In this document: piece after piece, positions 1 to 45,838 of the stretch | Position numbering within the stretch: the stretch's first letter is position 1 | Layout of the letters: each line of letters opens with the position of its first letter | Origin: a phage | DNA: 45,838 nucleotides | Assembly (NCBI GenBank): GCA_014143165.1 | Contig: GCA_014143165.1_4843.1 | Strand: one strand, 5' to 3' | The notes under the pieces: model-generated | What the model was told of the DNA's origin: nothing | Seen by the model: only the letters and a program-made list of their open reading frames with translations | The model's database searches: none | Made by a program: the position numbers and the translations under genes

Positions 1-763
1 GCGCATAGATGACATTGTCATATACAAACGTTTTATCCTGCGTCCAGGCGTTGTACCACGGTGTATCTGTAATTTTAAATAACTCTCCCTGGATAAAATC
101 TTCAGAAGCATAAAAAAGAGGCTGACCAGGAATACGTTCATATACAAAACGAGTATTGACGAATCTACTAATGTCAGGCAGGGATGTGACCTTATATGTC
201 TTCCCATTGCCATTAATTTTCTGACCAACTGGTGCGGCGTTTAATACGCCATTAAGCGCTGAGGTGTCATCGGTGACCCCATCACCTTTTGCATTCCACC
301 CGCGCGGGTCGAATGTGTCTCTCCATCTTGCGATCTGCAAACCTGGATATTTTGTTGCGCCATCAGGGTCAGAAAGCTGGCTTCTTAATGAAGCATCACC
401 AACACTCACCCAAGCCCCCAGACCAACACCACCAGATGTTTCAGGTGTTGAACCGGCTGGAACGTTTTTTGGAAACTCCCCATCCCAACGATAATATTCT
501 CCGTTCGCTTCATAACGCAGTGTCTGATTTGGCAATGTCAGTGTCGCGCCATCTTCAAAGCTATCCATTGTGATGTAGCCGTAGTTACGGATAGCCTCTT
601 CTGCTGTGTACTGAAAGCCAGCAATTGTCCAGCGGCGTACTCCGAAGCGATCGGTGTAGCAATGTGCGTCAGATGTCACCACCTCGTCGATTTTCCCGGC
701 ATTAAATTTCAGGTCGCGCGTGTCTTCTGACGGAATTGGTTTATTGGTTGGTGTGGTAGCCAT
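1..763 (-). CDS. tail fibre protein, N-terminal part (gene runs off the window start)
   Basis: ATG at 763..761 preceded by AGGAG; frame open to position 1. Product begins MATTPTNKPIPSEDTRDLKFNAGKIDEV..., resembling conserved N-terminal anchors of phage tail fibres. Lies directly downstream of the J-like gene. Confidence 0.55.
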   Translation of the reverse strand, partial: MATTPTNKPIPSEDTRDLKFNAGKIDEVVTSDAHCYTDRFGVRRWTIAGFQYTAEEAIRNYGYITMDSFEDGATLTLPNQTLRYEANGEYYRWDGEFPKNVPAGSTPETSGGVGLGAWVSVGDASLRSQLSDPDGATKYPGLQIARWRDTFDPRGWNAKGDGVTDDTSALNGVLNAAPVGQKINGNGKTYKVTSLPDISRFVNTRFVYERIPGQPLFYASEDFIQGELFKITDTPWYNAWTQDKTFVYDNVIYA

Positions 764-802
764 TATAATAAATGCTCCTTTGTGAATTTGATGTATATTG
801 TA

Positions 803-4603
<3,801 letters not shown>

Positions 4604-4604
<1 letters not shown>

Positions 4605-6979
4605 TATTCGGTTGCTCTCCTGTTGGCGTTGTAGTTCCTACCGATGCTTTGCCCTATAGGTCCGTTGTTCTCAATATCACTCACAATCGTCTCAATTGTC
4701 ACGCTGCCGTCACCATTATCTCTGGCGCTGCTGCTAACCTGCGCTGAGCTGTTGTTGATGACGTTATTATAAACCACAACGCCACTGCTACCTCCGGTAA
4801 GGTCTTTATTGCTGATTACTGAACCATCGTTGCCTGGAATCATATACTGGCGACCGTTGGATGCCTGGAATATTTCTGGTGCGTTTCCCTCGCCCACTTC
4901 GTACATACTTCCGGCGCTAACAGGGCCACCATTTTTTCGCTTGCCAGCAATACCCATTGCCAGTGCGCCGAGAACGGCACCTACACCAATTGCAGCCGCG
5001 CCACCGAATGAGCCGATTGATGCCACGATTGCCGCTGGAGTCCATGCCGCCGTGGTGGTTGCTGCTGCCGCCGTTGATGCTGCTGTTGTGGTTGCCAGCC
5101 CTGCTGTTTGCGCTGCTGTGGTGGTAGCTGTTGCCGCAACCTGCGCAGTCTGCCCCATAACGGCGGATTTAACCCACTGAACTCCCATTTCAACAAAGCT
5201 GTTTACCAGAGAATTCAGCACCGTAGAGCCGAGGCTGCGCATTGCATCCTGAACGCTCATTGTGCCTGTGAGCAATCCAGTGATGCTGTTTGATGCTGTG
5301 CTCATCGCTGAATCAAGCGCCGTGCCGAACAATTGCGCCCCGAGGCTTTGCTGCTGCCATTCAGCCCACATCGCATCCATTCTCTGCTGGCGATACTGCG
5401 CTTCAATTGCTGCGCGAGTCTGCTCAATCTCCGTTATTTTCTGCGGATATGCTGCGGCGTAGGCGTCAAGGTCAGCCATGCGTTGCTGGTATTCGCTATC
5501 AATGCCAGTCGTTGGAGACGCAATGGCACGCAATCCCTGATATGATTTTTCTACGCGCTGCTTTTCCTTCTCCGCCGCCGCCTGTTCCTTCAGTGCGCTT
5601 TTCTGGTCCCAAATCTTCGCAGCGTACTCGCCAGCCAGTTTTATTTGCTCCTGAGTGGCAGCTTTGCCAAGCGATTGTTGCGCGTTGAGGATGGCTTGCT
5701 CGCGGGATAGTTCGCTGGTAGATGTTGCATTTAGCATGGTTTGCTGGCGTAATTTCTCCAGCTTTTCAGCTACTGATTCAGCTTGTCGTTCTTCGGCGCT
5801 TTTGCCCTTTCCTTTTCCTTTTTTGTCTTTTGTTGGTGCTTGTGCAATCTTCAGGTGTTTTGTTGCTTCAGCCTGTTTCTTTGTCTGCTCGTAACCTTCT
5901 GCTGATGCCTTGACGAATCGCTCGACCTGATCGTTATATTGTTTTTGCTTCTCAATATCATCATCACCAAAAAGCGCATCGACTCCCATCTGCGCCCATG
6001 CGCCCGGGTTTAGCTTAGAAATGACAGTGGCGAGAGATAAAATCTTATCGCTTGTGCTGGTTGATTTGTCGCCGAGGAAATCAATGTATTTTGCCAGCTG
6101 GTCGATAATCTCTACTGCTGTTTTTGATGCACCAGTGGCATCGTTAACGGCAACCACAAGTTTGGAGAATGAAACTTCAAGAGAACCAACAGCCTGATCC
6201 ATTGTGCGAGGAAGTTTTTCAAACTCAGCATTGACCACGCTTGTCCTGTCCTGAATGGCATTTAGCGCATCTTCTGCTGTCAGTTTGCCATCGAGCATTC
6301 TGGCGCGAAGTTCACCCATTGAAATACCAAGACCCGCCGCAATCTGGCGAGCAAGCTCAGGCATCTGCTCAAGGATGGAGTTAAATTCTTCGGCGCGGAT
6401 TGTACCAGAAGCAATTGACTGACCGAACTGACGCAGGGCGTTCGCCATTTCTTCTGTTGATGACCCGCCGATTCGACCTATTTTTTGCAGGGTATCGGTA
6501 AGGTTCAGAACCTGCGCATTTGTCGCGCCAGCCTCCTTCAGTGATGACGTTAATGTTTCCCACAACTTCGTAGTGTCACTGAGGCTTGCGCCAGTGGTTG
6601 AGGCGATATTTGCCAGTGAACTGAATGTTTCGTTCGCGGTTTTCGCATCAGTTGATAATCGAGCAATCCTTGCCTGAAGCTGAGTCATGTTATCGGCAAC
6701 CTCAAGGAATCGCTTTCCCCATTCGATAATCAGTGACACGGATATTGCGCCAGCAAGAGCTGTCATCTGCGTTTTTAGCCCTGAAGCTGCGCCGCCAGCA
6801 TTCTTCATCCCACTGCCAGCATTTCTGGCGTTTTTATCCAGCTTGCCAAGCGCGCTTGTGGTTTTGTTGGTTGATGATTCAAGGTCATCTAAAGTCTTAT
6901 TGGCTGTTGTCGCACCAGCTTTCAGGCCTTTAACATCCATCCCGACTTCATAGACAATTCCGCCGACTTCTTCAGCCAT
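4604..6979 (-). CDS. tail tape measure protein
   Basis: 791 aa, coiled-coil-rich with Ala/Gly/Thr-rich hydrophobic segment near the C-terminus; flanked by chaperone and minor tail genes. Confidence 0.85.
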
Positions 6980-7695
6980 TATGTATTCCTCGCTTTTTTC
7001 GCTTTGCGTTCAGCCAGTGCCTTCATACGCTCGCGGTCTGCTTTAGCCTGATCGTACTCTGCCGCGCGCTCTTCTTTCGTTAACCCTTTCGGCTCTGGGT
7101 ATTTATTTTTAATCATCATCTGAAACTCTGTCATAGACAGGTTTTCAGCTTCGTCACGTGTCATATCGAAATGCGTGCGTGCTGAGATGATGTATTGCGA
7201 CGCATGAAACTCGTTTGTGGTTTTCTTCCCCCGCTCTTCCAGACGTTCAGGCACTTTGAGTGGCGACTTGCCAATGATGCCGTGCTGCATCAGGTTGCGC
7301 GCAATAATAATAATGTCACTCACTGGCATCATGCCAGGAACGTATCGCACGCCGCGTGGTGTTGGCTTCCATCCACCAATCAGCACTGAAACATCATCTT
7401 CGCAACATGACTGCATGACAATATAGGCCGCGCTCAGCACGTGTCTACCATACACAGGCTTGCTGATAGTTTTCATAACCTGCATCTGAGCACCAAATGG
7501 CAGGTATTCTACGTGCTGCAATGGCGCAACATAATCAATGCCATTGAGTCTGGCGTACACCTCGACGATTTCTTTTGGTGTGCCGATTTCATTCATTGCG
7601 CGGAATGATGGCTTAAAGAAAAAACTTCTGTCAGAAAGCGAGATGCGCATCTCTCCGATTTCTGTTAGTGGCGTGCGATTGCTCATGTTTTGCAT
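6979..7695 (-). CDS. tail assembly chaperone (G/GT-like position)
   Basis: 238-aa ORF directly upstream of tape measure with ATGA start/stop overlap; assignment by position. Confidence 0.45.
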   Translation of the reverse strand: MQNMSNRTPLTEIGEMRISLSDRSFFFKPSFRAMNEIGTPKEIVEVYARLNGIDYVAPLQHVEYLPFGAQMQVMKTISKPVYGRHVLSAAYIVMQSCCEDDVSVLIGGWKPTPRGVRYVPGMMPVSDIIIIARNLMQHGIIGKSPLKVPERLEERGKKTTNEFHASQYIISARTHFDMTRDEAENLSMTEFQMMIKNKYPEPKGLTKEERAAEYDQAKADRERMKALAERKAKKARNT

Positions 7696-7735
7696 CCTGA
7701 ATTTGACTGATGTTGATTATATCATCTCAGTGGTG

Positions 7736-7764
7736 TTGACACCTGTGAGGTGGTGATGTAGATT
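7736..7764 (+). promoter_or_regulatory. sigma70-type promoter (TTGACA-17 bp-TAGATT)
   Basis: TTGACA at 7736-7741, 17-bp spacer, TAGATT at 7759-7764; a GAGG RBS and ATG follow. Confidence 0.5.
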
Positions 7765-7787
7765 CAAGTCATCGAAACGAGGTATGA

Positions 7788-7994
7788 ATGAGGTTAGCTA
7801 TGGACGTTGTTATTTTGTTGTTTTTTGTTGGCTTGGTGATATTTGCGTACCTTCTGCCATCTTTTGTGGCCCTGCAACGCAAGCACGTAAACACGACTGC
7901 AATCTGCGTACTGAATATTCTTGTCGGATGGAGCTTTATTGGATGGGTTGCGGCACTGGTTTGGGCATTGGTTAAAAGTGGCGACAAGAAATGA
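7788..7994 (+). CDS. superinfection-immunity-like small membrane protein
   Basis: Product ...LPSFVALQRKHVNTTAICVLNILVGWSFIGWVAALVWALVK matches the hydrophobic GW..IGW..AL.WAL pattern of Imm-type superinfection immunity proteins; own promoter; antisense to tail genes. Confidence 0.55.
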   Translation: MRLAMDVVILLFFVGLVIFAYLLPSFVALQRKHVNTTAICVLNILVGWSFIGWVAALVWALVKSGDKK

Positions 7995-8133
7995 ACGAGC
8001 AAACAAAAGCAGACCTGATTTTCTACACTGAACTGTATGTTGATGCAGGTTACGACTATGAAGAAGCTGAACGCATGGCGAAAGACTTACTCCGCGTGAT
8101 TGGTGTTATTTTTGATGAGGACAAGGTGATATG
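7991..8133 (+). CDS. hypothetical small protein (47 aa)
   Basis: ATG overlaps the upstream stop (ATGA); not in the supplied ORF track (below 60 aa). Confidence 0.3.
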
Positions 8134-8331
8134 AGCCAGTGGATTAAGTGTGGTGAGATGCTTCCTGGCGATGGGTATACGGATAAGGAGTTCCTGGTGT
8201 ATGAAATGTTGAATAACGCAGTTCAGCATGATTATTACATCGTTCCTGATGATGGTAGAAAGCCATTCTGGAATCACTATGGTAAGTACGTGACTCACTG
8301 GATGCCACTACCAGAGCCACCACAAGAATAA
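8131..8331 (+). CDS. DUF551-like phage protein
   Basis: C-terminal ...YVTHWMPLPEPPQE as in DUF551 proteins; last gene of the small plus-strand unit. Confidence 0.5.
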   Translation: MSQWIKCGEMLPGDGYTDKEFLVYEMLNNAVQHDYYIVPDDGRKPFWNHYGKYVTHWMPLPEPPQE

Positions 8332-8335
8332 AACA

Positions 8336-8362
8336 AAGCCCCTTTCGGGGCTTTTTCTTTAT
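8336..8362 (+). terminator. rho-independent terminator
   Basis: GCCCC-TTTC-GGGGC hairpin followed by TTTTTCTTT. Confidence 0.6.
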
Positions 8363-9078
8363 CAGGATACGGTGCAAGCCGTGCTCAGGATAACTTCAGG
8401 GTCAGTAGATGAATCAGTTACCGTAACGGTATACACGCCAGCAGTTGGGCTTGCCAGTGATGCGCCAGATTCGCCGCCAACAACCGCGCCATCTTTGCGC
8501 CATACATAAGTGTAAGGTGTAACGCCACCCTCAACAGCAACAGTTAACGGGCTGCCAGTGCTGCCAGTTGATTGCAGGTCGGTGGTGAATGCCAGAGGTT
8601 CAAGGCTTTCAATTGACACCGTATCGCCGTCGTAAGGCTTGAACTCAACGGAACCGGTGACAATATCGTTTGTTCCACCTTCCCATGACAACCCGGTGAT
8701 GTTGCAGTACGCGGTGGTGATGGTGCTGCCAGTGACTTGACGAACCCACAGAGACGGTTGCCTGCGCGCACTCATCTCAGTGGTGAACATCTGGATTAGT
8801 TTATGAATACCATACTCGTCTGATTTATCATTTTTTTTAATTTCAAAATCACCGCTGATAGTCATGTCCGCTGTTGTCACCAGAGTGGCGACGAAGCCGC
8901 TATTGGTATCAGCTTCACTTGATGTGGTATTAGGGCTGAAATCAACCCCGTTATTGGTGAGTGAGCCAAAATACTTCCAATCTTCCTGTGACGGTTCTGC
9001 ATCTGAGCACCCGTCAGCAAGGAAGATTCGCATCATTCTTCCCACCAGAATTCCGTTGTTATTTGCACAAATAGCCAT
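8362..9078 (-). CDS. major tail protein with C-terminal Ig-like domain
   Basis: 238 aa; C-terminal ...TVAVEGGVTPYTYVWRKDGAVVGG...GVYTVTVTD is Ig-like (Big_2-type); sits upstream of chaperone and tape measure. Confidence 0.65.
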   Translation of the reverse strand: MAICANNNGILVGRMMRIFLADGCSDAEPSQEDWKYFGSLTNNGVDFSPNTTSSEADTNSGFVATLVTTADMTISGDFEIKKNDKSDEYGIHKLIQMFTTEMSARRQPSLWVRQVTGSTITTAYCNITGLSWEGGTNDIVTGSVEFKPYDGDTVSIESLEPLAFTTDLQSTGSTGSPLTVAVEGGVTPYTYVWRKDGAVVGGESGASLASPTAGVYTVTVTDSSTDPEVILSTACTVS

Positions 9079-9129
9079 TTCGATCTCCGAATTGTGTTAG
9101 CTGCTAACGTGGTGATTATATCACAGGTG

Positions 9130-9158
9130 TTGACAGTGATTATTTTGTGGTGTAGATT
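9130..9158 (+). promoter_or_regulatory. sigma70-type promoter (TTGACA-17 bp-TAGATT)
   Basis: TTGACA 9130-9135, 17-bp spacer, TAGATT 9153-9158; same architecture as the 7736 promoter. Confidence 0.5.
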
Positions 9159-9165
9159 AAAGTCT

Positions 9166-9612
9166 ACTTAAGATATGAATTGATTTATGCGTGAGTTTTC
9201 AACTTTCTGAAAGGAAGGTGACCAAAATGAATGAAATCTCAATTTGAAGAGGTCAAAATAATTAGCGGTCGAGAGACGCCGGACGCGTAACCGGCACACA
9301 ACAGGTAAGAGCATTGGTGTACCAGAAGCCCGTGGGTTATGGCTAAGGAGTCCCAAGTGAGCGCATAAGTGCTCTTTCCGTTGTGGTGAATGCGCAGGCT
9401 GATGCGCGAAAGACATTGCAGCTATTGCGGAAAAGAGCTGTTCGGCGGGGCAATTAAACGCCCGTGAGAGTCTGAAATAACCGCAAGCCGGAGATCAGCA
9501 CCGGCCACCACAACACTTAATATCCAGCATTATCGCAATCATATGTAGGGGTATGTATGGGTTACGGGGCTGGATATTAAGAAAGCACGCTGGCAATGCT
9601 TAAACCAGTAAT
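9166..9612 (+). ncRNA. candidate structured non-coding RNA (about 450 nt, unknown class)
   Basis: Promoter-to-terminator interval with no plus-strand ORF over 25 codons and no RBS-ATG pair; perfect 13-bp inverted repeat CTTAATATCCAGC (9516-9528) / GCTGGATATTAAG (9569-9581) plus several short GC stems. Confidence 0.3.
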
Positions 9613-9641
9613 AAGGCCGCCAAGTGCGGCTTTATTTATTT
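9613..9641 (+). terminator. rho-independent terminator
   Basis: GCCGC-CAAGT-GCGGC hairpin followed by TTTATTTATTT. Confidence 0.55.
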
Positions 9642-10010
9642 AACAACCCGCAAAAGCAACTCATGCACAGGTCTTTTTTCTTCCGTCAGCATTGGCCTAC
9701 CGAGCGGAGCCTGCAACTGGATGTAGTTCACGCACAAATCAATCGGATGCGTCTTGATGTATTCGATAATCTCATTGGCTTTAGCGTCAACATCCGACAC
9801 GTTATACTGTCCATGTTTGCCGACAACGTACAGCGAGAAATAAAAGTCACCACCAAGTCCATCCATCACCTGCGTGCCGCCGTTGGATTGCAGGACAATA
9901 AATTGCTCGTTGCCATTTTCGGTGTCATTCCAGAACTGCAATTGCGAAGTCCAGCCATCATACAATCCAGCATCCTGAAGATATGCATCAACCAGCTCAA
10001 GCATATTCAT
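9636..10010 (-). CDS. putative tail completion / tail terminator protein
   Basis: 124-aa ORF between the gp10-like connector gene and the major tail gene; call by position. Confidence 0.35.
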   Translation of the reverse strand: MNMLELVDAYLQDAGLYDGWTSQLQFWNDTENGNEQFIVLQSNGGTQVMDGLGGDFYFSLYVVGKHGQYNVSDVDAKANEIIEYIKTHPIDLCVNYIQLQAPLGRPMLTEEKRPVHELLLRVVK

Positions 10011-10471
10011 TAGAGTGTCATCTCCTTCTTAATTACGCTATCAACAAGGTCTTTTGTGCGCTGCGCCGCTTTGGTCAGGAATTGTGGTTCACCACCCGGC
10101 GACCAGTATGTGCCATTTCCGTTGCTGCGTGGTTTACCTGCAAGTTTGCCACTGGCGCTATGAACGTACAGCGCATATTTTGCAGAGTAGCCAACTTTGC
10201 CAGTGATTCGCGTTCCGCTAACTTCCACAGTATCAAACTGACTGTTAATCAGCGTCGATGTATCAATTGGCGTTAGCGTGGCTGATTCGGTGCGGATGAT
10301 GTATGTCGCCGATTTCATAGCACGCACAGCTTTCGTGGCAATTATCTCACCCACAATCTGCGATGTTCTGGCGATGGCTTCGTTAATACCTTTGAGTTTT
10401 GCTGGCATGTTAGCACCACTCCATCCATCCAAAGCATTTTTTGTATGCCCCACCACAGGATAAATCATCAC
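10010..10471 (-). CDS. head-tail connector protein (HK97 gp10-like)
   Basis: 153 aa; ...KYALYVHSASG...PQFLTKAAQ resembles the HK97 gp10 family signature; synteny. Confidence 0.5.
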   Translation of the reverse strand: MMIYPVVGHTKNALDGWSGANMPAKLKGINEAIARTSQIVGEIIATKAVRAMKSATYIIRTESATLTPIDTSTLINSQFDTVEVSGTRITGKVGYSAKYALYVHSASGKLAGKPRSNGNGTYWSPGGEPQFLTKAAQRTKDLVDSVIKKEMTL

Positions 10472-10606
10472 TTTTTCTTGTGGCCTTGGATGCCTTTCTT
10501 TTCCAGTACCTGCCAGATGGTTTTACATACGCACTAAACCAGATTCTTGAGCCTGATTTGTTTCTGCTCTGTTTGTGGTTCTTGAGCTTTAATTTTTCAT
10601 CTTTCA

Positions 10607-10954
10607 TTATGTAATCAACGCAAAGTCAGGTGGCTCAGCGCGATTGAACGTATTGCCGTAATTAATCACATTCAGAATCTGGTTTGCGCCAGCCACCAGC
10701 GGGTCAGCTTCTGTCACCGTGCCAATCATGATGTAATCACCTACCTTAGCGCCAGTGTATTCTGTCCAGAAAGTATTCTTCTGCACAATCTCATTGCCTT
10801 TCGCGTCAGTCGATACATCATCGTTAAAGCCATAATCGCACATGATGCTCACTGGCGCATCAAAAGTCGGCTTGCCGTACTTGTCAGTTCCGCTTTTGTG
10901 CCAGATGGTGCATGGTTGCGTATAGCTCCAGTTAGCCAGCGAGGTCATTTGCAC
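10607..10954 (-). CDS. putative head-tail adaptor / head closure protein
   Basis: 115-aa ORF in the connector region; position only. Confidence 0.3.
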   Translation of the reverse strand: MQMTSLANWSYTQPCTIWHKSGTDKYGKPTFDAPVSIMCDYGFNDDVSTDAKGNEIVQKNTFWTEYTGAKVGDYIMIGTVTEADPLVAGANQILNVINYGNTFNRAEPPDFALIT

Positions 10955-11373
10955 TTACTCCCACGCACAACCGCAAACCACGGTTTACCGCTTCCGTCAG
11001 GGTCTTCCACTAAATCGCCAGTGCATCCGGCTGTATCCAGTAGTTTCATCTGATTGTACAACGCCACCCACGGCTTACTGCCATACGCGAATGATTGTGA
11101 AGCTCCAGATGGTGCGCTCTGACTGGTAACGTAGCGACCGGCGGTATTTGCGCTAATCAGGATGGAAGCCCACAGCATGATCGCATTTTGTCGGCACTCA
11201 TCATTTGGATAGTTCAGTTCAAGGCATTCGCTGATTGACGCCACAAGGCACAGAATGCCAGATGCATCTGTTGTGGTGATAGTCATTCCGCGCGATGCCA
11301 TCTGACTAACCAGTTCTTCAGGTGTTGGTGCTGTCATTTCTTTTTGACTCCCGGACTTTCCACCATATCTCAA
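10945..11373 (-). CDS. hypothetical structural-module protein
   Basis: 142-aa ORF; start uncertain. Confidence 0.3.
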   Translation of the reverse strand: MRYGGKSGSQKEMTAPTPEELVSQMASRGMTITTTDASGILCLVASISECLELNYPNDECRQNAIMLWASILISANTAGRYVTSQSAPSGASQSFAYGSKPWVALYNQMKLLDTAGCTGDLVEDPDGSGKPWFAVVRGSKCK

Positions 11374-11602
11374 ACAGATTCTTTATTACCAGAGACAGAG
11401 CGCCGAGGATTGACGCCACTGCCGCCAACTCCGTCAGGCTGTGTGGAATCATAGCTTCAAAATAAGACTGCGCGACAGGTGTTTGCTCTGCAACCTTCAG
11501 GCCAATGCCAGTGCCAATAGAAGCATAGCCGGCCTTATCAATCACCTGCCCCGTCGTCCCGCTTATAACTTGCTCTGCGACCTGTCTTAGTGTTTCGTTC
11601 AT
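11318..11602 (-). CDS. hypothetical protein with hydrophobic C-terminal segment
   Basis: 94-aa ORF; C-terminal LTELAAVASILGALSLVIKNLFEIWW is membrane-like. Confidence 0.3.
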   Translation of the reverse strand: MNETLRQVAEQVISGTTGQVIDKAGYASIGTGIGLKVAEQTPVAQSYFEAMIPHSLTELAAVASILGALSLVIKNLFEIWWKVRESKRNDSTNT

Positions 11603-11634
11603 TGCGAGTATCGCTGATGATATGTTTCCAGTGG

Positions 11635-12075
11635 TTATAGATTTGAATCAGCGAAAAAACGATAGCAACCACGCCAAGAATAATGTCCAATTTCGCCGGC
11701 CCATTTAAAAGTGATGGAAAGGATGAACAGATGGATGCCGATAATAATAAATGCGTACTGCGCATGAAGCGGCGTTTCTACAGGCGTGATAAATTCCCAT
11801 ACGAATGACTCTATCGCAACCAGCCATTCGTAAAGGCTCATCGTCAGCACGCAGAGCGCCATTTTTGTACTTTTGCGCAGCGCAATAGCCGGAAACAACC
11901 AGACCATAGACTGTGCAAGGTAATACAGATATTCGGCGGGAAATGAATCAACAAGCACCCATCCAAGATACACAGACATCGCCATTGCCGGAATGAACAC
12001 CAGAAACGCAACCATGCCCGTGCAGGCGAACCCCAGCACATACATGATCATGATGGCAATGTCTGCGCCGAACAT
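11635..12075 (-). CDS. polytopic membrane protein (unknown function)
   Basis: 146 aa with about four hydrophobic helices; preceded by a 39-aa basic ORF at 12079..12195 with GGAG RBS. Confidence 0.4.
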   Translation of the reverse strand: MFGADIAIMIMYVLGFACTGMVAFLVFIPAMAMSVYLGWVLVDSFPAEYLYYLAQSMVWLFPAIALRKSTKMALCVLTMSLYEWLVAIESFVWEFITPVETPLHAQYAFIIIGIHLFILSITFKWAGEIGHYSWRGCYRFFADSNL

Positions 12076-12241
12076 TATTTTTTACCGCGCGATGGTGAGC
12101 GGGCAGAGCCGTTTGGTTTCACTGCGCCAGTTTTGCCGCCAGTTTTGGTATTGCCAGTAGCGCGAGAACGAGACGGACCGTTTGTTGAACCCATGTTCAA
12201 ATCTCCTGTTGTTTGATTAGCATGATTTTAGCATATTCCTG

Positions 12242-12270
12242 TTGACGTAGATTGACGTAGCGTTTATAGT
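12242..12270 (+). promoter_or_regulatory. sigma70-type promoter (TTGACG-17 bp-TATAGT) with tandem TTGACGTAGA
   Basis: TTGACG at 12242-12247 and 12252-12257; TATAGT at 12265-12270; drives the plus-strand ParB/MTase/clamp unit. Confidence 0.45.
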
Positions 12271-12311
12271 TGTTGATGTAGAAACAGCAATAAATGTTAG
12301 AGGTGATGAAA

Positions 12312-12485
12312 ATGGAAGGTGAAACAGAAGTTTTTGCTGTTGATGTTTTTTATCAAGCATCAGACGAAGGCATTCCAGCTCACTGGTGCTGCCAGTTTAT
12401 TCGCGATGGATGGACTGGTTATGAATATTTTGATAACTCAGAAGATGCATATAACTATGCTTACTCACATGGATTTCAAGGATAA
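12312..12485 (+). CDS. hypothetical small protein
   Basis: GAGGTGA RBS 5 nt upstream of ATG 12312; first gene of the operon. Confidence 0.4.
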   Translation: MEGETEVFAVDVFYQASDEGIPAHWCCQFIRDGWTGYEYFDNSEDAYNYAYSHGFQG

Positions 12486-12488
12486 ACA

Positions 12489-13298
12489 ATGAAAACACTC
12501 AGCAAAATATATTCAGACAAAGAAACGCGCAACGGCATCGCTGTTAACAAAACCTATCTCGTGCCAGTTGAGCAAATCTATCTGGAACCGGGCTACAACA
12601 TCCGTGAAGCAGATGAGCAGCATGTGGAATATTTCGCGCAGTGCTGGGAATCAGGTCAGCCACTGCCAGCATTAACAGTTATTCCTGACGAGAAGGGAAT
12701 CCGCATTCTTAATGGTCAGCATCGCTATCTCGGCGAATTGCGTGCCATTGAGCGTGGCGCGCCAATCGTTCGCATTGAGTGTAATGATTTTACAGGAGAC
12801 GAAGCAGATAAAATCGCCTTCATGGTGTCATCCAGTCAGGGTAAGCAGCTCGACCCGTTTGAGCGCGCAAAGGCTTACACGAGACTGAAAGGTTTTGGCT
12901 GGACGAATGAAGAAATCGCCAAAAAGGTAGGCCGCTCAGTATCTGATGTGCAAATGCATCTGTCACTGGGTGATGTTCCAGCGGAAGTGAAAGCGCGCAT
13001 CAGTGCAGGACAAATCAGCTATGCAAATGCCGTAGCGGTAACGCGCGAGCATGGTGATGATGCGGCTAAAGTTATCGACGAGGCAGTCGAAGAGGCCAAA
13101 GCACAAGGCAAAGACAAGGTCACAGCGAAAGTACTGAAGGCGAAAAAGATTAAGCCAGTAGACCGCCTGATTGAGTTATTGAAGCCAGCCGACCATGTGA
13201 TTCTCCCCGCTGGTCATGTGGTGGCAGAGGATGAGGAATTTATCCAGATTCCTGTCGCAGACATTCACGAGGTTATGGCAATTCTGGAGAAGATGTGA
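12489..13298 (+). CDS. ParB-like N-terminal-domain (ParB/Srx fold) DNA-binding protein
   Basis: N-terminal ...VPVEQIYLEPGYNIRE... and ...LNGQHRYLGELRA (ParB GERRxRA-box-like), followed by HTH-like WTNEEIAKKVGRSVSDVQMHLSL. Confidence 0.65.
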   Translation: MKTLSKIYSDKETRNGIAVNKTYLVPVEQIYLEPGYNIREADEQHVEYFAQCWESGQPLPALTVIPDEKGIRILNGQHRYLGELRAIERGAPIVRIECNDFTGDEADKIAFMVSSSQGKQLDPFERAKAYTRLKGFGWTNEEIAKKVGRSVSDVQMHLSLGDVPAEVKARISAGQISYANAVAVTREHGDDAAKVIDEAVEEAKAQGKDKVTAKVLKAKKIKPVDRLIELLKPADHVILPAGHVVAEDEEFIQIPVADIHEVMAILEKM

Positions 13299-14095
13299 TG
13301 ATAGTCCACTACTACAATGAGTGGGACAAGGGCGCAGCGGCATGGCTGCGCGAATTAATTAACAATAAACTAATTCCTTACGGATATGTCGATGAGCGAT
13401 CAATTACCGAAGTCACCCCTTCAGACCTGGAAGGATTTACACAATGTCACTTCTTTGCCGGAATCGGAGGGTGGCCCCTTGCACTCCAGCTGGCAGGAAT
13501 ACCAGAGAGCACTCGACTCTGGACAGGATCACCACCTTGCCAGCCGTTTAGCGTTGCCGGTCAGTCTCGCGGATTTGATGACGAACGACACCTTGCCCCT
13601 GTATTTCTCCGGCTCATCAGAGAGTGCAAACCTGAATTGCTATTTGGAGAGCAGGTTGCGGCAGCAATTGCAAAGCACTGGCTCGACTTTGTATTCCTTA
13701 ACCTGGAAGAAAAAGGCTACACCTGCGGGGCGGCAGTATTGCCAGCTTGCAGCGTCGGCTCTCCACAGGAAAGGAAAAGAACCATCTTTGGCGCGAGGAT
13801 GGGCGACACCAACAGCGCGAGGATGGAAGGATTATGGGAATCTCAGCAAGTCATTTTACAGAAAGGACGGAAAATTCAGGAACGATACTCTTTATCGCCA
13901 GATGTGGCTTCATGTTTATGGGATTCATGGAAACCCAAACATGGAGCAGATAAAGAAACTAGAGTCATACCAGGCGGATTTTGCGAGGCAACTCATGGGG
14001 TATCCGCAAGAGTGGGACGACTGCGCGGTTATGGCAATGCCATAGTTCCACAAGTCGCAGCAGAATTCATTAAAGCATTCATGAGGTCCGTTTAA
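13295..14095 (+). CDS. compact DNA (cytosine-5)-methyltransferase
   Basis: Motif I FFAGIGGW, motif IV GSPPCQPFSVAGQ, motif VI LLFGEQV, motif VIII GSPQERKRTIFGA, motif X GYGNAIVPQVAAEFIKAF. A second open frame (13386..14045) carries a motif-IX-like FARQLMGYPQEW (see findings). Confidence 0.7.
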   Translation: MMIVHYYNEWDKGAAAWLRELINNKLIPYGYVDERSITEVTPSDLEGFTQCHFFAGIGGWPLALQLAGIPESTRLWTGSPPCQPFSVAGQSRGFDDERHLAPVFLRLIRECKPELLFGEQVAAAIAKHWLDFVFLNLEEKGYTCGAAVLPACSVGSPQERKRTIFGARMGDTNSARMEGLWESQQVILQKGRKIQERYSLSPDVASCLWDSWKPKHGADKETRVIPGGFCEATHGVSARVGRLRGYGNAIVPQVAAEFIKAFMRSV

Positions 14096-14268
14096 TGACA
14101 CCAGAACAATTCATCGAAAAACAACTACGCGCCAAACTGCCGGACATCGACCAGATGGCAATTGATGCGGCAATTCAGTATTACAAGCGCAATCAGAGCG
14201 AAAAGAAGGGTGGCATTTTTGAAGAGTGCCTGAAGGTTGCAAAACAACACATGATTAAGGTGAAGTGA
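14095..14268 (+). CDS. hypothetical small protein (57 aa)
   Basis: ATG overlaps the MTase stop (TAATG); ends TGATG overlapping the next start. Confidence 0.3.
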   Translation: MTPEQFIEKQLRAKLPDIDQMAIDAAIQYYKRNQSEKKGGIFEECLKVAKQHMIKVK

Positions 14269-14807
14269 TGAAACTAAAAATCAGCAAATTATTACTTGAA
14301 TCAGCATTAATATTTCAGGCTCGCAACGATGTGCGGTATTACCTGAATGGAATCTGCTTCATGCCTGATGGTCGCATTGCATCAACTGACGGTCATCGCG
14401 CATTTATTGGTGGCAACCATGACAATACGCTGACAGAAAATGTGATTATCAAGATTGGCAAGTCACCAACAAAGCGCTATGACTACGCCATCATTGATAC
14501 CAAAGCGAAAATTGCAACGTATCATGATGAAGCTGGTGTGATGGTTGGCACTGGTATCTGCGAAGAGATTGACGGACGATTCCCGGATATTGACCGCATC
14601 ATTCCGAAGCAGATCTCGCCAACAGAGGAAATTGGCTTCAATGCTGGCTATCTTGTTGATGTCGAGAAAGCTGCGAAGCTATTTAACCCTAGATTATGTG
14701 GAGTTAAGTTTGAATTGAATGGAAATACAAATGCCGCAGTTTGCTGCCTTAGTGCGCCAACTGGCGAAACTGCGAAGATTGTTGTTATGCCGATGAGGAT
14801 TTATTAA
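14268..14807 (+). CDS. truncated DNA polymerase III beta sliding clamp homolog (DnaN domain II plus C-terminal strand)
   Basis: NDVRYYLNGICF...STDGHRA matches DnaN QDVRYYLNGMLFE...ATDGHRLA; DGRFPDIDRIIP matches DGRFPDYRRVLP; EIGFNAGYLVDV matches EIGFNVSYVLDV; C-terminal KIVVMPMRIY matches DnaN's YVVMPMRL. Only about 180 aa versus about 366 for DnaN. Confidence 0.7.
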   Translation: MKLKISKLLLESALIFQARNDVRYYLNGICFMPDGRIASTDGHRAFIGGNHDNTLTENVIIKIGKSPTKRYDYAIIDTKAKIATYHDEAGVMVGTGICEEIDGRFPDIDRIIPKQISPTEEIGFNAGYLVDVEKAAKLFNPRLCGVKFELNGNTNAAVCCLSAPTGETAKIVVMPMRIY

Positions 14808-15088
14808 TGAGTGAAGAGATGAAGCCATGCAGGCTTTGCGGAGTTAAGCAAAGCGGCGTCGATGAACATAATAATGAATACGAAAAACTTGTCAGCCTTG
14901 TTCTTCGTTCTGGAGACGAAAGAGAACTGCTTGAGTTGATTGACCTGATGAGAGGCAAAATAATAACGTCGGTAACAACATCAATTGGTAGCAGTAAGTT
15001 GGCATATGAAAGCCGCGAACTTTATCATGTTCAAGTCATGCATGACGCAATATCTTTACTGCGTGAAAAGCTAATTTCCAGACAGTAA
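14807..15088 (+). CDS. hypothetical protein
   Basis: 93-aa ORF, start overlaps the upstream stop; last gene before the terminator. Confidence 0.4.
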   Translation: MSEEMKPCRLCGVKQSGVDEHNNEYEKLVSLVLRSGDERELLELIDLMRGKIITSVTTSIGSSKLAYESRELYHVQVMHDAISLLREKLISRQ

Positions 15089-15092
15089 ACCA

Positions 15093-15120
15093 AAGCCCCT
15101 TTACGGGGCTTTTCTTTTAT
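15093..15120 (+). terminator. rho-independent terminator
   Basis: GCCCC-TTTA-CGGGGC hairpin plus TTTTCTTTTAT; nearly identical to the terminator at 8336-8362. Confidence 0.6.
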
Positions 15121-15980
15121 CACGCCAGATAAGTATCATCCTCAAACCACGAGACATACGCATTGATATTCTGCACCGCAGTATCCAGTGATGTTATGCG
15201 AAGCAAATACGTCGTATTTGGTGCCATGATAATCTGCTCGCCGAGTTTCGCCTGCGAGTTACCCTGACCCTGATTCGATGCGTTGCCCTCACTGTACGTC
15301 GCCGCCACCGTCAGCTGCCCAATACTTGTGATTGTAGAGCCAGTCAGAAGCTGCGCCGTAGCTGCCTGCGGCGTTATGTCGTTTGGGTTGTTAATCTCTG
15401 CCGCCGTACCGCCAGTGGCAACCGCGCCGCGATAGATTGATGCAACAACACCTTTCCCCGTATAACCAATAATGCGCTGGTTGAATATCACCTGCTTTGT
15501 TCCGGTGATAAAGATGCTGTCAAGGTTTGAGCTGCCAGCGACATCAGTTACTCTGCGCGACGCAGTGAACAGCTTGCCTTGCTTATTGGCGCGTTCAATA
15601 TATGACTGCGTGGTGATGTCGCTTAGCGCAACATCTGGCTGAAGGTTTACCACCGATTGCGGAGACACGCCAGCTCGCCACGCCGAAACGCGCAGCGAGT
15701 TTACTGCCGCTGGCAATTCAGTTTTGATTATCTTCAGGCGCAGCGCTACGCCGTAATAATTATTATTGTTGACGTCAATCCAGTAGTTGCCAGACTCAAA
15801 TGGCGACACCTTCACGGACACGGTTCCGCTCACCAACGGCGTGTATGCGCCAGATGAATTAAGCGGCATCACGTTAACCTGTAGCGCAGTCCAGTCAGCG
15901 GACATCAGCTCGTCAAGCGTCACCTCGCCGTCATCCCGCGTGGTGAATATGTCGTATCTTACAGCCATAGAAACCCCCAA
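15120..15980 (-). CDS. putative virion structural protein (unknown role)
   Basis: 286-aa Thr/Ser/Gly-rich ORF between the capsid gene and the connector genes. Confidence 0.35.
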   Translation of the reverse strand: MGVSMAVRYDIFTTRDDGEVTLDELMSADWTALQVNVMPLNSSGAYTPLVSGTVSVKVSPFESGNYWIDVNNNNYYGVALRLKIIKTELPAAVNSLRVSAWRAGVSPQSVVNLQPDVALSDITTQSYIERANKQGKLFTASRRVTDVAGSSNLDSIFITGTKQVIFNQRIIGYTGKGVVASIYRGAVATGGTAAEINNPNDITPQAATAQLLTGSTITSIGQLTVAATYSEGNASNQGQGNSQAKLGEQIIMAPNTTYLLRITSLDTAVQNINAYVSWFEDDTYLA

Positions 15981-16004
15981 TAAAAAACCCGCATAATGCG
16001 GGTT
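15978..16004 (-). terminator. rho-independent terminator (minus strand)
   Basis: AACCCGC-ATTAT-GCGGGTT hairpin followed by a T-run on the minus strand, downstream of the capsid gene and a small ORF. Confidence 0.5.
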
Positions 16005-16008
16005 CAGT

Positions 16009-16206
16009 TTACTCTGCTTTCTTTTTCTTTGTCGTCTTTTCTTGCGGGGTTGCGACTTCGAAAGACTTTTCCAGTTCTGGCATAACGCGCAGCTTTGACA
16101 TCAGATGATCAGCAGGCTCCGTGATAACCTCGCCAAGCTGTAACTCACGAATCTTGCCTTTCTCTTTCACAAAGATTCCTCGTGCGATGACTTCGTATTT
16201 AGCCAT
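16009..16206 (-). CDS. hypothetical small protein
   Basis: 65-aa ORF immediately downstream of the major capsid gene. Confidence 0.35.
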   Translation of the reverse strand: MAKYEVIARGIFVKEKGKIRELQLGEVITEPADHLMSKLRVMPELEKSFEVATPQEKTTKKKKAE

Positions 16207-16248
16207 TATTCACCTCAAATTCACAAAGGGGCTTTCGCCCCTTTTCTA

Positions 16249-17319
16249 TTACTGCGGAGTTTGTGTACCGTAGCCGTTGAACACTTTGGACTTACCGGAG
16301 AAATCCTTGCGCACCTGAAGCCCCATAGCAGACCATACGAGGAAGTTAAAGTTATCGTGCGGATTGTCACGGGCTGCCGCATAGGTGGAAACAGGCTGAG
16401 CAACACGCGGACGGATGTACATGTCGTTGCGAACGTAGCCAACGAAATGGTTGCCAGTCAGCAGGAAGTTGGTGCCAATCTTGCCGATGCGACCATTGCC
16501 GAATTGCGTGATGTACTGCTCAACAGTGCCGCCTTTGAAGCCTGCCGCATCAGAATACGGACGCATGAAGCTACGACGCACTGCCGGGGAAACCCACAGA
16601 GTCACCTGCTCAAATACGTTCTGTGCATCCAGAATAGCCTGGAAATCCTGATTGAAGAATTTCACGATTTCGTCTGGCGTTGCGGTTTGCAGGTCGATAT
16701 TCAGACCGCCGGAAGCATTCAGGTTAACCTGAATAGTGTTCGGGTGGTTGGTGATACCGTAGCCAGTGTAAACGCCATTCACGTTCAGAGTCTGGTCGCC
16801 AGTCAGCAGGTACTGCGCCATATCGGAACGCAGGTTGAAGGTGACGTTAGCCTGATCGTCCAGTAGTGGGTCAAAACCTTCAGACTGCATACCCAGCAGT
16901 TCGCGCCATTCGCGGCTGTAGCCAGTCTTGAAGATTGGAATCACATCGCCAGTGTAATCGTAGCGAGTTTTATCCAAATCTTCTGGCTCCTGACCAGACA
17001 GAGTGCGAACAACTTTACCAGCATCGGAAGCAATGCGGCTGATTGCCACAGTCTTACCGATATTGATGTTTGCCGCGATGCCCATCAGGTCAGCCATCAT
17101 ATCCTGACCAGCTTCGTTGCGGAAAACGCGAGTGGTAACGTTATCCACGTCGCGCCAGTAATCTTTCGTTACCAGTGCTGTGGCGTTAACGCCGTAAGTT
17201 TTCGCCAGTTCAGCTTCTGCATTGCAGAACACTTTACGGTCGATGGTCAGATGTTTCCACTGGTCAGCCACTACTGCGGAGTTGGCTACCAAATCTTTGG
17301 TAAAAATAATCTTTTCCAT
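16249..17319 (-). CDS. major capsid protein
   Basis: 356-aa ORF after scaffold/protease and decoration-like genes and before a strong terminator; size and position typical of HK97-fold capsid proteins. Confidence 0.65.
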   Translation of the reverse strand: MEKIIFTKDLVANSAVVADQWKHLTIDRKVFCNAEAELAKTYGVNATALVTKDYWRDVDNVTTRVFRNEAGQDMMADLMGIAANINIGKTVAISRIASDAGKVVRTLSGQEPEDLDKTRYDYTGDVIPIFKTGYSREWRELLGMQSEGFDPLLDDQANVTFNLRSDMAQYLLTGDQTLNVNGVYTGYGITNHPNTIQVNLNASGGLNIDLQTATPDEIVKFFNQDFQAILDAQNVFEQVTLWVSPAVRRSFMRPYSDAAGFKGGTVEQYITQFGNGRIGKIGTNFLLTGNHFVGYVRNDMYIRPRVAQPVSTYAAARDNPHDNFNFLVWSAMGLQVRKDFSGKSKVFNGYGTQTPQ

Positions 17320-17321
17320 TA

Positions 17322-19075
<1,754 letters not shown>

Positions 19076-19112
19076 ACTAACCCCTGCTGTTGGTTAACTT
19101 AGGAATTATATC

Positions 19113-20510
19113 ATGCCGAAGAAGATGACTATTGATGAGCTCAAAGAAAAGATTCGTAGCGTTCATGGCGAGACGTATGAGTATGATTTTCATACCTTCC
19201 ATGGCTGCCACTCACCAATGAAAATAGTATGCAAAAAGCATGGGGAATTCTGGCAAAAGCCATCCAAACACCTTCATGGTCAGGGGTGTGCAAAGTGCCA
19301 AAGGGGCGTTATTTCTGTCGATGACTTCAAATCAATGGCCTCCGCTATTCATGACGGGAAATATGACTATAGCAAGGTTTTTTTTGAAGCGTTTTCAAGG
19401 GCAAAGATAACAATCGGATGCCCGATTCATGGGTGGTTTGAGCAATTGGCCTACATTCATCTGAAGAGGGGTAATGGATGCCCAAGGTGTGGAGATGAGA
19501 GATCGAGAAAAGCCAAGTTAAAAAAGTTCAGCAATTTTGTTGATGATGCGAAATACGTCCATGGTGATAAGTATGAGTATTCCCCGAATGGTTTTACTGG
19601 TTCTCGAGGCAAGATTAATATCTTATGTCCTACACATGGTGAGTTTACTCAAGGTGCCGCAAATCACCTGGCTGGTAATGGGTGCCCATCGTGCGCAAGA
19701 GTGATGTCAAACATAGAAGCCGATATCCTTGCATTTGTTAAGTCACTGGACCCACATGTGATCAGCAGGGATAGAGCAACGATAGCACCATATGAACTGG
19801 ATATAGTCTCAAGAGCAAAATCATTAGCCATAGAGGTAAACGGCACATACTGGCACTCGGAGAGGGCTGGGAAAGATAGGTTATATCACAAAATGAAAAG
19901 AGAGATGGTTGAAGAATCTGGGATGAGATTGATAAGCATAAGAAGTGATATATGGAGAGATAAGCGCGAATTAGTAGAGGAAATAATAATTAATGCCATG
20001 GGGGCATCTGAGAGCAGGAAGGTTGACGCAAGAAAGTGCACCATTAAAGATGTATCACCATCTGAATCAAGGGCTTTTCTTGATAGATACCATGTTATGG
20101 GAGGGAGGAATGCCAGTAGGCACTTCGGTTTATTTTGTGGCGGTGAACTGGTATCTGTTATGTCATTTACAGTAAGGAAAGGTTCTGTTGAGTTAGTTAG
20201 ATTCGCATCTAAATGCAATGTTCGTGGTGGGTTAACAAAGATGCTAAAACACTGCTCATCAGTTGTTGGTTTTGATAAGTGTTTCAGCTATGTAGACCTT
20301 GATTTGTTTACCGGTAAATCATACCTCTTAGCTGGCTTTAAAGCTGTAAGCATAAAACCCGGATTCGCGATTGTTAACGGAAATCATGTGGAATCAAGGC
20401 AAAAGTGGAATAAGGCACCTAATGGCATGACTCAGAGCGAATGGTACGAATCTGAAGGCGTAAGCAGGATATGGGATAGCGGACAAATGAGAATAGAGTG
20501 GAGTAAATAG
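19113..20510 (+). CDS. endonuclease-like protein: three tandem zinc-ribbon repeats, PD-(D/E)xK (Vsr-like) core, unknown C-terminal domain
   Basis: Three repeats of C-x2-HG-x-F-x-Q...HL-x-G-x-GCP-x-C; nuclease-like YELDIV...LAIEVNGTYWHSE; about 140-aa C-terminal domain of unknown fold; inserted antisense between structural genes. Confidence 0.55.
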   Translation: MPKKMTIDELKEKIRSVHGETYEYDFHTFHGCHSPMKIVCKKHGEFWQKPSKHLHGQGCAKCQRGVISVDDFKSMASAIHDGKYDYSKVFFEAFSRAKITIGCPIHGWFEQLAYIHLKRGNGCPRCGDERSRKAKLKKFSNFVDDAKYVHGDKYEYSPNGFTGSRGKINILCPTHGEFTQGAANHLAGNGCPSCARVMSNIEADILAFVKSLDPHVISRDRATIAPYELDIVSRAKSLAIEVNGTYWHSERAGKDRLYHKMKREMVEESGMRLISIRSDIWRDKRELVEEIIINAMGASESRKVDARKCTIKDVSPSESRAFLDRYHVMGGRNASRHFGLFCGGELVSVMSFTVRKGSVELVRFASKCNVRGGLTKMLKHCSSVVGFDKCFSYVDLDLFTGKSYLLAGFKAVSIKPGFAIVNGNHVESRQKWNKAPNGMTQSEWYESEGVSRIWDSGQMRIEWSK

Positions 20511-20518
20511 AAAGTAAA

Positions 20519-20543
20519 AGGTGTCATTTGACACCTTTTTTTG
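20519..20543 (+). terminator. rho-independent terminator
   Basis: GGTGTC-ATTTG-ACACC hairpin followed by TTTTTTT. Confidence 0.5.
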
Positions 20544-20856
20544 TGGTCGAATTATAACACAGGGAGATATAGCACCATGAGGCGGTAGCCAGTGCAAATA
20601 ATGGCGAATCGGTGAGTGCGTATAGCGTGAGAAAGTAAGGGATGGGGATTATGTTCATGGGCTACCTCCTGATTAAATGATAGCAGCCCATGATGAACAA
20701 AAGATATACGGTGTTAGTCTGAAATCACATCATCCATGAATGCAAGCGCAGCACCTGAAAGACAGAACAGAGCGCCATAGCAAATCATCTGGTAGAGAGT
20801 GTCAGCCTCAAATACCCTCGCGAATGCGTAAGCGGATAAAATCCACAGTAATGGAA

Positions 20857-21183
20857 TCATAACCCAGCCTCCTGCTTTGCGCGGTGAACGTATGACATAA
20901 ACTTGCCAATTGGCATTTCCTTGCGGATTTGCGCCAGTATCGCCCCGTGAATCATTCTTTCCTCGCCGTAATACAACTTATCAAGTCGAGTTTTAATGAG
21001 TGCTCGCGTACGTTTCATGTGGTCGCGTGCCTTAAGTGCTTTCTCATGCCATACGCGGTCATTCTTCTTATCAGCATATTGCAGTTGGCGTTCAACAGTT
21101 TCGATTTCAAACGCCAGTTGCACGTCATAATCTTCGAGCTGAATGATGTCTGCTTTCATAATGTCGTTTAGTTGGATAATCAT
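20857..21183 (-). CDS. hypothetical early protein
   Basis: 108-aa ORF; overlaps the upstream gene stop. Confidence 0.4.
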   Translation of the reverse strand: MIIQLNDIMKADIIQLEDYDVQLAFEIETVERQLQYADKKNDRVWHEKALKARDHMKRTRALIKTRLDKLYYGEERMIHGAILAQIRKEMPIGKFMSYVHRAKQEAGL

Positions 21184-21557
21184 TTTTTCACCTTTAAGTT
21201 GTGTTTTGTTAATTCATTAATGACATCATTTTGGTCGCACAGCAGCAAATGCATATTGCTTAGGTCAATCTCAATTGCTGCGCGAGATGCTTGCCATGTT
21301 TGCCAGTGACCTTGGACATCATCAATCACATACTGACCACCAACATTACCACTGCCAACCTCGTGGTGATTTTCAGGGTAACGAACAAGGTCTGATTCCT
21401 CACCTCCGCGTCGCAACCAGCTTGTTTCAAACTGCTCTCTACTCGTCATCTTCACTTCCTCCACTATCCATCCCATCTCTTTACGGTTATTGGCAATAAA
21501 CTCATCTGATGTCACAAACAGAGTTCTGCCGGATTTATGCTTAATAGCCCATCTCAT
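21180..21557 (-). CDS. hypothetical early protein
   Basis: 125-aa ORF. Confidence 0.4.
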   Translation of the reverse strand: MRWAIKHKSGRTLFVTSDEFIANNRKEMGWIVEEVKMTSREQFETSWLRRGGEESDLVRYPENHHEVGSGNVGGQYVIDDVQGHWQTWQASRAAIEIDLSNMHLLLCDQNDVINELTKHNLKVKK

Positions 21558-21682
21558 TTAGTGCATCCTCAGCAAGTTTGCGGAACATGATTTGCACTCT
21601 TGCCACCTTACGCCATTCCGCTTCGGTGAGAATCACATCCTCATGCTGCGGCATTCCCGACATTTCGCATGGCGGTAATGGC

Positions 21683-22171
21683 TCATACTCTTGCTTCTTG
21701 CGTTTGGCTTTCCCCATAATGACCCCTCACATTGCGAAGAAGTGAATTGAACAGGTTGCTGACGTTAACTTCCTGCTCACGCCACGAATAACGCCACAGC
21801 TTCTTGTGGTGGTCATAGCTTCGCGTCACATCACCGTTATGAAACATGATGCGGATTCTGCTTTTCACGATTCGGTAATCAATACCAGTGGCTACGCTGA
21901 TTTCTTTCACTTCCGCGCCAGCATTATCAAGCAGGTGACACTTAATCGCATCATCAATGCCAGCAGCATCATCAGAGATGAAATATTTATACTGCCACTT
22001 GCCACCACGAATCACTGACTTCTCACGGCGAATGAAGCCAAGAGCAAGCATCTCATGCAAACGATGCGTTGTAGTGCTTGAATGTTTTCCGCTGCAATGC
22101 TTCTCAATGTATGCGCGAGTTGCACCAGGATGATTGATAATCACGCGCATGATTTGTGATTTATAATCCAT
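21683..22171 (-). CDS. putative winged-helix DNA-binding protein
   Basis: ATG at 22171 lies just after the Lar-like stop; product MDYKSQIMRVIINHPGATRAYIEKHC...HRLHEMLALGFIRREK...GGKW has a winged-helix-like pattern. The longer track ORF (to 22336) overlaps the Lar-like gene. Confidence 0.4.
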   Translation of the reverse strand: MDYKSQIMRVIINHPGATRAYIEKHCSGKHSSTTTHRLHEMLALGFIRREKSVIRGGKWQYKYFISDDAAGIDDAIKCHLLDNAGAEVKEISVATGIDYRIVKSRIRIMFHNGDVTRSYDHHKKLWRYSWREQEVNVSNLFNSLLRNVRGHYGESQTQEARV

Positions 22172-22418
22172 AATCGCGTTCCTTTGCTGCATGATTGAAG
22201 TCGTCGGCTGTGTAGAGGTGTCCGTTGCGGGTATTCCATCTTCCCTTTGCGCTACGTAATCTGACGTATTCTTCACTTTTCTTGCCACAATCAAGGCATT
22301 CAATAATCCATCCGTGAGGTACTGCGCAAGGAACAACCCTTAAGCCACCGCAATTATCACACTCTAGCAATCCGTGCTCATTCATCATCGGCATATATGG
22401 CACTGTCATTTTATCCAT
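22161..22418 (-). CDS. Lar-family-like restriction-alleviation zinc-ribbon protein
   Basis: CDNCGG...CLDCGKK zinc ribbon followed by ...AKGRWNTRNG, resembling the Lar pattern (CPFCG...WNRR). Confidence 0.45.
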   Translation of the reverse strand: MDKMTVPYMPMMNEHGLLECDNCGGLRVVPCAVPHGWIIECLDCGKKSEEYVRLRSAKGRWNTRNGHLYTADDFNHAAKERDYGL

Positions 22419-22600
22419 TCTCCAATGTTGTTAAATTTAGGCGTATCACCAGACCAGTCGATAACGTCTCTTTGCTGACTGCGTTTGCGTTGCAGGCGGT
22501 TTCGCACCTCTCGCAGTTCACATTCCAGCCATTCGCAAGTACGCTCAACTTCATCCAGTCGCTGGATTAGCGATTGCTCGTACAGTTCGTCATGCGCCAT
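22406..22600 (-). CDS. hypothetical early protein
   Basis: 64-aa helical ORF. Confidence 0.35.
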   Translation of the reverse strand: MAHDELYEQSLIQRLDEVERTCEWLECELREVRNRLQRKRSQQRDVIDWSGDTPKFNNIGEWIK

Positions 22601-22660
22601 TTATAATTTCTCCCGTAGAATTTGATAACAACGTGCTCAACGCACAGATAACCTTCATCT

Positions 22661-22858
22661 TCAACCGTTACTGGTTGAACTATAAACCAACGCAGATATA
22701 AGTTCGTCAGCCTTTTCACGACCTGCAACCTCCGCTTCAAGCGCCAGTGAACACATGGCAGTTTCCACATACTTAATGGTATCTTCGCGAACGTTAAGGA
22801 TTTCCATAACCTCGCGCACCTCTTTCTGATATCTCGCTGCTATTTCTTTGTATTGCAT
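22661..22858 (-). CDS. hypothetical early protein
   Basis: ATG at 22858 with AAGGTGA RBS; first gene downstream of the minus-strand TTGACGTAGATTG element at 22899..22887. Confidence 0.4.
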   Translation of the reverse strand: MQYKEIAARYQKEVREVMEILNVREDTIKYVETAMCSLALEAEVAGREKADELISALVYSSTSNG

Positions 22859-22958
22859 TTCCACATCACCTTTTCCGTTGTGGTACAATCTACGTCAATA
22901 AGTATTGACTAAATGATGTAGATTGGTCAACAATAATTTCCGAAAAGGAGTAGTAAAT

Positions 22959-23174
22959 ATGCCAAGACCACGACGCGAGCCGATGGACATTATCACCAGC
23001 ATTGTGGAGAAGCGGCAGCCGCTGACGCTCCGTGATGTTCGCTACTTTGCCCGTTGCTATGTGGCGCTGGCTGATATGTCTAAAAATGACATGTATGATT
23101 TAATTCGTGCCAACTTCAGTGTTGACGAGAATAACAAAGTCACAATAAAGGAGAGTGATGATGGATTGGAATGA
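22959..23174 (+). CDS. hypothetical protein
   Basis: AAGGAG RBS 8 nt upstream of ATG 22959. Confidence 0.4.
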   Translation: MPRPRREPMDIITSIVEKRQPLTLRDVRYFARCYVALADMSKNDMYDLIRANFSVDENNKVTIKESDDGLE

Positions 23175-23643
23175 TGTGTTCGAATACCGTGATGGGTTGC
23201 TATATTGGAAGATAAAAACAAACAGAAACATGAAAATAGGGAGGATGGCAGGAAGCATGGCAGGTAATGGGTACATGCAGGTTCATTGCTTTGGAAAAGT
23301 GCGACTGATGCATAGAATAATTTGGGAAATGCACAATGGTGAGATACCGGAGGGGATGGAGATTGATCATATAAACCACATTCGTGATGATAATAGGATT
23401 GAGAATCTCAGATTGGTAAGCAGAAAGCAGAACGCCAAGAATCTTTCTATGCGATCTGATAACACGAGTAATGTTGTCGGAGTTAGTTGGGATAATAAGA
23501 GTAAGAAATGGTATGCAAAGATTGCCGTGAACGGAAAGCAGATTGCGCTTGGCAGATTCTCAAACTTGTCAATGGCTGCAGAGTGCAGAAAAGCAGCTGA
23601 GGAAAAATATTGTTTCCATAAAAATCACGGAGCATTAAAGTAA
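23155..23643 (+). CDS. HNH homing endonuclease with AP2 DNA-binding domain
   Basis: HNH motif EIDHINHIRDDNRIENLRLVSRKQN; AP2-like GVSWDNKSKKWYAKIAVNGKQIALGRFSNLSMAA. Confidence 0.75.
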   Translation: MMMDWNDVFEYRDGLLYWKIKTNRNMKIGRMAGSMAGNGYMQVHCFGKVRLMHRIIWEMHNGEIPEGMEIDHINHIRDDNRIENLRLVSRKQNAKNLSMRSDNTSNVVGVSWDNKSKKWYAKIAVNGKQIALGRFSNLSMAAECRKAAEEKYCFHKNHGALK

Positions 23644-23913
23644 ATGAAAGATACAGATCAACTCATCACCGAACGCGGCAATCGATACGGTAAATTCAAA
23701 GATGGCGCTGAAATTATGCAGGAACTGAAAGATGTGATGCGAGAAGTGGATGGATGGCATAATCTCACACCAAGCCAACGCGAGGCACTCGACATGATTC
23801 AGCACAAGATTGGGCGCATCCTGAATGGCGACCCGACATATGATGATAGCTGGAAGGATATTGCTGGCTATGCAACGTTAATTGTTAATGAACTGAATGG
23901 AGAGATTAAATAA
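23644..23913 (+). CDS. hypothetical protein
   Basis: 89-aa ORF, ATG overlaps the upstream stop. Confidence 0.4.
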   Translation: MKDTDQLITERGNRYGKFKDGAEIMQELKDVMREVDGWHNLTPSQREALDMIQHKIGRILNGDPTYDDSWKDIAGYATLIVNELNGEIK

Positions 23914-24221
23914 TGGCATTCTGCGACATCACCATCGCGCAACGAAACGCGAACTATACCAACATTGCTGACACATCAGCACAACTGGTATCACTGAACA
24001 GTGACGGCGGCGCAGTGCTGAAAATCGGCACTGAAACAGCGCAATTCATCGTGCAGAACCTGTCGCAGGCAAACGCGAAGCAGATGCTGATTAGCACTGG
24101 CAGCGTGCTGTTTTTGGCTGGTAATTACAATGCACCTAATCTTGAGTGTTCGCTGGTGCGCATCATTGAAACTGCGACTGAGGAATCTATTGATGAGCCA
24201 GCAACATTGCCAGCAGAGTGA
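23913..24221 (+). CDS. hypothetical protein
   Basis: 102-aa ORF. Confidence 0.35.
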   Translation: MAFCDITIAQRNANYTNIADTSAQLVSLNSDGGAVLKIGTETAQFIVQNLSQANAKQMLISTGSVLFLAGNYNAPNLECSLVRIIETATEESIDEPATLPAE

Positions 24222-24351
24222 ACCACCAAAACCATCGGCATGGTGCGAGGAAATGGAACGCAATGCGAAAGATGGCGATGAGGCGTATGTTTATTTCCAG
24301 CTAAAGTAGATGTGGAAACAGAGAGAAAACTCAGAGCAAGCCAATTAAACA

Positions 24352-24378
24352 CAAGCCCCGTCATGGGGCTTTTTTTCA
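24352..24378 (+). terminator. rho-independent terminator
   Basis: CCCC-GTCAT-GGGG hairpin followed by TTTTTTT. Confidence 0.55.
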
Positions 24379-24717
24379 TCCCTTAAACCTTATCCAGCCG
24401 AACATCCTGACACCAAGCCACATAACGCCAGCTCTCAGTGATGAAACACCACTATCCTTTAATGCCTGCCTGAAGCAATCATCAGCAAAATGCCTGTCTG
24501 AATGGGTGGCGTACAGATAGTCATGAACGGCTGAGGCTTTCTGACCAACGTCACCAATAGAAGCGAACAGGTAAGGAAGCCTCGGGCCACTGGCAAAATC
24601 AGTGCGAAATCCTGCTGGAACTTTTATTTCCTGATTCCTGAACTCATAGATTAATGGCTCCATTAGCGTCCACGTTGAGTTTTTGTTCAGCTTGACGATA
24701 AGGTCGGATTTGAACAT
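24376..24717 (-). CDS. DUF1353-like phage protein
   Basis: ...KVPAGFRTDFASGPR...AVHDYLY matches the DUF1353 signature. Confidence 0.55.
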   Translation of the reverse strand: MFKSDLIVKLNKNSTWTLMEPLIYEFRNQEIKVPAGFRTDFASGPRLPYLFASIGDVGQKASAVHDYLYATHSDRHFADDCFRQALKDSGVSSLRAGVMWLGVRMFGWIRFKG

Positions 24718-25206
24718 TTATTTTTGTCTCCTTGTCAGTGATTCATATTGCTTCTGGCACGCTAATCCCGCTTCTCTTGCCCTGTCAGCGTAATCTGCCA
24801 GTTGTCGATTTCTTTCGACAGATTTGCTGAGCACGTCTCCAAGCAAAACTCCGGTTTCTGCGGCTGGATTGCCAATGGACTCAGTGGTGGAATATCCGAC
24901 GAGCTGCTTGCGGATGTTTGCAAGTTGTTGCTGCAACCTGCCAGACTTAGCGGCAGCATTAACAGCATCATTGCGCGCAGCATCAATCCTTTGCTGTGCA
25001 TCAGCCTGAATCTTTTGCAGTTCTGCATTGCGTCGTTGCTCCTCTTGTTCGTCTGCGGCCTTCTGGTCTTCGATAGCTTGAGCTTTGCCTTCTGCGTATC
25101 GCTGGTCGCCGTACTCTATAACCCCTCCACGAATCCACAACGCGCTAGCGGCAACAATTATAATAATTGCCAGCGGTCGCCAGTATTTAGCGAGAATCGA
25201 CATCAT
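24718..25206 (-). CDS. i-spanin (Rz-like)
   Basis: N-terminal TM helix (LAIIIIVAASALWI) then long coiled-coil; contains an embedded lipoprotein ORF in another frame. Confidence 0.6.
   Translation of the reverse strand: MMSILAKYWRPLAIIIIVAASALWIRGGVIEYGDQRYAEGKAQAIEDQKAADEQEEQRRNAELQKIQADAQQRIDAARNDAVNAAAKSGRLQQQLANIRKQLVGYSTTESIGNPAAETGVLLGDVLSKSVERNRQLADYADRAREAGLACQKQYESLTRRQK
24762..24983 (-). CDS. o-spanin (Rz1-like), embedded in the i-spanin gene
   Basis: Signal peptide with lipobox MLRAMMLLMLPLSLAGC; Pro/Ser-rich mature part; wholly inside 24718..25206 in a different frame. Confidence 0.55.
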   Translation of the reverse strand: MLRAMMLLMLPLSLAGCSNNLQTSASSSSDIPPLSPLAIQPQKPEFCLETCSANLSKEIDNWQITLTGQEKRD

Positions 25207-25426
25207 CGCGCAGCCTCCGGTTTTCCTTCCTCATGCCGTGCATTTTGCTGAGGATGCCAACAAGCATGATTGAGTAGCTCACACCTTTAACCACGATTGG
25301 CGGTAGCGCCGCTTTCAGGTCATCCGGCATCATTACCCACACATGCATCATTGCATCAGGCCATAGCTGTAACAATGAGCAGAATGAAATCCACGCGCCG
25401 AGCAGCCAGTTGCTTAGCTTTTTCAT
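25187..25426 (-). CDS. putative holin
   Basis: 79 aa with two hydrophobic segments and a charged C-terminus; between endolysin and spanins. Confidence 0.45.
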   Translation of the reverse strand: MKKLSNWLLGAWISFCSLLQLWPDAMMHVWVMMPDDLKAALPPIVVKGVSYSIMLVGILSKMHGMRKENRRLRDDVDSR

Positions 25427-25863
25427 TGCCCCATATACATAGCGCGCTCTGCGTTACGCCTCCGCGTCAGGCCATTCATAACCTTGCCAGCAGCACGATT
25501 CCACACGAGGAACTGACTCGCTGCGCAGGTGTAGCACTTCTCATTATGTTTGCGCAGCAGAGTTGATTTGCGGAAATTTCCCAGACCGATGTTGTAGGCC
25601 AGAGACACCATTGCATCGAATTGCGACTGAGTGGTTGGCGCAGCTAACAGTGCTGACACGCCATCCTCAAACTTCTTCACGTCACTATCCAGCCATGCGT
25701 TAGCCATTTCCTGCGTCACTGTCATTCCAGGCTTCACGTCTGCGCCAGTGTGGCCATATCCAGCAGTCCACGGAGCGCCACCCGTAGCCGGGTCAGGATA
25801 AGCACTAAGCTCCAGCCCTTCAAATGACTTGATGAGTTCTTTGCCGCGTTGCGATAGTTTCAT
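25423..25863 (-). CDS. endolysin (T4-lysozyme-like, GH24)
   Basis: N-terminal ...LIKSFEGLELSAYPD...WTAGYGHTG... matches the lysozyme E..D..T catalytic region. Confidence 0.75.
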   Translation of the reverse strand: MKLSQRGKELIKSFEGLELSAYPDPATGGAPWTAGYGHTGADVKPGMTVTQEMANAWLDSDVKKFEDGVSALLAAPTTQSQFDAMVSLAYNIGLGNFRKSTLLRKHNEKCYTCAASQFLVWNRAAGKVMNGLTRRRNAERAMYMGQ

Positions 25864-25906
25864 TCTGCCTCCTGTTCAAATAATGATTAATTCTATCACA
25901 ATGATA

Positions 25907-25937
25907 TTGACGTAGATTGAGTGGTGGTGCATAGTAT
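25907..25937 (+). promoter_or_regulatory. sigma70-type promoter with TTGACGTAGATTG element
   Basis: TTGACG 25907-25912 followed by TAGATTG; TAGTAT about 19 bp downstream; precedes the plus-strand unit 25968-27369. Confidence 0.45.
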
Positions 25938-25967
25938 CTACATCAAATGACGAATGAGGAATAAAAG

Positions 25968-26351
25968 ATGGGAATGTACACAGAATTGGTTCTGAAGTGT
26001 CAAATCAAGGGCGACGCACCGAAAGAGGTGATGGATGTAATCCAGTACATGTTTGCTGGTGCAGATGAGCCAGCAAAGCTTCCTGAGCATGAATTTTTCA
26101 CACTACCGCGCTGGGATTCCATTGGTAACTGCTGTAGCTTTTACCATCACCCATCAGTAGTCAATAGTTGCCCAAAATTTGACTACAGCGAAGAGCAATA
26201 CATCTTCAGTCGTAGCGATATCAAAAACTATAGCGGTGAGATTCAGGCATTTCTGGATTGGGTAAAGCCTTACATTGACGCAATGGAAGGCCAGTGCATT
26301 GGTTGGACTTGGTATGAAGAAGAATTGCAGCCTACATTAATTATCTTTTAA
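25968..26351 (+). CDS. hypothetical protein
   Basis: 127-aa ORF. Confidence 0.4.
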   Translation: MGMYTELVLKCQIKGDAPKEVMDVIQYMFAGADEPAKLPEHEFFTLPRWDSIGNCCSFYHHPSVVNSCPKFDYSEEQYIFSRSDIKNYSGEIQAFLDWVKPYIDAMEGQCIGWTWYEEELQPTLIIF

Positions 26352-26510
26352 GGTTAAATCATGGTAATGGTCAAATTCAAAGAAAACGGACGCTGCGGAG
26401 TGTTCAATCTTGAGCAAATCAAAATCCGTCCGTGCGGTAAGGTGGTTGCGCCATTTGGTATGGTGCAGATGCGCGAAGTTGAGATTGTTGAATATATTAA
26501 GTGAGGTTGC

Positions 26511-26762
26511 ATGAAAGAGTTTAAGGGAATCCCGGGGTCGTGGCATTACGATGATGAACTTGGTTGGGTCTATATTAAAGGCAGCCAATTCGTGTGCGAT
26601 GTTACCGATAAGGATAATGCCAACCTCATCGCCGCAGCGCCTGAGCTTCTGGAGGCTTTGCAGAAAATGCTCAGCAAAGCGTATAAGCAAAACTGGAATG
26701 ATGCATACCCAGAAGAGCTTAAATCAGCACAGAGTGCAATCAACAAAGCACTGGGAGAATGA
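26511..26762 (+). CDS. hypothetical protein
   Basis: 83-aa ORF. Confidence 0.4.
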   Translation: MKEFKGIPGSWHYDDELGWVYIKGSQFVCDVTDKDNANLIAAAPELLEALQKMLSKAYKQNWNDAYPEELKSAQSAINKALGE

Positions 26763-26764
26763 AA

Positions 26765-27369
26765 TGAAACTTATCGACCTGTTAGTTCAAGAATTACCTA
26801 AGCGTGGCGGGTGGCCTCATAATGCTCTGTCAATTACTCAAGATGATGACGGTTCGCTGTGTGTATGGGACACGAATGATCCCCACTATGATGGATTTTC
26901 ATGGAAACATCACACTGGGAATAGCCTTGTGCATTACTGGCATGGAATTGAGGACGTACCTTTATCTTGCGACCACAGGGAGTCGATAGTGACCTATTGG
27001 CAATATAAAGCAGCACTCGCCGCATCGCAAAAGCCAACATGGAACGGCGAAGGTCTTCCTCCTGCTGGGTGTGAGTGTGAGTTTATAAGCAACGACACAT
27101 CATGGGGAGTTGTCAGAGTTATTGGAATGGATGATGACAAGGTTGTAATTAAGCCGTCTGGAGAAATTTATTACGGAATAACTCCATCTAATAGACAGGT
27201 ATTCCGCCCACTCCGCACAGAAGCGGAAATGAAGCATGAGGCAGTGCTTGAATCTATCTGCGCGGTATTAGAGATGGTAGCGCAGGATTACAAGCGCAGT
27301 GATGAGGCCAAACTCATTTATGAAGCTATCGCAGCAGGAAAGATTCCCGGCGTTAAACTGGATGATTAA
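26765..27369 (+). CDS. hypothetical protein
   Basis: ATG at 26765 (MKLIDLLVQELPKRGGWPHNA...); the track ORF from 26551 probably over-extends it. Confidence 0.4.
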
Positions 27370-27447
27370 AACAATATTCAGCGTCGTAGAGATATTGTGC
27401 TATGCGATAATAATATTTGTTCTGTGCATGCTGATAAGATAAATCAA

Positions 27448-27472
27448 ATCCCTCACTTAGAGGGCTTTTTGT
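27448..27472 (+). terminator. rho-independent terminator
   Basis: CCCTC-ACTTA-GAGGG hairpin followed by CTTTTTG. Confidence 0.5.
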
Positions 27473-28403
27473 TTGCCAGTTGCCATGCTTCGCGCTGTTT
27501 ATCAAGTCTTCCCTGTGACGACTCAAGAATAACTGGCTTGCCATCCATTAACAATGCAGGTGCTTGCGCGCAGTGACAATTATATCTGTTGCCATTCTCG
27601 CTGTAGAACGTGTCAATTTCTTCTGGCGTGTAAAACCGTCCATGCCGTGCCGCATGAGTCTGGCGGGTTGTGCGCATTAATGCAGATTGCCACAGCATTA
27701 CCGTCTCAATACCCAACTCCTCGCGCGCCTCAATGACTTCTTTCCTGTTAGCCTGCCGCAGTGTTCCGGTGATTTCAGTCTGCGCTATCTGTTTCGCGTA
27801 GCTGTGAGACACATCGACACGCTTAACGATATCATCTTCAACATCGCGAGGGTTAGCGCCGCGAGCAATGCCTTCCATAATGACAGATGCCAGTTGCTGG
27901 CGGGAGTAATCACTCAATCCGCGCCAGTCTGAATATCCTGCTGTGTACGCCAATTGGAGTCGACTCAGGTAAGCTTCACTGTAGAGTATCGCGGCAATCG
28001 GCCTCTGTTCTGCATAAACAGGAGACAGACTTGACAGTTCAGAGTTAGCCTTCTGCGTGCCAGCCTGATACGCATCACCAATGAACACGTTAGCCCACAG
28101 TCTGCCGTGACTGAAATCATCACCTTCAAGCAGAATCTCGTCAATCAGCGCCTGCAACTCATCCATGAACGTGGCAGCTCGCGCGCTGCTGAAATCATAG
28201 AAATATAGGCCGCTTGATTCTGCGTTAGCCTGACTACTCGGAATAGTGCGAAACAACTCAAGCGCACGAGTCCTGAGTTGTTTGTATTTACGCGTTATAA
28301 CCTTGTCCATTTTAGACAAGCGAGTCGCAGCGCCCAACGGGTCGGTCAGGCTCTGTGATATGCGCGGTTGGGGAAGTCTTGTGTTAAACCTGAGTATCTT
28401 CAT
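27453..28403 (-). CDS. head morphogenesis protein (Mu F / SPP1 gp7-like)
   Basis: Position immediately downstream of the portal gene; about 317 aa. Start chosen at ATG 28403; the track ORF extends to 28484. Confidence 0.5.
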
Positions 28404-29796
28404 TTTCGTCTTCCGGTGGTGTGTCTTCGCGGTAGGCTTCGTCGAGTTCAATCGGGTCCATACCAACCATGCCGCGAGCCTCATCGACGGTCAGCAATGC
28501 AGATTGACCAGCATCAAAGAACGACTTGTTCGCAGTGGCGAGTTTAGCCAGCAATTCAGCTTTATCCAGTTCCGATGGTGCCAGCAGGTCATCCCATTTA
28601 ACCTTGTAGCCATTTGCCGTGGCTTTATCGACAATGCCGAACTGAATCATGCGCTCAACGAACATTGAAATAACATAGTCAACCCACGTTTCACGGCGCT
28701 GTTTGGCGGTCATCGCCTCCTGCATCTTGTCTTCATCACTCGCAAGGCGTCCGGTTTGCTGACCAAAAATGACGGTGAACGGAAGCGCCATTGATGCAGC
28801 GAACTGGTTGGCTGCCACCTCCCATGTGGGTTTCGGGTCAGCTGGAGTCACAGCGAGAACTTTTGCATCCGCACCCATTGTGAACATAGCGGCGTCGATG
28901 CCTGAGTTTAACGCCTCAATGTTCTCATTCATGATGTCGGTAAGTTCTTCAATATCGACACCCATCGACTGCGCAAGACTTGCTGGCGTTACGTTATCTT
29001 TCGTGTAGTTAACTGCCAGTTGACGGCTGGCATTCTTCAGGAAGCCTTCTGCTGAGCTACCGGAAACCTTCGCCATGTCGATAAGGCTGTTGTAGCCAGC
29101 ACGCAACATCGGGATGCCACTGAACATGCTGCCGTCAAAACTACCCTCAGCCAGAATAATGATGCGGTCAGGGTGAATCTGTACAGAACGCTCAGGTTTG
29201 CCGTCGCTATCAAAGTCCTCCACGGCGCTTTCCTGGTATTCGTACATCTCAGGCATGCCGTAGTCTTCGCTGGTTTCATCGTTATTCCATGCGCTGGCGC
29301 GGAGCTGCTCTTCCCACACTGGAATGAAGCGAACGATGGATTTATCTTTAATGCGGCGGGTTTTGGTGATATCTACCGGTTCGTTCCACTGGCGACCATC
29401 ACGGATTTGCAGGATAACAGCGGAATAGCGGTTGATGGCGTTGCGCTTGTCAGCCTCTTTGATGAACGGATATGCGCGCTTCATTATGTCGTTGATGGAT
29501 AGCTCCCACGACGTTGAGTTCTTATCATCCTCGCCATCTTCAACTACTTCAGGGTATTTCTGCCAGCATTTATTAATAATGCGGTTAATGCCAGCAGCGG
29601 CGGCTGGATGTCGCTCATAGGCGTAGCGGAACATCTCGGCGGTGATTTCCTGCGGGTATCCCAGTTCCTTCCACATAAATTCACGTTTCTGGTCCAGATT
29701 CTTCCCGCCAGCGCAAAGCCGTTGCTGCTGAATCGCCCGGTTATTGTTCGCCACGCGGTCGCGTATATAAGCGTTTAGTGCATCAATTTTGGACAT
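28384..29796 (-). CDS. portal protein
   Basis: 470-aa ORF between terminase and head morphogenesis genes, acidic C-terminus. Confidence 0.65.
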
Positions 29797-29802
29797 ATGT
29801 CA

Positions 29803-29833
29803 CCAATAAAAAATCCCTCACGATGGAGGGATT
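29803..29833 (-). terminator. rho-independent terminator (minus strand)
   Basis: Minus-strand hairpin TCCCTC-CATCGT-GAGGGA followed by TTTTTTATT, just upstream of the portal start. Confidence 0.5.
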
Positions 29834-29858
29834 ATAGCATGACTGCTTGGCGCAAAAG

Positions 29859-30200
29859 TCATCCAAAGAACGACTTATTTGGTATTGTCGCCTCAGACTT
29901 AATTATGTATTTCCTGTAATCATCATCACCATTTTCTTTATGTGACAGATTTCCTTTCGGATTGGTTTCAAACATGCCAACAGGCAGATATTCACGAGAG
30001 AAGACGTTATGCCATTTACCATATTTTGTTAATTGACCATCTGAGTAGTGTGTTGGACCACACGCTGAACACAACTTCATCCCGCGACGCTCTGGAGCGT
30101 AAGACCAGTCAAAGAAACCCTCAAAGATACCAACGAAACCCTGAGACGACAGAGCTGTGTTCTCTACGCAGCCGCAATTATCACATTGGAATAAACTCAT
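29859..30200 (-). CDS. zinc-ribbon protein (unknown function)
   Basis: ATG 30200 with GAGGTGA RBS; product MSLFQCDNCGC...KLCSACG has two CxxC pairs. Confidence 0.4.
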   Translation of the reverse strand: MSLFQCDNCGCVENTALSSQGFVGIFEGFFDWSYAPERRGMKLCSACGPTHYSDGQLTKYGKWHNVFSREYLPVGMFETNPKGNLSHKENGDDDYRKYIIKSEATIPNKSFFG

Positions 30201-30229
30201 TATTTCACCTCTATTTAATATATAAATGG

Positions 30230-30481
30230 TCACTTGTTGCGATTTCGATTTCTGTATGCCGGATAGAATTTTGACAGAGGCCACACCCAGAATTTCCACA
30301 GCATCTCATCGTAGCTTGGTAGCGCCTCATGAAACACCCTCCCGGAGGAATAACCATCAGGGTCTTCTGTATAGAAGTAGTCTATAAATCTCCCACGGGC
30401 GATATAAACAAGCTGATGTCTTATCAGGATATAAACAAAGAACGCCGTAACGATAAGAGTAAGAATTATTCCTATCATCAC
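30230..30481 (-). CDS. small membrane protein
   Basis: N-terminal TM helix MMIGIILTLIVTAFFVYILI. Confidence 0.4.
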   Translation of the reverse strand: MMIGIILTLIVTAFFVYILIRHQLVYIARGRFIDYFYTEDPDGYSSGRVFHEALPSYDEMLWKFWVWPLSKFYPAYRNRNRNK

Positions 30482-30487
30482 TCCACC

Positions 30488-30649
30488 TTATTTAATGCAT
30501 TGATACAACAGAAACGGCACGACGCCAGTTACCACGGAGAAAAACGAACCAATCATGAAGTGTATCTTGCTTAGCTGTTGCACTCCAGCGGCTATAAACC
30601 ACCAGAATATAAAGTTCAATGGAATCCATAACGACCAGAATAGTGCCAT
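30488..30649 (-). CDS. small membrane protein (53 aa)
   Basis: MALFWSLWIPLNFIFWWFIAAG...; not in the supplied track; preferred over the overlapping track ORF 30492..30719. Confidence 0.3.
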   Translation of the reverse strand: MALFWSLWIPLNFIFWWFIAAGVQQLSKIHFMIGSFFSVVTGVVPFLLYQCIK

Positions 30650-31008
30650 CACTCCACCTTTTCGAATTTATCAATGACAACATCAATACCTTGCTCTCGT
30701 AGCTTAGCAACTGCATCATCAGAAAAGAATTTATCTAACGCCGTCACGGCGCTATCAGCAATTGCGAGTCTTCCTATCTTCTCAGCAATGCAGCCGTTAC
30801 TCAGCACCACTTCAGCATGAATAAAATAAACGCTCATCACTCAATCTCCTCACCATTAATCCAGCGCTGCAGGACTTCGATTAGCTGCGCAGCCTGTTGT
30901 TTATCAATCCTGACATAATCTCCAGTAAAATCCTGCACACAAATAGTGTCGTAATCCGTGAACACATTAATCTCCAGACAGTTAGCTGTTTCCTCAATTT
31001 TCATCACA

Positions 31009-31215
31009 TCACCCTCTCAAAAAATCATTCTTGCAGCAGATACCCTTATATCCGCGCTTCTCTTGCAGGTTAACGAAAACATCATCAATAACGCGCAGCA
31101 GGAAATCCTCGTCGATGTCATACCGACGGCAAATTACCTCGTCAGGCACACCAGCACGCGCTAGTGAATAAACCCGCTCTTTCTCCTCCTGTGTGAATCC
31201 TGCATAGCTGCGCAT
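31009..31215 (-). CDS. small putative DNA-binding protein
   Basis: ATG 31215 with GGAG RBS, just downstream of the minus-strand promoter; helix-turn-helix-like ...SLARAGVPDEVICRRYDIDEDFLLRVI. Confidence 0.3.
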   Translation of the reverse strand: MRSYAGFTQEEKERVYSLARAGVPDEVICRRYDIDEDFLLRVIDDVFVNLQEKRGYKGICCKNDFLRG

Positions 31216-31246
31216 AGTTATATCTCCGATAAACCTGATGTAGATT

Positions 31247-31275
31247 ATACTATGCGCTCGGTGTAGATTGGTCAA
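31247..31275 (-). promoter_or_regulatory. sigma70-type promoter (minus strand)
   Basis: Minus-strand TTGACC (31275..31270), 17-bp spacer containing AATCTACA, then TAGTATAAT. Confidence 0.45.
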
Positions 31276-31291
31276 GTGTGGTGATGCAGAT

Positions 31292-32716
31292 TTATCTCCT
31301 GCGCCGGATTAGCATCCCGCTACCGCGCTGGACGATGTGATCATTAAGTGCGTAACGAACCGCATCCCAGTAGTGGTTATATGCATCAACAATATCAGTC
31401 AGCACATTCCCTGTCAGCTTATCGACCTTGTAGCTGTACATTGCAGCTTCATTCTGCATCTCCTTGCATCGTTCGTGAATAACAATGCCGTCACAGCCGC
31501 GCAGCCACGTTACACCATCTTCAACGCTACCTGGCCATTTCGTGCATGGATGAATATCAAATCCAGAACGCTTTATGTGGCTGATTGTTTCAGGCCGAGC
31601 ACAGTCGGCATACCATCGTGCGCGCTTAGCCATCGGGAATGATTGTTGCATCGCGGCTGGCGTGTCAGTAATCTCAAGCCCAACCCTGCCATACTCGCGA
31701 TTAATATAAATGTTGCGCCGTCCACCTGGTAATTCTTCGATGTAAACCTCAACCATCGCGGTAGGGTCAGTGGAGAAACCGAAGTCCATACCGAAGTATG
31801 GTCCATGCCATTCAGGTTTAACCTCAAAGTTGTCGACGCGCCATTTGCCGCCGAAGACTTGTTCGTCGCTGCGCTTGTTGAAGGATCCCATCCAAATCCA
31901 GCGATAACGGTCGTAATCAGTTCGCTTCATTTGCTCCATAGCGGATGGCAACGGCGTATCCCAGAACCACGGGTTGTCTGAATAGTTACATTCGATAATC
32001 AGTATTTCATCATTTTCGAATATGCCATCAACCATCTGTGAGTGATAGGGGGCAATCCAGTTTTTCCACGTCGGGTCTGTGTCTTTGTTGGGGTTGAATG
32101 AGCACCACAACTCAGAGTTTGCAGCACGGATGGTAGGCACGAGAATATCCCAGCTTGTCTGGCTGACGTTCTCTGCTTCCTCTACCCAGCCAACGGTAAT
32201 GCCAGCAAAACCTTTAACCGTAGTCTGGTTGCGATACAACCCTTTGAAGCGGAATTTAGCTTTGGTCTTCTTGTGTGTTATCTCGTTGTTGATAACACGG
32301 AACTCAGCTGACTCACCCTTACGCGCTATTTCGTCGCACAATTCCTGATAGCTTGAGTCTTCAATGGATTGCTGAATCTCACGAAAGCAGGCGAAACGGT
32401 CAGGTCGAAACCTTGCACGCTCAGTAAGTATAGTGATAATCGTTCTCGTCTTACCTGACCCGCGGCCACCGTAGACAAACTTGAATCGTTTGGGATAAAG
32501 CAGGCGCTCCAGTTTTGCAGGAATCAGGTGGTCGGCATGATTAGTTACATTGGTCACATCATCAACGCCAGTGGCGGTCATCCTTAACCGCTTAATGACA
32601 TTCTTCTGCATGTCGCAGATGCCAAAGATAGCTGACTCTGCAACATCAGTCATTGCATCATCAATCTGCGCTTCCAGCTTTTCGATTGCTAGAGCGGAAA
32701 GGCGTTTACGAGCCAT
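31292..32716 (-). CDS. terL: terminase large subunit
   Basis: Walker A VYGGRGSGKT; 474 aa with C-terminal nuclease-like region; followed by the portal gene after an inserted small-gene block. Confidence 0.85.
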   Translation of the reverse strand: MARKRLSALAIEKLEAQIDDAMTDVAESAIFGICDMQKNVIKRLRMTATGVDDVTNVTNHADHLIPAKLERLLYPKRFKFVYGGRGSGKTRTIITILTERARFRPDRFACFREIQQSIEDSSYQELCDEIARKGESAEFRVINNEITHKKTKAKFRFKGLYRNQTTVKGFAGITVGWVEEAENVSQTSWDILVPTIRAANSELWCSFNPNKDTDPTWKNWIAPYHSQMVDGIFENDEILIIECNYSDNPWFWDTPLPSAMEQMKRTDYDRYRWIWMGSFNKRSDEQVFGGKWRVDNFEVKPEWHGPYFGMDFGFSTDPTAMVEVYIEELPGGRRNIYINREYGRVGLEITDTPAAMQQSFPMAKRARWYADCARPETISHIKRSGFDIHPCTKWPGSVEDGVTWLRGCDGIVIHERCKEMQNEAAMYSYKVDKLTGNVLTDIVDAYNHYWDAVRYALNDHIVQRGSGMLIRRRR

Positions 32717-32844
32717 TGATTAGCCCCTGCAAAACAGTCATCACCTCTTCATCGGTCATTGCTTTATCAAATGTAACGCCGCGACTACTGCTGTTGCGTG
32801 GCAATAGCACCTCATCACATTTTGATTTATAGTTATTTGCTTCA

Positions 32845-33264
32845 TCATCCATTCTGCTGCTCCAGTAATTTCTCCAGTCGCTCAAGTCGCGCGGCGAGTT
32901 CGGTGACTTCTGCAATATCCAGTCCTGTCCTGATAACTTCAGCAAATGTCTTGCCAATGTCCACAGGCATGACGCCAGATGCGATGCCTCGAATAACGGC
33001 ATCAATCTTCTGAACGGGGGTTCCATCATCAGGGAAGTCCACCTCAAACACCGGGGCAACAGGTTTAGGTAATGGGCTGAATCGAACGATAAGCTCCTTC
33101 ATCATCGCGGTGTCACGTTCAATCATTGCCATCTCAACGATGGTGTCATAGAGCTTTTCCTCACTAAACCCCTTTCTCTCAAGAGCTTCAACGAGCAACT
33201 TACGCTTGTCTTTTCCGCGTTTATTTTGCGGTTGATTTTCTTTACTGAATAGCTTTTTAGCCAT
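32845..33264 (-). CDS. terS: putative terminase small subunit
   Basis: 139-aa basic N-terminus and coiled-coil C-terminus, immediately upstream of terL. Confidence 0.45.
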   Translation of the reverse strand: MAKKLFSKENQPQNKRGKDKRKLLVEALERKGFSEEKLYDTIVEMAMIERDTAMMKELIVRFSPLPKPVAPVFEVDFPDDGTPVQKIDAVIRGIASGVMPVDIGKTFAEVIRTGLDIAEVTELAARLERLEKLLEQQNG

Positions 33265-33914
33265 AGATAAAACCTATCAATATTCCGCTATTTTTCCGTT
33301 ATTCGATATTGTAACAGATTCTACACCATGACGTTAATGGCAAAAAAGAACCCGCACAAGGCGGGTTAAAGGTTGGGTGATGATATGAGTGAAGCAATGG
33401 TTGTTATGCGTTTATTGTACACCATCATTATCACGCTTGCCAGCATAGCACCATGCATTTTCATTTCGCGTCTGCACATGAACGATTTCAAGCGCATCAG
33501 GGAATGTCTTTGCGACCTTCGCGATGAAATCGTCCAGTTCGTGTTGTTTGGCGAGATTCCAGACTTTCTGCTTAGTGGTTTGCATTAGCATAATCCCTCG
33601 TGGAGCACATGCACTTAATGTTATGCACGCCATTGTCAGGCACAACCTCAATGTAATTACCTATCTGCACCATCATGTAATGACATGTCTTCATACTGTC
33701 CCAGTAGCGCTCCCACATGTTTTGCATTGCGTCACTGATATCGTTAAACATAATGCACAACTCCTGCGATAGCGGCTACCAGAGCCAGAGCGTACACAGC
33801 AAGGAAGATTTTATCGCCAGCGGTGTAGCGGCGTCGTTGGTGTCTGGTCATATGTATTCCTCCACTAAAGCGTGCGCCACAAAGAGCGCACTGATAATTA
33901 ATATGAACGGGTAG

Positions 33915-34382
33915 CTATTCACTTTTAGCCAGGGTTTCGAATTGCTGGTTGGTCGTGTCGCAATGGGTATCAGTATCTTTTGCATCACCGCTTAACTTTG
34001 CGTGCAAATGGATAACGCGCCAACCTCTACTAATCCAGTCATCTGCAATACCCTTGCTGCGAGTTATTGCTGGAATGCCAAGTCCATTATCATAATGAAT
34101 CCATGCCATTGGTTCATTGCTATAAGCGTTACGAAGTTTCTGTATCTCATCATCCATAGACAAAAACTTCTCGTGTGCCAATTTGACAGCTGCATCCGCT
34201 TTTCTCATTGACTCCATAGCTAATTCATTCTCAGCTTCCAGCGCCGCGCATTTGGCTTGCAGCGCCTCGTAGTCACGGTGCCTTACATAAATACCATCAT
34301 CCGAAAGTTCCATTCTGGCTTCGCTAAGGTTGCAATTACCATCCATATCGCCAACAAGGTCATAACGCTTAACTTCACTCAT
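33915..34382 (-). CDS. hypothetical early protein
   Basis: 155-aa ORF. Confidence 0.4.
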   Translation of the reverse strand: MSEVKRYDLVGDMDGNCNLSEARMELSDDGIYVRHRDYEALQAKCAALEAENELAMESMRKADAAVKLAHEKFLSMDDEIQKLRNAYSNEPMAWIHYDNGLGIPAITRSKGIADDWISRGWRVIHLHAKLSGDAKDTDTHCDTTNQQFETLAKSE

Positions 34383-34617
34383 ACCCTAACCCCCCATAAT
34401 TTCTTCGTAATAGCTATCTTCTTCAAACTCAATCTTTGCGATTTTGAATGCATCCTCATCGGTGATGTCAATCGCTTTGAATTTGCACTTCGCCAGCACG
34501 ATGCAGCCAGACAGGATTAGCCACTTATTCCACCAGCGAACTCGCTTAATTGCCTTGCTCGCATACATTTTGTTCTGTACAAACCAGAGCTCGTATGTTT
34601 TTACTTTTGCCATATCA

Positions 34618-35267
34618 TCACCCTATTTCACATATCATATAAACTTTCCTCATTAGGCCGTCAAACAGCATTGGGTGTATAGAATCACATAACCCCTTAA
34701 TTTGCTTTGCTTGCTTTATCTTTTCATTCTTCCATGCCTGATGCGCTTCAATCACCGAACTGAAATAGCCTAAAAATACTGTACGACCATTGCCATCACC
34801 TATGTGCGCTTGATAGGCGCCAGAACACTTATTAAATGACACACCTATAGGCAAGTCACCTCTCGAGGCATTCCTTGCTGTCACGAAGTTGTTTAGGTGT
34901 GGAGGCACGTAAACACATGCTTCAGGTGAGTAAGTCAAATTACCCGGAATCAATATATCCTTATCAAGGTGCCACCCTTCAACGTAATGGTTCTTCCACC
35001 ACAAATTAAAGTTTGAAAACATCAGCCACTCATTACAACAAGTAACATTCTCATATGTTTTGTGTTGTTTTTGAATCCATCATCAAAACACCTCCTGAGC
35101 ATTTGATACCATTGGCTATATCCATAATGTTGCACCTTTTTACCATCAACTTTCATCGCAACACCGAAGCCACAATCATTAACTCCAACACCAAATATTG
35201 GCTTTCTTTTTCCTTTCTTTATATCTCTGTTAAGCTCCATTTTTATGGAGAGATTTTTCTTTTGCAT
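34618..35267 (-). pseudogene. HNH homing endonuclease (with AP2-like domain) split by a frameshift
   Basis: Two abutting ORFs, 35022..35267 and 34618..35022, overlap as TGATG. Family-like sequence ...RCFDDGFKNNTK / TYENVTCCNEWLMFSNFNLWWKNHYVEGWHLDKD... continues across frames; both frames are open around the T/A runs at 35058-35072. Confidence 0.5.
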
Positions 35268-36009
35268 TTCTTTTCCTCATGGCCTTTAGTCTGCAATATG
35301 GACAGCAGTACTTCTTGTCACTTCTGCATCCTGGCAACAGGTCTTTCCCGCACATCAAGCACTTCATTATTAATCCTCACAATAAAGATAACACATAGCT
35401 GTTATCATATCAAGATGTAATGCAATCCATTATCACAATAAAACATATCAAAAGTGGTAGCTTTCCTGTTCAGAACACGATAATCAGCTCATCCATTACT
35501 CTGCGCTTACCTTCACCATTAAACACGCGCACAACGCGATTTACACGTATAGATTCCATTGCATTGCGTGCCTGCTTGCTCATAAAGTTCTGCGCGCCAA
35601 CATGACCAAGTTCTTGTTCCAGCTTCTCTCGTCGATAGATAGTCTTTGCCATTTATTGCACCTCGTAAGAATTAGTGATTGCCTTAATGCGGCGACGATA
35701 CCATTGCATGATGTGCTCGTTATGCCAGTTGCTCATTCTGCTACCCCTTGTACCCTGATTTAGAAACTGCCACTGCGATAATGATGAACGCCACGATAAC
35801 AATACTGGCGATAAGTTCTAATGCTGCGCCTGTCATTTGCTTAACCCATACGCGGATATTAAAGCCTGCATTGCTGCGTTCCAGAATGCTTCGGCAAGAA
35901 TGCTGTTGTTTGTGCGCTCAACTGCAATGCGTGCCATAGCCTGAGCATCCTCAAATTCTTCAAGGTCTTTGTTCTTCATCTCTTCAACCTCACTTGTTTC
36001 GATGAGTTC

Positions 36010-36038
36010 AATCTACATCAGATGTGATTCTACGTCAA
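36010..36038 (-). promoter_or_regulatory. sigma70-type promoter (minus strand; TTGACG-17 bp-TAGATT)
   Basis: Minus-strand TTGACG (36038..36033), 17-bp spacer, TAGATT (36015..36010); first gene ATG at 35979 with GAGG RBS. Confidence 0.5.
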
Positions 36039-36252
36039 CACACAGAGAAAGAAAAAGAACGACTAAATGTTAGTGAACGTTAGCTTACATGCATAGTTAC
36101 ATGTATCACTAATAGTAACCTTTGTTTATTACCTCTATAAAGTATATTAAGATCTTCTTTATATTTATTATAGATATTAATACCTTACGCTACAGAAAAA
36201 CGAAAACCAGCAATTAAGCTGGTTATTTTTTAGTGGTTTTTAGTATTTTTTT

Positions 36253-36480
36253 GCTTCCCGGGCTTCCCGTGATTTCTGGTAAGCGTTTTTTTCTTTGTTT
36301 TCAGTAGCTTCGTAGTGTTTTTTGTATCGCTTCCCGCTTCCAAGAAAAATAATTTTTGAATTTTAAAACTCTCAATTTTTTCGAAAATCTTCTCGGGAAG
36401 CGGGAAGTTGGGAAGCGACCACTTAAACCATTGATTTTTCTGTATTTCCGCTTCCCGGGTTAAAATAAACATTGGGAAGC
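36253..36480. repeat. iteron array (GCTTCCC / GGGAAGC heptamers) in an AT-rich intergenic region; putative replication origin
   Basis: GCTTCCC at 36253, 36263, 36329, 36450 (plus GCTTCC at 36336); GGGAAGC at 36395, 36410, 36474 (plus GGGAAGT at 36402); interspersed A/T-rich tracts; sits between divergent early and replication gene blocks. Confidence 0.5.
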
Positions 36481-36647
36481 CAAATTATTGAAAAATAAAG
36501 AAAAGTTGCCACTCTGGAAGCTGTTATACACCTGTTGGAAATTGTTGTCAACAACCCGGAGCCTGGATCAGCTGCGTGGAATATGCTTGCTGATGTGTCT
36601 TTTTTCCTTTATTCTTTTTTTTGCCAAAAACCAAGCGGAGGTGAGTG

Positions 36648-36878
36648 ATGAGCAACGTGAAGAACGACTACAGATTTGGCAGTGCGATTGGCGAGGTCTG
36701 GGATTTTGTGCGTGATATGTTGGTTGGTGAGTGTAAGGAGTTTAACTTTGATGAGTTAACCGCTAATGAAGGATTAAGGGGATTCAGAGTTAACCTTCAT
36801 AAGGTTGCAGTGCGGAACGGATGGATGTTTAAAACACGAGCTAAGGCTGGTGGTTTGTGGGTTAAGCGGATTAAGTGA
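36648..36878 (+). CDS. hypothetical protein
   Basis: GGAGGTGA RBS then ATG 36648; first plus-strand gene after the iteron region. Confidence 0.45.
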   Translation: MSNVKNDYRFGSAIGEVWDFVRDMLVGECKEFNFDELTANEGLRGFRVNLHKVAVRNGWMFKTRAKAGGLWVKRIK

Positions 36879-36889
36879 GGTGTTGGGAT

Positions 36890-37312
36890 ATGAAAAGGTA
36901 CTACATTGAGGCAGTTGGGCCTGATGGTAAAAAGGTGTATGCCAGCGGTAGATGTGGTTTTCTGCATGATTTTACCTATGCCAAGTTTTTCAAAACAATA
37001 GAGGAGGCTGAGAGGTATATGGCGTTGCGGAAGCCGCATCTCCCATGTGAAATAAAATGCAAGGAGCAAAGGGTAAAAAAACGGGCCGCGTCTGTGCGGG
37101 AGCAAAAACCGACAATGGAGGGAGAGGCTCGAAGCTTCGTCTACCGACTTGGTTTGGGTAAGGGAAAGCATTTTGTGTTTGATGATTTTGCGTTGATAAG
37201 GAGTATTGAGCAGTTGAGAATTGCGCTTTCCGTAGTTGGTAAGAAGCTGCAAAAAAAATTCAGTGTCAAGATGGTTGCACGTAATACCGCTTATGTGGTG
37301 AGGGTTAAATGA
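36890..37312 (+). CDS. hypothetical protein
   Basis: ORF in the replication block; start uncertain (36875 or 36890). Confidence 0.4.
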   Translation: MKRYYIEAVGPDGKKVYASGRCGFLHDFTYAKFFKTIEEAERYMALRKPHLPCEIKCKEQRVKKRAASVREQKPTMEGEARSFVYRLGLGKGKHFVFDDFALIRSIEQLRIALSVVGKKLQKKFSVKMVARNTAYVVRVK

Positions 37313-39642
37313 TGATTGGTTATGAAGATTACCGCAAATGTGGCTTCCCTATTATTGGAATCCATGCAATGGATATCGACCGCAATTGCACATGCGGTGA
37401 TCCAGAGTGCAATGCTGCTGGTAAGCATCCGGTTATGAGTAACTGGCAGCTTGGAGTTATATGGGCTGATGACCAGATTGAAAATATGGCTGAATATGGT
37501 CAACTGCAGTCATTCGGTGTCCTTGTGAATGGTTATCTGGTCGTTGATATTGATCCACGCAACGGAGGTAATGATGGATATGAATCTCTTTGTGATGCCT
37601 TAGACGTAGAGCTTGCTGACGAAGCTGGTTTTACGGTTAAGACTGGCGGTGGTGGTCGGCACATCTATTACAAACTTCCTGAAGGAATAAAGCTGCGCTC
37701 TCATGACAGAAGGTTTAAGGGTATTGACTTTAAATCATCTGGTTTTGTTGTTGGCTGTGGTTCTTTTCATAAAACCGGAAACTTTTATGAGGCCGAGCAT
37801 GGATCCCCTTCAGAGATAACTGAATGTCCATCTGAACTTATTGAGCTTTTGTTGCGCCCTGAGAGAACAGAAGACGAGGTTTTCACGCTTGATAGTAAAA
37901 ATTACAGCATTGCCGAAATGGAGGATATGCTCAAATACATCAAAGATGGTGATGAGTATGACCCATGGCTTCATGTAGGTATGGCTATCCACGAAGCTAC
38001 AGAAGGCAATGGTTTTGAGCTTTGGGATAGATGGTCATCGCAGTTCAGCAAATACAGAGCTGAAGAGATGGACGCAAAATGGCACTCCTTTGGAAAGGAC
38101 GGCGTTAGCGAAAAGATAACCGAAGCAACGCTGGTTTATCTCGCGCAAGAGGGAGGGTGGGTAAGGCAAGTAACTTTTGAGGCTACTCCAGAGGAAATTG
38201 AGAAACTTGAGTCTTTCGAGCGAGAGATGGCAATGGGTGTTGGGGAATGCCCTGTAGAGTACAAAAGTGTTGATGTCCGTTATCCCCCTGGATTTGTTGG
38301 TCGCCTTACGGCGTGGATTAATAAGAACTGTGCAGAGAAGCGAGAGAATATTGCAGCACTTGCTGCATTGCACGCTGCATCCATGATTTGCGGTGCGTCA
38401 TCTGATATTTACCTTACAAACAGGAAGGCTTTGCCAAACCTGTTTGCTGTTGGTATAGCTGGTTCAGGTTCTGGTAAGGGTGATGTTCTTGCTGCGCTAC
38501 AAAAGATAATTGATTGCTCAGGATTGAGCAAGACTGTCGCCGGTAAGATACGTTCAGAGCGTGCGATATATGAAGGTCTTTGCGCTAACCAGATGTTTAA
38601 TATCATCATGGATGAGATTGGGATAAAACTTGGGAGTGTTGTTGGTCAGAAAGTAAGCGAGTACAACATGGCAACCGCTGGTGCGATCATGGAGGCTTAC
38701 ACGTCAGAAGTTCTTTATTGTGACCAGCGGGTTACTGAGGATTTCATTAAGTCTTTCGAAAAAAGAAAGGCTATGCTGTTAATGGCTATTGAGGAAAATG
38801 AGATACAGGCAGACCCCGTAGACATTAAGTGTCAGTTTGATGATGTGATAAACAGAATTGACGGAGCTATAAGGAATCCATTTTTTTCAATCTTTGGTGT
38901 GTCTACTGATGATCAGTTTAAGCGACTTATCACTGAAGAAAACATTAAGTCAGGTCTTATGGGTCGCGCAATGATTATGCAGGAGTTACAGGAGATTGCT
39001 GACGAAAACGAAAACGTAAACTACTGTGATCTACCTATGGATATGCAACTGACCATAAAAACAATAATAAATGGCGGAACGGCTGGGCACAAAAACTGGA
39101 CAGACTCAATAATCAGTCAAAAAGAAAGACGGATTATAAAAGCTACGCCTGAAGTTTCTCAGCTCGCTAAAGAGTTCTTCTCATGGATTAAAACCGTTGC
39201 AAGAAAGCATGTAGAAAATGGTACTGGTTATCACCCATTGATAAACAGATGCGCCGTGAAGGTGGCAAAGATTGCTGGCATTCTCGCGTGCGATACTGGC
39301 GTCATAACCATGGAGCACTTGAGATATGCGGTAGCATTAACAATTAAATCAACAAGCGATCTGATGATGCGTGCTGACAGTATCGCCGGAGCGAAGTCTA
39401 AAGCTATGGAAGAAAGAATTGAAGGTATTTTCTCCATGGTTAAAGAATATGTTAAGCGTGGAATGACCAAAACAGCAATGGTTAGAGGGGTAGCAAAAGA
39501 AGGTGGGTATAAACGTGCTGATGTCGAGAGGTGCGTAGAGAAGTTGTTATCAGATGGTATTATTTGCATTGATGAAAATGCAAAAAGAACATCTCACAAC
39601 GTAATAATTTACAAATTAACAAATGATGAGGTTGAGATATGA
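37309..39642 (+). CDS. DNA primase-polymerase (prim-pol N-terminal domain) replication protein
   Basis: N-terminal ...GVLVNGYLVVDIDPRNGG...TVKTGGGGRHIYYKLPEG...FKGIDFKSSGFVVGCGSFH matches the prim-pol fold; 777 aa with a long C-terminal extension. Confidence 0.65.
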   Translation: MMIGYEDYRKCGFPIIGIHAMDIDRNCTCGDPECNAAGKHPVMSNWQLGVIWADDQIENMAEYGQLQSFGVLVNGYLVVDIDPRNGGNDGYESLCDALDVELADEAGFTVKTGGGGRHIYYKLPEGIKLRSHDRRFKGIDFKSSGFVVGCGSFHKTGNFYEAEHGSPSEITECPSELIELLLRPERTEDEVFTLDSKNYSIAEMEDMLKYIKDGDEYDPWLHVGMAIHEATEGNGFELWDRWSSQFSKYRAEEMDAKWHSFGKDGVSEKITEATLVYLAQEGGWVRQVTFEATPEEIEKLESFEREMAMGVGECPVEYKSVDVRYPPGFVGRLTAWINKNCAEKRENIAALAALHAASMICGASSDIYLTNRKALPNLFAVGIAGSGSGKGDVLAALQKIIDCSGLSKTVAGKIRSERAIYEGLCANQMFNIIMDEIGIKLGSVVGQKVSEYNMATAGAIMEAYTSEVLYCDQRVTEDFIKSFEKRKAMLLMAIEENEIQADPVDIKCQFDDVINRIDGAIRNPFFSIFGVSTDDQFKRLITEENIKSGLMGRAMIMQELQEIADENENVNYCDLPMDMQLTIKTIINGGTAGHKNWTDSIISQKERRIIKATPEVSQLAKEFFSWIKTVARKHVENGTGYHPLINRCAVKVAKIAGILACDTGVITMEHLRYAVALTIKSTSDLMMRADSIAGAKSKAMEERIEGIFSMVKEYVKRGMTKTAMVRGVAKEGGYKRADVERCVEKLLSDGIICIDENAKRTSHNVIIYKLTNDEVEI

Positions 39643-40034
39643 TTAATTACAAGTATCTGGTGATGAGAGGTTTGTATGACTATTTTGAGTCAGAAAATCC
39701 TGAGCGCGCACATGATAACGCAATATCCATGATGACAGGAAAGCACCTGATGGAAGTTTACTACTGGAAAATGCCTGTATTCCGCTGCAATATGGGTATC
39801 TGCATTGATGATGACGTACTGTTTTGTCGAATACAATATGAAAACAATGTTGGCATAGTGACAGCATCGTACAGGGATGTTGCAAGAAAATCCGGGAACT
39901 GGCATCCAAGCGAAGTATTTGCTGGTGACGCACTATTTAATTTCTGTAAGGCGTTTGGTGTTTTGTATGAGGATGTAAGCAAAGAGTATAGCGGAAGGCG
40001 TGAGAAAGATAGCTTAAGCTCAAAAGGAGCATAA
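39639..40034 (+). CDS. hypothetical protein
   Basis: 131-aa ORF overlapping the primase stop. Confidence 0.4.
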   Translation: MINYKYLVMRGLYDYFESENPERAHDNAISMMTGKHLMEVYYWKMPVFRCNMGICIDDDVLFCRIQYENNVGIVTASYRDVARKSGNWHPSEVFAGDALFNFCKAFGVLYEDVSKEYSGRREKDSLSSKGA

Positions 40035-40035
40035 C

Positions 40036-40066
40036 AAAAAGCCCGCAAACGCGGGCTTTATTATTT
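40036..40066 (+). terminator. rho-independent terminator
   Basis: GCCCGC-AAAC-GCGGGC hairpin followed by TTTATTATTT. Confidence 0.6.
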
Positions 40067-40303
40067 AACAATCCATTTTGTAACAGCTGGCCTTAAATCT
40101 TCCTTTCTGAAAAATCCACCAGTAAGTTTCTCGGCATCAATTGCTGCTGTAGCGCTAATTCTTCCTCTTGACACCCACTGATTGACAGCCTGTTTTGACA
40201 CACCAAGAAACCTTGCCAGTTGTGATTGCCCTCCAACATAATCAATCAGCTCTGACAGCTTCGTCTGTTCCATTTCTCTTATCTGTTCTGCGATGCTTTT
40301 CAT
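40061..40303 (-). CDS. HTH (Cro/XRE-like) transcriptional regulator
   Basis: ATG 40303 with GAGGT RBS; HTH ...QSQLARFLGVSKQAVNQWVSRG; antisense to the replication genes. Confidence 0.55.
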   Translation of the reverse strand: MKSIAEQIREMEQTKLSELIDYVGGQSQLARFLGVSKQAVNQWVSRGRISATAAIDAEKLTGGFFRKEDLRPAVTKWIVK

Positions 40304-40437
40304 GTGTTTACCTCTGCTATCTGTATGCAGCAATAATGAACTCAAAAAAAATTTTCGTCAAGGTATTGCGTTTACCATCACGTTGACGTATCTTTAAGTC
40401 ACACCAGCGATATGCTGAGTTAAATCGAGAGGACACT

Positions 40438-41280
40438 ATGAGCTTATCAATGATTCAAAAACCAAAACCAGCAGCGCCAATCATAACATTGGTTGGTACT
40501 CCAGGTGTAGGCAAGACAACTCTTGCGGCGCTATTCCCAAACCCAGTGTTTATTCAGGCTGAAGAGATCACTGGTGTTTTTGATGACTGGGATGATGAAA
40601 AGAAACCTGATTCATTTCCTGTTCTGAAGCGCGCTGACGCTAAACGCAAAACAAGCACAAAGGATGATTTGCTGTCACAGCTACGCGCATTAATTACTGA
40701 GGAACATAATTACAAAACGCTTGTAATTGACTCAATCACAAGCCTGCATTCAATGTTTGAGCATGAGGTTTGTGAAAATTACGGTGTTGACAACGTTGGT
40801 TCTGCGGCTGGTGGTTACAACAAAGGATATATTGTTGTTTCTGAAATGCACGCTGAAATAATAAATGCATGTAAGTATCTTCGCAAAGAAAAAGGGATGA
40901 GCATTATTTATCTTGCGCACGCAGGTGTTAAAAAGATGAAGAATCGCCCTGATGCTGATGAATACACTGTTTACACACTTGACATGCATGATGCTTCTGT
41001 TTCTGGTTATGTGAATCTTAGTGATGCTGTTATTTACATCAGGAATGAGGAGTTTGTGAAAGGTACTGAAACTGATAAAAAAGGTCAGGTAACTAAGTTT
41101 GGTAAAGTTGTTCAGACTGGTCAGCGAGTTCTTATTACCTCTGGTGATGGTCGCATTGGGTATGTTAATGCTAAAAACAGATACAACCTTGAGCCTGAAA
41201 TTCCTTTTGAAAAAGGTGAGAACCCGCTTTTGAGTGAGATTAAATATTATGCATCTCTACGAGATAACCAAACAGCTTAA
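40438..41280 (+). CDS. AAA-family ATPase (Sak4-like)
   Basis: Walker A LVGTPGVGKTT near the N-terminus; 280 aa; followed by Gp157-like and DUF669 genes. Confidence 0.7.
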   Translation: MSLSMIQKPKPAAPIITLVGTPGVGKTTLAALFPNPVFIQAEEITGVFDDWDDEKKPDSFPVLKRADAKRKTSTKDDLLSQLRALITEEHNYKTLVIDSITSLHSMFEHEVCENYGVDNVGSAAGGYNKGYIVVSEMHAEIINACKYLRKEKGMSIIYLAHAGVKKMKNRPDADEYTVYTLDMHDASVSGYVNLSDAVIYIRNEEFVKGTETDKKGQVTKFGKVVQTGQRVLITSGDGRIGYVNAKNRYNLEPEIPFEKGENPLLSEIKYYASLRDNQTA

Positions 41281-41728
41281 TGAACTGCTGGCGATGGAGG
41301 ATATTCCACGAGAGCAGATTGAAGATACTATAAACCTTATTGAAGAGGAGTTTGAAGGAAAGGCTGAAATGGTTGCTGCTTACATTCGTGAGCTTGAAGC
41401 TGATGAGGCCGGACTGAATTCTGAGATTGACCGACTTTCTGAGCGTAAGCGTGTTTTAGTTTCGAAGATTGATAATCTTAAGGATTATCTTCGTCAGAAC
41501 ATGATGGCTTCAGGAAAGACGAACATCAAAGGTAAGTTGTTCAGTATCACGCTTGGCAAACCATCACCAGTTCTTGATGTGTTTGTTCCTGTTGAGCAGC
41601 TTCCTGAGCAGTACCGTGTTGTGAAAGTGTCGGCAGATAACGCAGCGATTAAAAATGCGATTAAAGCCGGGATTGAAATTAATGGTTGTGCCATCACCGA
41701 CGGCAAACCGAAACTGATCATCAAATAA
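41249..41728 (+). CDS. Gp157-like protein
   Basis: Coiled-coil N-terminus; position between the Sak4-like ATPase and DUF669 genes; start 41249 (track start 41234). Confidence 0.45.
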   Translation: MHLYEITKQLNELLAMEDIPREQIEDTINLIEEEFEGKAEMVAAYIRELEADEAGLNSEIDRLSERKRVLVSKIDNLKDYLRQNMMASGKTNIKGKLFSITLGKPSPVLDVFVPVEQLPEQYRVVKVSADNAAIKNAIKAGIEINGCAITDGKPKLIIK

Positions 41729-41744
41729 TCGAGAGGACACAAAA

Positions 41745-42266
41745 ATGGGTTTCTGGAATCTTTCTGACGGTAAAGCTGTTGAATCTAAATCTGAATTTGA
41801 GCTGGGTGGTGGTTTCGAAGTAATTCCTGATGGTAGCCGTGTTCTTGCTGCCGTTGAAGAATGTAAAGACGACCAGTGGGAAGGTGAGCGATTCTTCAAT
41901 CTTAAGTGGAGAATCCTTGAGGGTGAATATAAAAATCGCATCATCTTCCAGAAGCTGAAAGTATTTAGCTCTAAAGAAAAGCAGCGAGACAATGCTATCA
42001 CTATGCTTGCAGCAATTGACGCAAACGCTGGTGGAAAGCTGATGGCATCAGGAAAAGAGCCGACTGATTTTGCTATTGCCAGTGCGCTTGCGAATCGCCC
42101 GATGATTCTTCTTCTGCGCGTTTGGGAATCTGAGGATAAGCAAAAAACTGGTAACTATGTGGCTGGTGTATTTGGTCGTCAACAGACAAAAGCAGCACCT
42201 GCTACTAAGCAGTCAGCGCCGTCTAACGAGCCGCCGATGGACTTTGATGATGACATTCCGTTCTGA
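41745..42266 (+). CDS. DUF669-type single-strand-binding-like protein with SSB-type C-terminal tail
   Basis: GAGAGGA RBS; C-terminus ...SAPSNEPPMDFDDDIPF is the canonical SSB acidic tip. Confidence 0.6.
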   Translation: MGFWNLSDGKAVESKSEFELGGGFEVIPDGSRVLAAVEECKDDQWEGERFFNLKWRILEGEYKNRIIFQKLKVFSSKEKQRDNAITMLAAIDANAGGKLMASGKEPTDFAIASALANRPMILLLRVWESEDKQKTGNYVAGVFGRQQTKAAPATKQSAPSNEPPMDFDDDIPF

Positions 42267-42287
42267 TGATTTGATGTTTGTTTAAAT

Positions 42288-42311
42288 GAAGCCCCGTTAA
42301 GGGGCTTTTAA
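42288..42311 (+). terminator. rho-independent terminator
   Basis: GCCCC-GTTAA-GGGGC hairpin followed by TTTTA. Confidence 0.5.
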
Positions 42312-42323
42312 TTGGAGTTTTAT

Positions 42324-42701
42324 ATGTACGAAGTTATCTGTGATTACTGCAATATTGCAACAAGACTAGCTAAAGGGAGTGAAATTTACCCGCACAGACA
42401 AGATCTTTATGCGCTTAATTTCTATCTGTGCGATTCCTGTGGTGCTTATGTTGGTTGCCATAAAAATGGTGATGGAAAAAGGCCTCTTGGAAGGGTAGCA
42501 AATGAAGAATTAAGGAAGGCAAAAAGCAAAGCACATGCTGCATTTGATCCTCTATGGAAATCAGGAAAAATGTCGCGAGGTGCTGCTTACTCTGCATTAG
42601 CTAGTTCGATGGCAATAAAAAAAGATAAATGCCACATAGGAATGTTTGATGTTAAACAATGCGAGTATGTTGTCGAGTGGTGCAAGGAGTTTTGTTTATG
42701 A
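42324..42701 (+). CDS. zinc-ribbon protein (unknown function)
   Basis: GGAG RBS then ATG 42324; CDYC...CDSCGAYVGCH zinc-binding pattern. Confidence 0.4.
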   Translation: MYEVICDYCNIATRLAKGSEIYPHRQDLYALNFYLCDSCGAYVGCHKNGDGKRPLGRVANEELRKAKSKAHAAFDPLWKSGKMSRGAAYSALASSMAIKKDKCHIGMFDVKQCEYVVEWCKEFCL

Positions 42702-44563
42702 AATATACGCTAAGGCCATACCAACAAGAAGCTGTGGATTCAGCTATGGCACACATTCGCAGCACCATCTCCTCATGCGTTATCATCCTCCCGACAGGTG
42801 CAGGAAAATCTATGGTTGTGGCAGAACTTGCATCTCGTATTTATGGTATGAGCAAAAAGCGAGTTTTGTGTATTGCTCCCACAGCGGAACTCGTCACACA
42901 AAATCGCGCTAAATATCTTCTTACTGGAGAGCCAGCCAGCATGTTCAGTGCGAAGGCCGGACCAAAGAACCTGCGCCATCCGGTTGTTTTTGGCTCACCA
43001 GTTACAATCAAGAACTCAATAGAGATGTTTGGTGATAAGTATGGTGCTGTCATTATTGATGAGTGTGATGGAATAACACCAACCATTAAATTTATTATTA
43101 ATGAGATGAAGCGCCGAAATCCAAAGCTGCGTGTTATTGGGATGACCGCTACGCCTTATCGCCTTGGAACTGGATACATCTACAAAGAGCACTACCTAGA
43201 CGGTCCTACAGATGAAGAAACAGCCATAGACCCATATTACGACAAAGTCGTTTATGAGCTTGAAGCTAAATTTCTCATCGAAAATGGATATCTTACGCCA
43301 CCAGTTACAGATCCTGTTTTTGACGAGTATGATACGTCTTGTCTTGAAAAGGATAAGTTAGGTCGGTACACAACAGCTTCAGTTGAAAAGGCGATGGTTG
43401 GCAAGGGGAGGAAAACATCACGCATTGTTGAAGATATTATCCGTCGCTCTGTTAATCGGCGCGGAACGATGATTTTTGCCAGCACCAAGAAGCACGCTAT
43501 GGAGATAATGGAGTCGCTTCCTCCAGGTTCTTATAGCTATGTTTTTGGTGATATGCCAACATCAGATCGCAACAAGGCAATATCAGACTTCAAGTCGCAA
43601 AAAGTTAAATACATCGTCAACCAGAATATCCTTACTGTAGGGGTGGATGTTCCTCATTGTGATCACATAGCAGTAATGAGAGCCACAGAATCACCAAGAC
43701 TGTACCAGCAAATAATTGGCAGGGGGACGCGTCTTTATGAAGGTAAGCAAGACTTTCTTGTCAGCGATTACGCAGGCAATATTCAGCGACACTTTTCTGA
43801 GACCGGGGACTTGTTCACTCCAGAAATAAAAGCAACAAGGAAAAAACCATCAGTCCCAATGGATGTTAAATGCCCGTTATGTGGATTTATCAATGAATTT
43901 GGTGTGCGTCCTAATCCTGAAAATCTTGAAGTTGACAAGGAAGGTTACTGGCTTGATTTGGCTGGTGACAGAGTGATGATTGATATTTTTGATAAGTCAG
44001 GTGAAAAAATTGGAAGCAAACCTATGCCTGCTCATTTTGGCAGAAGATGTAAAAACTACGTTATGCAAGGTCCACTAAGAGAAATGCACAGATGTACTTA
44101 TAAATGGTCGGTAAAAGAGTGTCCTGATTGCGGGTTTGAAAATGATATAGCGGCAAGAAACTGCACATCATGCGGCGCTGAAATCATTGACCCAAACCAA
44201 AAGCTAAAGGAAGAAGCTGACAGGCTTGATTCTTCTCCTTATGCAACCAAGCAATCAAGCGTAACCATGATGAACATCATGAAGCATTACGTTTCAAGCG
44301 GTGAAGATTTGGTGCACGTAAAATTTGCTATTGAACAGAAACCATTTTTTGTTAGCAAGTTCTACAATCCAAACTCTGAGAAGGAATGGATGAAGAAGGA
44401 GTGGGAAGAGTTTTGTGAGAAGTGCTTTGGTGAATCCGACATGTCAATTGATGACGCAATAGCAAAAAGAGATGAGGCTGTCGCGCCATCAGTGATTATG
44501 TTCAGAAGAGATAAGGGTAGTAAATATTTCAACGTTAAAGGCATGTATTGGGGGGTATTATGA
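42698..44563 (+). CDS. SF2 DNA helicase with C-terminal zinc ribbons
   Basis: Walker A ILPTGAGKS, DExD-type IIDECD, motif III TATPYR, motif VI QQIIGRGTRL; C-terminal CPLCG and CPDCG...CTSCG. Confidence 0.8.
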   Translation: MKYTLRPYQQEAVDSAMAHIRSTISSCVIILPTGAGKSMVVAELASRIYGMSKKRVLCIAPTAELVTQNRAKYLLTGEPASMFSAKAGPKNLRHPVVFGSPVTIKNSIEMFGDKYGAVIIDECDGITPTIKFIINEMKRRNPKLRVIGMTATPYRLGTGYIYKEHYLDGPTDEETAIDPYYDKVVYELEAKFLIENGYLTPPVTDPVFDEYDTSCLEKDKLGRYTTASVEKAMVGKGRKTSRIVEDIIRRSVNRRGTMIFASTKKHAMEIMESLPPGSYSYVFGDMPTSDRNKAISDFKSQKVKYIVNQNILTVGVDVPHCDHIAVMRATESPRLYQQIIGRGTRLYEGKQDFLVSDYAGNIQRHFSETGDLFTPEIKATRKKPSVPMDVKCPLCGFINEFGVRPNPENLEVDKEGYWLDLAGDRVMIDIFDKSGEKIGSKPMPAHFGRRCKNYVMQGPLREMHRCTYKWSVKECPDCGFENDIAARNCTSCGAEIIDPNQKLKEEADRLDSSPYATKQSSVTMMNIMKHYVSSGEDLVHVKFAIEQKPFFVSKFYNPNSEKEWMKKEWEEFCEKCFGESDMSIDDAIAKRDEAVAPSVIMFRRDKGSKYFNVKGMYWGVL

Positions 44564-45015
44564 TTTTTCCAGAAGGCGTTAAGGTATATGGCGATTTAGA
44601 TTACAGAAACAAAAAGTGCCCGTCAGAAGATGCTGAGCTGGAGACTTTTGTTAATCAGATAAGGAAGCTATATCCTGACTTTGCAAGAGTTATGATTCAT
44701 GTGCCAAATGAAGGAAAGCGTAAAGGGTATGAAGTTGAAAACCTGAAGAAAAAGGGCGCGTTAAACTTCGGCGCCTCGGACATCATTATCGTCGGAAAGC
44801 AATCATTTGTTATGGAGATGAAAAGAATGGATCATACTTTATCAAAATGGCAGCCAGGTCAAATGGCATACCTCAAGGCTGCAAAAGAATTAGACTCCTT
44901 CGCGTGTGTATGCCTCGGTTGGGAAGCGGCGATGATGGCATTTAACGACTGGAGAGCAATAAATTACCCAAACTATAAAAAACCATCAGAGCCATTGATA
45001 TTTGATGGTTTTTAG
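44560..45015 (+). CDS. VRR-NUC domain nuclease
   Basis: ATG overlaps the helicase stop (ATGA); PD-(D/E)xK-type GASDIIIV...FVMEMKR; ends at TAG 45013-45015. Confidence 0.65.
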   Translation: MIFPEGVKVYGDLDYRNKKCPSEDAELETFVNQIRKLYPDFARVMIHVPNEGKRKGYEVENLKKKGALNFGASDIIIVGKQSFVMEMKRMDHTLSKWQPGQMAYLKAAKELDSFACVCLGWEAAMMAFNDWRAINYPNYKKPSEPLIFDGF

Positions 45016-45132
45016 CAACCACGCCAGCAATCAGGCCAACAACCGCAACGACAACAACAGCCACCAAAACAACAAAGCCCACAAGGAGGGAATGAGCCTC
45101 CTATGGACTTCGATGATTCAATACCCTTCTGA
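45016..45132 (+). other. in-frame post-amber extension encoding an SSB-type linker and acidic tail
   Basis: Same frame as VRR-NUC, directly after TAG: QPRQQSGQQPQRQQQPPKQQSPQGGNEPPMDFDDSIPF then TGA, then terminator. Confidence 0.35.
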
Positions 45133-45142
45133 TGATAAAACT

Positions 45143-45170
45143 AACCCCGCCGAAGCGGGGTTTTGTTTAT
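45143..45170 (+). terminator. rho-independent terminator (possibly bidirectional)
   Basis: CCCCGC-CGAA-GCGGGG hairpin followed by TTTTGTTTAT; abuts the stop of the minus-strand tail fibre gene. Confidence 0.55.
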
Positions 45171-45838
45171 TACTTCTGTTCAAGAGCAGAAAGTCTGGCT
45201 TCGATTCTTTCCAGTTTTCTTCGCTGATAAGCAGCTTCAGCAAAGAAAATTCCGTCAGGCCGAACACCCCATTCCTCACCCTCTTCGTGAATAACCACCT
45301 CGGTGTATACAGGTTCTTCCGTGGTAGTGACATTACCCTCATCGTCAGTGTGTTCAACGATTTCATTGTGCGAAAATACCATATCGGTAAACCGTGGATA
45401 CTTGTCATAGCACAGAACGGCATAACGACAATCCGTACTGTTTTCGTCCATCAGACCATGTGCAATGAATACATCACGAATTTGCTGAGCAATAACCCCG
45501 AAGTGAATACGAGCATCATTGCCTTTCAGTTGAACAGCATCTAACCACTGGTACATGATGTAGTGAACGTCACCCCAGGCATCCAGGAAAGCATCATCAA
45601 AAACTACCGGCTCTGTCTTTAATGTTCCGTCACTGGTAACCACAGGATTGGAGCCAAGATAAACTGTCGAGAACCTGTTTCTCGGACCACCAAGAGCATT
45701 TACATTATCACGATAAGGTTTAACATCTCCGTTCTCAAAAAGATGTTCGAGTGCGTTATATACCGCGCGACGTGGAGTACTGCTTCCGGAACCATGCAAC
45801 GTTATCATTGCACCATCTGCTGAAGACGTTGTTTCACC
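45170..45838 (-). CDS. tail fibre protein, C-terminal part with intramolecular-chaperone-like domain (gene enters from beyond the window end)
   Basis: Frame open from the window end to TAA at 45170-45172; C-terminal ...IHFGVIAQQIRDVFIAHGLMDE...AEAAYQRRKLERIEARLSALEQK resembles S74-type self-cleaving chaperone domains of tail fibres. Confidence 0.55.
   Translation of the reverse strand, partial: GETTSSADGAMITLHGSGSSTPRRAVYNALEHLFENGDVKPYRDNVNALGGPRNRFSTVYLGSNPVVTSDGTLKTEPVVFDDAFLDAWGDVHYIMYQWLDAVQLKGNDARIHFGVIAQQIRDVFIAHGLMDENSTDCRYAVLCYDKYPRFTDMVFSHNEIVEHTDDEGNVTTTEEPVYTEVVIHEEGEEWGVRPDGIFFAEAAYQRRKLERIEARLSALEQK

Follow-up and report, generated by a model that had tools for sequence, protein, structure and literature searches.

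The locus and its expression signals

The window, by which the whole analysed stretch of 45,838 nucleotides is meant, comes from a 9NA-like Salmonella siphophage with annotated relatives in the genera Akiravirus and Skatevirus. Its backbone is closest to that of IME207 (92%), which is absent from the three records that carry the endonuclease protein at >60% identity. The endonuclease gene occupies positions 19113 to 20510 of the plus strand, starts with ATG and encodes a protein of 465 residues, while all genes neighbouring it are on the minus strand. The gene layout confirms the earlier proposal that this reading frame is real and antisense to both of its neighbours. With a GC content of 42.4%, the gene lies below both the window average (46%) and the neighbouring head genes (48-51%). 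The features of the locus are as follows.

17789-19075, minus strand: DUF2213/PHROG 760 head gene (428 aa), left neighbour and probable target gene of the endonuclease
18790-20590, no strand assigned: near-identity island, the gene with its co-converted flanks, taken as the recently transferred unit
18950-19075, minus strand: recoded 5' end of the head gene, about 42 codons (~125 nt), a candidate target and immunity tract that carries the promoter sequence
18960-18988, plus strand: sigma-70-type promoter sequence TCGACA-17-TATAAT, matching 11 of 12 consensus positions and reading towards the endonuclease gene
19076-19112, plus strand: left junction, from alignments of filled and empty alleles, with the ribosome-binding region of the head gene (minus strand) and the AGGA Shine-Dalgarno sequence of the endonuclease gene (19101-19104, plus strand)
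19113-20510, plus strand: endonuclease gene
19113-19700, plus strand: three tandem DUF723/treble-clef zinc modules, the presumed DNA-binding array
19701-20000, plus strand: Vsr-like (EDxHD-type) nuclease domain, residues 197-296
20001-20507, plus strand: Mom-family GNAT domain, residues 297-465
20516-20546, plus strand: intrinsic terminator, hairpin and T-run
20524-20658, minus strand: small hydrophobic ORF (44 aa), the last codon of which is the right-hand insertion point

The description of the left neighbour as a scaffold gene is only approximate. It encodes a DUF2213/PHROG 760 head protein that has weak similarity to head maturation proteases, and a gap of 37-40 bp separates it from the endonuclease gene in every orthologous locus. 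The placing of an early operon on the right was likewise imprecise, as the immediate neighbour there is the 44-residue hydrophobic ORF, a counterpart of which is annotated in Skate, KFSST1 and K1M.

The original prediction had found no recognisable promoter upstream of the gene. However, a strong sigma-70-type match is located 125 nt upstream of the endonuclease ATG, where it runs antisense through codons of the head gene (...P-L-V-D... and ...I-I-K...). Both hexamers are present in 7 of 7 filled loci, which represent five diverged lineages and show only two changes in the spacer, and in 0 of 7 empty alleles from Salmonella, Citrobacter, Klebsiella and Aeromonas phages. At the hexamer positions the empty alleles read TCGCAT, TCCACA or TCYACC and TATAAC, AATAAC or GATGAC. 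For the -10 element, residue 30 of the head protein has to be Ile and not Val, and the -35 element depends on the codon GTC for Val37, where the empty alleles use GTG or encode Cys. The hexamers have been conserved although synonymous sites in the endonuclease gene are saturated between lineages. The sequence is a candidate for an active promoter of the endonuclease gene, and the conservation of the block could partly reflect hitch-hiking in a co-converted tract.

The gene ends, as had been proposed, at an intrinsic terminator, which consists of a hairpin at 20516-20539 (-13.2 kcal/mol, z=-3.6) followed by a T-run. The hairpin is kept in all filled lineages by a compensatory change from GGTGTC/GACACC to GGCGTC/GACGCC, and it is also competent on the minus strand, with a weaker T-tract there. 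Expression of the head gene should suffer from a terminator that can work in both directions and from the 1.4 kb of antisense DNA placed before it. In the filled alleles the insert supplies the head gene with a new ribosome-binding region, and just a weak minus-strand promoter match (9 of 12 positions, 20377-20349), which might restore transcription of the head gene, is found within the cassette. An intron- or intein-encoded endonuclease was considered and rejected: positions 18300-21300 give no Rfam match at E<=1, and the ORF is intergenic, lies on the opposite strand and has its own promoter and terminator sequences.

Domain architecture of the protein

The protein matches PHROG 559 over its full length (E=5e-100), and translated searches find relatives in more than 950 phage records, many of which are annotated as Hef-like homing endonucleases. 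Some genomes carry 5-12 paralogous copies, and no other paralogue was found within the window. PHROG 559 and several GenBank records bear the label HNH endonuclease, and scans of Pfam and NCBIfam recovered no HNH family; the NCBIfam scan of the protein gave no meaningful match at all. The HNH label is a misnomer, since the sole nuclease fold found is Vsr-like and the Cys/His motifs belong to the DUF723 treble-clef modules. A component of an anti-phage defence system was also considered and rejected, PADLOC having returned just a weak match to 'HEase' (homing endonuclease) at E=2e-4.

The N-terminal part of the protein is made up of three zinc modules (residues 1-66, 67-137 and 138-196), in agreement with the three tandem zinc ribbons noticed originally. 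Each has a metal motif of the form C-x2-H-G-x-F…G-x-G-C-x2-C, at residues 40-62, 103-126 and 172-194 (nucleotides 19230-19298, 19419-19490 and 19626-19694), and the Cys/His ligands are invariant or nearly so across 52 homologues. Three stretches of the region match Pfam DUF723 and one matches DUF4379 ('probable treble clef zinc finger'), while the AF2 model of the region is confident, with block means mostly of 85-95. The triplication is detectable even in the DNA as three copies with spacings of 186 and 210 nt. The array is presumed to bind DNA.

The central domain has the Vsr-like PD-(D/E)xK core that had been proposed, and both profile and structure searches recognise it as the core of a Vsr-like, EDxHD-type homing endonuclease. 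A profile built from the 52 homologues matches the catalytic domain of I-Bth0305I (PDB 3r3p) with E=2.1e-7. Among the catalytic candidates (E202, D230, E241, N243, H248, H259 and K262), four correspond to residues of I-Bth0305I, namely E202 to E170, D230 to D196, N243 to N208 and H248 to H213, and these are invariant or nearly so in the homologues. The fifth EDxHD residue, D222 in I-Bth0305I, is replaced by histidine (H259), which is invariant in 52 of 52 homologues. The two proteins thus share their catalytic fold and the residues E, D, N and H, and in both the DNA-binding modules are N-terminal to the nuclease, a modular build that they have in common. However, I-Bth0305I is intron-encoded, carries NUMOD/HTH modules and has no C-terminal domain, whereas the window protein is free-standing and has three zinc modules, a Mom-like domain and H259 in place of D222. 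The EDxHD family was defined by Taylor et al. 2011, who placed the phage Hef-type endonucleases in it (PMC3239194).

The C-terminal region had been described as about 140 residues of unknown fold. In fact it comprises about 170 residues (297-465) and has a Mom-family GNAT fold, for which Mom of phage Mu (PDB 8bv8) is the best structural match. At the sequence level the similarity to Mu Mom is remote (hhalign probability 57%, E=1e-4). A single-sequence search of the PDB sequences with this domain gave no match and its profile retrieved only generic GNATs, so that Mom was reached only by fold comparison, by comparing the profile with Mu Mom (NC_000929) and through intermediates. The Pfam Mom family (PF25680) is not matched by the window protein itself and is matched by 8 of 22 family members, for example P0037 with 28.0 bits against a cut-off of 27.1. 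Two stand-alone proteins, P0214 (46.2 bits) and P0234 (34.8 bits), exceed the Pfam threshold and both match the window domain with E~1e-16. In an exhaustive search the C-terminal domain alone retrieved 11,321 cluster representatives, mostly C-termini of proteins of 400-800 residues.

Mutation of H58, Y59, R111, S124, D149 or Y159 of Mu Mom (H48, Y49, R101, S114, D139 and Y149 in the 231-residue numbering) cripples the enzyme (Karambelkar et al., PMC7261163). Of these, R111 (R101) is confined to Mom homologues and is not a feature of GNATs in general (PMC7261163). R151 of Mom is essential as well, and the enzyme uses Gly-tRNA(Gly) (2026 study, PMC13219725). The pocket residues of the window domain are H327, R363, T375, D395 and Y404, and the correspondence, with Mu Mom in the 241-residue numbering, is as follows.

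H58: H327, in 52 of 52 homologues
R111: R363, in 52 of 52 homologues
D149: D395, in 44 of 52 homologues
Y159: Y404, in 50 of 52 homologues
S124: probably T375, the loop alignment being ambiguous; Ser or Thr in 31 of 52 homologues
Y59: V328, not kept; Ile, Val or Leu in the homologues
W48: not kept; variable in the homologues
R151: D397, not kept in the subclade of the window; Arg in 24 and Asp in 21 of the 52 homologues

Mu Mom and the window domain thus share the equivalents of H58, R111, D149, Y159 and probably S124, and an insertion between the last strands is common to both. Mu Mom, a tRNA-dependent adenine N6-carbamoylmethyl transferase of the GNAT superfamily, stands alone under the control of Com, whereas the window domain is fused to a nuclease. 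This comparison sharpens, without settling, the idea of a second activity in the C-terminal part: the domain is Mom-like and has kept most of Mom's critical residues.

All three parts of the protein are under purifying selection, with dN/dS of 0.11-0.26 across the domains and 0.11 in the Mom-like domain. The orthologues are all full length and the reading frame is intact in 7 of 7 loci, implying that the whole protein is functional, its tail included. Synonymous divergence between the window and L009 differs sharply between domains (0.31 against 0.83), and such unequal divergence between domains within single pairs suggests recombination between alleles.

Insertion site and linked tract

Alignments of filled and empty alleles define exact boundaries for the insert, 1,464 nt (19076-20539) that stand in place of the 19 nt CGCGTAGCTCCACGGTTAG of the empty alleles. 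The homology with the empty alleles resumes at 20540 (TTTGTGGTCG). In the empty alleles 13 nt separate the end of a hydrophobic ORF of 40 residues (…NSTTN*) from the ATG of the DUF2213 head gene. The point of insertion is the last codon of this ORF, the C-terminus of which becomes …NSTTKKGVK* in the filled alleles. The repeat finder detected neither terminal repeats nor a target-site duplication around the insert, and a weak resemblance of the two junctions, 5' (…GGAATTATATC) and 3' (…CGAATTATAAC), that was noticed by eye is unsupported and is not claimed.

The presence of the gene is strongly polymorphic among related phages. It is carried by 3 of 162 records that match the region, which are Akira, represented twice, and gmqsjt-1. 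On the right of the insert, the adjoining 180 nt are conserved at 90-99% in 150 records, 147 of them empty, a ratio of 3:150 that overstates independent sampling because many of the empty records are near-identical 'seszw' isolates. Four diverged orthologues (89, 84, 73 and 72% identity) are found at exactly the same site in other phage contigs, and more distant homologues occupy other sites. The gene is thus far from being fixed among the relatives of the phage, and as a site-specific insert that is polymorphic among them it qualifies as a mobile element.

The insert is accompanied by a change in the adjoining head gene. The tract at 18950-19075 has 56-76% identity to the empty alleles, compared with ~95% for the remaining head gene. 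Of the first 45 codons of the gene, 30 differ from those of Skate (20 synonymously and 10 non-synonymously), compared with 68 of the 383 that follow. No records but the three with the endonuclease gene have this tract at 99% identity or more, the values in the other 195 being 60-80%, and the tract is strictly linked to the endonuclease gene. A near-identity island extends over both: between 18790 and 20590 the window and Akira differ by ~9 mismatches over 1,800 nt (~0.5%), whereas both flanks differ by 4-15%. Recent lateral transfer in which the flanks were co-converted would be expected to leave an island of this kind with a linked tract.

Homing and competing interpretations

The profile and structure searches and the polymorphism of the site support the free-standing homing endonuclease that had been proposed, inserted antisense at the border of the head block. 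Neither outcome that had been named as refuting it was seen: not all related genomes carry the gene at this position, and profile searches do recognise a nuclease motif. The gene is probably an active free-standing homing endonuclease gene of the Hef type (Vsr-like, EDxHD), carried on a self-contained cassette of ~1.46 kb (19076-20539), a view that draws on the sequence comparisons described above. The endonuclease would target the junction of the small ORF and the head gene together with the 5' end of the DUF2213 head gene; both cleavage and its position are predictions.

A plausible course of events can be proposed. The cassette would bring a sigma-70-type promoter, placed within the recoded first ~40 codons of the head gene, with its own ribosome-binding site and its own terminator, and the host polymerase would transcribe it during infection. 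In a co-infection with a relative that lacks the gene, the zinc modules, probably with the Mom-like domain, would bind at or near the point where the small ORF meets the beginning of the head gene, and the Vsr-like domain would then cut the DNA of the gene-lacking phage. Recombinational repair would copy the gene together with ~300 nt of its left flank and ~50-80 nt of its right flank. The gene-carrying allele would be immune because the insert divides its site and the linked tract gives it a recoded sequence.

A simple homing model of this kind has no need of the conserved Mom-like pocket. Since H327, R363 and Y404 are invariant, the pocket must be a surface that is used for something, and its invariance is explained most economically by the recognition or flipping of a base in the target. 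The Asp at the position of R151 argues against Mom-type chemistry in the subclade of the window. The domain is most likely a module for DNA recognition or adenine flipping, an active DNA-modifying enzyme being the less likely role. It is possible, if doubtful, that the domain works as an adenine-modifying enzyme within a bona fide homing endonuclease and marks its own recognition sequence or the genome of its carrier, in which case the substrate would be a charged tRNA, as for Mu Mom, or an acyl-CoA. If so, immunity to self-cleavage would come from DNA modification as well as from sequence change, the gene would be part homing endonuclease and part one-polypeptide restriction-modification system, and the two literatures on one protein family, that on the 'Hef-like HEG' and that on the 'Mom-REase fusion', would be united.

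The same domain is the starting point of a different reading, in which the protein is a single-polypeptide modification-restriction enzyme: the Mom-like domain would acylate adenines of its own phage, the nuclease would attack unmodified DNA of the host or of competitors, and mobility would be secondary. Mom domains fused to REase-fold nucleases in jumbo phages were read as combining modification with restriction by Iyer et al. 2021 (PMC7824862), and PA5oct-like jumbo phages, with five copies, are among those that hold relatives of the window protein. Its C-terminal domain belongs to the Mom family of GNATs, is under purifying selection (dN/dS 0.11) and, if T375 is counted for S124, keeps five of the six residues that are critical in Mu Mom, among them the Arg specific to Mom (R101/R111, here R363). 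However, the distribution of the gene does not fit a system for genome protection but a site-specific selfish insert, which is found in three of ~150 relatives, at one site, with a linked tract and within an identity island, and the genomes with 5-12 paralogues at different sites fit homing better. In addition, R151 of Mom is Asp (D397) in the subclade of the window, Y59 and W48 are lost, and the PADLOC match is weak and labelled 'homing endonuclease'. A modification-restriction enzyme with secondary mobility is thus unlikely. The evidence at the population level favours homing over a genome-wide restriction-modification role, and the two readings are not mutually exclusive.

Selection at the level of the phage could also keep such a gene, if it were a domesticated nuclease that benefits its phage by excluding the markers of co-infecting relatives or by degrading host DNA. 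Marker exclusion is known for free-standing phage endonucleases (review, PMC2988022). Purifying selection acts on all domains over a deep divergence, with synonymous sites saturated between lineages, and the same site is held in several lineages, which speaks for this reading. The gene is, however, rare in close relatives (~2% of the records), and the identity island indicates recent lateral spread, not vertical retention. Domestication thus appears very improbable, and the sequence cannot separate it from homing because homing itself leads to marker exclusion. Once fixed, homing endonuclease genes often decay, and the last motif residue of the window protein deviates from EDxHD, which might point to a decaying, inactive remnant that has lost its mobility. 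But H259 is itself invariant and is therefore a trait of the family rather than a sign of decay. The frame is intact in all seven loci with dN/dS of 0.11-0.26, the catalytic and zinc-ligand residues are invariant across the 52 homologues, the promoter and terminator sequences are conserved, and the element is far from fixation, so that an inactive remnant is scarcely credible.

The family, the fold of each domain and the fusion of the domains have all been described previously. The gene is one more member of a very large family, and the main result is therefore a correction and completion of its annotation. The points of interest are modest and concern the promoter embedded in the neighbouring gene, the clean set of alleles and the architecture shared by Hef-like proteins and Mom-REase fusions. 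With its exact empty and filled alleles, its linked recoded tract, its identity island and five diverged lineages that share one site, the locus offers an exceptionally clear natural case of a free-standing homing cassette. The position of the promoter sequence in antisense codons of an essential head gene illustrates how such elements may carry regulatory signals in co-converted host sequence. The proteins annotated as 'Hef-like homing endonucleases' and those described as 'Mom-REase fusions' have the same architecture, and none of the papers searched links 'Hef-like' with GNAT, Mom or DUF723. The fusions of the jumbo phages have the same domain combination as the window protein and probably belong to the same protein family (the PA5oct-like phage MIJ3 gives five matches); they were read by Iyer et al. 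2021 as joining modification to restriction, whereas the population-genetic evidence at the window locus points to homing. A tractable Salmonella phage system is thereby available for the role of a conserved Mom-type pocket in a homing enzyme.

The nearest functional precedent is Hef of phage U5, described as a free-standing endonuclease that cleaves the neighbouring nrdB (PMC2988022); the window protein is linked to it indirectly, by a chain of annotations and the statement of Taylor et al. 2011. Hef and Hef-like genes of T4-like, ViI-like/LIMEstone, Campylobacter and jumbo phages are likewise free-standing between conserved genes, with the neighbour presumed to be the target, and some of the genomes likewise carry multiple paralogues. 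The Hef-like proteins of KARL-1, CP220, RC-2014 and MEW1 align with residues ~199-465 of the window protein at 28-44% identity. Unlike Hef of U5, the window gene resides in a 9NA-like Salmonella siphophage and would target the DUF2213 head gene instead of nrdB, and the window locus differs from the Hef systems in having its promoter sequence embedded in the codons of its neighbour.

Catalytic and pocket residues across the family

In the Hef-like clade of the family alignment (A1, 52 homologues), the last position of EDxHD, the catalytic motif of Vsr-like homing endonucleases, is occupied by an invariant histidine (H259; window 19887) in place of aspartate, and K262, C-terminal to it, is also invariant. 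Judged from the alignment, H259 and K262 are a conserved variant of the EDxHD catalytic signature, and this variant might alter metal use. In the Mom-like domain, the equivalent of the essential R151 of phage Mu Mom is residue 397 (window 20301-20303), and the family falls into two subgroups by the residue found there. The 'DRRW' subgroup (24 of 52) has arginine at this position, while the 'D-R/L-D-L-F-T-G' subgroup (21 of 52), to which the window protein belongs, has aspartate. Since the residue is conserved inside each subgroup, the two may be functionally distinct.

Within the same orthologue pair, domains differ strongly in synonymous divergence (19113-20507). Between the window gene and its orthologue at locus L009 the values are 0.31 for the zinc modules and 0.83 for the Mom-like domain; between the window gene and that at L012 they are 0.16 for the nuclease and 0.40 for the zinc modules. 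Such unevenness within a single pair suggests recombination or domain exchange among alleles of the endonuclease gene.

Transcription around the cassette

Two features lie at the right junction of the cassette:

20524-20658, minus strand: small hydrophobic ORF of 44 aa with a GGAGG ribosome-binding site, directly upstream of the head gene
20528-20555, plus strand: second promoter-like match, TTGACA-16-AATTAT (10/12), that overlaps both terminator and right junction and points into the small ORF in antisense direction

The counterpart of the small ORF is labelled hypothetical in the related phages Skate, KFSST1 and K1M. With the cassette inserted, this ORF ends in KKGVK* instead of N*, and its stop codon falls within the cassette terminator hairpin. 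Only 13 nt separate the small ORF from the head gene in empty alleles; in filled alleles the hairpin stands between them. This hairpin (20516-20539) can also fold on the minus strand. No convincing minus-strand promoter was found within the cassette (19076-20539), the best candidate being a 9/12 match at 20377-20349. The plus-strand 10/12 match is probably a chance match.

If the promoter embedded in the head gene is active, the endonuclease mRNA would have a 5' leader of ~117 nt (18995-19112, plus strand). Over its whole length, this predicted leader is complementary to the head-gene mRNA, covering that transcript's ribosome-binding site and about its first 27 codons, so the two mRNAs might interfere with each other in antisense.

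Right-hand operon and phage identity

The operon to the right includes two genes:

21683-22336, minus strand: MarR-like regulator with weak Ren-like exclusion similarity
22161-22418, minus strand: Lar-like restriction-alleviation protein

Skate has an insertion in the equivalent operon, a gene for an unrelated HNH endonuclease, and the region is therefore a hot spot for mobile nucleases. None of the phage records searched is identical to the window. Among them, IME207 matches its backbone best (92% across 81% of the first 25 kb), and by sequence comparison the window probably represents an undescribed species of the 9NA-like group.

Follow-up and report, generated by a model that had tools for sequence, protein, structure and literature searches.

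An accessory small-gene operon with a Lar-family zinc-ribbon gene in a Skatevirus-type siphophage

The small minus-strand genes between positions 22858 and 20524 form an accessory small-gene operon of a Skatevirus-type siphophage infecting Salmonella and E. coli. Judged by its sequence, the third of these nine genes, g3, truly belongs to the Lar/RalR zinc-ribbon family (PF14354). It may be regarded as a reasonable but unproven counter-defence candidate. Its most likely role is host interaction during takeover, the case for which appears evenly balanced. All positions refer to the window, i.e., the whole stretch of 45,838 nucleotides of phage DNA that was analyzed.

Operon Organization and Gene Content

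The preliminary description had pointed to a run of short minus-strand genes in this region. This was borne out with small coordinate corrections, as nine packed ORFs (g1 to g9) extend from 22858 down to 20524. Together with the divergent gene g0, they are:

22959..23174, plus strand: g0, 71 aa, phrog_14963, opens a divergent small-gene unit whose operator region is common with the operon
22661..22858, minus strand: g1, 65 aa, phrog_37091, presence/absence slot
22406..22600, minus strand: g2, 64 aa, helical and acidic, phrog_15697, conserved backbone
22161..22409, minus strand: g3, Lar-family four-Cys zinc ribbon, 82 aa with the ATG at 22409 as start, 85 aa with that at 22418
21683..22171, minus strand: g4, 162 aa, basic (pI 9.6), two tandem winged-helix domains and a C-terminal helix
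21541..21717, minus strand: g5, 58 aa, phrog_17117
21180..21557, minus strand: g6, 125 aa, modular hypervariable protein, phrog_343
20857..21183, minus strand: g7, 108 aa, helical, match to phrog_14549
20714..20860, minus strand: g8, 48 aa, two hydrophobic segments and an acidic C-terminal end
20524..20658, minus strand: g9, 44 aa, hydrophobic, shorter (40 aa) in most relatives, corresponds to the annotated gene Bas77_0037 of Bas77

Six of the junctions overlap, namely g3/g4 by 11 nt, g4/g5 by 35 nt and g5/g6 by 17 nt, while g2/g3, g6/g7, and g7/g8 are joined by ATGA overlaps. Gaps are found between g1 and g2 (60 nt) and between g8 and g9 (55 nt). Eight of the nine genes matched a PHROG family with E-values from 1e-6 to 1e-70, and only g9 had no such match. 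For seven of the nine proteins, scans with Pfam, NCBIfam, and PADLOC yielded no match that exceeded the thresholds, and no RNA genes were detected by Rfam and tRNA scans of the locus.

The alignable genes of the operon, including both tiny hydrophobic ORFs, evolve under purifying selection, which sustains the claim that the tiny ORFs are real genes. The pN/pS values range from 0.04 to 0.16 across g1 (0.16), g2 (0.12), g4, g5 (0.07), g7 (0.04), and g8 (0.07, from 24 distinct variants), with 0.35 for g9. The most conserved gene, g7, is confined to this lineage, since an exhaustive HMMER search of 1.84 billion cluster representatives gave matches in only 14, all of them close. For the g0 protein, the identity amounts to 83–100% among close relatives and to about 56% in the Klebsiella clade.

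The conserved backbone of the operon consists of g2, g4, g5, g7, g8, and g9. Phages that are otherwise about 90% identical differ in the g1 slot, in an optional gene for a DUF7301 protein and in the central parts of g3 and g6. The g1 region aligns in about 58% of the close relatives and in no far-clade relative, and alternative genes occupy the first-gene position in other phages.

Several genes of the operon can be removed singly in phage seszw, as the deposited genomes of its mutants show. At least 28 sequenced viable mutants lack the g4 homologue, and other viable mutants have lost the g1-slot gene, g2 (mutant seszw_20L) or the g5/g6 junction. Furthermore, the CiPGr paper reports the loss of seszw genes 3-10 as a block, which in the GenBank numbering of the mutants extend from the g1-slot gene through g7. 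That these genes can be lost in one laboratory host is compatible with any non-essential role and is not specific to counter-defence. That much of the operon is deletable makes it useful for phage engineering.

Promoter Region and Transcription Limits

The following regulatory elements were identified at the two ends of the operon:

22878..22933: divergent promoter/operator region with a 26-nt imperfect inverted repeat
22886-22898, minus strand: TTGACGTAGATTG, within the inverted repeat, about 30 nt upstream of the first ATG
22913-22925, plus strand: ATGATGTAGATTG, inverted-repeat partner of TTGACGTAGATTG
22930-22925 (TTGACC) and 22906-22901 (AATACT), minus strand: predicted operon promoter, hexamers separated by 18 nt
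22905 (TTGACT) and 22934 (AACAAT), plus strand: predicted promoter, hexamers separated by 18 nt, overlapping the operon promoter back to back
20551..20559, minus strand: TGTTATAAT, an extended -10 promoter inside the 3′-terminal part of g9
20516..20539: bidirectional intrinsic terminator, part of an inserted gene for a 465-aa endonuclease-like protein, which also ends the minus-strand unit here

The small genes had been described as lying downstream of a sequence element, and they indeed form an operon behind a predicted sigma-70-type promoter with TTGACGTAGATTG. This exact 13-mer is present in three copies in the window. Its core TGRYGTAGAT was observed nine times in the window compared with 0.32 expected occurrences, a number that none of 100 shuffles reached. 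A description of the TGACGTAGATT motif was not found in the literature. The blocks TTGACnAATCTACRTCA..TAGTCAATACT..GTAGATTRTA are kept in 42 distinct relatives from both clades. Host sigma-70 RNA polymerase would start in this conserved divergent promoter/operator around 22900, and the nine translationally coupled genes g1 to g9 would be read from there. We infer an early expression of the operon; a transcriptome for this phage group was not found in the literature.

The extended -10 element TGTTATAAT was recovered in all 50 of 50 relatives, again in both clades. Five copies of TGNTATAAT occur on the minus strand and none on the plus strand. Four of them are located upstream of the starts of downstream minus-strand genes (portal, head protease/scaffold-like, and two others). 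The fifth is the copy in g9, which holds the same upstream-of-gene position in relatives without the endonuclease insert. TGTTATAAT is likely the promoter of the downstream head genes and therefore delimits the small-gene unit functionally at its 3′ side, so that the head genes would be served by their own extended -10 promoter inside g9. Homology to most relatives ends at 20540, and no recognisable terminator was found in the relatives between g9 and the head genes, a point against early timing.

The Lar-Family Gene g3 and Its Hypervariable Core

An ORF at 22161..22418 had been assigned to the Lar type from the letters of the DNA, and this assignment survived the profile searches. The ATG at 22409 is likely the start of g3, because it forms the ATGA overlap with the g2 stop codon and matches the starts in the relatives. 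A profile of 71 g3 sequences aligned with Lar/RalR of the Rac prophage over 51 columns with a probability of 97.7% and an E-value of 1.5e-12 (hhalign). Of these 71 homologues, 66 matched PF14354 at E ≤1e-3 (best 2.3e-13). The g3 orthologue of Bas77 reached 34.2 bits and thereby exceeded the cut-off of 28.6 bits, whereas the g3 of the window stayed below it with 20.9 bits (E 4e-4). The latter also matched phrog_599 ("Lar-like") with an E-value of 1.4e-6.

The g3 protein has the CxxC...CxxC zinc ribbon followed by a WNxR helix. The residues C41, C44, W61, N62, and R64 are invariant, and at least 90% of the homologues have C20 and C23. The AF2 model comprises a beta-hairpin zinc ribbon and helices with a pLDDT of 83.8, exceeding 90 in helix 54-61. 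When solved structures were searched by sequence and by fold, all matches were to generic zinc ribbons such as aIF2-beta and TFIIB, which do not inform on the mechanism. YdaE of Rac was considered as a relative of g3 and rejected.

Both ends of g3 are conserved, and its centre of roughly 35 amino acids is hypervariable, with at least 21 allele types of the zinc-ribbon core among 49 phages. The pN/pS of the centre is 0.21 within types versus 0.66 between types (pS saturated), and each core type is under purifying selection. Between the phages L016 and L046 the g3 centre shows 93–97% nucleotide identity, compared with 60% in the flanking g2 and 43% in g4. From these identities, at least one g3 core was exchanged recently between the phage clades of Salmonella/E. 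coli and Klebsiella. Such cores move between the clades via recombination within the conserved gene ends. The variable zinc ribbon would bind a polymorphic host target in a Lar-like manner, and the conserved tails would provide a function that stays constant on the side of the phage.

The second gene with a variable centre, g6, is a fusion of a conserved 36-aa N-terminal module and a module of the form "MTSREQFE...LKVKK", the latter with its own Shine-Dalgarno sequence and an ATG at 21449. L021 and L023 have the N-terminal module on its own, and in L034 and L036 each of the two modules forms its own ORF. The allele types of g3 and g6 are only weakly associated (AMI 0.13) and assort nearly independently; the weak association probably reflects the clade structure. 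A tentative and fairly doubtful extension is that g3 serves as a specificity-cassette locus, in which constant tails carry an exchangeable zinc-ribbon core, each core type retargeting the protein to another variant of a polymorphic host defence component, e.g., type I R-M methyltransferase families, with g6 as a second, independently assorting cassette locus. If the zinc-ribbon cores were target-specific inhibitors, they would represent a ready allelic series for the recognition and disarming of variable bacterial defences. This would also help to explain host-range differences between near-identical therapeutic phages of Salmonella, E. coli, and Klebsiella.

The Hydrophobic Genes g8 and g9

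Two tiny hydrophobic ORFs with strong ribosome binding sites had been noted at the end of the operon. Both are present and each is preceded by an AGGAGG Shine-Dalgarno sequence, but the first one spans 20714-20860 and does not extend to 20711. The g8 product is a probable small membrane protein. The last codons of g9 were rewritten by the adjacent endonuclease insertion, and its 40-aa frame is kept at 52% identity in the distant Klebsiella-phage clade. Upstream of and across the start of g9, the following structure was predicted:

20652..20699, minus strand: RNA hairpin, whose 3′ arm holds the Shine-Dalgarno sequence (20669-20665) and the AUG (20658) of g9

The hairpin has a minimum free energy of -20.5 kcal/mol and a z-score of -3.0. 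An equivalent hairpin of different sequence is found in the Klebsiella clade (-22 to -26 kcal/mol). Its pairs are kept through one-sided changes only, and a double compensatory change was not seen. The "rho-independent terminator" annotated between g8 and g9 in phage ASO78B was rejected, as it has no U-tract and contains the Shine-Dalgarno sequence and the AUG of g9. Both peptides probably act at the inner membrane, and g9 is probably throttled by the hairpin that sequesters its Shine-Dalgarno sequence.

Instead of inhibiting host defences, g8 and g9 could be membrane peptides that serve in superinfection exclusion, set the time of lysis or depolarise the membrane, with g9 as a tightly repressed toxic peptide resembling type I toxins. 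We regard this as possible, although it is not the reading that we would expect to hold. The pronounced hydrophobicity with two hydrophobic segments in each peptide, the purifying selection on both genes and the burial of the g9 translation start in a hairpin conserved in two clades speak for it. On the other hand, neither peptide matches any known family of exclusion proteins, holins or toxins, lysis is encoded by the phage in a cassette elsewhere, and the hairpin is devoid of double compensatory changes. With respect to type I toxins, g9 offers the hydrophobic peptide of 40-44 aa and the hairpin, but neither an antisense RNA nor an Rfam family was found.

The Tandem Winged-Helix Protein g4

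The gene g4 adjoins g3 in both clades. A winged-helix-like protein had been named in the preliminary description, and for the ORF at 21683-22171 the AF2 model and the fold matches agree on this call. The model (pLDDT 80) contains two H3-beta2 units, i.e., the H-H-H-beta-beta arrangement of the winged-helix fold. Foldseek matched the winged-helix domains of AspA, MepR, 1sfx, and SelB, with multi-winged-helix proteins on top, and fold searches otherwise returned generic winged-helix proteins and unannotated viral relatives. A classical MarR protein was rejected, since MarR_2 scored 17.2 bits and thus below its cut-off of 27, and two wHTH domains lie in one chain. Homologues of g4 were found only in this phage group.

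It is conceivable, though unlikely, that g4, possibly together with g3, binds the TGRYGTAGAT operators and thus controls the transcription of the phage itself and not host defences. The basic g4 protein with two winged-helix domains resembles DNA-binding regulators, its adjacency to g3 is kept in both clades, and most of the nine exact sites of the operator-like motif adjoin predicted promoters. However, the viable genome-reduced seszw mutants without the g4 homologue show that it is not an essential switch. The extreme allelic diversity and the cassette exchange of g3 would be unexpected for a reader of a conserved operator, and g0 as well as a ParB-like HTH protein encoded at 12489-13298 are other candidate binders.

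Evaluation of a Possible Counter-Defence Function

The preliminary description had interpreted the region as an anti-defence or host-takeover locus. Its accessory nature and arms-race behaviour, i.e., hypervariable slots, cassette exchange, and the seszw deletions, agree with this interpretation, but relatives carrying the Lar-like gene are still sensitive to restriction-modification. Orthologues of g3 are present in the Skatevirus phages Bas77, Bas79, and Bas80 of the BASEL collection, which have been called "markedly sensitive to RM systems". On EcoKI they plate with an efficiency of 0.03-0.2, on EcoCFT_I with one of about 1e-4 to 1e-3, and the Bas77 genome has one EcoKI site. A strong type I anti-restriction by the alleles of these three phages is unlikely, because their carriers remain sensitive. 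The label "Lar-like restriction alleviation" should thus far be read as a statement of homology.

In addition, no acidic DNA mimic of the Ocr/ArdA type (pI below about 4.5, large negative charge) was found among the operon proteins, and none of them matches the Ocr/ArdA-type families. The soluble proteins have pI values from 4.7 to 9.6 and net charges from -4 to +8. The hydrophobic g8 protein of 48 aa is the only one below pI 4.7, with a pI of 4.05 and a net charge of -4.

For the founding Lar of Rac, a different activity has also been described, that of a non-specific DNase toxin named RalR, so that the family has two proposed mechanisms. It is very improbable, in our view, that g3 acts in the manner of RalR, as a small DNase or toxin which damages host DNA during takeover rather than alleviating restriction. 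In K-12, the annotation of the founding member reads endodeoxyribonuclease toxin RalR, and the protein is reported to cut methylated as well as unmethylated DNA, and the homology between g3 and RalR is significant at the profile level. Yet the identity is low, no recognisable nuclease site is present in the zinc ribbon of roughly 50 residues, the hypervariable core suits target recognition better than catalysis, and RalR is devoid of the conserved clade-specific tails of g3.

Finally, the notion that the small ORFs arose by chance and that a generic zinc finger produced a false Lar-like call, for which only the sub-threshold Pfam score of g3 and the missing PHROG family of g9 could be adduced, has next to no probability and is refuted by the strong PHROG matches of eight genes, the purifying selection, the g9 frame kept at about 52% identity in the other clade and the profile-level homology to Lar. 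The annotation of the region is sharpened with respect to gene starts, the tandem-wHTH protein, and two real micro-genes.

Comparison With Known Systems

With Lar/RalR of the E. coli Rac prophage, g3 shares the zinc ribbon of four Cys and, after it, a helix that carries the WN-x-R motif, and it is likewise a small protein among small phage accessory genes. It differs by an identity of only 27% over 45 residues, by its hypervariable, cassette-like core and by the conserved, clade-specific tails MPMMNxxGLL and NGHLYTADDFNxAAxERDYGL, which are missing from RalR. Moreover, an antisense RNA like RalA was not detected at the locus.

Lar alleviates type I restriction via enhanced modification, a finding credited to King and Murray (1995). 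For its functional analogue, Ral of phage lambda, the proposed mode of action is an alleviation of type IA restriction in this way, which offers a model for what g3 may do, but the relatives with Lar-like genes are still restricted by EcoKI and EcoCFT_I.

The g4 protein resembles MarR-type and other winged-helix regulators in its fold and in weak matches to MarR, TrmB, and AspA-like proteins, and its PHROG 1687 (phrog_1687) carries the label "MarR family". However, all Pfam scores of g4 are below the cut-offs, and in contrast to the MarR dimer it packs two winged-helix domains into one chain of 162 aa.

As a whole, the operon is similar to the hypervariable accessory regions of enterobacterial phages, in which conserved genes flank variable small genes that are dispensable in the laboratory, a kind of gene from which a screen recovered the counter-defence genes ocr, ral, and ardA. 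Whereas these regions vary by the presence or absence of whole genes, the operon described here varies additionally inside two genes with swappable cores.

Structure of the small-gene operon

Nine small ORFs (g1 to g9) were identified on the minus strand from 22858 to 20524, which agrees with the run of short genes named in the preliminary description of this region.

g1: 22661-22858, minus strand, 65 aa
g2: 22406-22600, minus strand, 64 aa
g3: 22161-22409, minus strand, 82 aa, Lar-like zinc-ribbon protein
g4: 21683-22171, minus strand, 162 aa, winged-helix protein
g5: 21541-21717, minus strand, 58 aa
g6: 21180-21557, minus strand, 125 aa
g7: 20857-21183, minus strand, 108 aa
g8: 20714-20860, minus strand, 48 aa, tiny hydrophobic ORF
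g9: 20524-20658, minus strand, 44 aa, tiny hydrophobic ORF

Most neighbouring genes overlap, either by ATGA or by 11-35 nt, and they are therefore regarded as a translationally coupled operon. PHROG family matches were obtained for eight of the nine (E values from 1e-6 to 1e-70). When compared with relatives, the genes g1, g2, g4, g5, g7, and g8 have pooled pN/pS values of 0.04-0.16, and g9 has 0.35. Among the soluble operon proteins, no resemblance to an acidic DNA mimic was found.

The 3-kb region is matched piecewise, with 80-95% identity, by 153 phage records of Salmonella, Escherichia, and Shigella siphoviruses, like Sf11, D10, IME207, ASO78B, and the BASEL phages Bas77, Bas79, and Bas80. 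Bas77-81 were assigned to the genus Skatevirus, and the tree of this group was rooted with the genus Roufvirus (BASEL paper). As the closest record shows 92% identity covering 81% of the first 25 kb, the window represents a new member of a Skatevirus-type cluster. Each operon gene was mapped in a sample of 49 related loci.

Putative operator motif, predicted promoters, and 3′ boundary

The sequence motif described upstream of the operon is present as TTGACGTAGATTG (22886-22898, minus strand) within an imperfect inverted repeat of 26 nt (22878-22933). A consensus scan predicted two overlapping back-to-back sigma-70-type promoters at this operator region, one for the operon (TTGACC, 18 nt, AATACT) and one driving the divergent plus-strand unit, which starts with gene g0. 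The blocks TTGACnAATCTACRTCA, TAGTCAATACT, and GTAGATTRTA are kept in 42 distinct relatives, with both clades represented (Salmonella/E. coli and Klebsiella phages). Inside the divergent unit, a homing endonuclease gene with HNH_3 and AP2 domains was found (23155-23643, plus strand), which is probably a mobile insertion, since just ~6-24% of the close relatives align there.

The motif core TGRYGTAGAT occurs in nine exact copies in the window, compared to 0.32 expected.

Exact copies of TGRYGTAGAT: 7754, 9148, 12243, 22888, 22914, 25908, 25936, 31236, 36011
Extended -10 elements TGNTATAAT, minus strand: 29839, 20559, 19113, 9123, 7724

Most of the motif copies adjoin predicted promoters, either overlapping the -35 element or spacer of TTGAC-type promoters or lying ~30 nt upstream of an extended -10 element, as for two of the TGNTATAAT elements. 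At 12242, 25907, and 36038 the motif begins with a promoter's -35 element, the spacer being 17 nt long. Because of this excess and of the copies starting with a -35 element, the motif looks like a putative operator, common to several transcription units, of a phage regulator. No description of it was found in the literature. A pair of neighbouring ORFs (81 and 134 aa; 34618-35267, minus strand), located downstream of the promoter with the motif at 36038, looks by eye like a split endonuclease-type gene.

All five TGNTATAAT elements are on the minus strand, and the plus strand has none. Four of them are located upstream of the genes for the portal and the head protease/scaffold-like protein and of two further minus-strand gene starts, and the fifth, inside g9, takes that same upstream position in relatives lacking an endonuclease insert. 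In the 3′ end of g9 this extended -10 element, TGTGTTATAAT, is present in 50 of 50 relatives from both clades. TGNTATAAT constitutes a second promoter class, which is probably late, so that the operator-region promoters and the minus-strand-only elements make up two predicted classes in this genome. This would fit a separate, and probably earlier, expression of the small-gene operon.

In the window, the operon ends at a bidirectional terminator (20516-20539). In relatives without the insert, the head protease/scaffold-like gene, whose DUF2213 match is slightly under Pfam's cut-off, comes 16 nt after g9, and no terminator lies between the two. The insert was found in one of the 49 fetched relatives (L017) and in few public phage records. 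It is a 465-aa gene (19113-20510, plus strand) between g9 and the head protease gene, encodes DUF723/zinc-finger repeats and a restriction-endonuclease-like domain, and has its own promoter-like site (18960-18988) besides the bidirectional terminator. Its insertion changed the last codons of g9 from N to KKGVK and puts the TGTTATAAT promoter apart from the head genes. Further downstream, a strong intrinsic terminator (16005-15985, minus strand) follows a 356-aa ORF (16249-17319); the corresponding gene of relatives bears the annotation coat or virion structural protein. In relatives without the insertion, no other clear terminator was found in the co-directional array from the ~22900 promoter to this site.

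The Lar-like protein g3

The start of g3 was given earlier as 22418. A start at the ATG of 22409 has the higher likelihood, since it overlaps the g2 stop and relatives start there. Taken alone, g3 reaches 20.9 bits against PF14354 (cut-off 28.6) and is 27% identical to the Lar protein of the Rac prophage over 45 aligned residues. A search for homologues yielded 70 sequences of 74-90 aa each, many on contigs of 45-49 kb and others on shorter ones. PF14354 is matched by 66 of the 71 family sequences, with the Bas77 orthologue exceeding the cut-off, and the family profile matches Lar/RalR with 97.7% probability (E 1.5e-12), spanning the entire ribbon and the WNxR helix. The second Cys pair, W61, N62, and R64 are invariant, and at least 90% of the homologues also have the first Cys pair. 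AF2 confidently models a zinc ribbon plus two helices, for which the fold search returned generic ribbons only. Judged by these profiles, the Lar-family assignment is sound at family level, and it did not fail in the profile searches that the preliminary description had named as a possible refutation.

The winged-helix protein g4, g7, and the tiny ORFs

The basic protein g4 (pI 9.6) adjoins g3 in both clades. Its AF2 model comprises two winged-helix domains in tandem plus a terminal helix, with fold matches to multi-winged-helix and MarR/AspA-like proteins, which substantiates the winged-helix-like protein suggested before. A classical MarR identity was rejected in a Pfam scan. The g7 protein is confined to this lineage (14 matches in 1.84 billion representatives).

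The two tiny ORFs g8 and g9 each contain two hydrophobic segments and an AGGAGG Shine-Dalgarno sequence, and in the distant clade of Klebsiella phages g9 retains its 40-codon frame with 52% identity. They are therefore real genes, in keeping with the selection on them. The Shine-Dalgarno sequence and AUG of g9 are predicted to be buried in a hairpin (20699-20652, minus strand, -20.5 kcal/mol, z -3.0). An equivalent hairpin of different sequence is present in the Klebsiella clade; in the alignment, pair changes are one-sided only. The gene run, the motif, the Lar-like protein, and the tiny ORFs of the preliminary description are confirmed, apart from small corrections of coordinates.

Variable segments and cassette exchange

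The comparison of gene content across the 49 loci, as proposed in the preliminary description, resulted in a conserved backbone and four variable segments. For the backbone genes g2, g4, g5, g7, g8, and g9, identity among close relatives is mostly 84-100%. The g1 slot aligns in ~58% of these relatives. A DUF7301 gene, optional and located between g2 and g3, was seen in about half of the relatives and is missing from the window. The other two segments are the centres of g3 and g6.

The ends of g3, MxAPxMPMMNDEGLLEC and WNTRNGHLYTADDFNQAAEERDYGL, are conserved even across the clades, whereas its ribbon core of ~35 residues occurs in 21 types in 49 phages. Cores of one type show purifying selection equal to that of the flanks (pN/pS 0.21), and comparisons between types are saturated (pS 0.79, pN 0.52). 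Two core types are common to both clades. For the loci L016 and L046, the core is 93-97% identical at the nucleotide level, compared to 60% for g2 and 43% for g4, which indicates a recent cassette exchange, with breakpoints falling within the conserved ends of g3.

The g6 gene is modular in a similar pattern. Its 36-aa N-terminal module is stand-alone in some phages and joined to a CxHEW...CMWC module in others, and the MTSREQFE...LKVKK module has its own Shine-Dalgarno sequence and ATG (21449) and forms a separate ORF in some phages. The types of g3 and g6 assort almost independently. This variability fits genes meeting variable partners and indirectly supports a putative host-interaction role.

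New in this locus are the cassette organisation seen in both g3 and g6, the tandem winged-helix assignment of g4, the pair of micro-genes together with the hairpin before g9, and a promoter lying inside g9; the label Lar-like is already used for relatives in public records.

Dispensability and restriction in relatives

For the Skatevirus seszw, a spontaneous loss of "genes 3-10" was described in the CiPGr study (PMC9825161). In the GenBank numbering of the mutants, which for these genes is identical to that of the wild-type record, these are the g1-slot gene through g7. A 413-bp deletion removed the g4 homologue in at least 28 deposited mutant records; the g1-slot gene, g2, or a 100-bp stretch at the g5/g6 junction is missing from others. 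These parts are therefore dispensable in the laboratory host. No loss of g3 was found among the mutants listed.

Membership in the Lar family by itself establishes no function. The K-12 gene formerly named lar is currently annotated as ralR, a DNase toxin (PMC4041452), and Lar is still cited as a modification enhancer in reviews (PMC10286901). Elsewhere in the window, the unit behind the motif promoter at 12242 (12489-14095, plus strand) contains genes for a ParB-like HTH protein and for a C5 cytosine DNA methylase. As a candidate for restriction protection, this methylase is more conventional than g3.

Lar-like orthologues are encoded by Bas77, Bas79, and Bas80, which the BASEL paper describes as markedly sensitive to RM systems. 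The EOP values given there are 0.03-0.2 on EcoKI and ~1e-4 to 1e-3 on EcoCFT_I, and for systems of types II and III they range from 1e-5 to 1e-7; a table entry lists one EcoKI and two EcoCFT_I sites for Bas77. The anti-defence locus proposed at the outset is partly supported: the operon is a dispensable, recombination-prone accessory unit with a genuine Lar-family member and a putative anti-defence role, but strong anti-restriction by the alleles of these three phages is unlikely, and any effects may be partial or allele-specific.

Follow-up and report, generated by a model that had tools for sequence, protein, structure and literature searches.

A repeat array proposed as the replication origin of an Sf11-like siphophage, and its proposed pairing with the winged helix of a primase-helicase

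Introduction

Most virulent siphophages have origins of replication that are unmapped. In the classical plasmid iterons, as known from RK2, pPS10, F and P1, direct repeats of 17-22 bp are phased by the DNA helix, stand together with DnaA boxes and serve as binding sites for dedicated Rep proteins, which have two winged helices. The ori of P4 consists of short repeats in both orientations, and P4 replication depends on a further cluster of repeats (crr) at a distance of several kb. In archaeal origins, inverted recognition boxes (ORB) flank an A/T-rich unwinding element.

In the P4 alpha protein, one polypeptide serves as primase and helicase and binds the origin by a C-terminal winged helix, and ORF904 of the Sulfolobus plasmid pRN1 has the same order of primase, helicase and winged helix (PMC2777425). 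ORF904 is built on an SF3 helicase; no sequence-specific site was found for its winged helix, and the essential cis region of pRN1 is situated downstream of the gene, where no iteron array is described (PMC2777425, PMC4234260). In the SaPIs, the C-terminal winged helix of Rep or PriRep binds six to twelve short iterons that flank an A/T-rich centre, with at least two iterons on each side in opposite directions and with a specificity that differs between elements (PMC9371898). A SaPI5-like origin has been proposed for the Enterococcus phage Abitsa (Efquatrovirus), a virulent siphophage in which seven 10-bp repeats were found in silico round an A/T-rich region beside a self-loading helicase, described as a homologue of the PriRep5 helicase (PMC13517437).

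The helicases of the DUF3987 family belong to SF6, are distantly related to MCM, are often fused to AEP primases, carry a C-terminal wHTH and are predicted to be replicative (PMC4889955); one PriCT-DUF3987 protein has been demonstrated to unwind DNA (PMC11724360). The role of the C-terminal winged helix in these MCM-like phage helicases has so far only been guessed. We found no origin defined in the literature for the DUF3987 family or for Sf11-like phages, and the accessible parts of the papers on Sf11, Sa179lw, YX3973 and P400 report no mapped origin.

The stretch of DNA analysed here, 45,838 nucleotides long and referred to as the window, represents, to judge from its sequence, all or most of the genome of an Sf11-like siphophage of enterobacteria. 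The element is virulent. An initial annotation, made from the letters, had seen an iteron-type origin or initiator-binding array in the intergenic region between the early and the replication genes, and this reading is backed by facing repeats, a spacer of low stability, a layout that is kept in relatives, and co-variation between the repeat word and a winged helix. We propose, with a probability of roughly 0.7, that the array at 36253-36521 is the replication origin of the phage and that its iterons are bound by the winged helix of a self-loading primase-helicase.

Results

Gene neighbourhood and flanking promoters

The small leftward early genes end at 35979 and are adjoined by about 670 bp of non-coding DNA (Table 1). 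The rightward operon encodes, in this order, a 76-aa protein, a 140-aa protein, a 777-aa primase-helicase and a 131-aa protein; beyond the last of these lie a leftward Cro-like gene and then, rightward again, a Sak4-like gene and other genes of replication and recombination. In four leftward early ORFs, Pfam gave nothing above its curated cut-off, and a weak ADIP match in the 155-aa ORF fell well under it.

Both flanks of the region carry promoter sequences. The leftward early promoter, which the initial annotation had already placed at 36010-36038, was recovered by the promoter scan. The candidate rightward promoter of the replication operon was missed in the window by the consensus scan because its -35 matches at just three of six positions; in the alignment, this element reads TTGACT in gmqsjt-1 and in the two closest relatives, L003 and L004. 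These same two relatives carry stops and frameshifts in both open reading frames that run across the array, 36230..36472 (-) and 36488..36715 (+), which are therefore spurious, as had been suspected. An Rfam scan of 35500-37000 (E up to 1) returned chance microRNA-like matches only, far under gathering scores, and no known RNA family.

Table 1. Features of the control region and of the rightward replication operon, in coordinates of the window.
Feature	Position	Strand	Basis or remark
Leftward early promoter (TTGACG, 17-nt spacer, TAGATT)	36010..36038	-	Promoter scan; site kept in relatives; left limit of control region
Conserved non-coding block, free of repeats	36040..36204	.	Alignment over nine phages
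Bidirectional intrinsic terminator hairpin (AACCAGC-loop-GCTGGTT)	36205..36232 (hairpin 36205-36224)	.	Terminator scan, both strands
Left iteron block	36253..36342	+	Consensus cGCTTCCCg
Plus copies of left block	36253-36259, 36262-36268, 36329-36335, 36336-36342 (one mismatch)	+	
Near-copy in left block	36278-36284	-	
Central 49-bp spacer, 84% A+T, proposed unwinding element	36343..36391	.	Composition
Right iteron block	36395..36521	-	
Minus copies of right block	36395-36401, 36402-36408 (one mismatch), 36410-36416, 36474-36480, 36515-36521 (one mismatch)	-	
Plus copy in right block	36450-36456	+	
IHF consensus match WATCAANNNNTTR, possible bending site	36424..36436	-	Inside right block; one of only two matches in the window
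Candidate rightward promoter of the replication operon (TTGCTG, 17-nt spacer, TATTCT)	36587..36615	+	Sequences and alignment
76-aa protein, phrog_28700, family without assigned function	36648..36878	+	First gene of rightward operon; PHROGs
140-aa protein	36890..37312	+	Paralogous to the 76-aa protein in its C-terminal half
777-aa primase-helicase, proposed initiator	37309..39642	+	Pfam, PHROGs, AlphaFold
Winged-helix domain of the primase-helicase (aa 700-777), proposed iteron reader	39406..39639	+	

A dense array of short repeats in facing orientation

The heptamer GCTTCCC/GGGAAGC has nine exact matches in the 45.8 kb window, seven of them inside 36253-36480 (228 bp), and the other two, at 37343 and 44921, are isolated. 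With one mismatch allowed, 11 copies (seven exact and four with a single mismatch) fall in the 269 bp of 36253-36521; the remainder of the window has 0.70 copies per 290 bp. The initial count of at least eight copies holds if near-copies are included and drops to seven for exact ones. When all 7-mers were scanned for clusters in any 300 bp, GCTTCCC formed the densest cluster of the window; the maximum reached in 40 Markov-1 random genomes was three in 22 of them, four in 17 and five in one. The array is real and non-random.

The oriented copies agree on cGCTTCCCg, and the repeat unit of 7-9 bp occurs in both orientations, with tandem copies packed 7-9 bp apart. The plus copies at 36329 and 36336 face the minus copies at 36395, 36402 and 36410 over an A/T-rich spacer, which is bracketed by a perfect 12-nt inverted repeat (CTTCCCGCTTCC at 36330-36341 and GGAAGCGGGAAG at 36396-36407) and, by duplex stability, comes fourth from the bottom among non-overlapping 50-mers (least stable 0.2% of the window). 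Copies in both orientations interleaved with A/T-rich tracts had been described at the outset, and this description stands: A+T reaches 86% in a flank of 28 bp, 84% in the 49-bp spacer and 77% in a right flank of 31 bp. The interval that had been assigned to the putative origin, 36046-36640, was drawn too wide on one side; it does contain the array, but its left third (36046-36235) is free of copies and constitutes a separate element. No DnaA box (TTWTNCACA) occurs in the array region, the single match of the window lying far off at 26094.

The conserved left block and the terminator

Over 35900-36900, the Escherichia phage ECO95 1-6-1 is 88% identical to the window throughout, and the matches of Sf11 (Shigella), YX3973 (Klebsiella), Sa179lw (E. 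coli) and gmqsjt-1 (Salmonella) are confined to the left third. The block at 36040-36204 retains 85-94% identity in relatives whose arrays use other repeat words. Within it, 36134-36174 holds a 19-nt palindrome, and no 50-mer anywhere in the window is less stable than 36133-36182 (dG -46.1; mean -67.5).

The right-hand border of this block is formed by an intrinsic terminator with a T-run on both strands and a fold z-score of -3.0, which stands between the early promoter block and the repeat array. Its stem is preserved by compensatory changes, from CCAGC/GCTGG to CCCGC/GCGGG in L031 and to CCCGG/CCGGG in L032. For a small RNA ending at this terminator we found no convincing rightward promoter, and the terminator hairpin is the only part of the conserved block that folds stably.

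That 36133-36182 is less stable than the array spacer counts against the spacer as the opening site, and the block may serve for unwinding in place of the spacer or alongside it; it may also be a promoter or some regulatory element. One could thus suppose that the iterons recruit the initiator and that opening and first priming take place in 36133-36182, not in the central spacer, much as in plasmid origins with an unwinding element beside the iterons; the near invariance of this least stable segment across phages with differing words would fit such an arrangement. However, the predicted terminator hairpin would then intervene between opening site and array, the spacer between facing repeats is itself kept as a feature in most relatives, and the block may be no more than an upstream or regulatory part of the early promoter. 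We regard opening in the block in place of the spacer as distinctly unlikely.

Repeat words and layout in related phages

To the right of the terminator the DNA of the relatives cannot be aligned with the window, yet it is built alike from words that are specific to groups of phages. Word A, CGCTTCCCG, is found in the window, ECO95 1-6-1, Sf11, the IMG/VR contigs L004, L005 and L016 and the contigs L032 and L033; word D, CTATTTCCCG, in gmqsjt-1 and ECO111 5-P; word B, CTAAATGCCA, in YX3973; and word C, CTATTTGCCA, in Sa179lw and L019. Further words are CCTATTT in L031, CTAAAG(TC) in L034 and VLCpiS13b, TCTGTAAA in L036 and TTAGAGACG in the Yersinia phage P400.

Layout was examined in 13 arrays, the window and 12 other loci. 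Plus copies, a spacer and then minus copies follow one another in 11 of the 13, between which the word and the greater part of the spacer DNA differ; in VLCpiS13b and P400 this facing layout is not evident. As picked by the script, the spacer between facing copies is 36-80 bp long, narrowing to 52-80 bp for the nine arrays of window type, and several relatives, unlike the window, have a C-run and a G-run at its edges. Comparison with related phages had been put forward as a check on the origin, and it turned out in its favour: repeat arrays are present in relatives and keep their layout as the words vary. In the Sf11-type arrays the word alone is shared with the window and the remaining intergenic DNA is not alignable. 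The same word in unrelated spacer DNA argues that selection acts on word and layout, not on the whole sequence.

In four relatives (VLCpiS13b, L034, P400 and L036) the primase module is inverted, and the array is found downstream of the primase operon, 0.4-1.2 kb downstream of the primase gene and beside the early promoter. The array thus does not always adjoin the gene of the proposed initiator, and a regulatory role of the array, alone or in addition, is possible. Plasmid iteron arrays commonly auto-regulate too. Carried further, this idea would make the array a set of transcriptional operators through which the primase-helicase winged helix or another factor would repress or time one of the flanking operons, the leftward early one or the rightward one for replication, with replication starting elsewhere, for example in a recombination-dependent manner via the Sak4-like annealing protein and a helicase. 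The array does sit between two divergent promoters, the phage does encode Sak4-like and other recombination functions, and in the inverted-module relatives it is the early promoter, not the primase gene, by which the array stays. However, those same relatives have the array away from the primase promoter, and the early promoter of the window is parted from the array by the bidirectional terminator together with some 170 bp of conserved sequence. Repression, moreover, needs no facing repeats round an easily melted spacer, and the proposed reader domain belongs to a helicase-primase, not to a repressor. A purely operator role with initiation elsewhere thus seems unlikely to us, and operator activity as such can be compatible with origin function.

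Domains and predicted fold of the primase-helicase

Pfam recognizes in the 777-aa protein a Prim-Pol (AEP) domain at aa 18-175, PriCT_2 at aa 205-279 and DUF3987, all above cut-offs, and neither D5_N nor an SF3 family. The MCM-like AAA+ helicase of DUF3987 spans about aa 320 to 690, with the C-terminal winged helix beyond it, and a Walker A motif, GSGKG, is visible in the translation. With its AEP primase, PriCT, AAA+ core with Walker motif and C-terminal wHTH, the protein fits the DUF3987/SF6 phage primase-helicases.

A query with the C-terminal 200 aa gave only three homologues, and the full-length query was therefore used. The full-length AlphaFold model has a pLDDT of 85.9, and an AlphaFold2 model of residues 628-777 (65-sequence alignment) a mean pLDDT of 87.6. 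Residues 700-770 are confidently predicted to form a canonical winged helix, with H1 modelled at 700-716, H2 at 721-732, H3 at 736-749, a strand at 752-754, the wing at 755-766 and a last strand at 767-770. In the Foldseek comparison with solved structures, the best matches were MCM subunits, with E-values down to 6e-5, accompanied by ORC/Cdc6 and clamp-loader chains; neither an SF3 helicase nor SaPI Rep was among the 50 best matches listed. A sequence search of the primase against PDB chains gave no match at E up to 1.

The repeat word follows the allele of the winged helix

Candidate readers of the array were judged by whether the protein sorts the phages as the word does. The genome-wide association covered seven complete genomes with three word types (A, D and B/C). 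Among 438 conserved 40-aa tiles in six frames, only those over 39409-39593 separate the word types, and among 175 ORF segments only those on this same C-terminal DNA of the primase do so, in a test that omits proteins missing or too diverged in some genomes, such as that of the gene upstream of the large terminase. Taken together, tiles and segments single out 39352-39593, which encodes residues about 701-760 of the primase-helicase.

The protein is a mosaic. Its residues 301-690 are 96-100% identical across the phages compared, and at residues about 701-766 there are three alleles, in exact agreement with the word groups A, D and B/C. These alleles differ by substitutions on helices 2 and 3 of the model, the strand that follows and the wing.

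Other proteins of the neighbourhood were rejected as readers. The N-terminal 300 residues of the primase also come in alleles, but not along the lines of the word: gmqsjt-1 and ECO111 (word D) have the one seen in YX3973 and L019 (words B and C). The 76-aa and 140-aa proteins drop out because the small protein of Sf11 (word A) is of the type carried by Sa179lw (word C) and because Sf11-type phages lack a full-length version of the 140-aa protein. The 131-aa protein hardly differs between gmqsjt-1 (word D) and YX3973 (word B), and identity of the Cro-like protein stays at 98-99% across words A, C and D.

The same test bears on a further role for the array, namely as a packaging (pac) or partition-like site for the small terminase subunit or for a ParB/KorB-like protein. 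The notion draws on the terminase genes, which in relatives lie a few kb leftward, and on Sf11, whose GenBank record begins within the array and which encodes a KorB-like protein. It is unlikely because, among the proteins that the test reaches, no conserved tile or ORF segment beyond the primase C-terminus follows the word. The array, furthermore, keeps its place by the replication module and not by the terminase genes, and the P400 genome is reported to be circularly permuted (PMC9412545), which we likewise count against a packaging site. Taken as a whole, we consider a packaging or partition site very improbable.

The primase-helicase is left as the candidate reader, and the contigs L032 and L033 bear on it. 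Identity of their primases is 69-70% in the N-terminal part and in the middle and rises to 82% in the C-terminal domain; the wing AKRTSHNVIIYKL is identical, and their arrays use GCTTCCC. They are an independent lineage that agrees with the pairing of word and winged helix. Counting against the pairing, YX3973 and L019 have identical winged helices and words that differ at two central positions (CTAAATGCCA vs CTATTTGCCA). The number of independent allele-word events is small, because the complete genomes have three word types and the partial contigs add a few more. On these grounds we hold, with reasonable confidence, that the iteron-binding protein would be the primase-helicase, acting via its C-terminal winged helix.

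When the alleles are set beside the words, parts of the one appear to go with parts of the other. Words A and D have the 3' half-word TTCCCG in common, and their winged helices share the helix-3 residues ADVER..LSDG..ICID. Words D, B and C and the word of L031 have a common 5' half-word, CTA[T/A][T/A], and a common wing type, SN[K/A][A/V]. The wing SHNV pairs with 5' CGC, and the helix-3 sequence DDVKR..IEDG..EKD with 3' TGCCA. These few alleles suggest a modular code in which the recognition helix would go with the 3' half of the iteron and the wing with the 5' half.

Discussion

Proposed initiation at the array

We infer binding, melting, helicase loading and priming at the array from sequence and predicted structure, and we take the unique co-variation of the word with the winged-helix allele as an indirect proxy for the proposed sequence-specific binding of the primase-helicase to its own repeats. 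In the pathway we propose, the adjacent rightward operon would express the 777-aa primase-helicase, whose C-terminal winged helix would bind the iterons of 7-9 bp (cGCTTCCCg). Because the innermost iterons point toward each other, we propose that protein assemblies would form on both sides of the 49-bp spacer. Melting would follow in this spacer or in the less stable conserved block 170-210 bp leftward, upon which the MCM-like ring would load itself and bidirectional synthesis would start from primers made by the fused AEP primase. The early and replication promoters on either flank, through divergent transcription, would aid the opening, and IHF bending at 36424-36436 may do so too.

Comparison with known systems

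With short repeats that face each other and a helicase proposed to load itself, the phage array comes nearer to origins of the SaPI/P4 type than to the classical iterons of plasmids. As in the SaPIs, the number of copies (seven exact and four with one mismatch in 269 bp) lies within six to twelve short repeats; at least two opposed repeats stand on each side (36329+ and 36336+, then the spacer of 84% A+T, then 36395-, 36402- and 36410-); and a helicase with a C-terminal winged helix is encoded nearby. In PriRep5 the primase is fused to the helicase, as it is here. The systems differ in the helicase itself, since Rep is an SF3 helicase and the phage protein belongs to DUF3987 (SF6, MCM-like), and in the position of the origin, which lies directly downstream of rep in the SaPIs and 0.8-1.05 kb upstream of the primase gene in the phage. 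The SaPIs are also satellites, whereas the present element is a virulent siphophage.

The phage protein resembles P4 alpha in that one polypeptide holds primase, helicase and winged helix. Alpha, however, is made of a DnaG-type primase and an SF3 helicase, in contrast to the AEP Prim-Pol and MCM-like helicase of the phage, and the window has no second GCTTCCC cluster, only the isolated copies at 37343 and 44921. Archaeal Orc1/Cdc6 and MCM are likewise AAA+ proteins with a C-terminal winged helix, and their fold resembles that of the primase-helicase; a sequence relationship to the phage protein is not detectable, and archaeal initiator and helicase are separate proteins, whereas one chain would serve as both in the phage. 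Abitsa belongs to another phage group and has other repeats, and co-variation evidence was not reported there.

With plasmid iterons, whose words set replicon specificity, the locus has in common that repeated words, proposed to bind the initiator, lie by A/T-rich DNA; the words would set specificity in the phage too. The phage repeats differ in being 7-9 bp long, in both orientations and 7-9 bp apart, with no DnaA box, and Pfam found no match to a Rep family among the eight neighbouring proteins scanned. A classical plasmid iteron origin of the Rep_3/RepA type does not fit, because the repeats are too short and in both orientations and because DnaA boxes and a dedicated Rep are missing. In origins of the lambda type, the iterons lie inside the initiator gene and a separate helicase loader is used; the phage array is intergenic, and among the same eight proteins neither Pfam nor PHROGs matched an O/P-like family.

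Implications

It is conceivable, though we put it forward tentatively, that the array and the primase-helicase are the first origin-initiator pair for the phage MCM-like DUF3987 (SF6) primase-helicases, and with it the modular reading code described above. If true, the swapping of about 70 codons and a few 9-bp words by recombination would create new replicon specificities among near-identical virulent phages. The locus sets about 70 residues against a 9-bp word in a precise pairing that is open to test, for which specificity controls already exist in nature in the form of allele swaps between near-isogenic genomes. Confirmation would establish a minimal one-protein initiation system, in which origin reader, helicase and primase are united on an MCM-like motor, and would let replicon specificity be seen to diversify via small recombination patches; it would also aid origin annotation in Sf11-, Skate- and VLCpiS13-like phages, some of which were isolated as therapy candidates.

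Two further observations concern the position of the array and its host factors. The cumulative GC skew has its global minimum at 36.0-36.5 kb, where the array lies, which is not independent evidence because the direction of transcription switches at the same point. The IHF-like match in the right block is, with low confidence, a possible bending site for a host factor, and a similar TAAACYATTGATTT motif occupies the same place in the Sf11-type and L032 arrays.

Flanks of the repeat array

To the left of the array lies a non-coding block without repeats that is near-invariant among phages differing in repeat word, the short iteron sequence proper to each array; in an alignment of nine phages, distant ones included, its mean column identity is 79%. 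The block holds the least stable 50-mer in the whole window as well as a 19-nt palindrome; it could serve as an operator, as an upstream promoter element or as the place where the DNA unwinds. A bidirectional intrinsic terminator separates the array from the early promoter block, and its stem pairing is maintained through compensatory changes: CCAGC/GCTGG in the window reads CCCGC/GCGGG and CCCGG/CCGGG in the relatives L031 and L032, respectively.

Coordinates of features in and around the arrays (L-numbers denote loci of related phages)
Feature	Record	Position	Strand	Context
Conserved non-coding block	Window	36040-36204		Left of array
Least stable 50-mer	Window	36133-36182		Inside conserved block
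19-nt palindrome	Window	36134-36174		Within conserved block
Bidirectional intrinsic terminator	Window	36205-36232		Separates early promoter block from array
IHF consensus WATCAANNNNTTR match	Window	36424-36436	-	Inside array
Two paralogous small proteins, phrog_28700	Window	36648-36878; 36890-37312		5' of primase gene
Primase-helicase	Window	37309-39642
Homopolymer-run sites	L033	3510-3580
Homopolymer-run sites	L032	3510-3575
Homopolymer-run sites	L026	3030-3095
Homopolymer-run sites	L005	2480-2500
Homopolymer-run sites	L024	9915-9975
Homopolymer-run sites	L034	7455-7470
191-aa gene	L020 (VLCpiS13b)	9738-10313	-
Second repeat family CGTTAGA / TCTAACG	L036	6700-6770; 7125-7215		Flanks TCTGTAAA array

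Features within the arrays

The IHF consensus WATCAANNNNTTR has just two matches in the window, one of them within the array, and the Sf11-type and L032 arrays carry a motif resembling that match, TAAACYATTGATTT, at the corresponding place. Homopolymer runs, 7-11 C or G in length, are common in related arrays, inside the spacer or at its edges; the spacer of L032, L033 and gmqsjt-1 is enclosed by a C-run and a G-run. Unlike many of these, the window's array carries no C or G homopolymer runs. Position 1 of the Sf11 record (MF158038.1) falls midway through the repeat array of that phage, within the T-run of the spacer, probably because a circularly permuted assembly was opened at an arbitrary point.

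Neighboring genes

Comparison with relatives shows the primase-helicase to be sharply mosaic. Among the compared phages, identity is 96-100% over residues 301-690 but only 84-92% over the first 300 and the last 77 residues, a pattern that indicates recombination at domain boundaries. The small proteins encoded upstream, the second of which carries the phrog_28700 domain as its C-terminal half, diverge strongly between otherwise near-identical phages (31-89% identity) and vary in copy number (two in the window, one each in Sf11 and Sa179lw); this variation does not match the repeat word.

In relatives with an inverted primase module, an additional 191-aa gene, with no counterpart at that position in the window, separates the primase operon from the array; judged from its sequence, the VLCpiS13b product looks like a DNA-binding protein. 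In L036, the most distant relative examined, the array is flanked by at least five copies of a second repeat family, which suggests the action of a second DNA-binding factor there.

Follow-up and report, generated by a model that had tools for sequence, protein, structure and literature searches.

The window analysed here is a 45,838-nt stretch of phage DNA (contig GCA_014143165.1_4843.1), in which a 173-residue open reading frame with an ATG start occupies positions 41745-42266. The ORF list and the translation indicate that this is a real gene, and its start codon is backed by the N-terminus M[GS]FWNLSD, which is conserved among the homologues. The gene probably encodes a single-strand DNA-binding protein (SSB) and is embedded in a replication and recombination module, the features of which are compiled in Table 1. 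In this module, sak4 is located two genes upstream on the same strand with gp157 in between. Distant homologues are arranged in the same order of primase, Sak4, SSB, and helicase in Brucella phage Pr, Pseudomonas phage Torfinnsbu, and Pseudoalteromonas phage H103, and the Sak4-SSB arrangement has already been described in phages (PMC5928155, PMC8093625).

Phages of E. coli, Klebsiella, Salmonella, and Shigella share 90-92% identity with the window over 25 kb, which, together with the Escherichia-type allele of the tail described below, supports the enterobacterial host proposed in the initial annotation. A screen of all window ORFs with 230 aa or more detected no family A, B, or C DNA polymerase (the window may miss up to ~1 kb of the genome), and the annotation of the relative Sf11 likewise lists none. 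The phage therefore probably depends on host Pol III.

Table 1 Coordinates of the SSB gene, its parts, and the surrounding features in the window
Feature	Position	Strand	Evidence or remark
PrimPol / PriCT-2 / DUF3987 primase-helicase, head of the module	37309..39642	+	Pfam
Sak4-like RecA-core annealase (AAA_24)	40438..41280	+	Pfam E 1.9e-27; PHROG 124 'Sak4-like' E 6.3e-46
Sipho_Gp157, between sak4 and ssb	41234..41728	+	PF05565 E 4.9e-38; PHROG 253 'Gam-like'
Shine-Dalgarno-like GAGAGGA	41731..41737	+	read from the sequence; ends 7 nt before the ATG
Phage SSB gene, whole ORF with stop	41745..42266	+	ORF list and translation
Predicted OB-fold core, residues ~24-143	41814..42173	+	beta1-beta2-beta3, helices, beta4-beta5
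Disordered linker, residues 146-157, QQTKAAPATKQS	42180..42215	+	low pLDDT, variable
Host-derived SSB C-terminal tail, APSNEPPMDFDDDIPF + TGA stop	42214..42266	+	53 nt identical to E. coli ssb
Terminator-like hairpin GAAGCCCC-GUUAA-GGGGCUUU, then UAAUU	42288..42308	+	RNA fold -15.3 kcal/mol, z -2.8
DUF3268 zinc-finger protein	42312-42701		after SSB
SF2 helicase, ResIII + Helicase_C, downstream of ssb	42659..44563	+	Pfam
155-aa nuclease-like ORF (VRR-NUC-like)	44548-45015		
Orphan SSB C-terminus, 38 codons QPRQQ...NEPPMDFDDSIPF + TGA TGA	45016..45135	+	tblastn, translation, alignment

Family and predicted fold of the phage SSB

The initial annotation had described the product as a DUF669 SSB-like protein, and the profile searches bear this out. 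Residues 23-135 align to positions 10-121 of the 138 positions in the Pfam profile DUF669 (PF05037) with 25.6 bits (E = 1.5e-5), above the curated gathering threshold of 21 bits, and precomputed PF05037 matches are available for many close homologues. In addition, the protein matches PHROG 9002 ('single strand DNA binding protein') from end to end (E = 2.4e-69). A homologue search returned 195 proteins, and an exhaustive profile search extended the family to 1122 clusters at 50% identity, 589 of which have E values up to 1e-10.

The Pfam scan of the protein gave no match to the canonical SSB family PF00436. NCBIfam PRK09010 aligns at residues 142-173 only, with 29.3 bits vs a cut-off of 260 bits, and the canonical structure PDB 1EQQ aligns solely with residues 127-173. 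The canonical core is absent, and the protein is not a member of the canonical SSB family. Searching the window with the E. coli and Bas80 SSBs (tblastn) yielded two tails and no OB domain, hence no second complete SSB, and the relative Sf11 carries one annotated SSB.

An AF2 model of the 173-aa protein, which is of moderate confidence (pLDDT 71.8), displays the order beta1-3, helices, beta4-5. The best structural neighbour is PrgE, which has been solved with ssDNA, followed by the OB folds of SSB and RPA, and we consider the DUF669-type core a predicted OB fold on the basis of this model. Across residues 148-168, the pLDDT falls below 50.

The C-terminal tail and its variation

An acidic end of the type acidic-[IVLM][PG][FWY] was found in 105 of the 148 top cluster representatives, and most of the others carry near variants. 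The window's protein goes further: its C-terminus reads ...KQSAPSNEPPMDFDDDIPF and that of E. coli SSB (WP_000168305) reads ...QQSAPAAPSNEPPMDFDDDIPF, so that the last 16 residues are identical. The match to the acidic tip of E. coli SSB, which the initial annotation had stated for the last residues, is thus confirmed by alignment, with 16 residues of the 17-mer noted there matching. The acidic tip is a trait of the family; peculiar to this lineage is the extended identity with E. coli at both the protein and the DNA level.

At the DNA level, we compared the gene with an E. coli ssb reference taken from a complete genome. An exact run of 53 nt (42214-42266) comprises the last 17 codons including the TGA stop and the two bases before them, with the synonymous sites matching as well. 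A blastn search with the 3' end of the gene recovered the matching segment at the 3' end of chromosomal ssb in 5426 of 5426 complete E. coli genomes. Given the peptide and the codon usage of this phage, the probability that all 16 sense codons coincide is P = 2.3e-7, and together with the codon-for-codon identity over 53 nt this shows that the likeness is due neither to chance nor to mere convergence. The tail also differs in composition, with a GC3 of 0.69 vs 0.35 in the rest of the gene. The identity with E. coli ssb ends at the stop codon, beyond which phage DNA without any E. coli flank follows.

Several donors were considered for this segment. The ssb genes of conjugative plasmids are merely ~80-82% identical, and the canonical ssb genes of phages and prophages deviate at 9-17 of 53 nt despite encoding the same ...SNEPPMDFDDDIPF; both were rejected. 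Only chromosomal ssb of the E. coli type reaches 53-54 of 54, and Salmonella ssb differs from the tail at 5 of 53 sites, all of them synonymous. In a scan for exact matches across 185,579 bacterial species, each represented by a single genome, the 53-mer occurred in only three records, namely two chromosomes labelled Enterobacter hormaechei and one 257-bp low-coverage contig. On this evidence, the tail DNA is specifically the Escherichia allele. Since the 53-nt identity with E. coli ssb ends at the stop codon and other donors fit less well, the gene is a chimera of a phage core and an Escherichia-type ssb 3' end.

In a set of 60 proteins with at least 94% identity, most of the variation falls within the last 30 residues: the minor-allele frequency rises from 0.005 in residues 1-145 to 0.09 in the linker and to 0.12 in the tail. 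Within the tip, positions 168, 169, and 171 switch between DDD-I, DSD-V, SDD-V, NED-I, and other combinations; DF (166-167), D170, and PF (172-173) are nearly invariant or invariant in this set. Tips such as DFDSDVPF, DFSDDVPF, and DFNEDIPF are carried by close relatives that evidently thrive, which indicates that exact identity with the host is not required. The mean pairwise DNA divergence increases from 4.5% in the core to 17.8% in the tail. Codons with an amino-acid change account for 0.8% in the core vs 12% in linker plus tail, and synonymous differences for 13% vs 23%.

Compared with E. coli ssb, the relatives differ at 3-12 of 53 tail positions, and the window and two metagenome contigs (L097 and L098) differ at none; a further contig (L099) has five synonymous differences in the tail and thus still encodes the identical protein. 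The tail types are incongruent with the core tree, and a comparison of the window with YX3973 gave 10 differences among 53 tail sites vs 9 among the 469 sites elsewhere in the gene (Fisher p = 2e-6). Taken together, the incongruence and this contrast refute vertical inheritance of the tail with the core as the sole process: the tip region recombines among near-identical phages. Because the gene is recombinogenic as a whole (r = 0.50 between the core halves and r = 0.36 between core and tail), the history of the tail accommodates either a single ancestral capture with later divergence or repeated re-conversion from the host.

Alternating SSB cores and an orphan tip

The terminator-like hairpin downstream of the gene was not called in a consensus terminator scan. 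In Salmonella phage Vi II-E1, whose canonical OB-fold ssb is paired with Erf and ExoVIII, the DNA 3' of that gene is nearly identical to the window's stretch from the stop codon to this hairpin. Phages of the Bas80 type, which share ~90% identity with the first 25 kb of the window, carry a module of ExoVIII, annealase, and canonical SSB instead, and the Bas80 SSB ends in DFDDSIPF. Within one phage group, two unrelated SSB cores thus alternate, each with an SSB-Ct-like tip.

A second tip is located near the end of the window. The segment 45016-45129 reads QPRQQSGQQPQRQQQPPKQQSPQGGNEPPMDFDDSIPF; TGA TGA and a terminator hairpin come next. This segment matches the C-terminus of the canonical Bas80 SSB with 82% protein identity (tblastn, E = 4e-16) and has no OB domain upstream; rather, the TAG stop of the 155-aa ORF (44548-45015) immediately precedes it in the same frame. 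It adjoins the tail-fibre gene, the position held by the canonical ssb in Bas80 and Vi II-E1. Occupying this position without an OB domain, the orphan tip looks, by its sequence and placement, like a relic of a module replacement.

However, several observations do not fit a simple relic well. The orphan tip is kept in 8 of 8 relatives checked, with only one internal stop, and it displays a dN of 0.058 and a dS of 0.86 (the adjacent ORF has a dS of 0.20). Moreover, the more distant RSU-F4K5 clade (four genomes) carries a 24-codon ORF with an unrelated linker at the same position, where the stop of the nuclease gene (TAA or TGA) is followed by an in-frame ATG and the sequence MKPSNTSKPP[AE]N[ED]PPMDFDDDIPF. 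Still more distant nuclease homologues lack the orphan tip.

Three further explanations for the second tip were examined and set aside. A fusion protein of nuclease and tip was rejected, as no homologue of the 155-aa ORF exceeds 152 aa. Readthrough of the TAG by a phage suppressor tRNA was rejected as well, since the window contains no tRNA and the stop is TAA in two relatives. For gene conversion between both tips of one genome, the signal was only weak (7.9 vs 9.0 differences per 39 nt, permutation p = 0.02), and this explanation was not adopted. We therefore see two options: the orphan tip may be a relic that recombination with working ssb genes has overwritten repeatedly, or at least the RSU-F4K5 clade may produce a free SSB-Ct peptide. 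Our literature search found no phage-encoded free SSB-Ct peptide. If translated, the orphan tip would be a soluble phage SSB-Ct peptide that fills the SSB-binding pockets of host (or phage) proteins, and thus a natural counterpart of the competitor peptides used in vitro. A wider idea, about which we are doubtful, is that the SSB-Ct segment forms a small mobile cassette that is passed among the E. coli chromosome, canonical OB-fold phage ssb genes, and the unrelated DUF669 ssb, its second copy being a free-standing tip ORF.

Proposed function and comparison with known systems

We propose that the phage SSB probably serves as a shared hub, whose host-type tip docks host SSB partners as well as the phage Sak4. 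According to this model, a non-canonical OB-fold core of phage lineage (DUF669, with a PrgE-like fold) would coat ssDNA, and a disordered linker would present an SSB-Ct docking peptide whose coding DNA was presumably copied from an Escherichia-type chromosomal ssb. The protein would act inside the module of primase, Sak4, Gp157, SSB, and helicase, where SSB-coated phage ssDNA would expose ...MDFDDDIPF tips, the same handle as on the host SSB. The chi subunit of Pol III, primase, PriA, RecQ, ExoI, and other host partners could be recruited to phage DNA in this way, and the Sak4 annealase of the phage probably loads via the same tip. The binding of ssDNA, each protein-protein contact, and the most important partner are what we infer here.

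The tip of the Brucella phage Pr homologue, HDLDDEIPF, corresponds to the common C8 motif of alphaproteobacterial SSBs. That the tip matches the host clade and that the phage needs host replication enzymes together place host proteins among the likely readers of the tip. The initial annotation had suggested that the protein either joins the host SSB network or competes for it; given the identity of the nonapeptide, this is a plausible reading. It had missed Sak4, which the result obtained with phage HK620 and the adjacent sak4 gene mark as a likely phage partner of the SSB tail. The two roles of the tip are compatible.

It is possible, though in our estimate clearly less probable, that the tail mainly loads the phage's own Sak4 onto SSB-coated ssDNA, with host partners being insignificant and the likeness to host SSB a by-product. 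Such a by-product would arise if Sak4-type proteins had evolved to recognise SSB-Ct-like tips and recombination with ssb supplied them. The only DUF669-type SSB tail examined experimentally, that of HK620, indeed recruits the phage's own Sak4 annealase, which makes Sak4 the partner in the sole direct experiment on such a protein (PMC5928155); sak4 is also adjacent in this window and in the Brucella, Pseudomonas, and Pseudoalteromonas phages, and SSAP function generally depends on compatibility with the C-terminal 7-8 residues of SSB (PMC13490951). However, a tip identical to that of the host cannot avoid host partners, which recognise the nonapeptide alone, and its variation with the host clade (DDDIPF vs DLDDEIPF) is what would be expected with host readers. 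In the absence of a detected DNA polymerase, contacts with the host replisome would moreover be needed.

An unlikely alternative is a decoy, in which many host-type tips titrate ExoI, RecJ, and RecQ off host SSB or off phage DNA ends, so that phage intermediates are protected or host DNA metabolism is shut down. The host-identical tip would suit this role, and the same has been proposed for Bas52_0087, which has an FDDDIPF tip, with regard to ExoI (bioRxiv 10.64898/2026.04.29.721553). The second tip (45016-45132) also speaks for competition, its only possible action if expressed, as it lacks DNA binding. The conserved OB core and the module context of the complete protein, on the other hand, suit a working replication and recombination SSB, and no evidence points to toxicity or host shut-off. 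Competition and recruitment are, in any case, not exclusive.

Even less probable is a tail that acts chiefly within its own molecule by folding onto the OB domain and tuning ssDNA affinity and cooperativity, as known from T7 gp2.5, T4 gp32, and E. coli SSB, with recruitment being secondary. Acidic SSB tails do interact with their own DNA-binding surface, and Sak4 bound HK620 SSB only in the presence of ssDNA, implying a masked tail (both PMC5928155). Charge alone, however, would conserve neither the terminal [IV]PF nor a motif specific to the host clade, and the 53-nt identity to host ssb would be left unexplained. Finally, an artefact that fused phage with E. coli DNA during assembly or through chimeric reads, which the short junction (53 nt) and the abundance of host DNA in phage and metagenome samples might suggest, can practically be dismissed, given that the same gene structure is present in the isolated and completely sequenced Sf11, YX3973, Sa179lw, and gmqsjt-1 as well as in independent metagenome contigs (L097 and L098 with the 53/53 tail), that phage DNA instead of an E. 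coli flank follows the stop, and that the tail is in frame and family-wide.

If the shared-hub model is correct, the locus would provide a clean natural case of motif-level mimicry kept up by DNA exchange, in which a non-homologous phage SSB core is retained and the exact docking peptide of the host is borrowed. With no DNA polymerase detected in the phage, the tip would be the most obvious route for host replisome and repair factors to phage ssDNA, in addition to the loading of Sak4. The Escherichia-type allele of the tail also provides a host signal sharper than the genus level, and compatibility of the SSB tip appears worth weighing for Sak4/SSB pairs in recombineering. Tip variation between near-identical phages offers a testable lead, as does the orphan tip ORF, at a time when several defence systems are being shown to sense phage SSBs.

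Among known systems, DUF669 proteins were predicted as OB-fold SSBs with acidic SSB-like tails in 2016 (Kazlauskas, PMC4889955). The protein studied here resembles this DUF669/N4-SSB-like class in passing the profile threshold, in its acidic tail, in the lack of another complete canonical SSB, and in its predicted divergent OB fold; it differs in that 16 residues and 53 nt of its tail match E. coli SSB exactly. For HK620, it was shown that Sak4 needs the last six residues of SSB to bind ssDNA coated with this protein, and that recombineering is stimulated 10-fold only with these residues in place (Hutinet 2018, PMC5928155). The HK620 SSB (HkaK/Abc1) is likewise non-canonical, is encoded near a Sak4 gene, and has a short acidic tail ending in PF, and the Sak4 proteins of HK620 and of the window both match AAA_24 and PHROG 124. 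Its tip, NDYPPF, is however not host-identical, yet functional, and HK620 itself is lambdoid and temperate and carries the replication genes O and P. Homology between the two SSBs was not detected (BLASTP E = 11, hhalign probability 0.1); HK620 SSB gave no Pfam match by hmmscan and belongs to PHROG 743, not 9002. The precedent of Sak4 docking therefore transfers by context and by the remote-homology statement of that paper (PMC5928155).

In E. coli SSB (PF00436; PDB 1EQQ), the nonapeptide MDFDDDIPF recruits at least 17 genome-maintenance partners (PMC7145534, PMC10018359). The phage protein shares the last 16 residues and 53 nt with it, whereas the core is unrelated in sequence and the linker spans ~12 residues vs the 56-residue IDL of E. 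coli SSB (PMC7145534). PrgE of plasmid pCF10, whose structure was solved with ssDNA (PDB 8S4S/8S4T; PMC11137577), is 13% identical to the phage protein, and searches with the family profile found no sequence link to PrgE or to any other solved structure. PrgE is a plasmid conjugation gene outside any Sak4 module, and no SSB-Ct-type tip is reported for it (PMC11137577). Bas52_0087, an SSB-like trigger of DRT10 that was proposed to interface or compete with host ExoI, is similar in being a non-canonical phage SSB-like protein with the E. coli C-tip; it differs in having two OB domains and a larger size (escape substitutions at residues 252 and 351), and no relationship to DUF669 is reported (bioRxiv 10.64898/2026.04.29.721553). 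In conclusion, the acidic tails of DUF669 proteins (2016), the function of the HK620 tail (2018), and the idea of competition for host partners by Bas52_0087 (2026) were already known; what is new is that the tail DNA is a verbatim host copy, that the tip recombines, that tip and terminator are shared as a cassette, and that an orphan tip ORF is present.

An SSB C-terminus behind the nuclease-like ORF

A second SSB tip is encoded in the window directly 3' of a 155-aa nuclease-like ORF (44548-45015), in frame with its TAG stop and with no OB domain associated with it. This orphan C-terminus was found in all eight relatives checked (dN 0.058, dS 0.86). Read from an in-frame ATG, it would yield the 9-mer MDFDDSIPF, and the last base of an upstream AAGGAGG lies 14 nt ahead of this codon. 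The coordinates are listed below together with those of two further window genes, one of which, the methyltransferase gene, presumably serves in anti-restriction.

Coordinates of SSB-tip features and further window genes
Feature	Sequence	Position	Strand	Remarks
Orphan SSB C-terminus	window	45016-45135	+	38 codons ending NEPPMDFDDSIPF, then TGA TGA
C-5 cytosine DNA methyltransferase	window	13295-14095	+	Pfam DNA_methylase, E 8.5e-22
ParB/KorB-like gene	window	12489-13298		adjoins methyltransferase gene
24-codon tip mini-ORF	L111 (Klebsiella phage RSU-F4K5)	873-948
24-codon tip mini-ORF	L112-L114	1160-1234
SSB with post-tip extension	L105 (Pseudomonas phage Torfinnsbu SSB)	2489-3265
Post-tip extension	P0061, P0066, P0067
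Post-tip extension, canonical SSBs	L034-L036, L040, L043, L052, L056, L078, L082, L085, L087

Repeated tip segments and the ssb stop codon

The two tip-coding segments of the window (42216-42266 and 45094-45132) form an imperfect direct repeat with 31 of 39 nt matching, 2866 nt apart, and enclose the genes for the DUF3268 protein, the helicase and the nuclease. Lineage-specific codon choices are common to both tip copies in Sf11 and Sa179lw. Tip pairs from the same genome differ at fewer sites than cross-genome pairs (7.9 versus 9.0 of 39; permutation p 0.02), which hints weakly at intragenomic conversion.

From the stop codon of the DUF669 ssb to the terminator (42267-42320), the window is nearly identical to a segment downstream of the canonical OB-fold ssb of Salmonella phage Vi II-E1 (L088, 5043-5100); gmqsjt-1 (L005) was also included in this comparison. 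The close relatives Sf11 and YX3973 have a different terminator after ssb (GGGCCATTCGTGGCCC) and lack the DUF3268 gene, which places a mosaic joint exactly at the ssb stop codon.

SSB tips in other settings

In the RSU-F4K5 clade (~80% identity), the ATG of a tip mini-ORF, which is not annotated in the GenBank record, abuts in frame the stop (TAA/TGA) of a VRR-NUC-like nuclease. Its product, MKPSNTSKPP[AE]N[ED]PPMDFDDDIPF, equals the last 22 residues of another canonical SSB type (L027-L030).

Odd PDB matches (2xel, 2xo8, 7b1a and others) were to Dictyostelium myosin-2 motor constructs. These end in SNEPPMDFDDDIPF, apparently an SSB C-terminal tag added by engineering, which accounts for the matches and has no bearing on phage biology.

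Some phage and prophage SSBs, both DUF669-type and canonical OB-type, extend ~15 residues past the DDDIPF tip, for example as DFDDDIPF-APVGLQYANHAIYVL or DFDDDIPF-APVTLPFPRHAIHAI. Such an extension would bury the terminal Phe carboxylate read by partner pockets, and may serve either to mask the tip or as a second docking motif.
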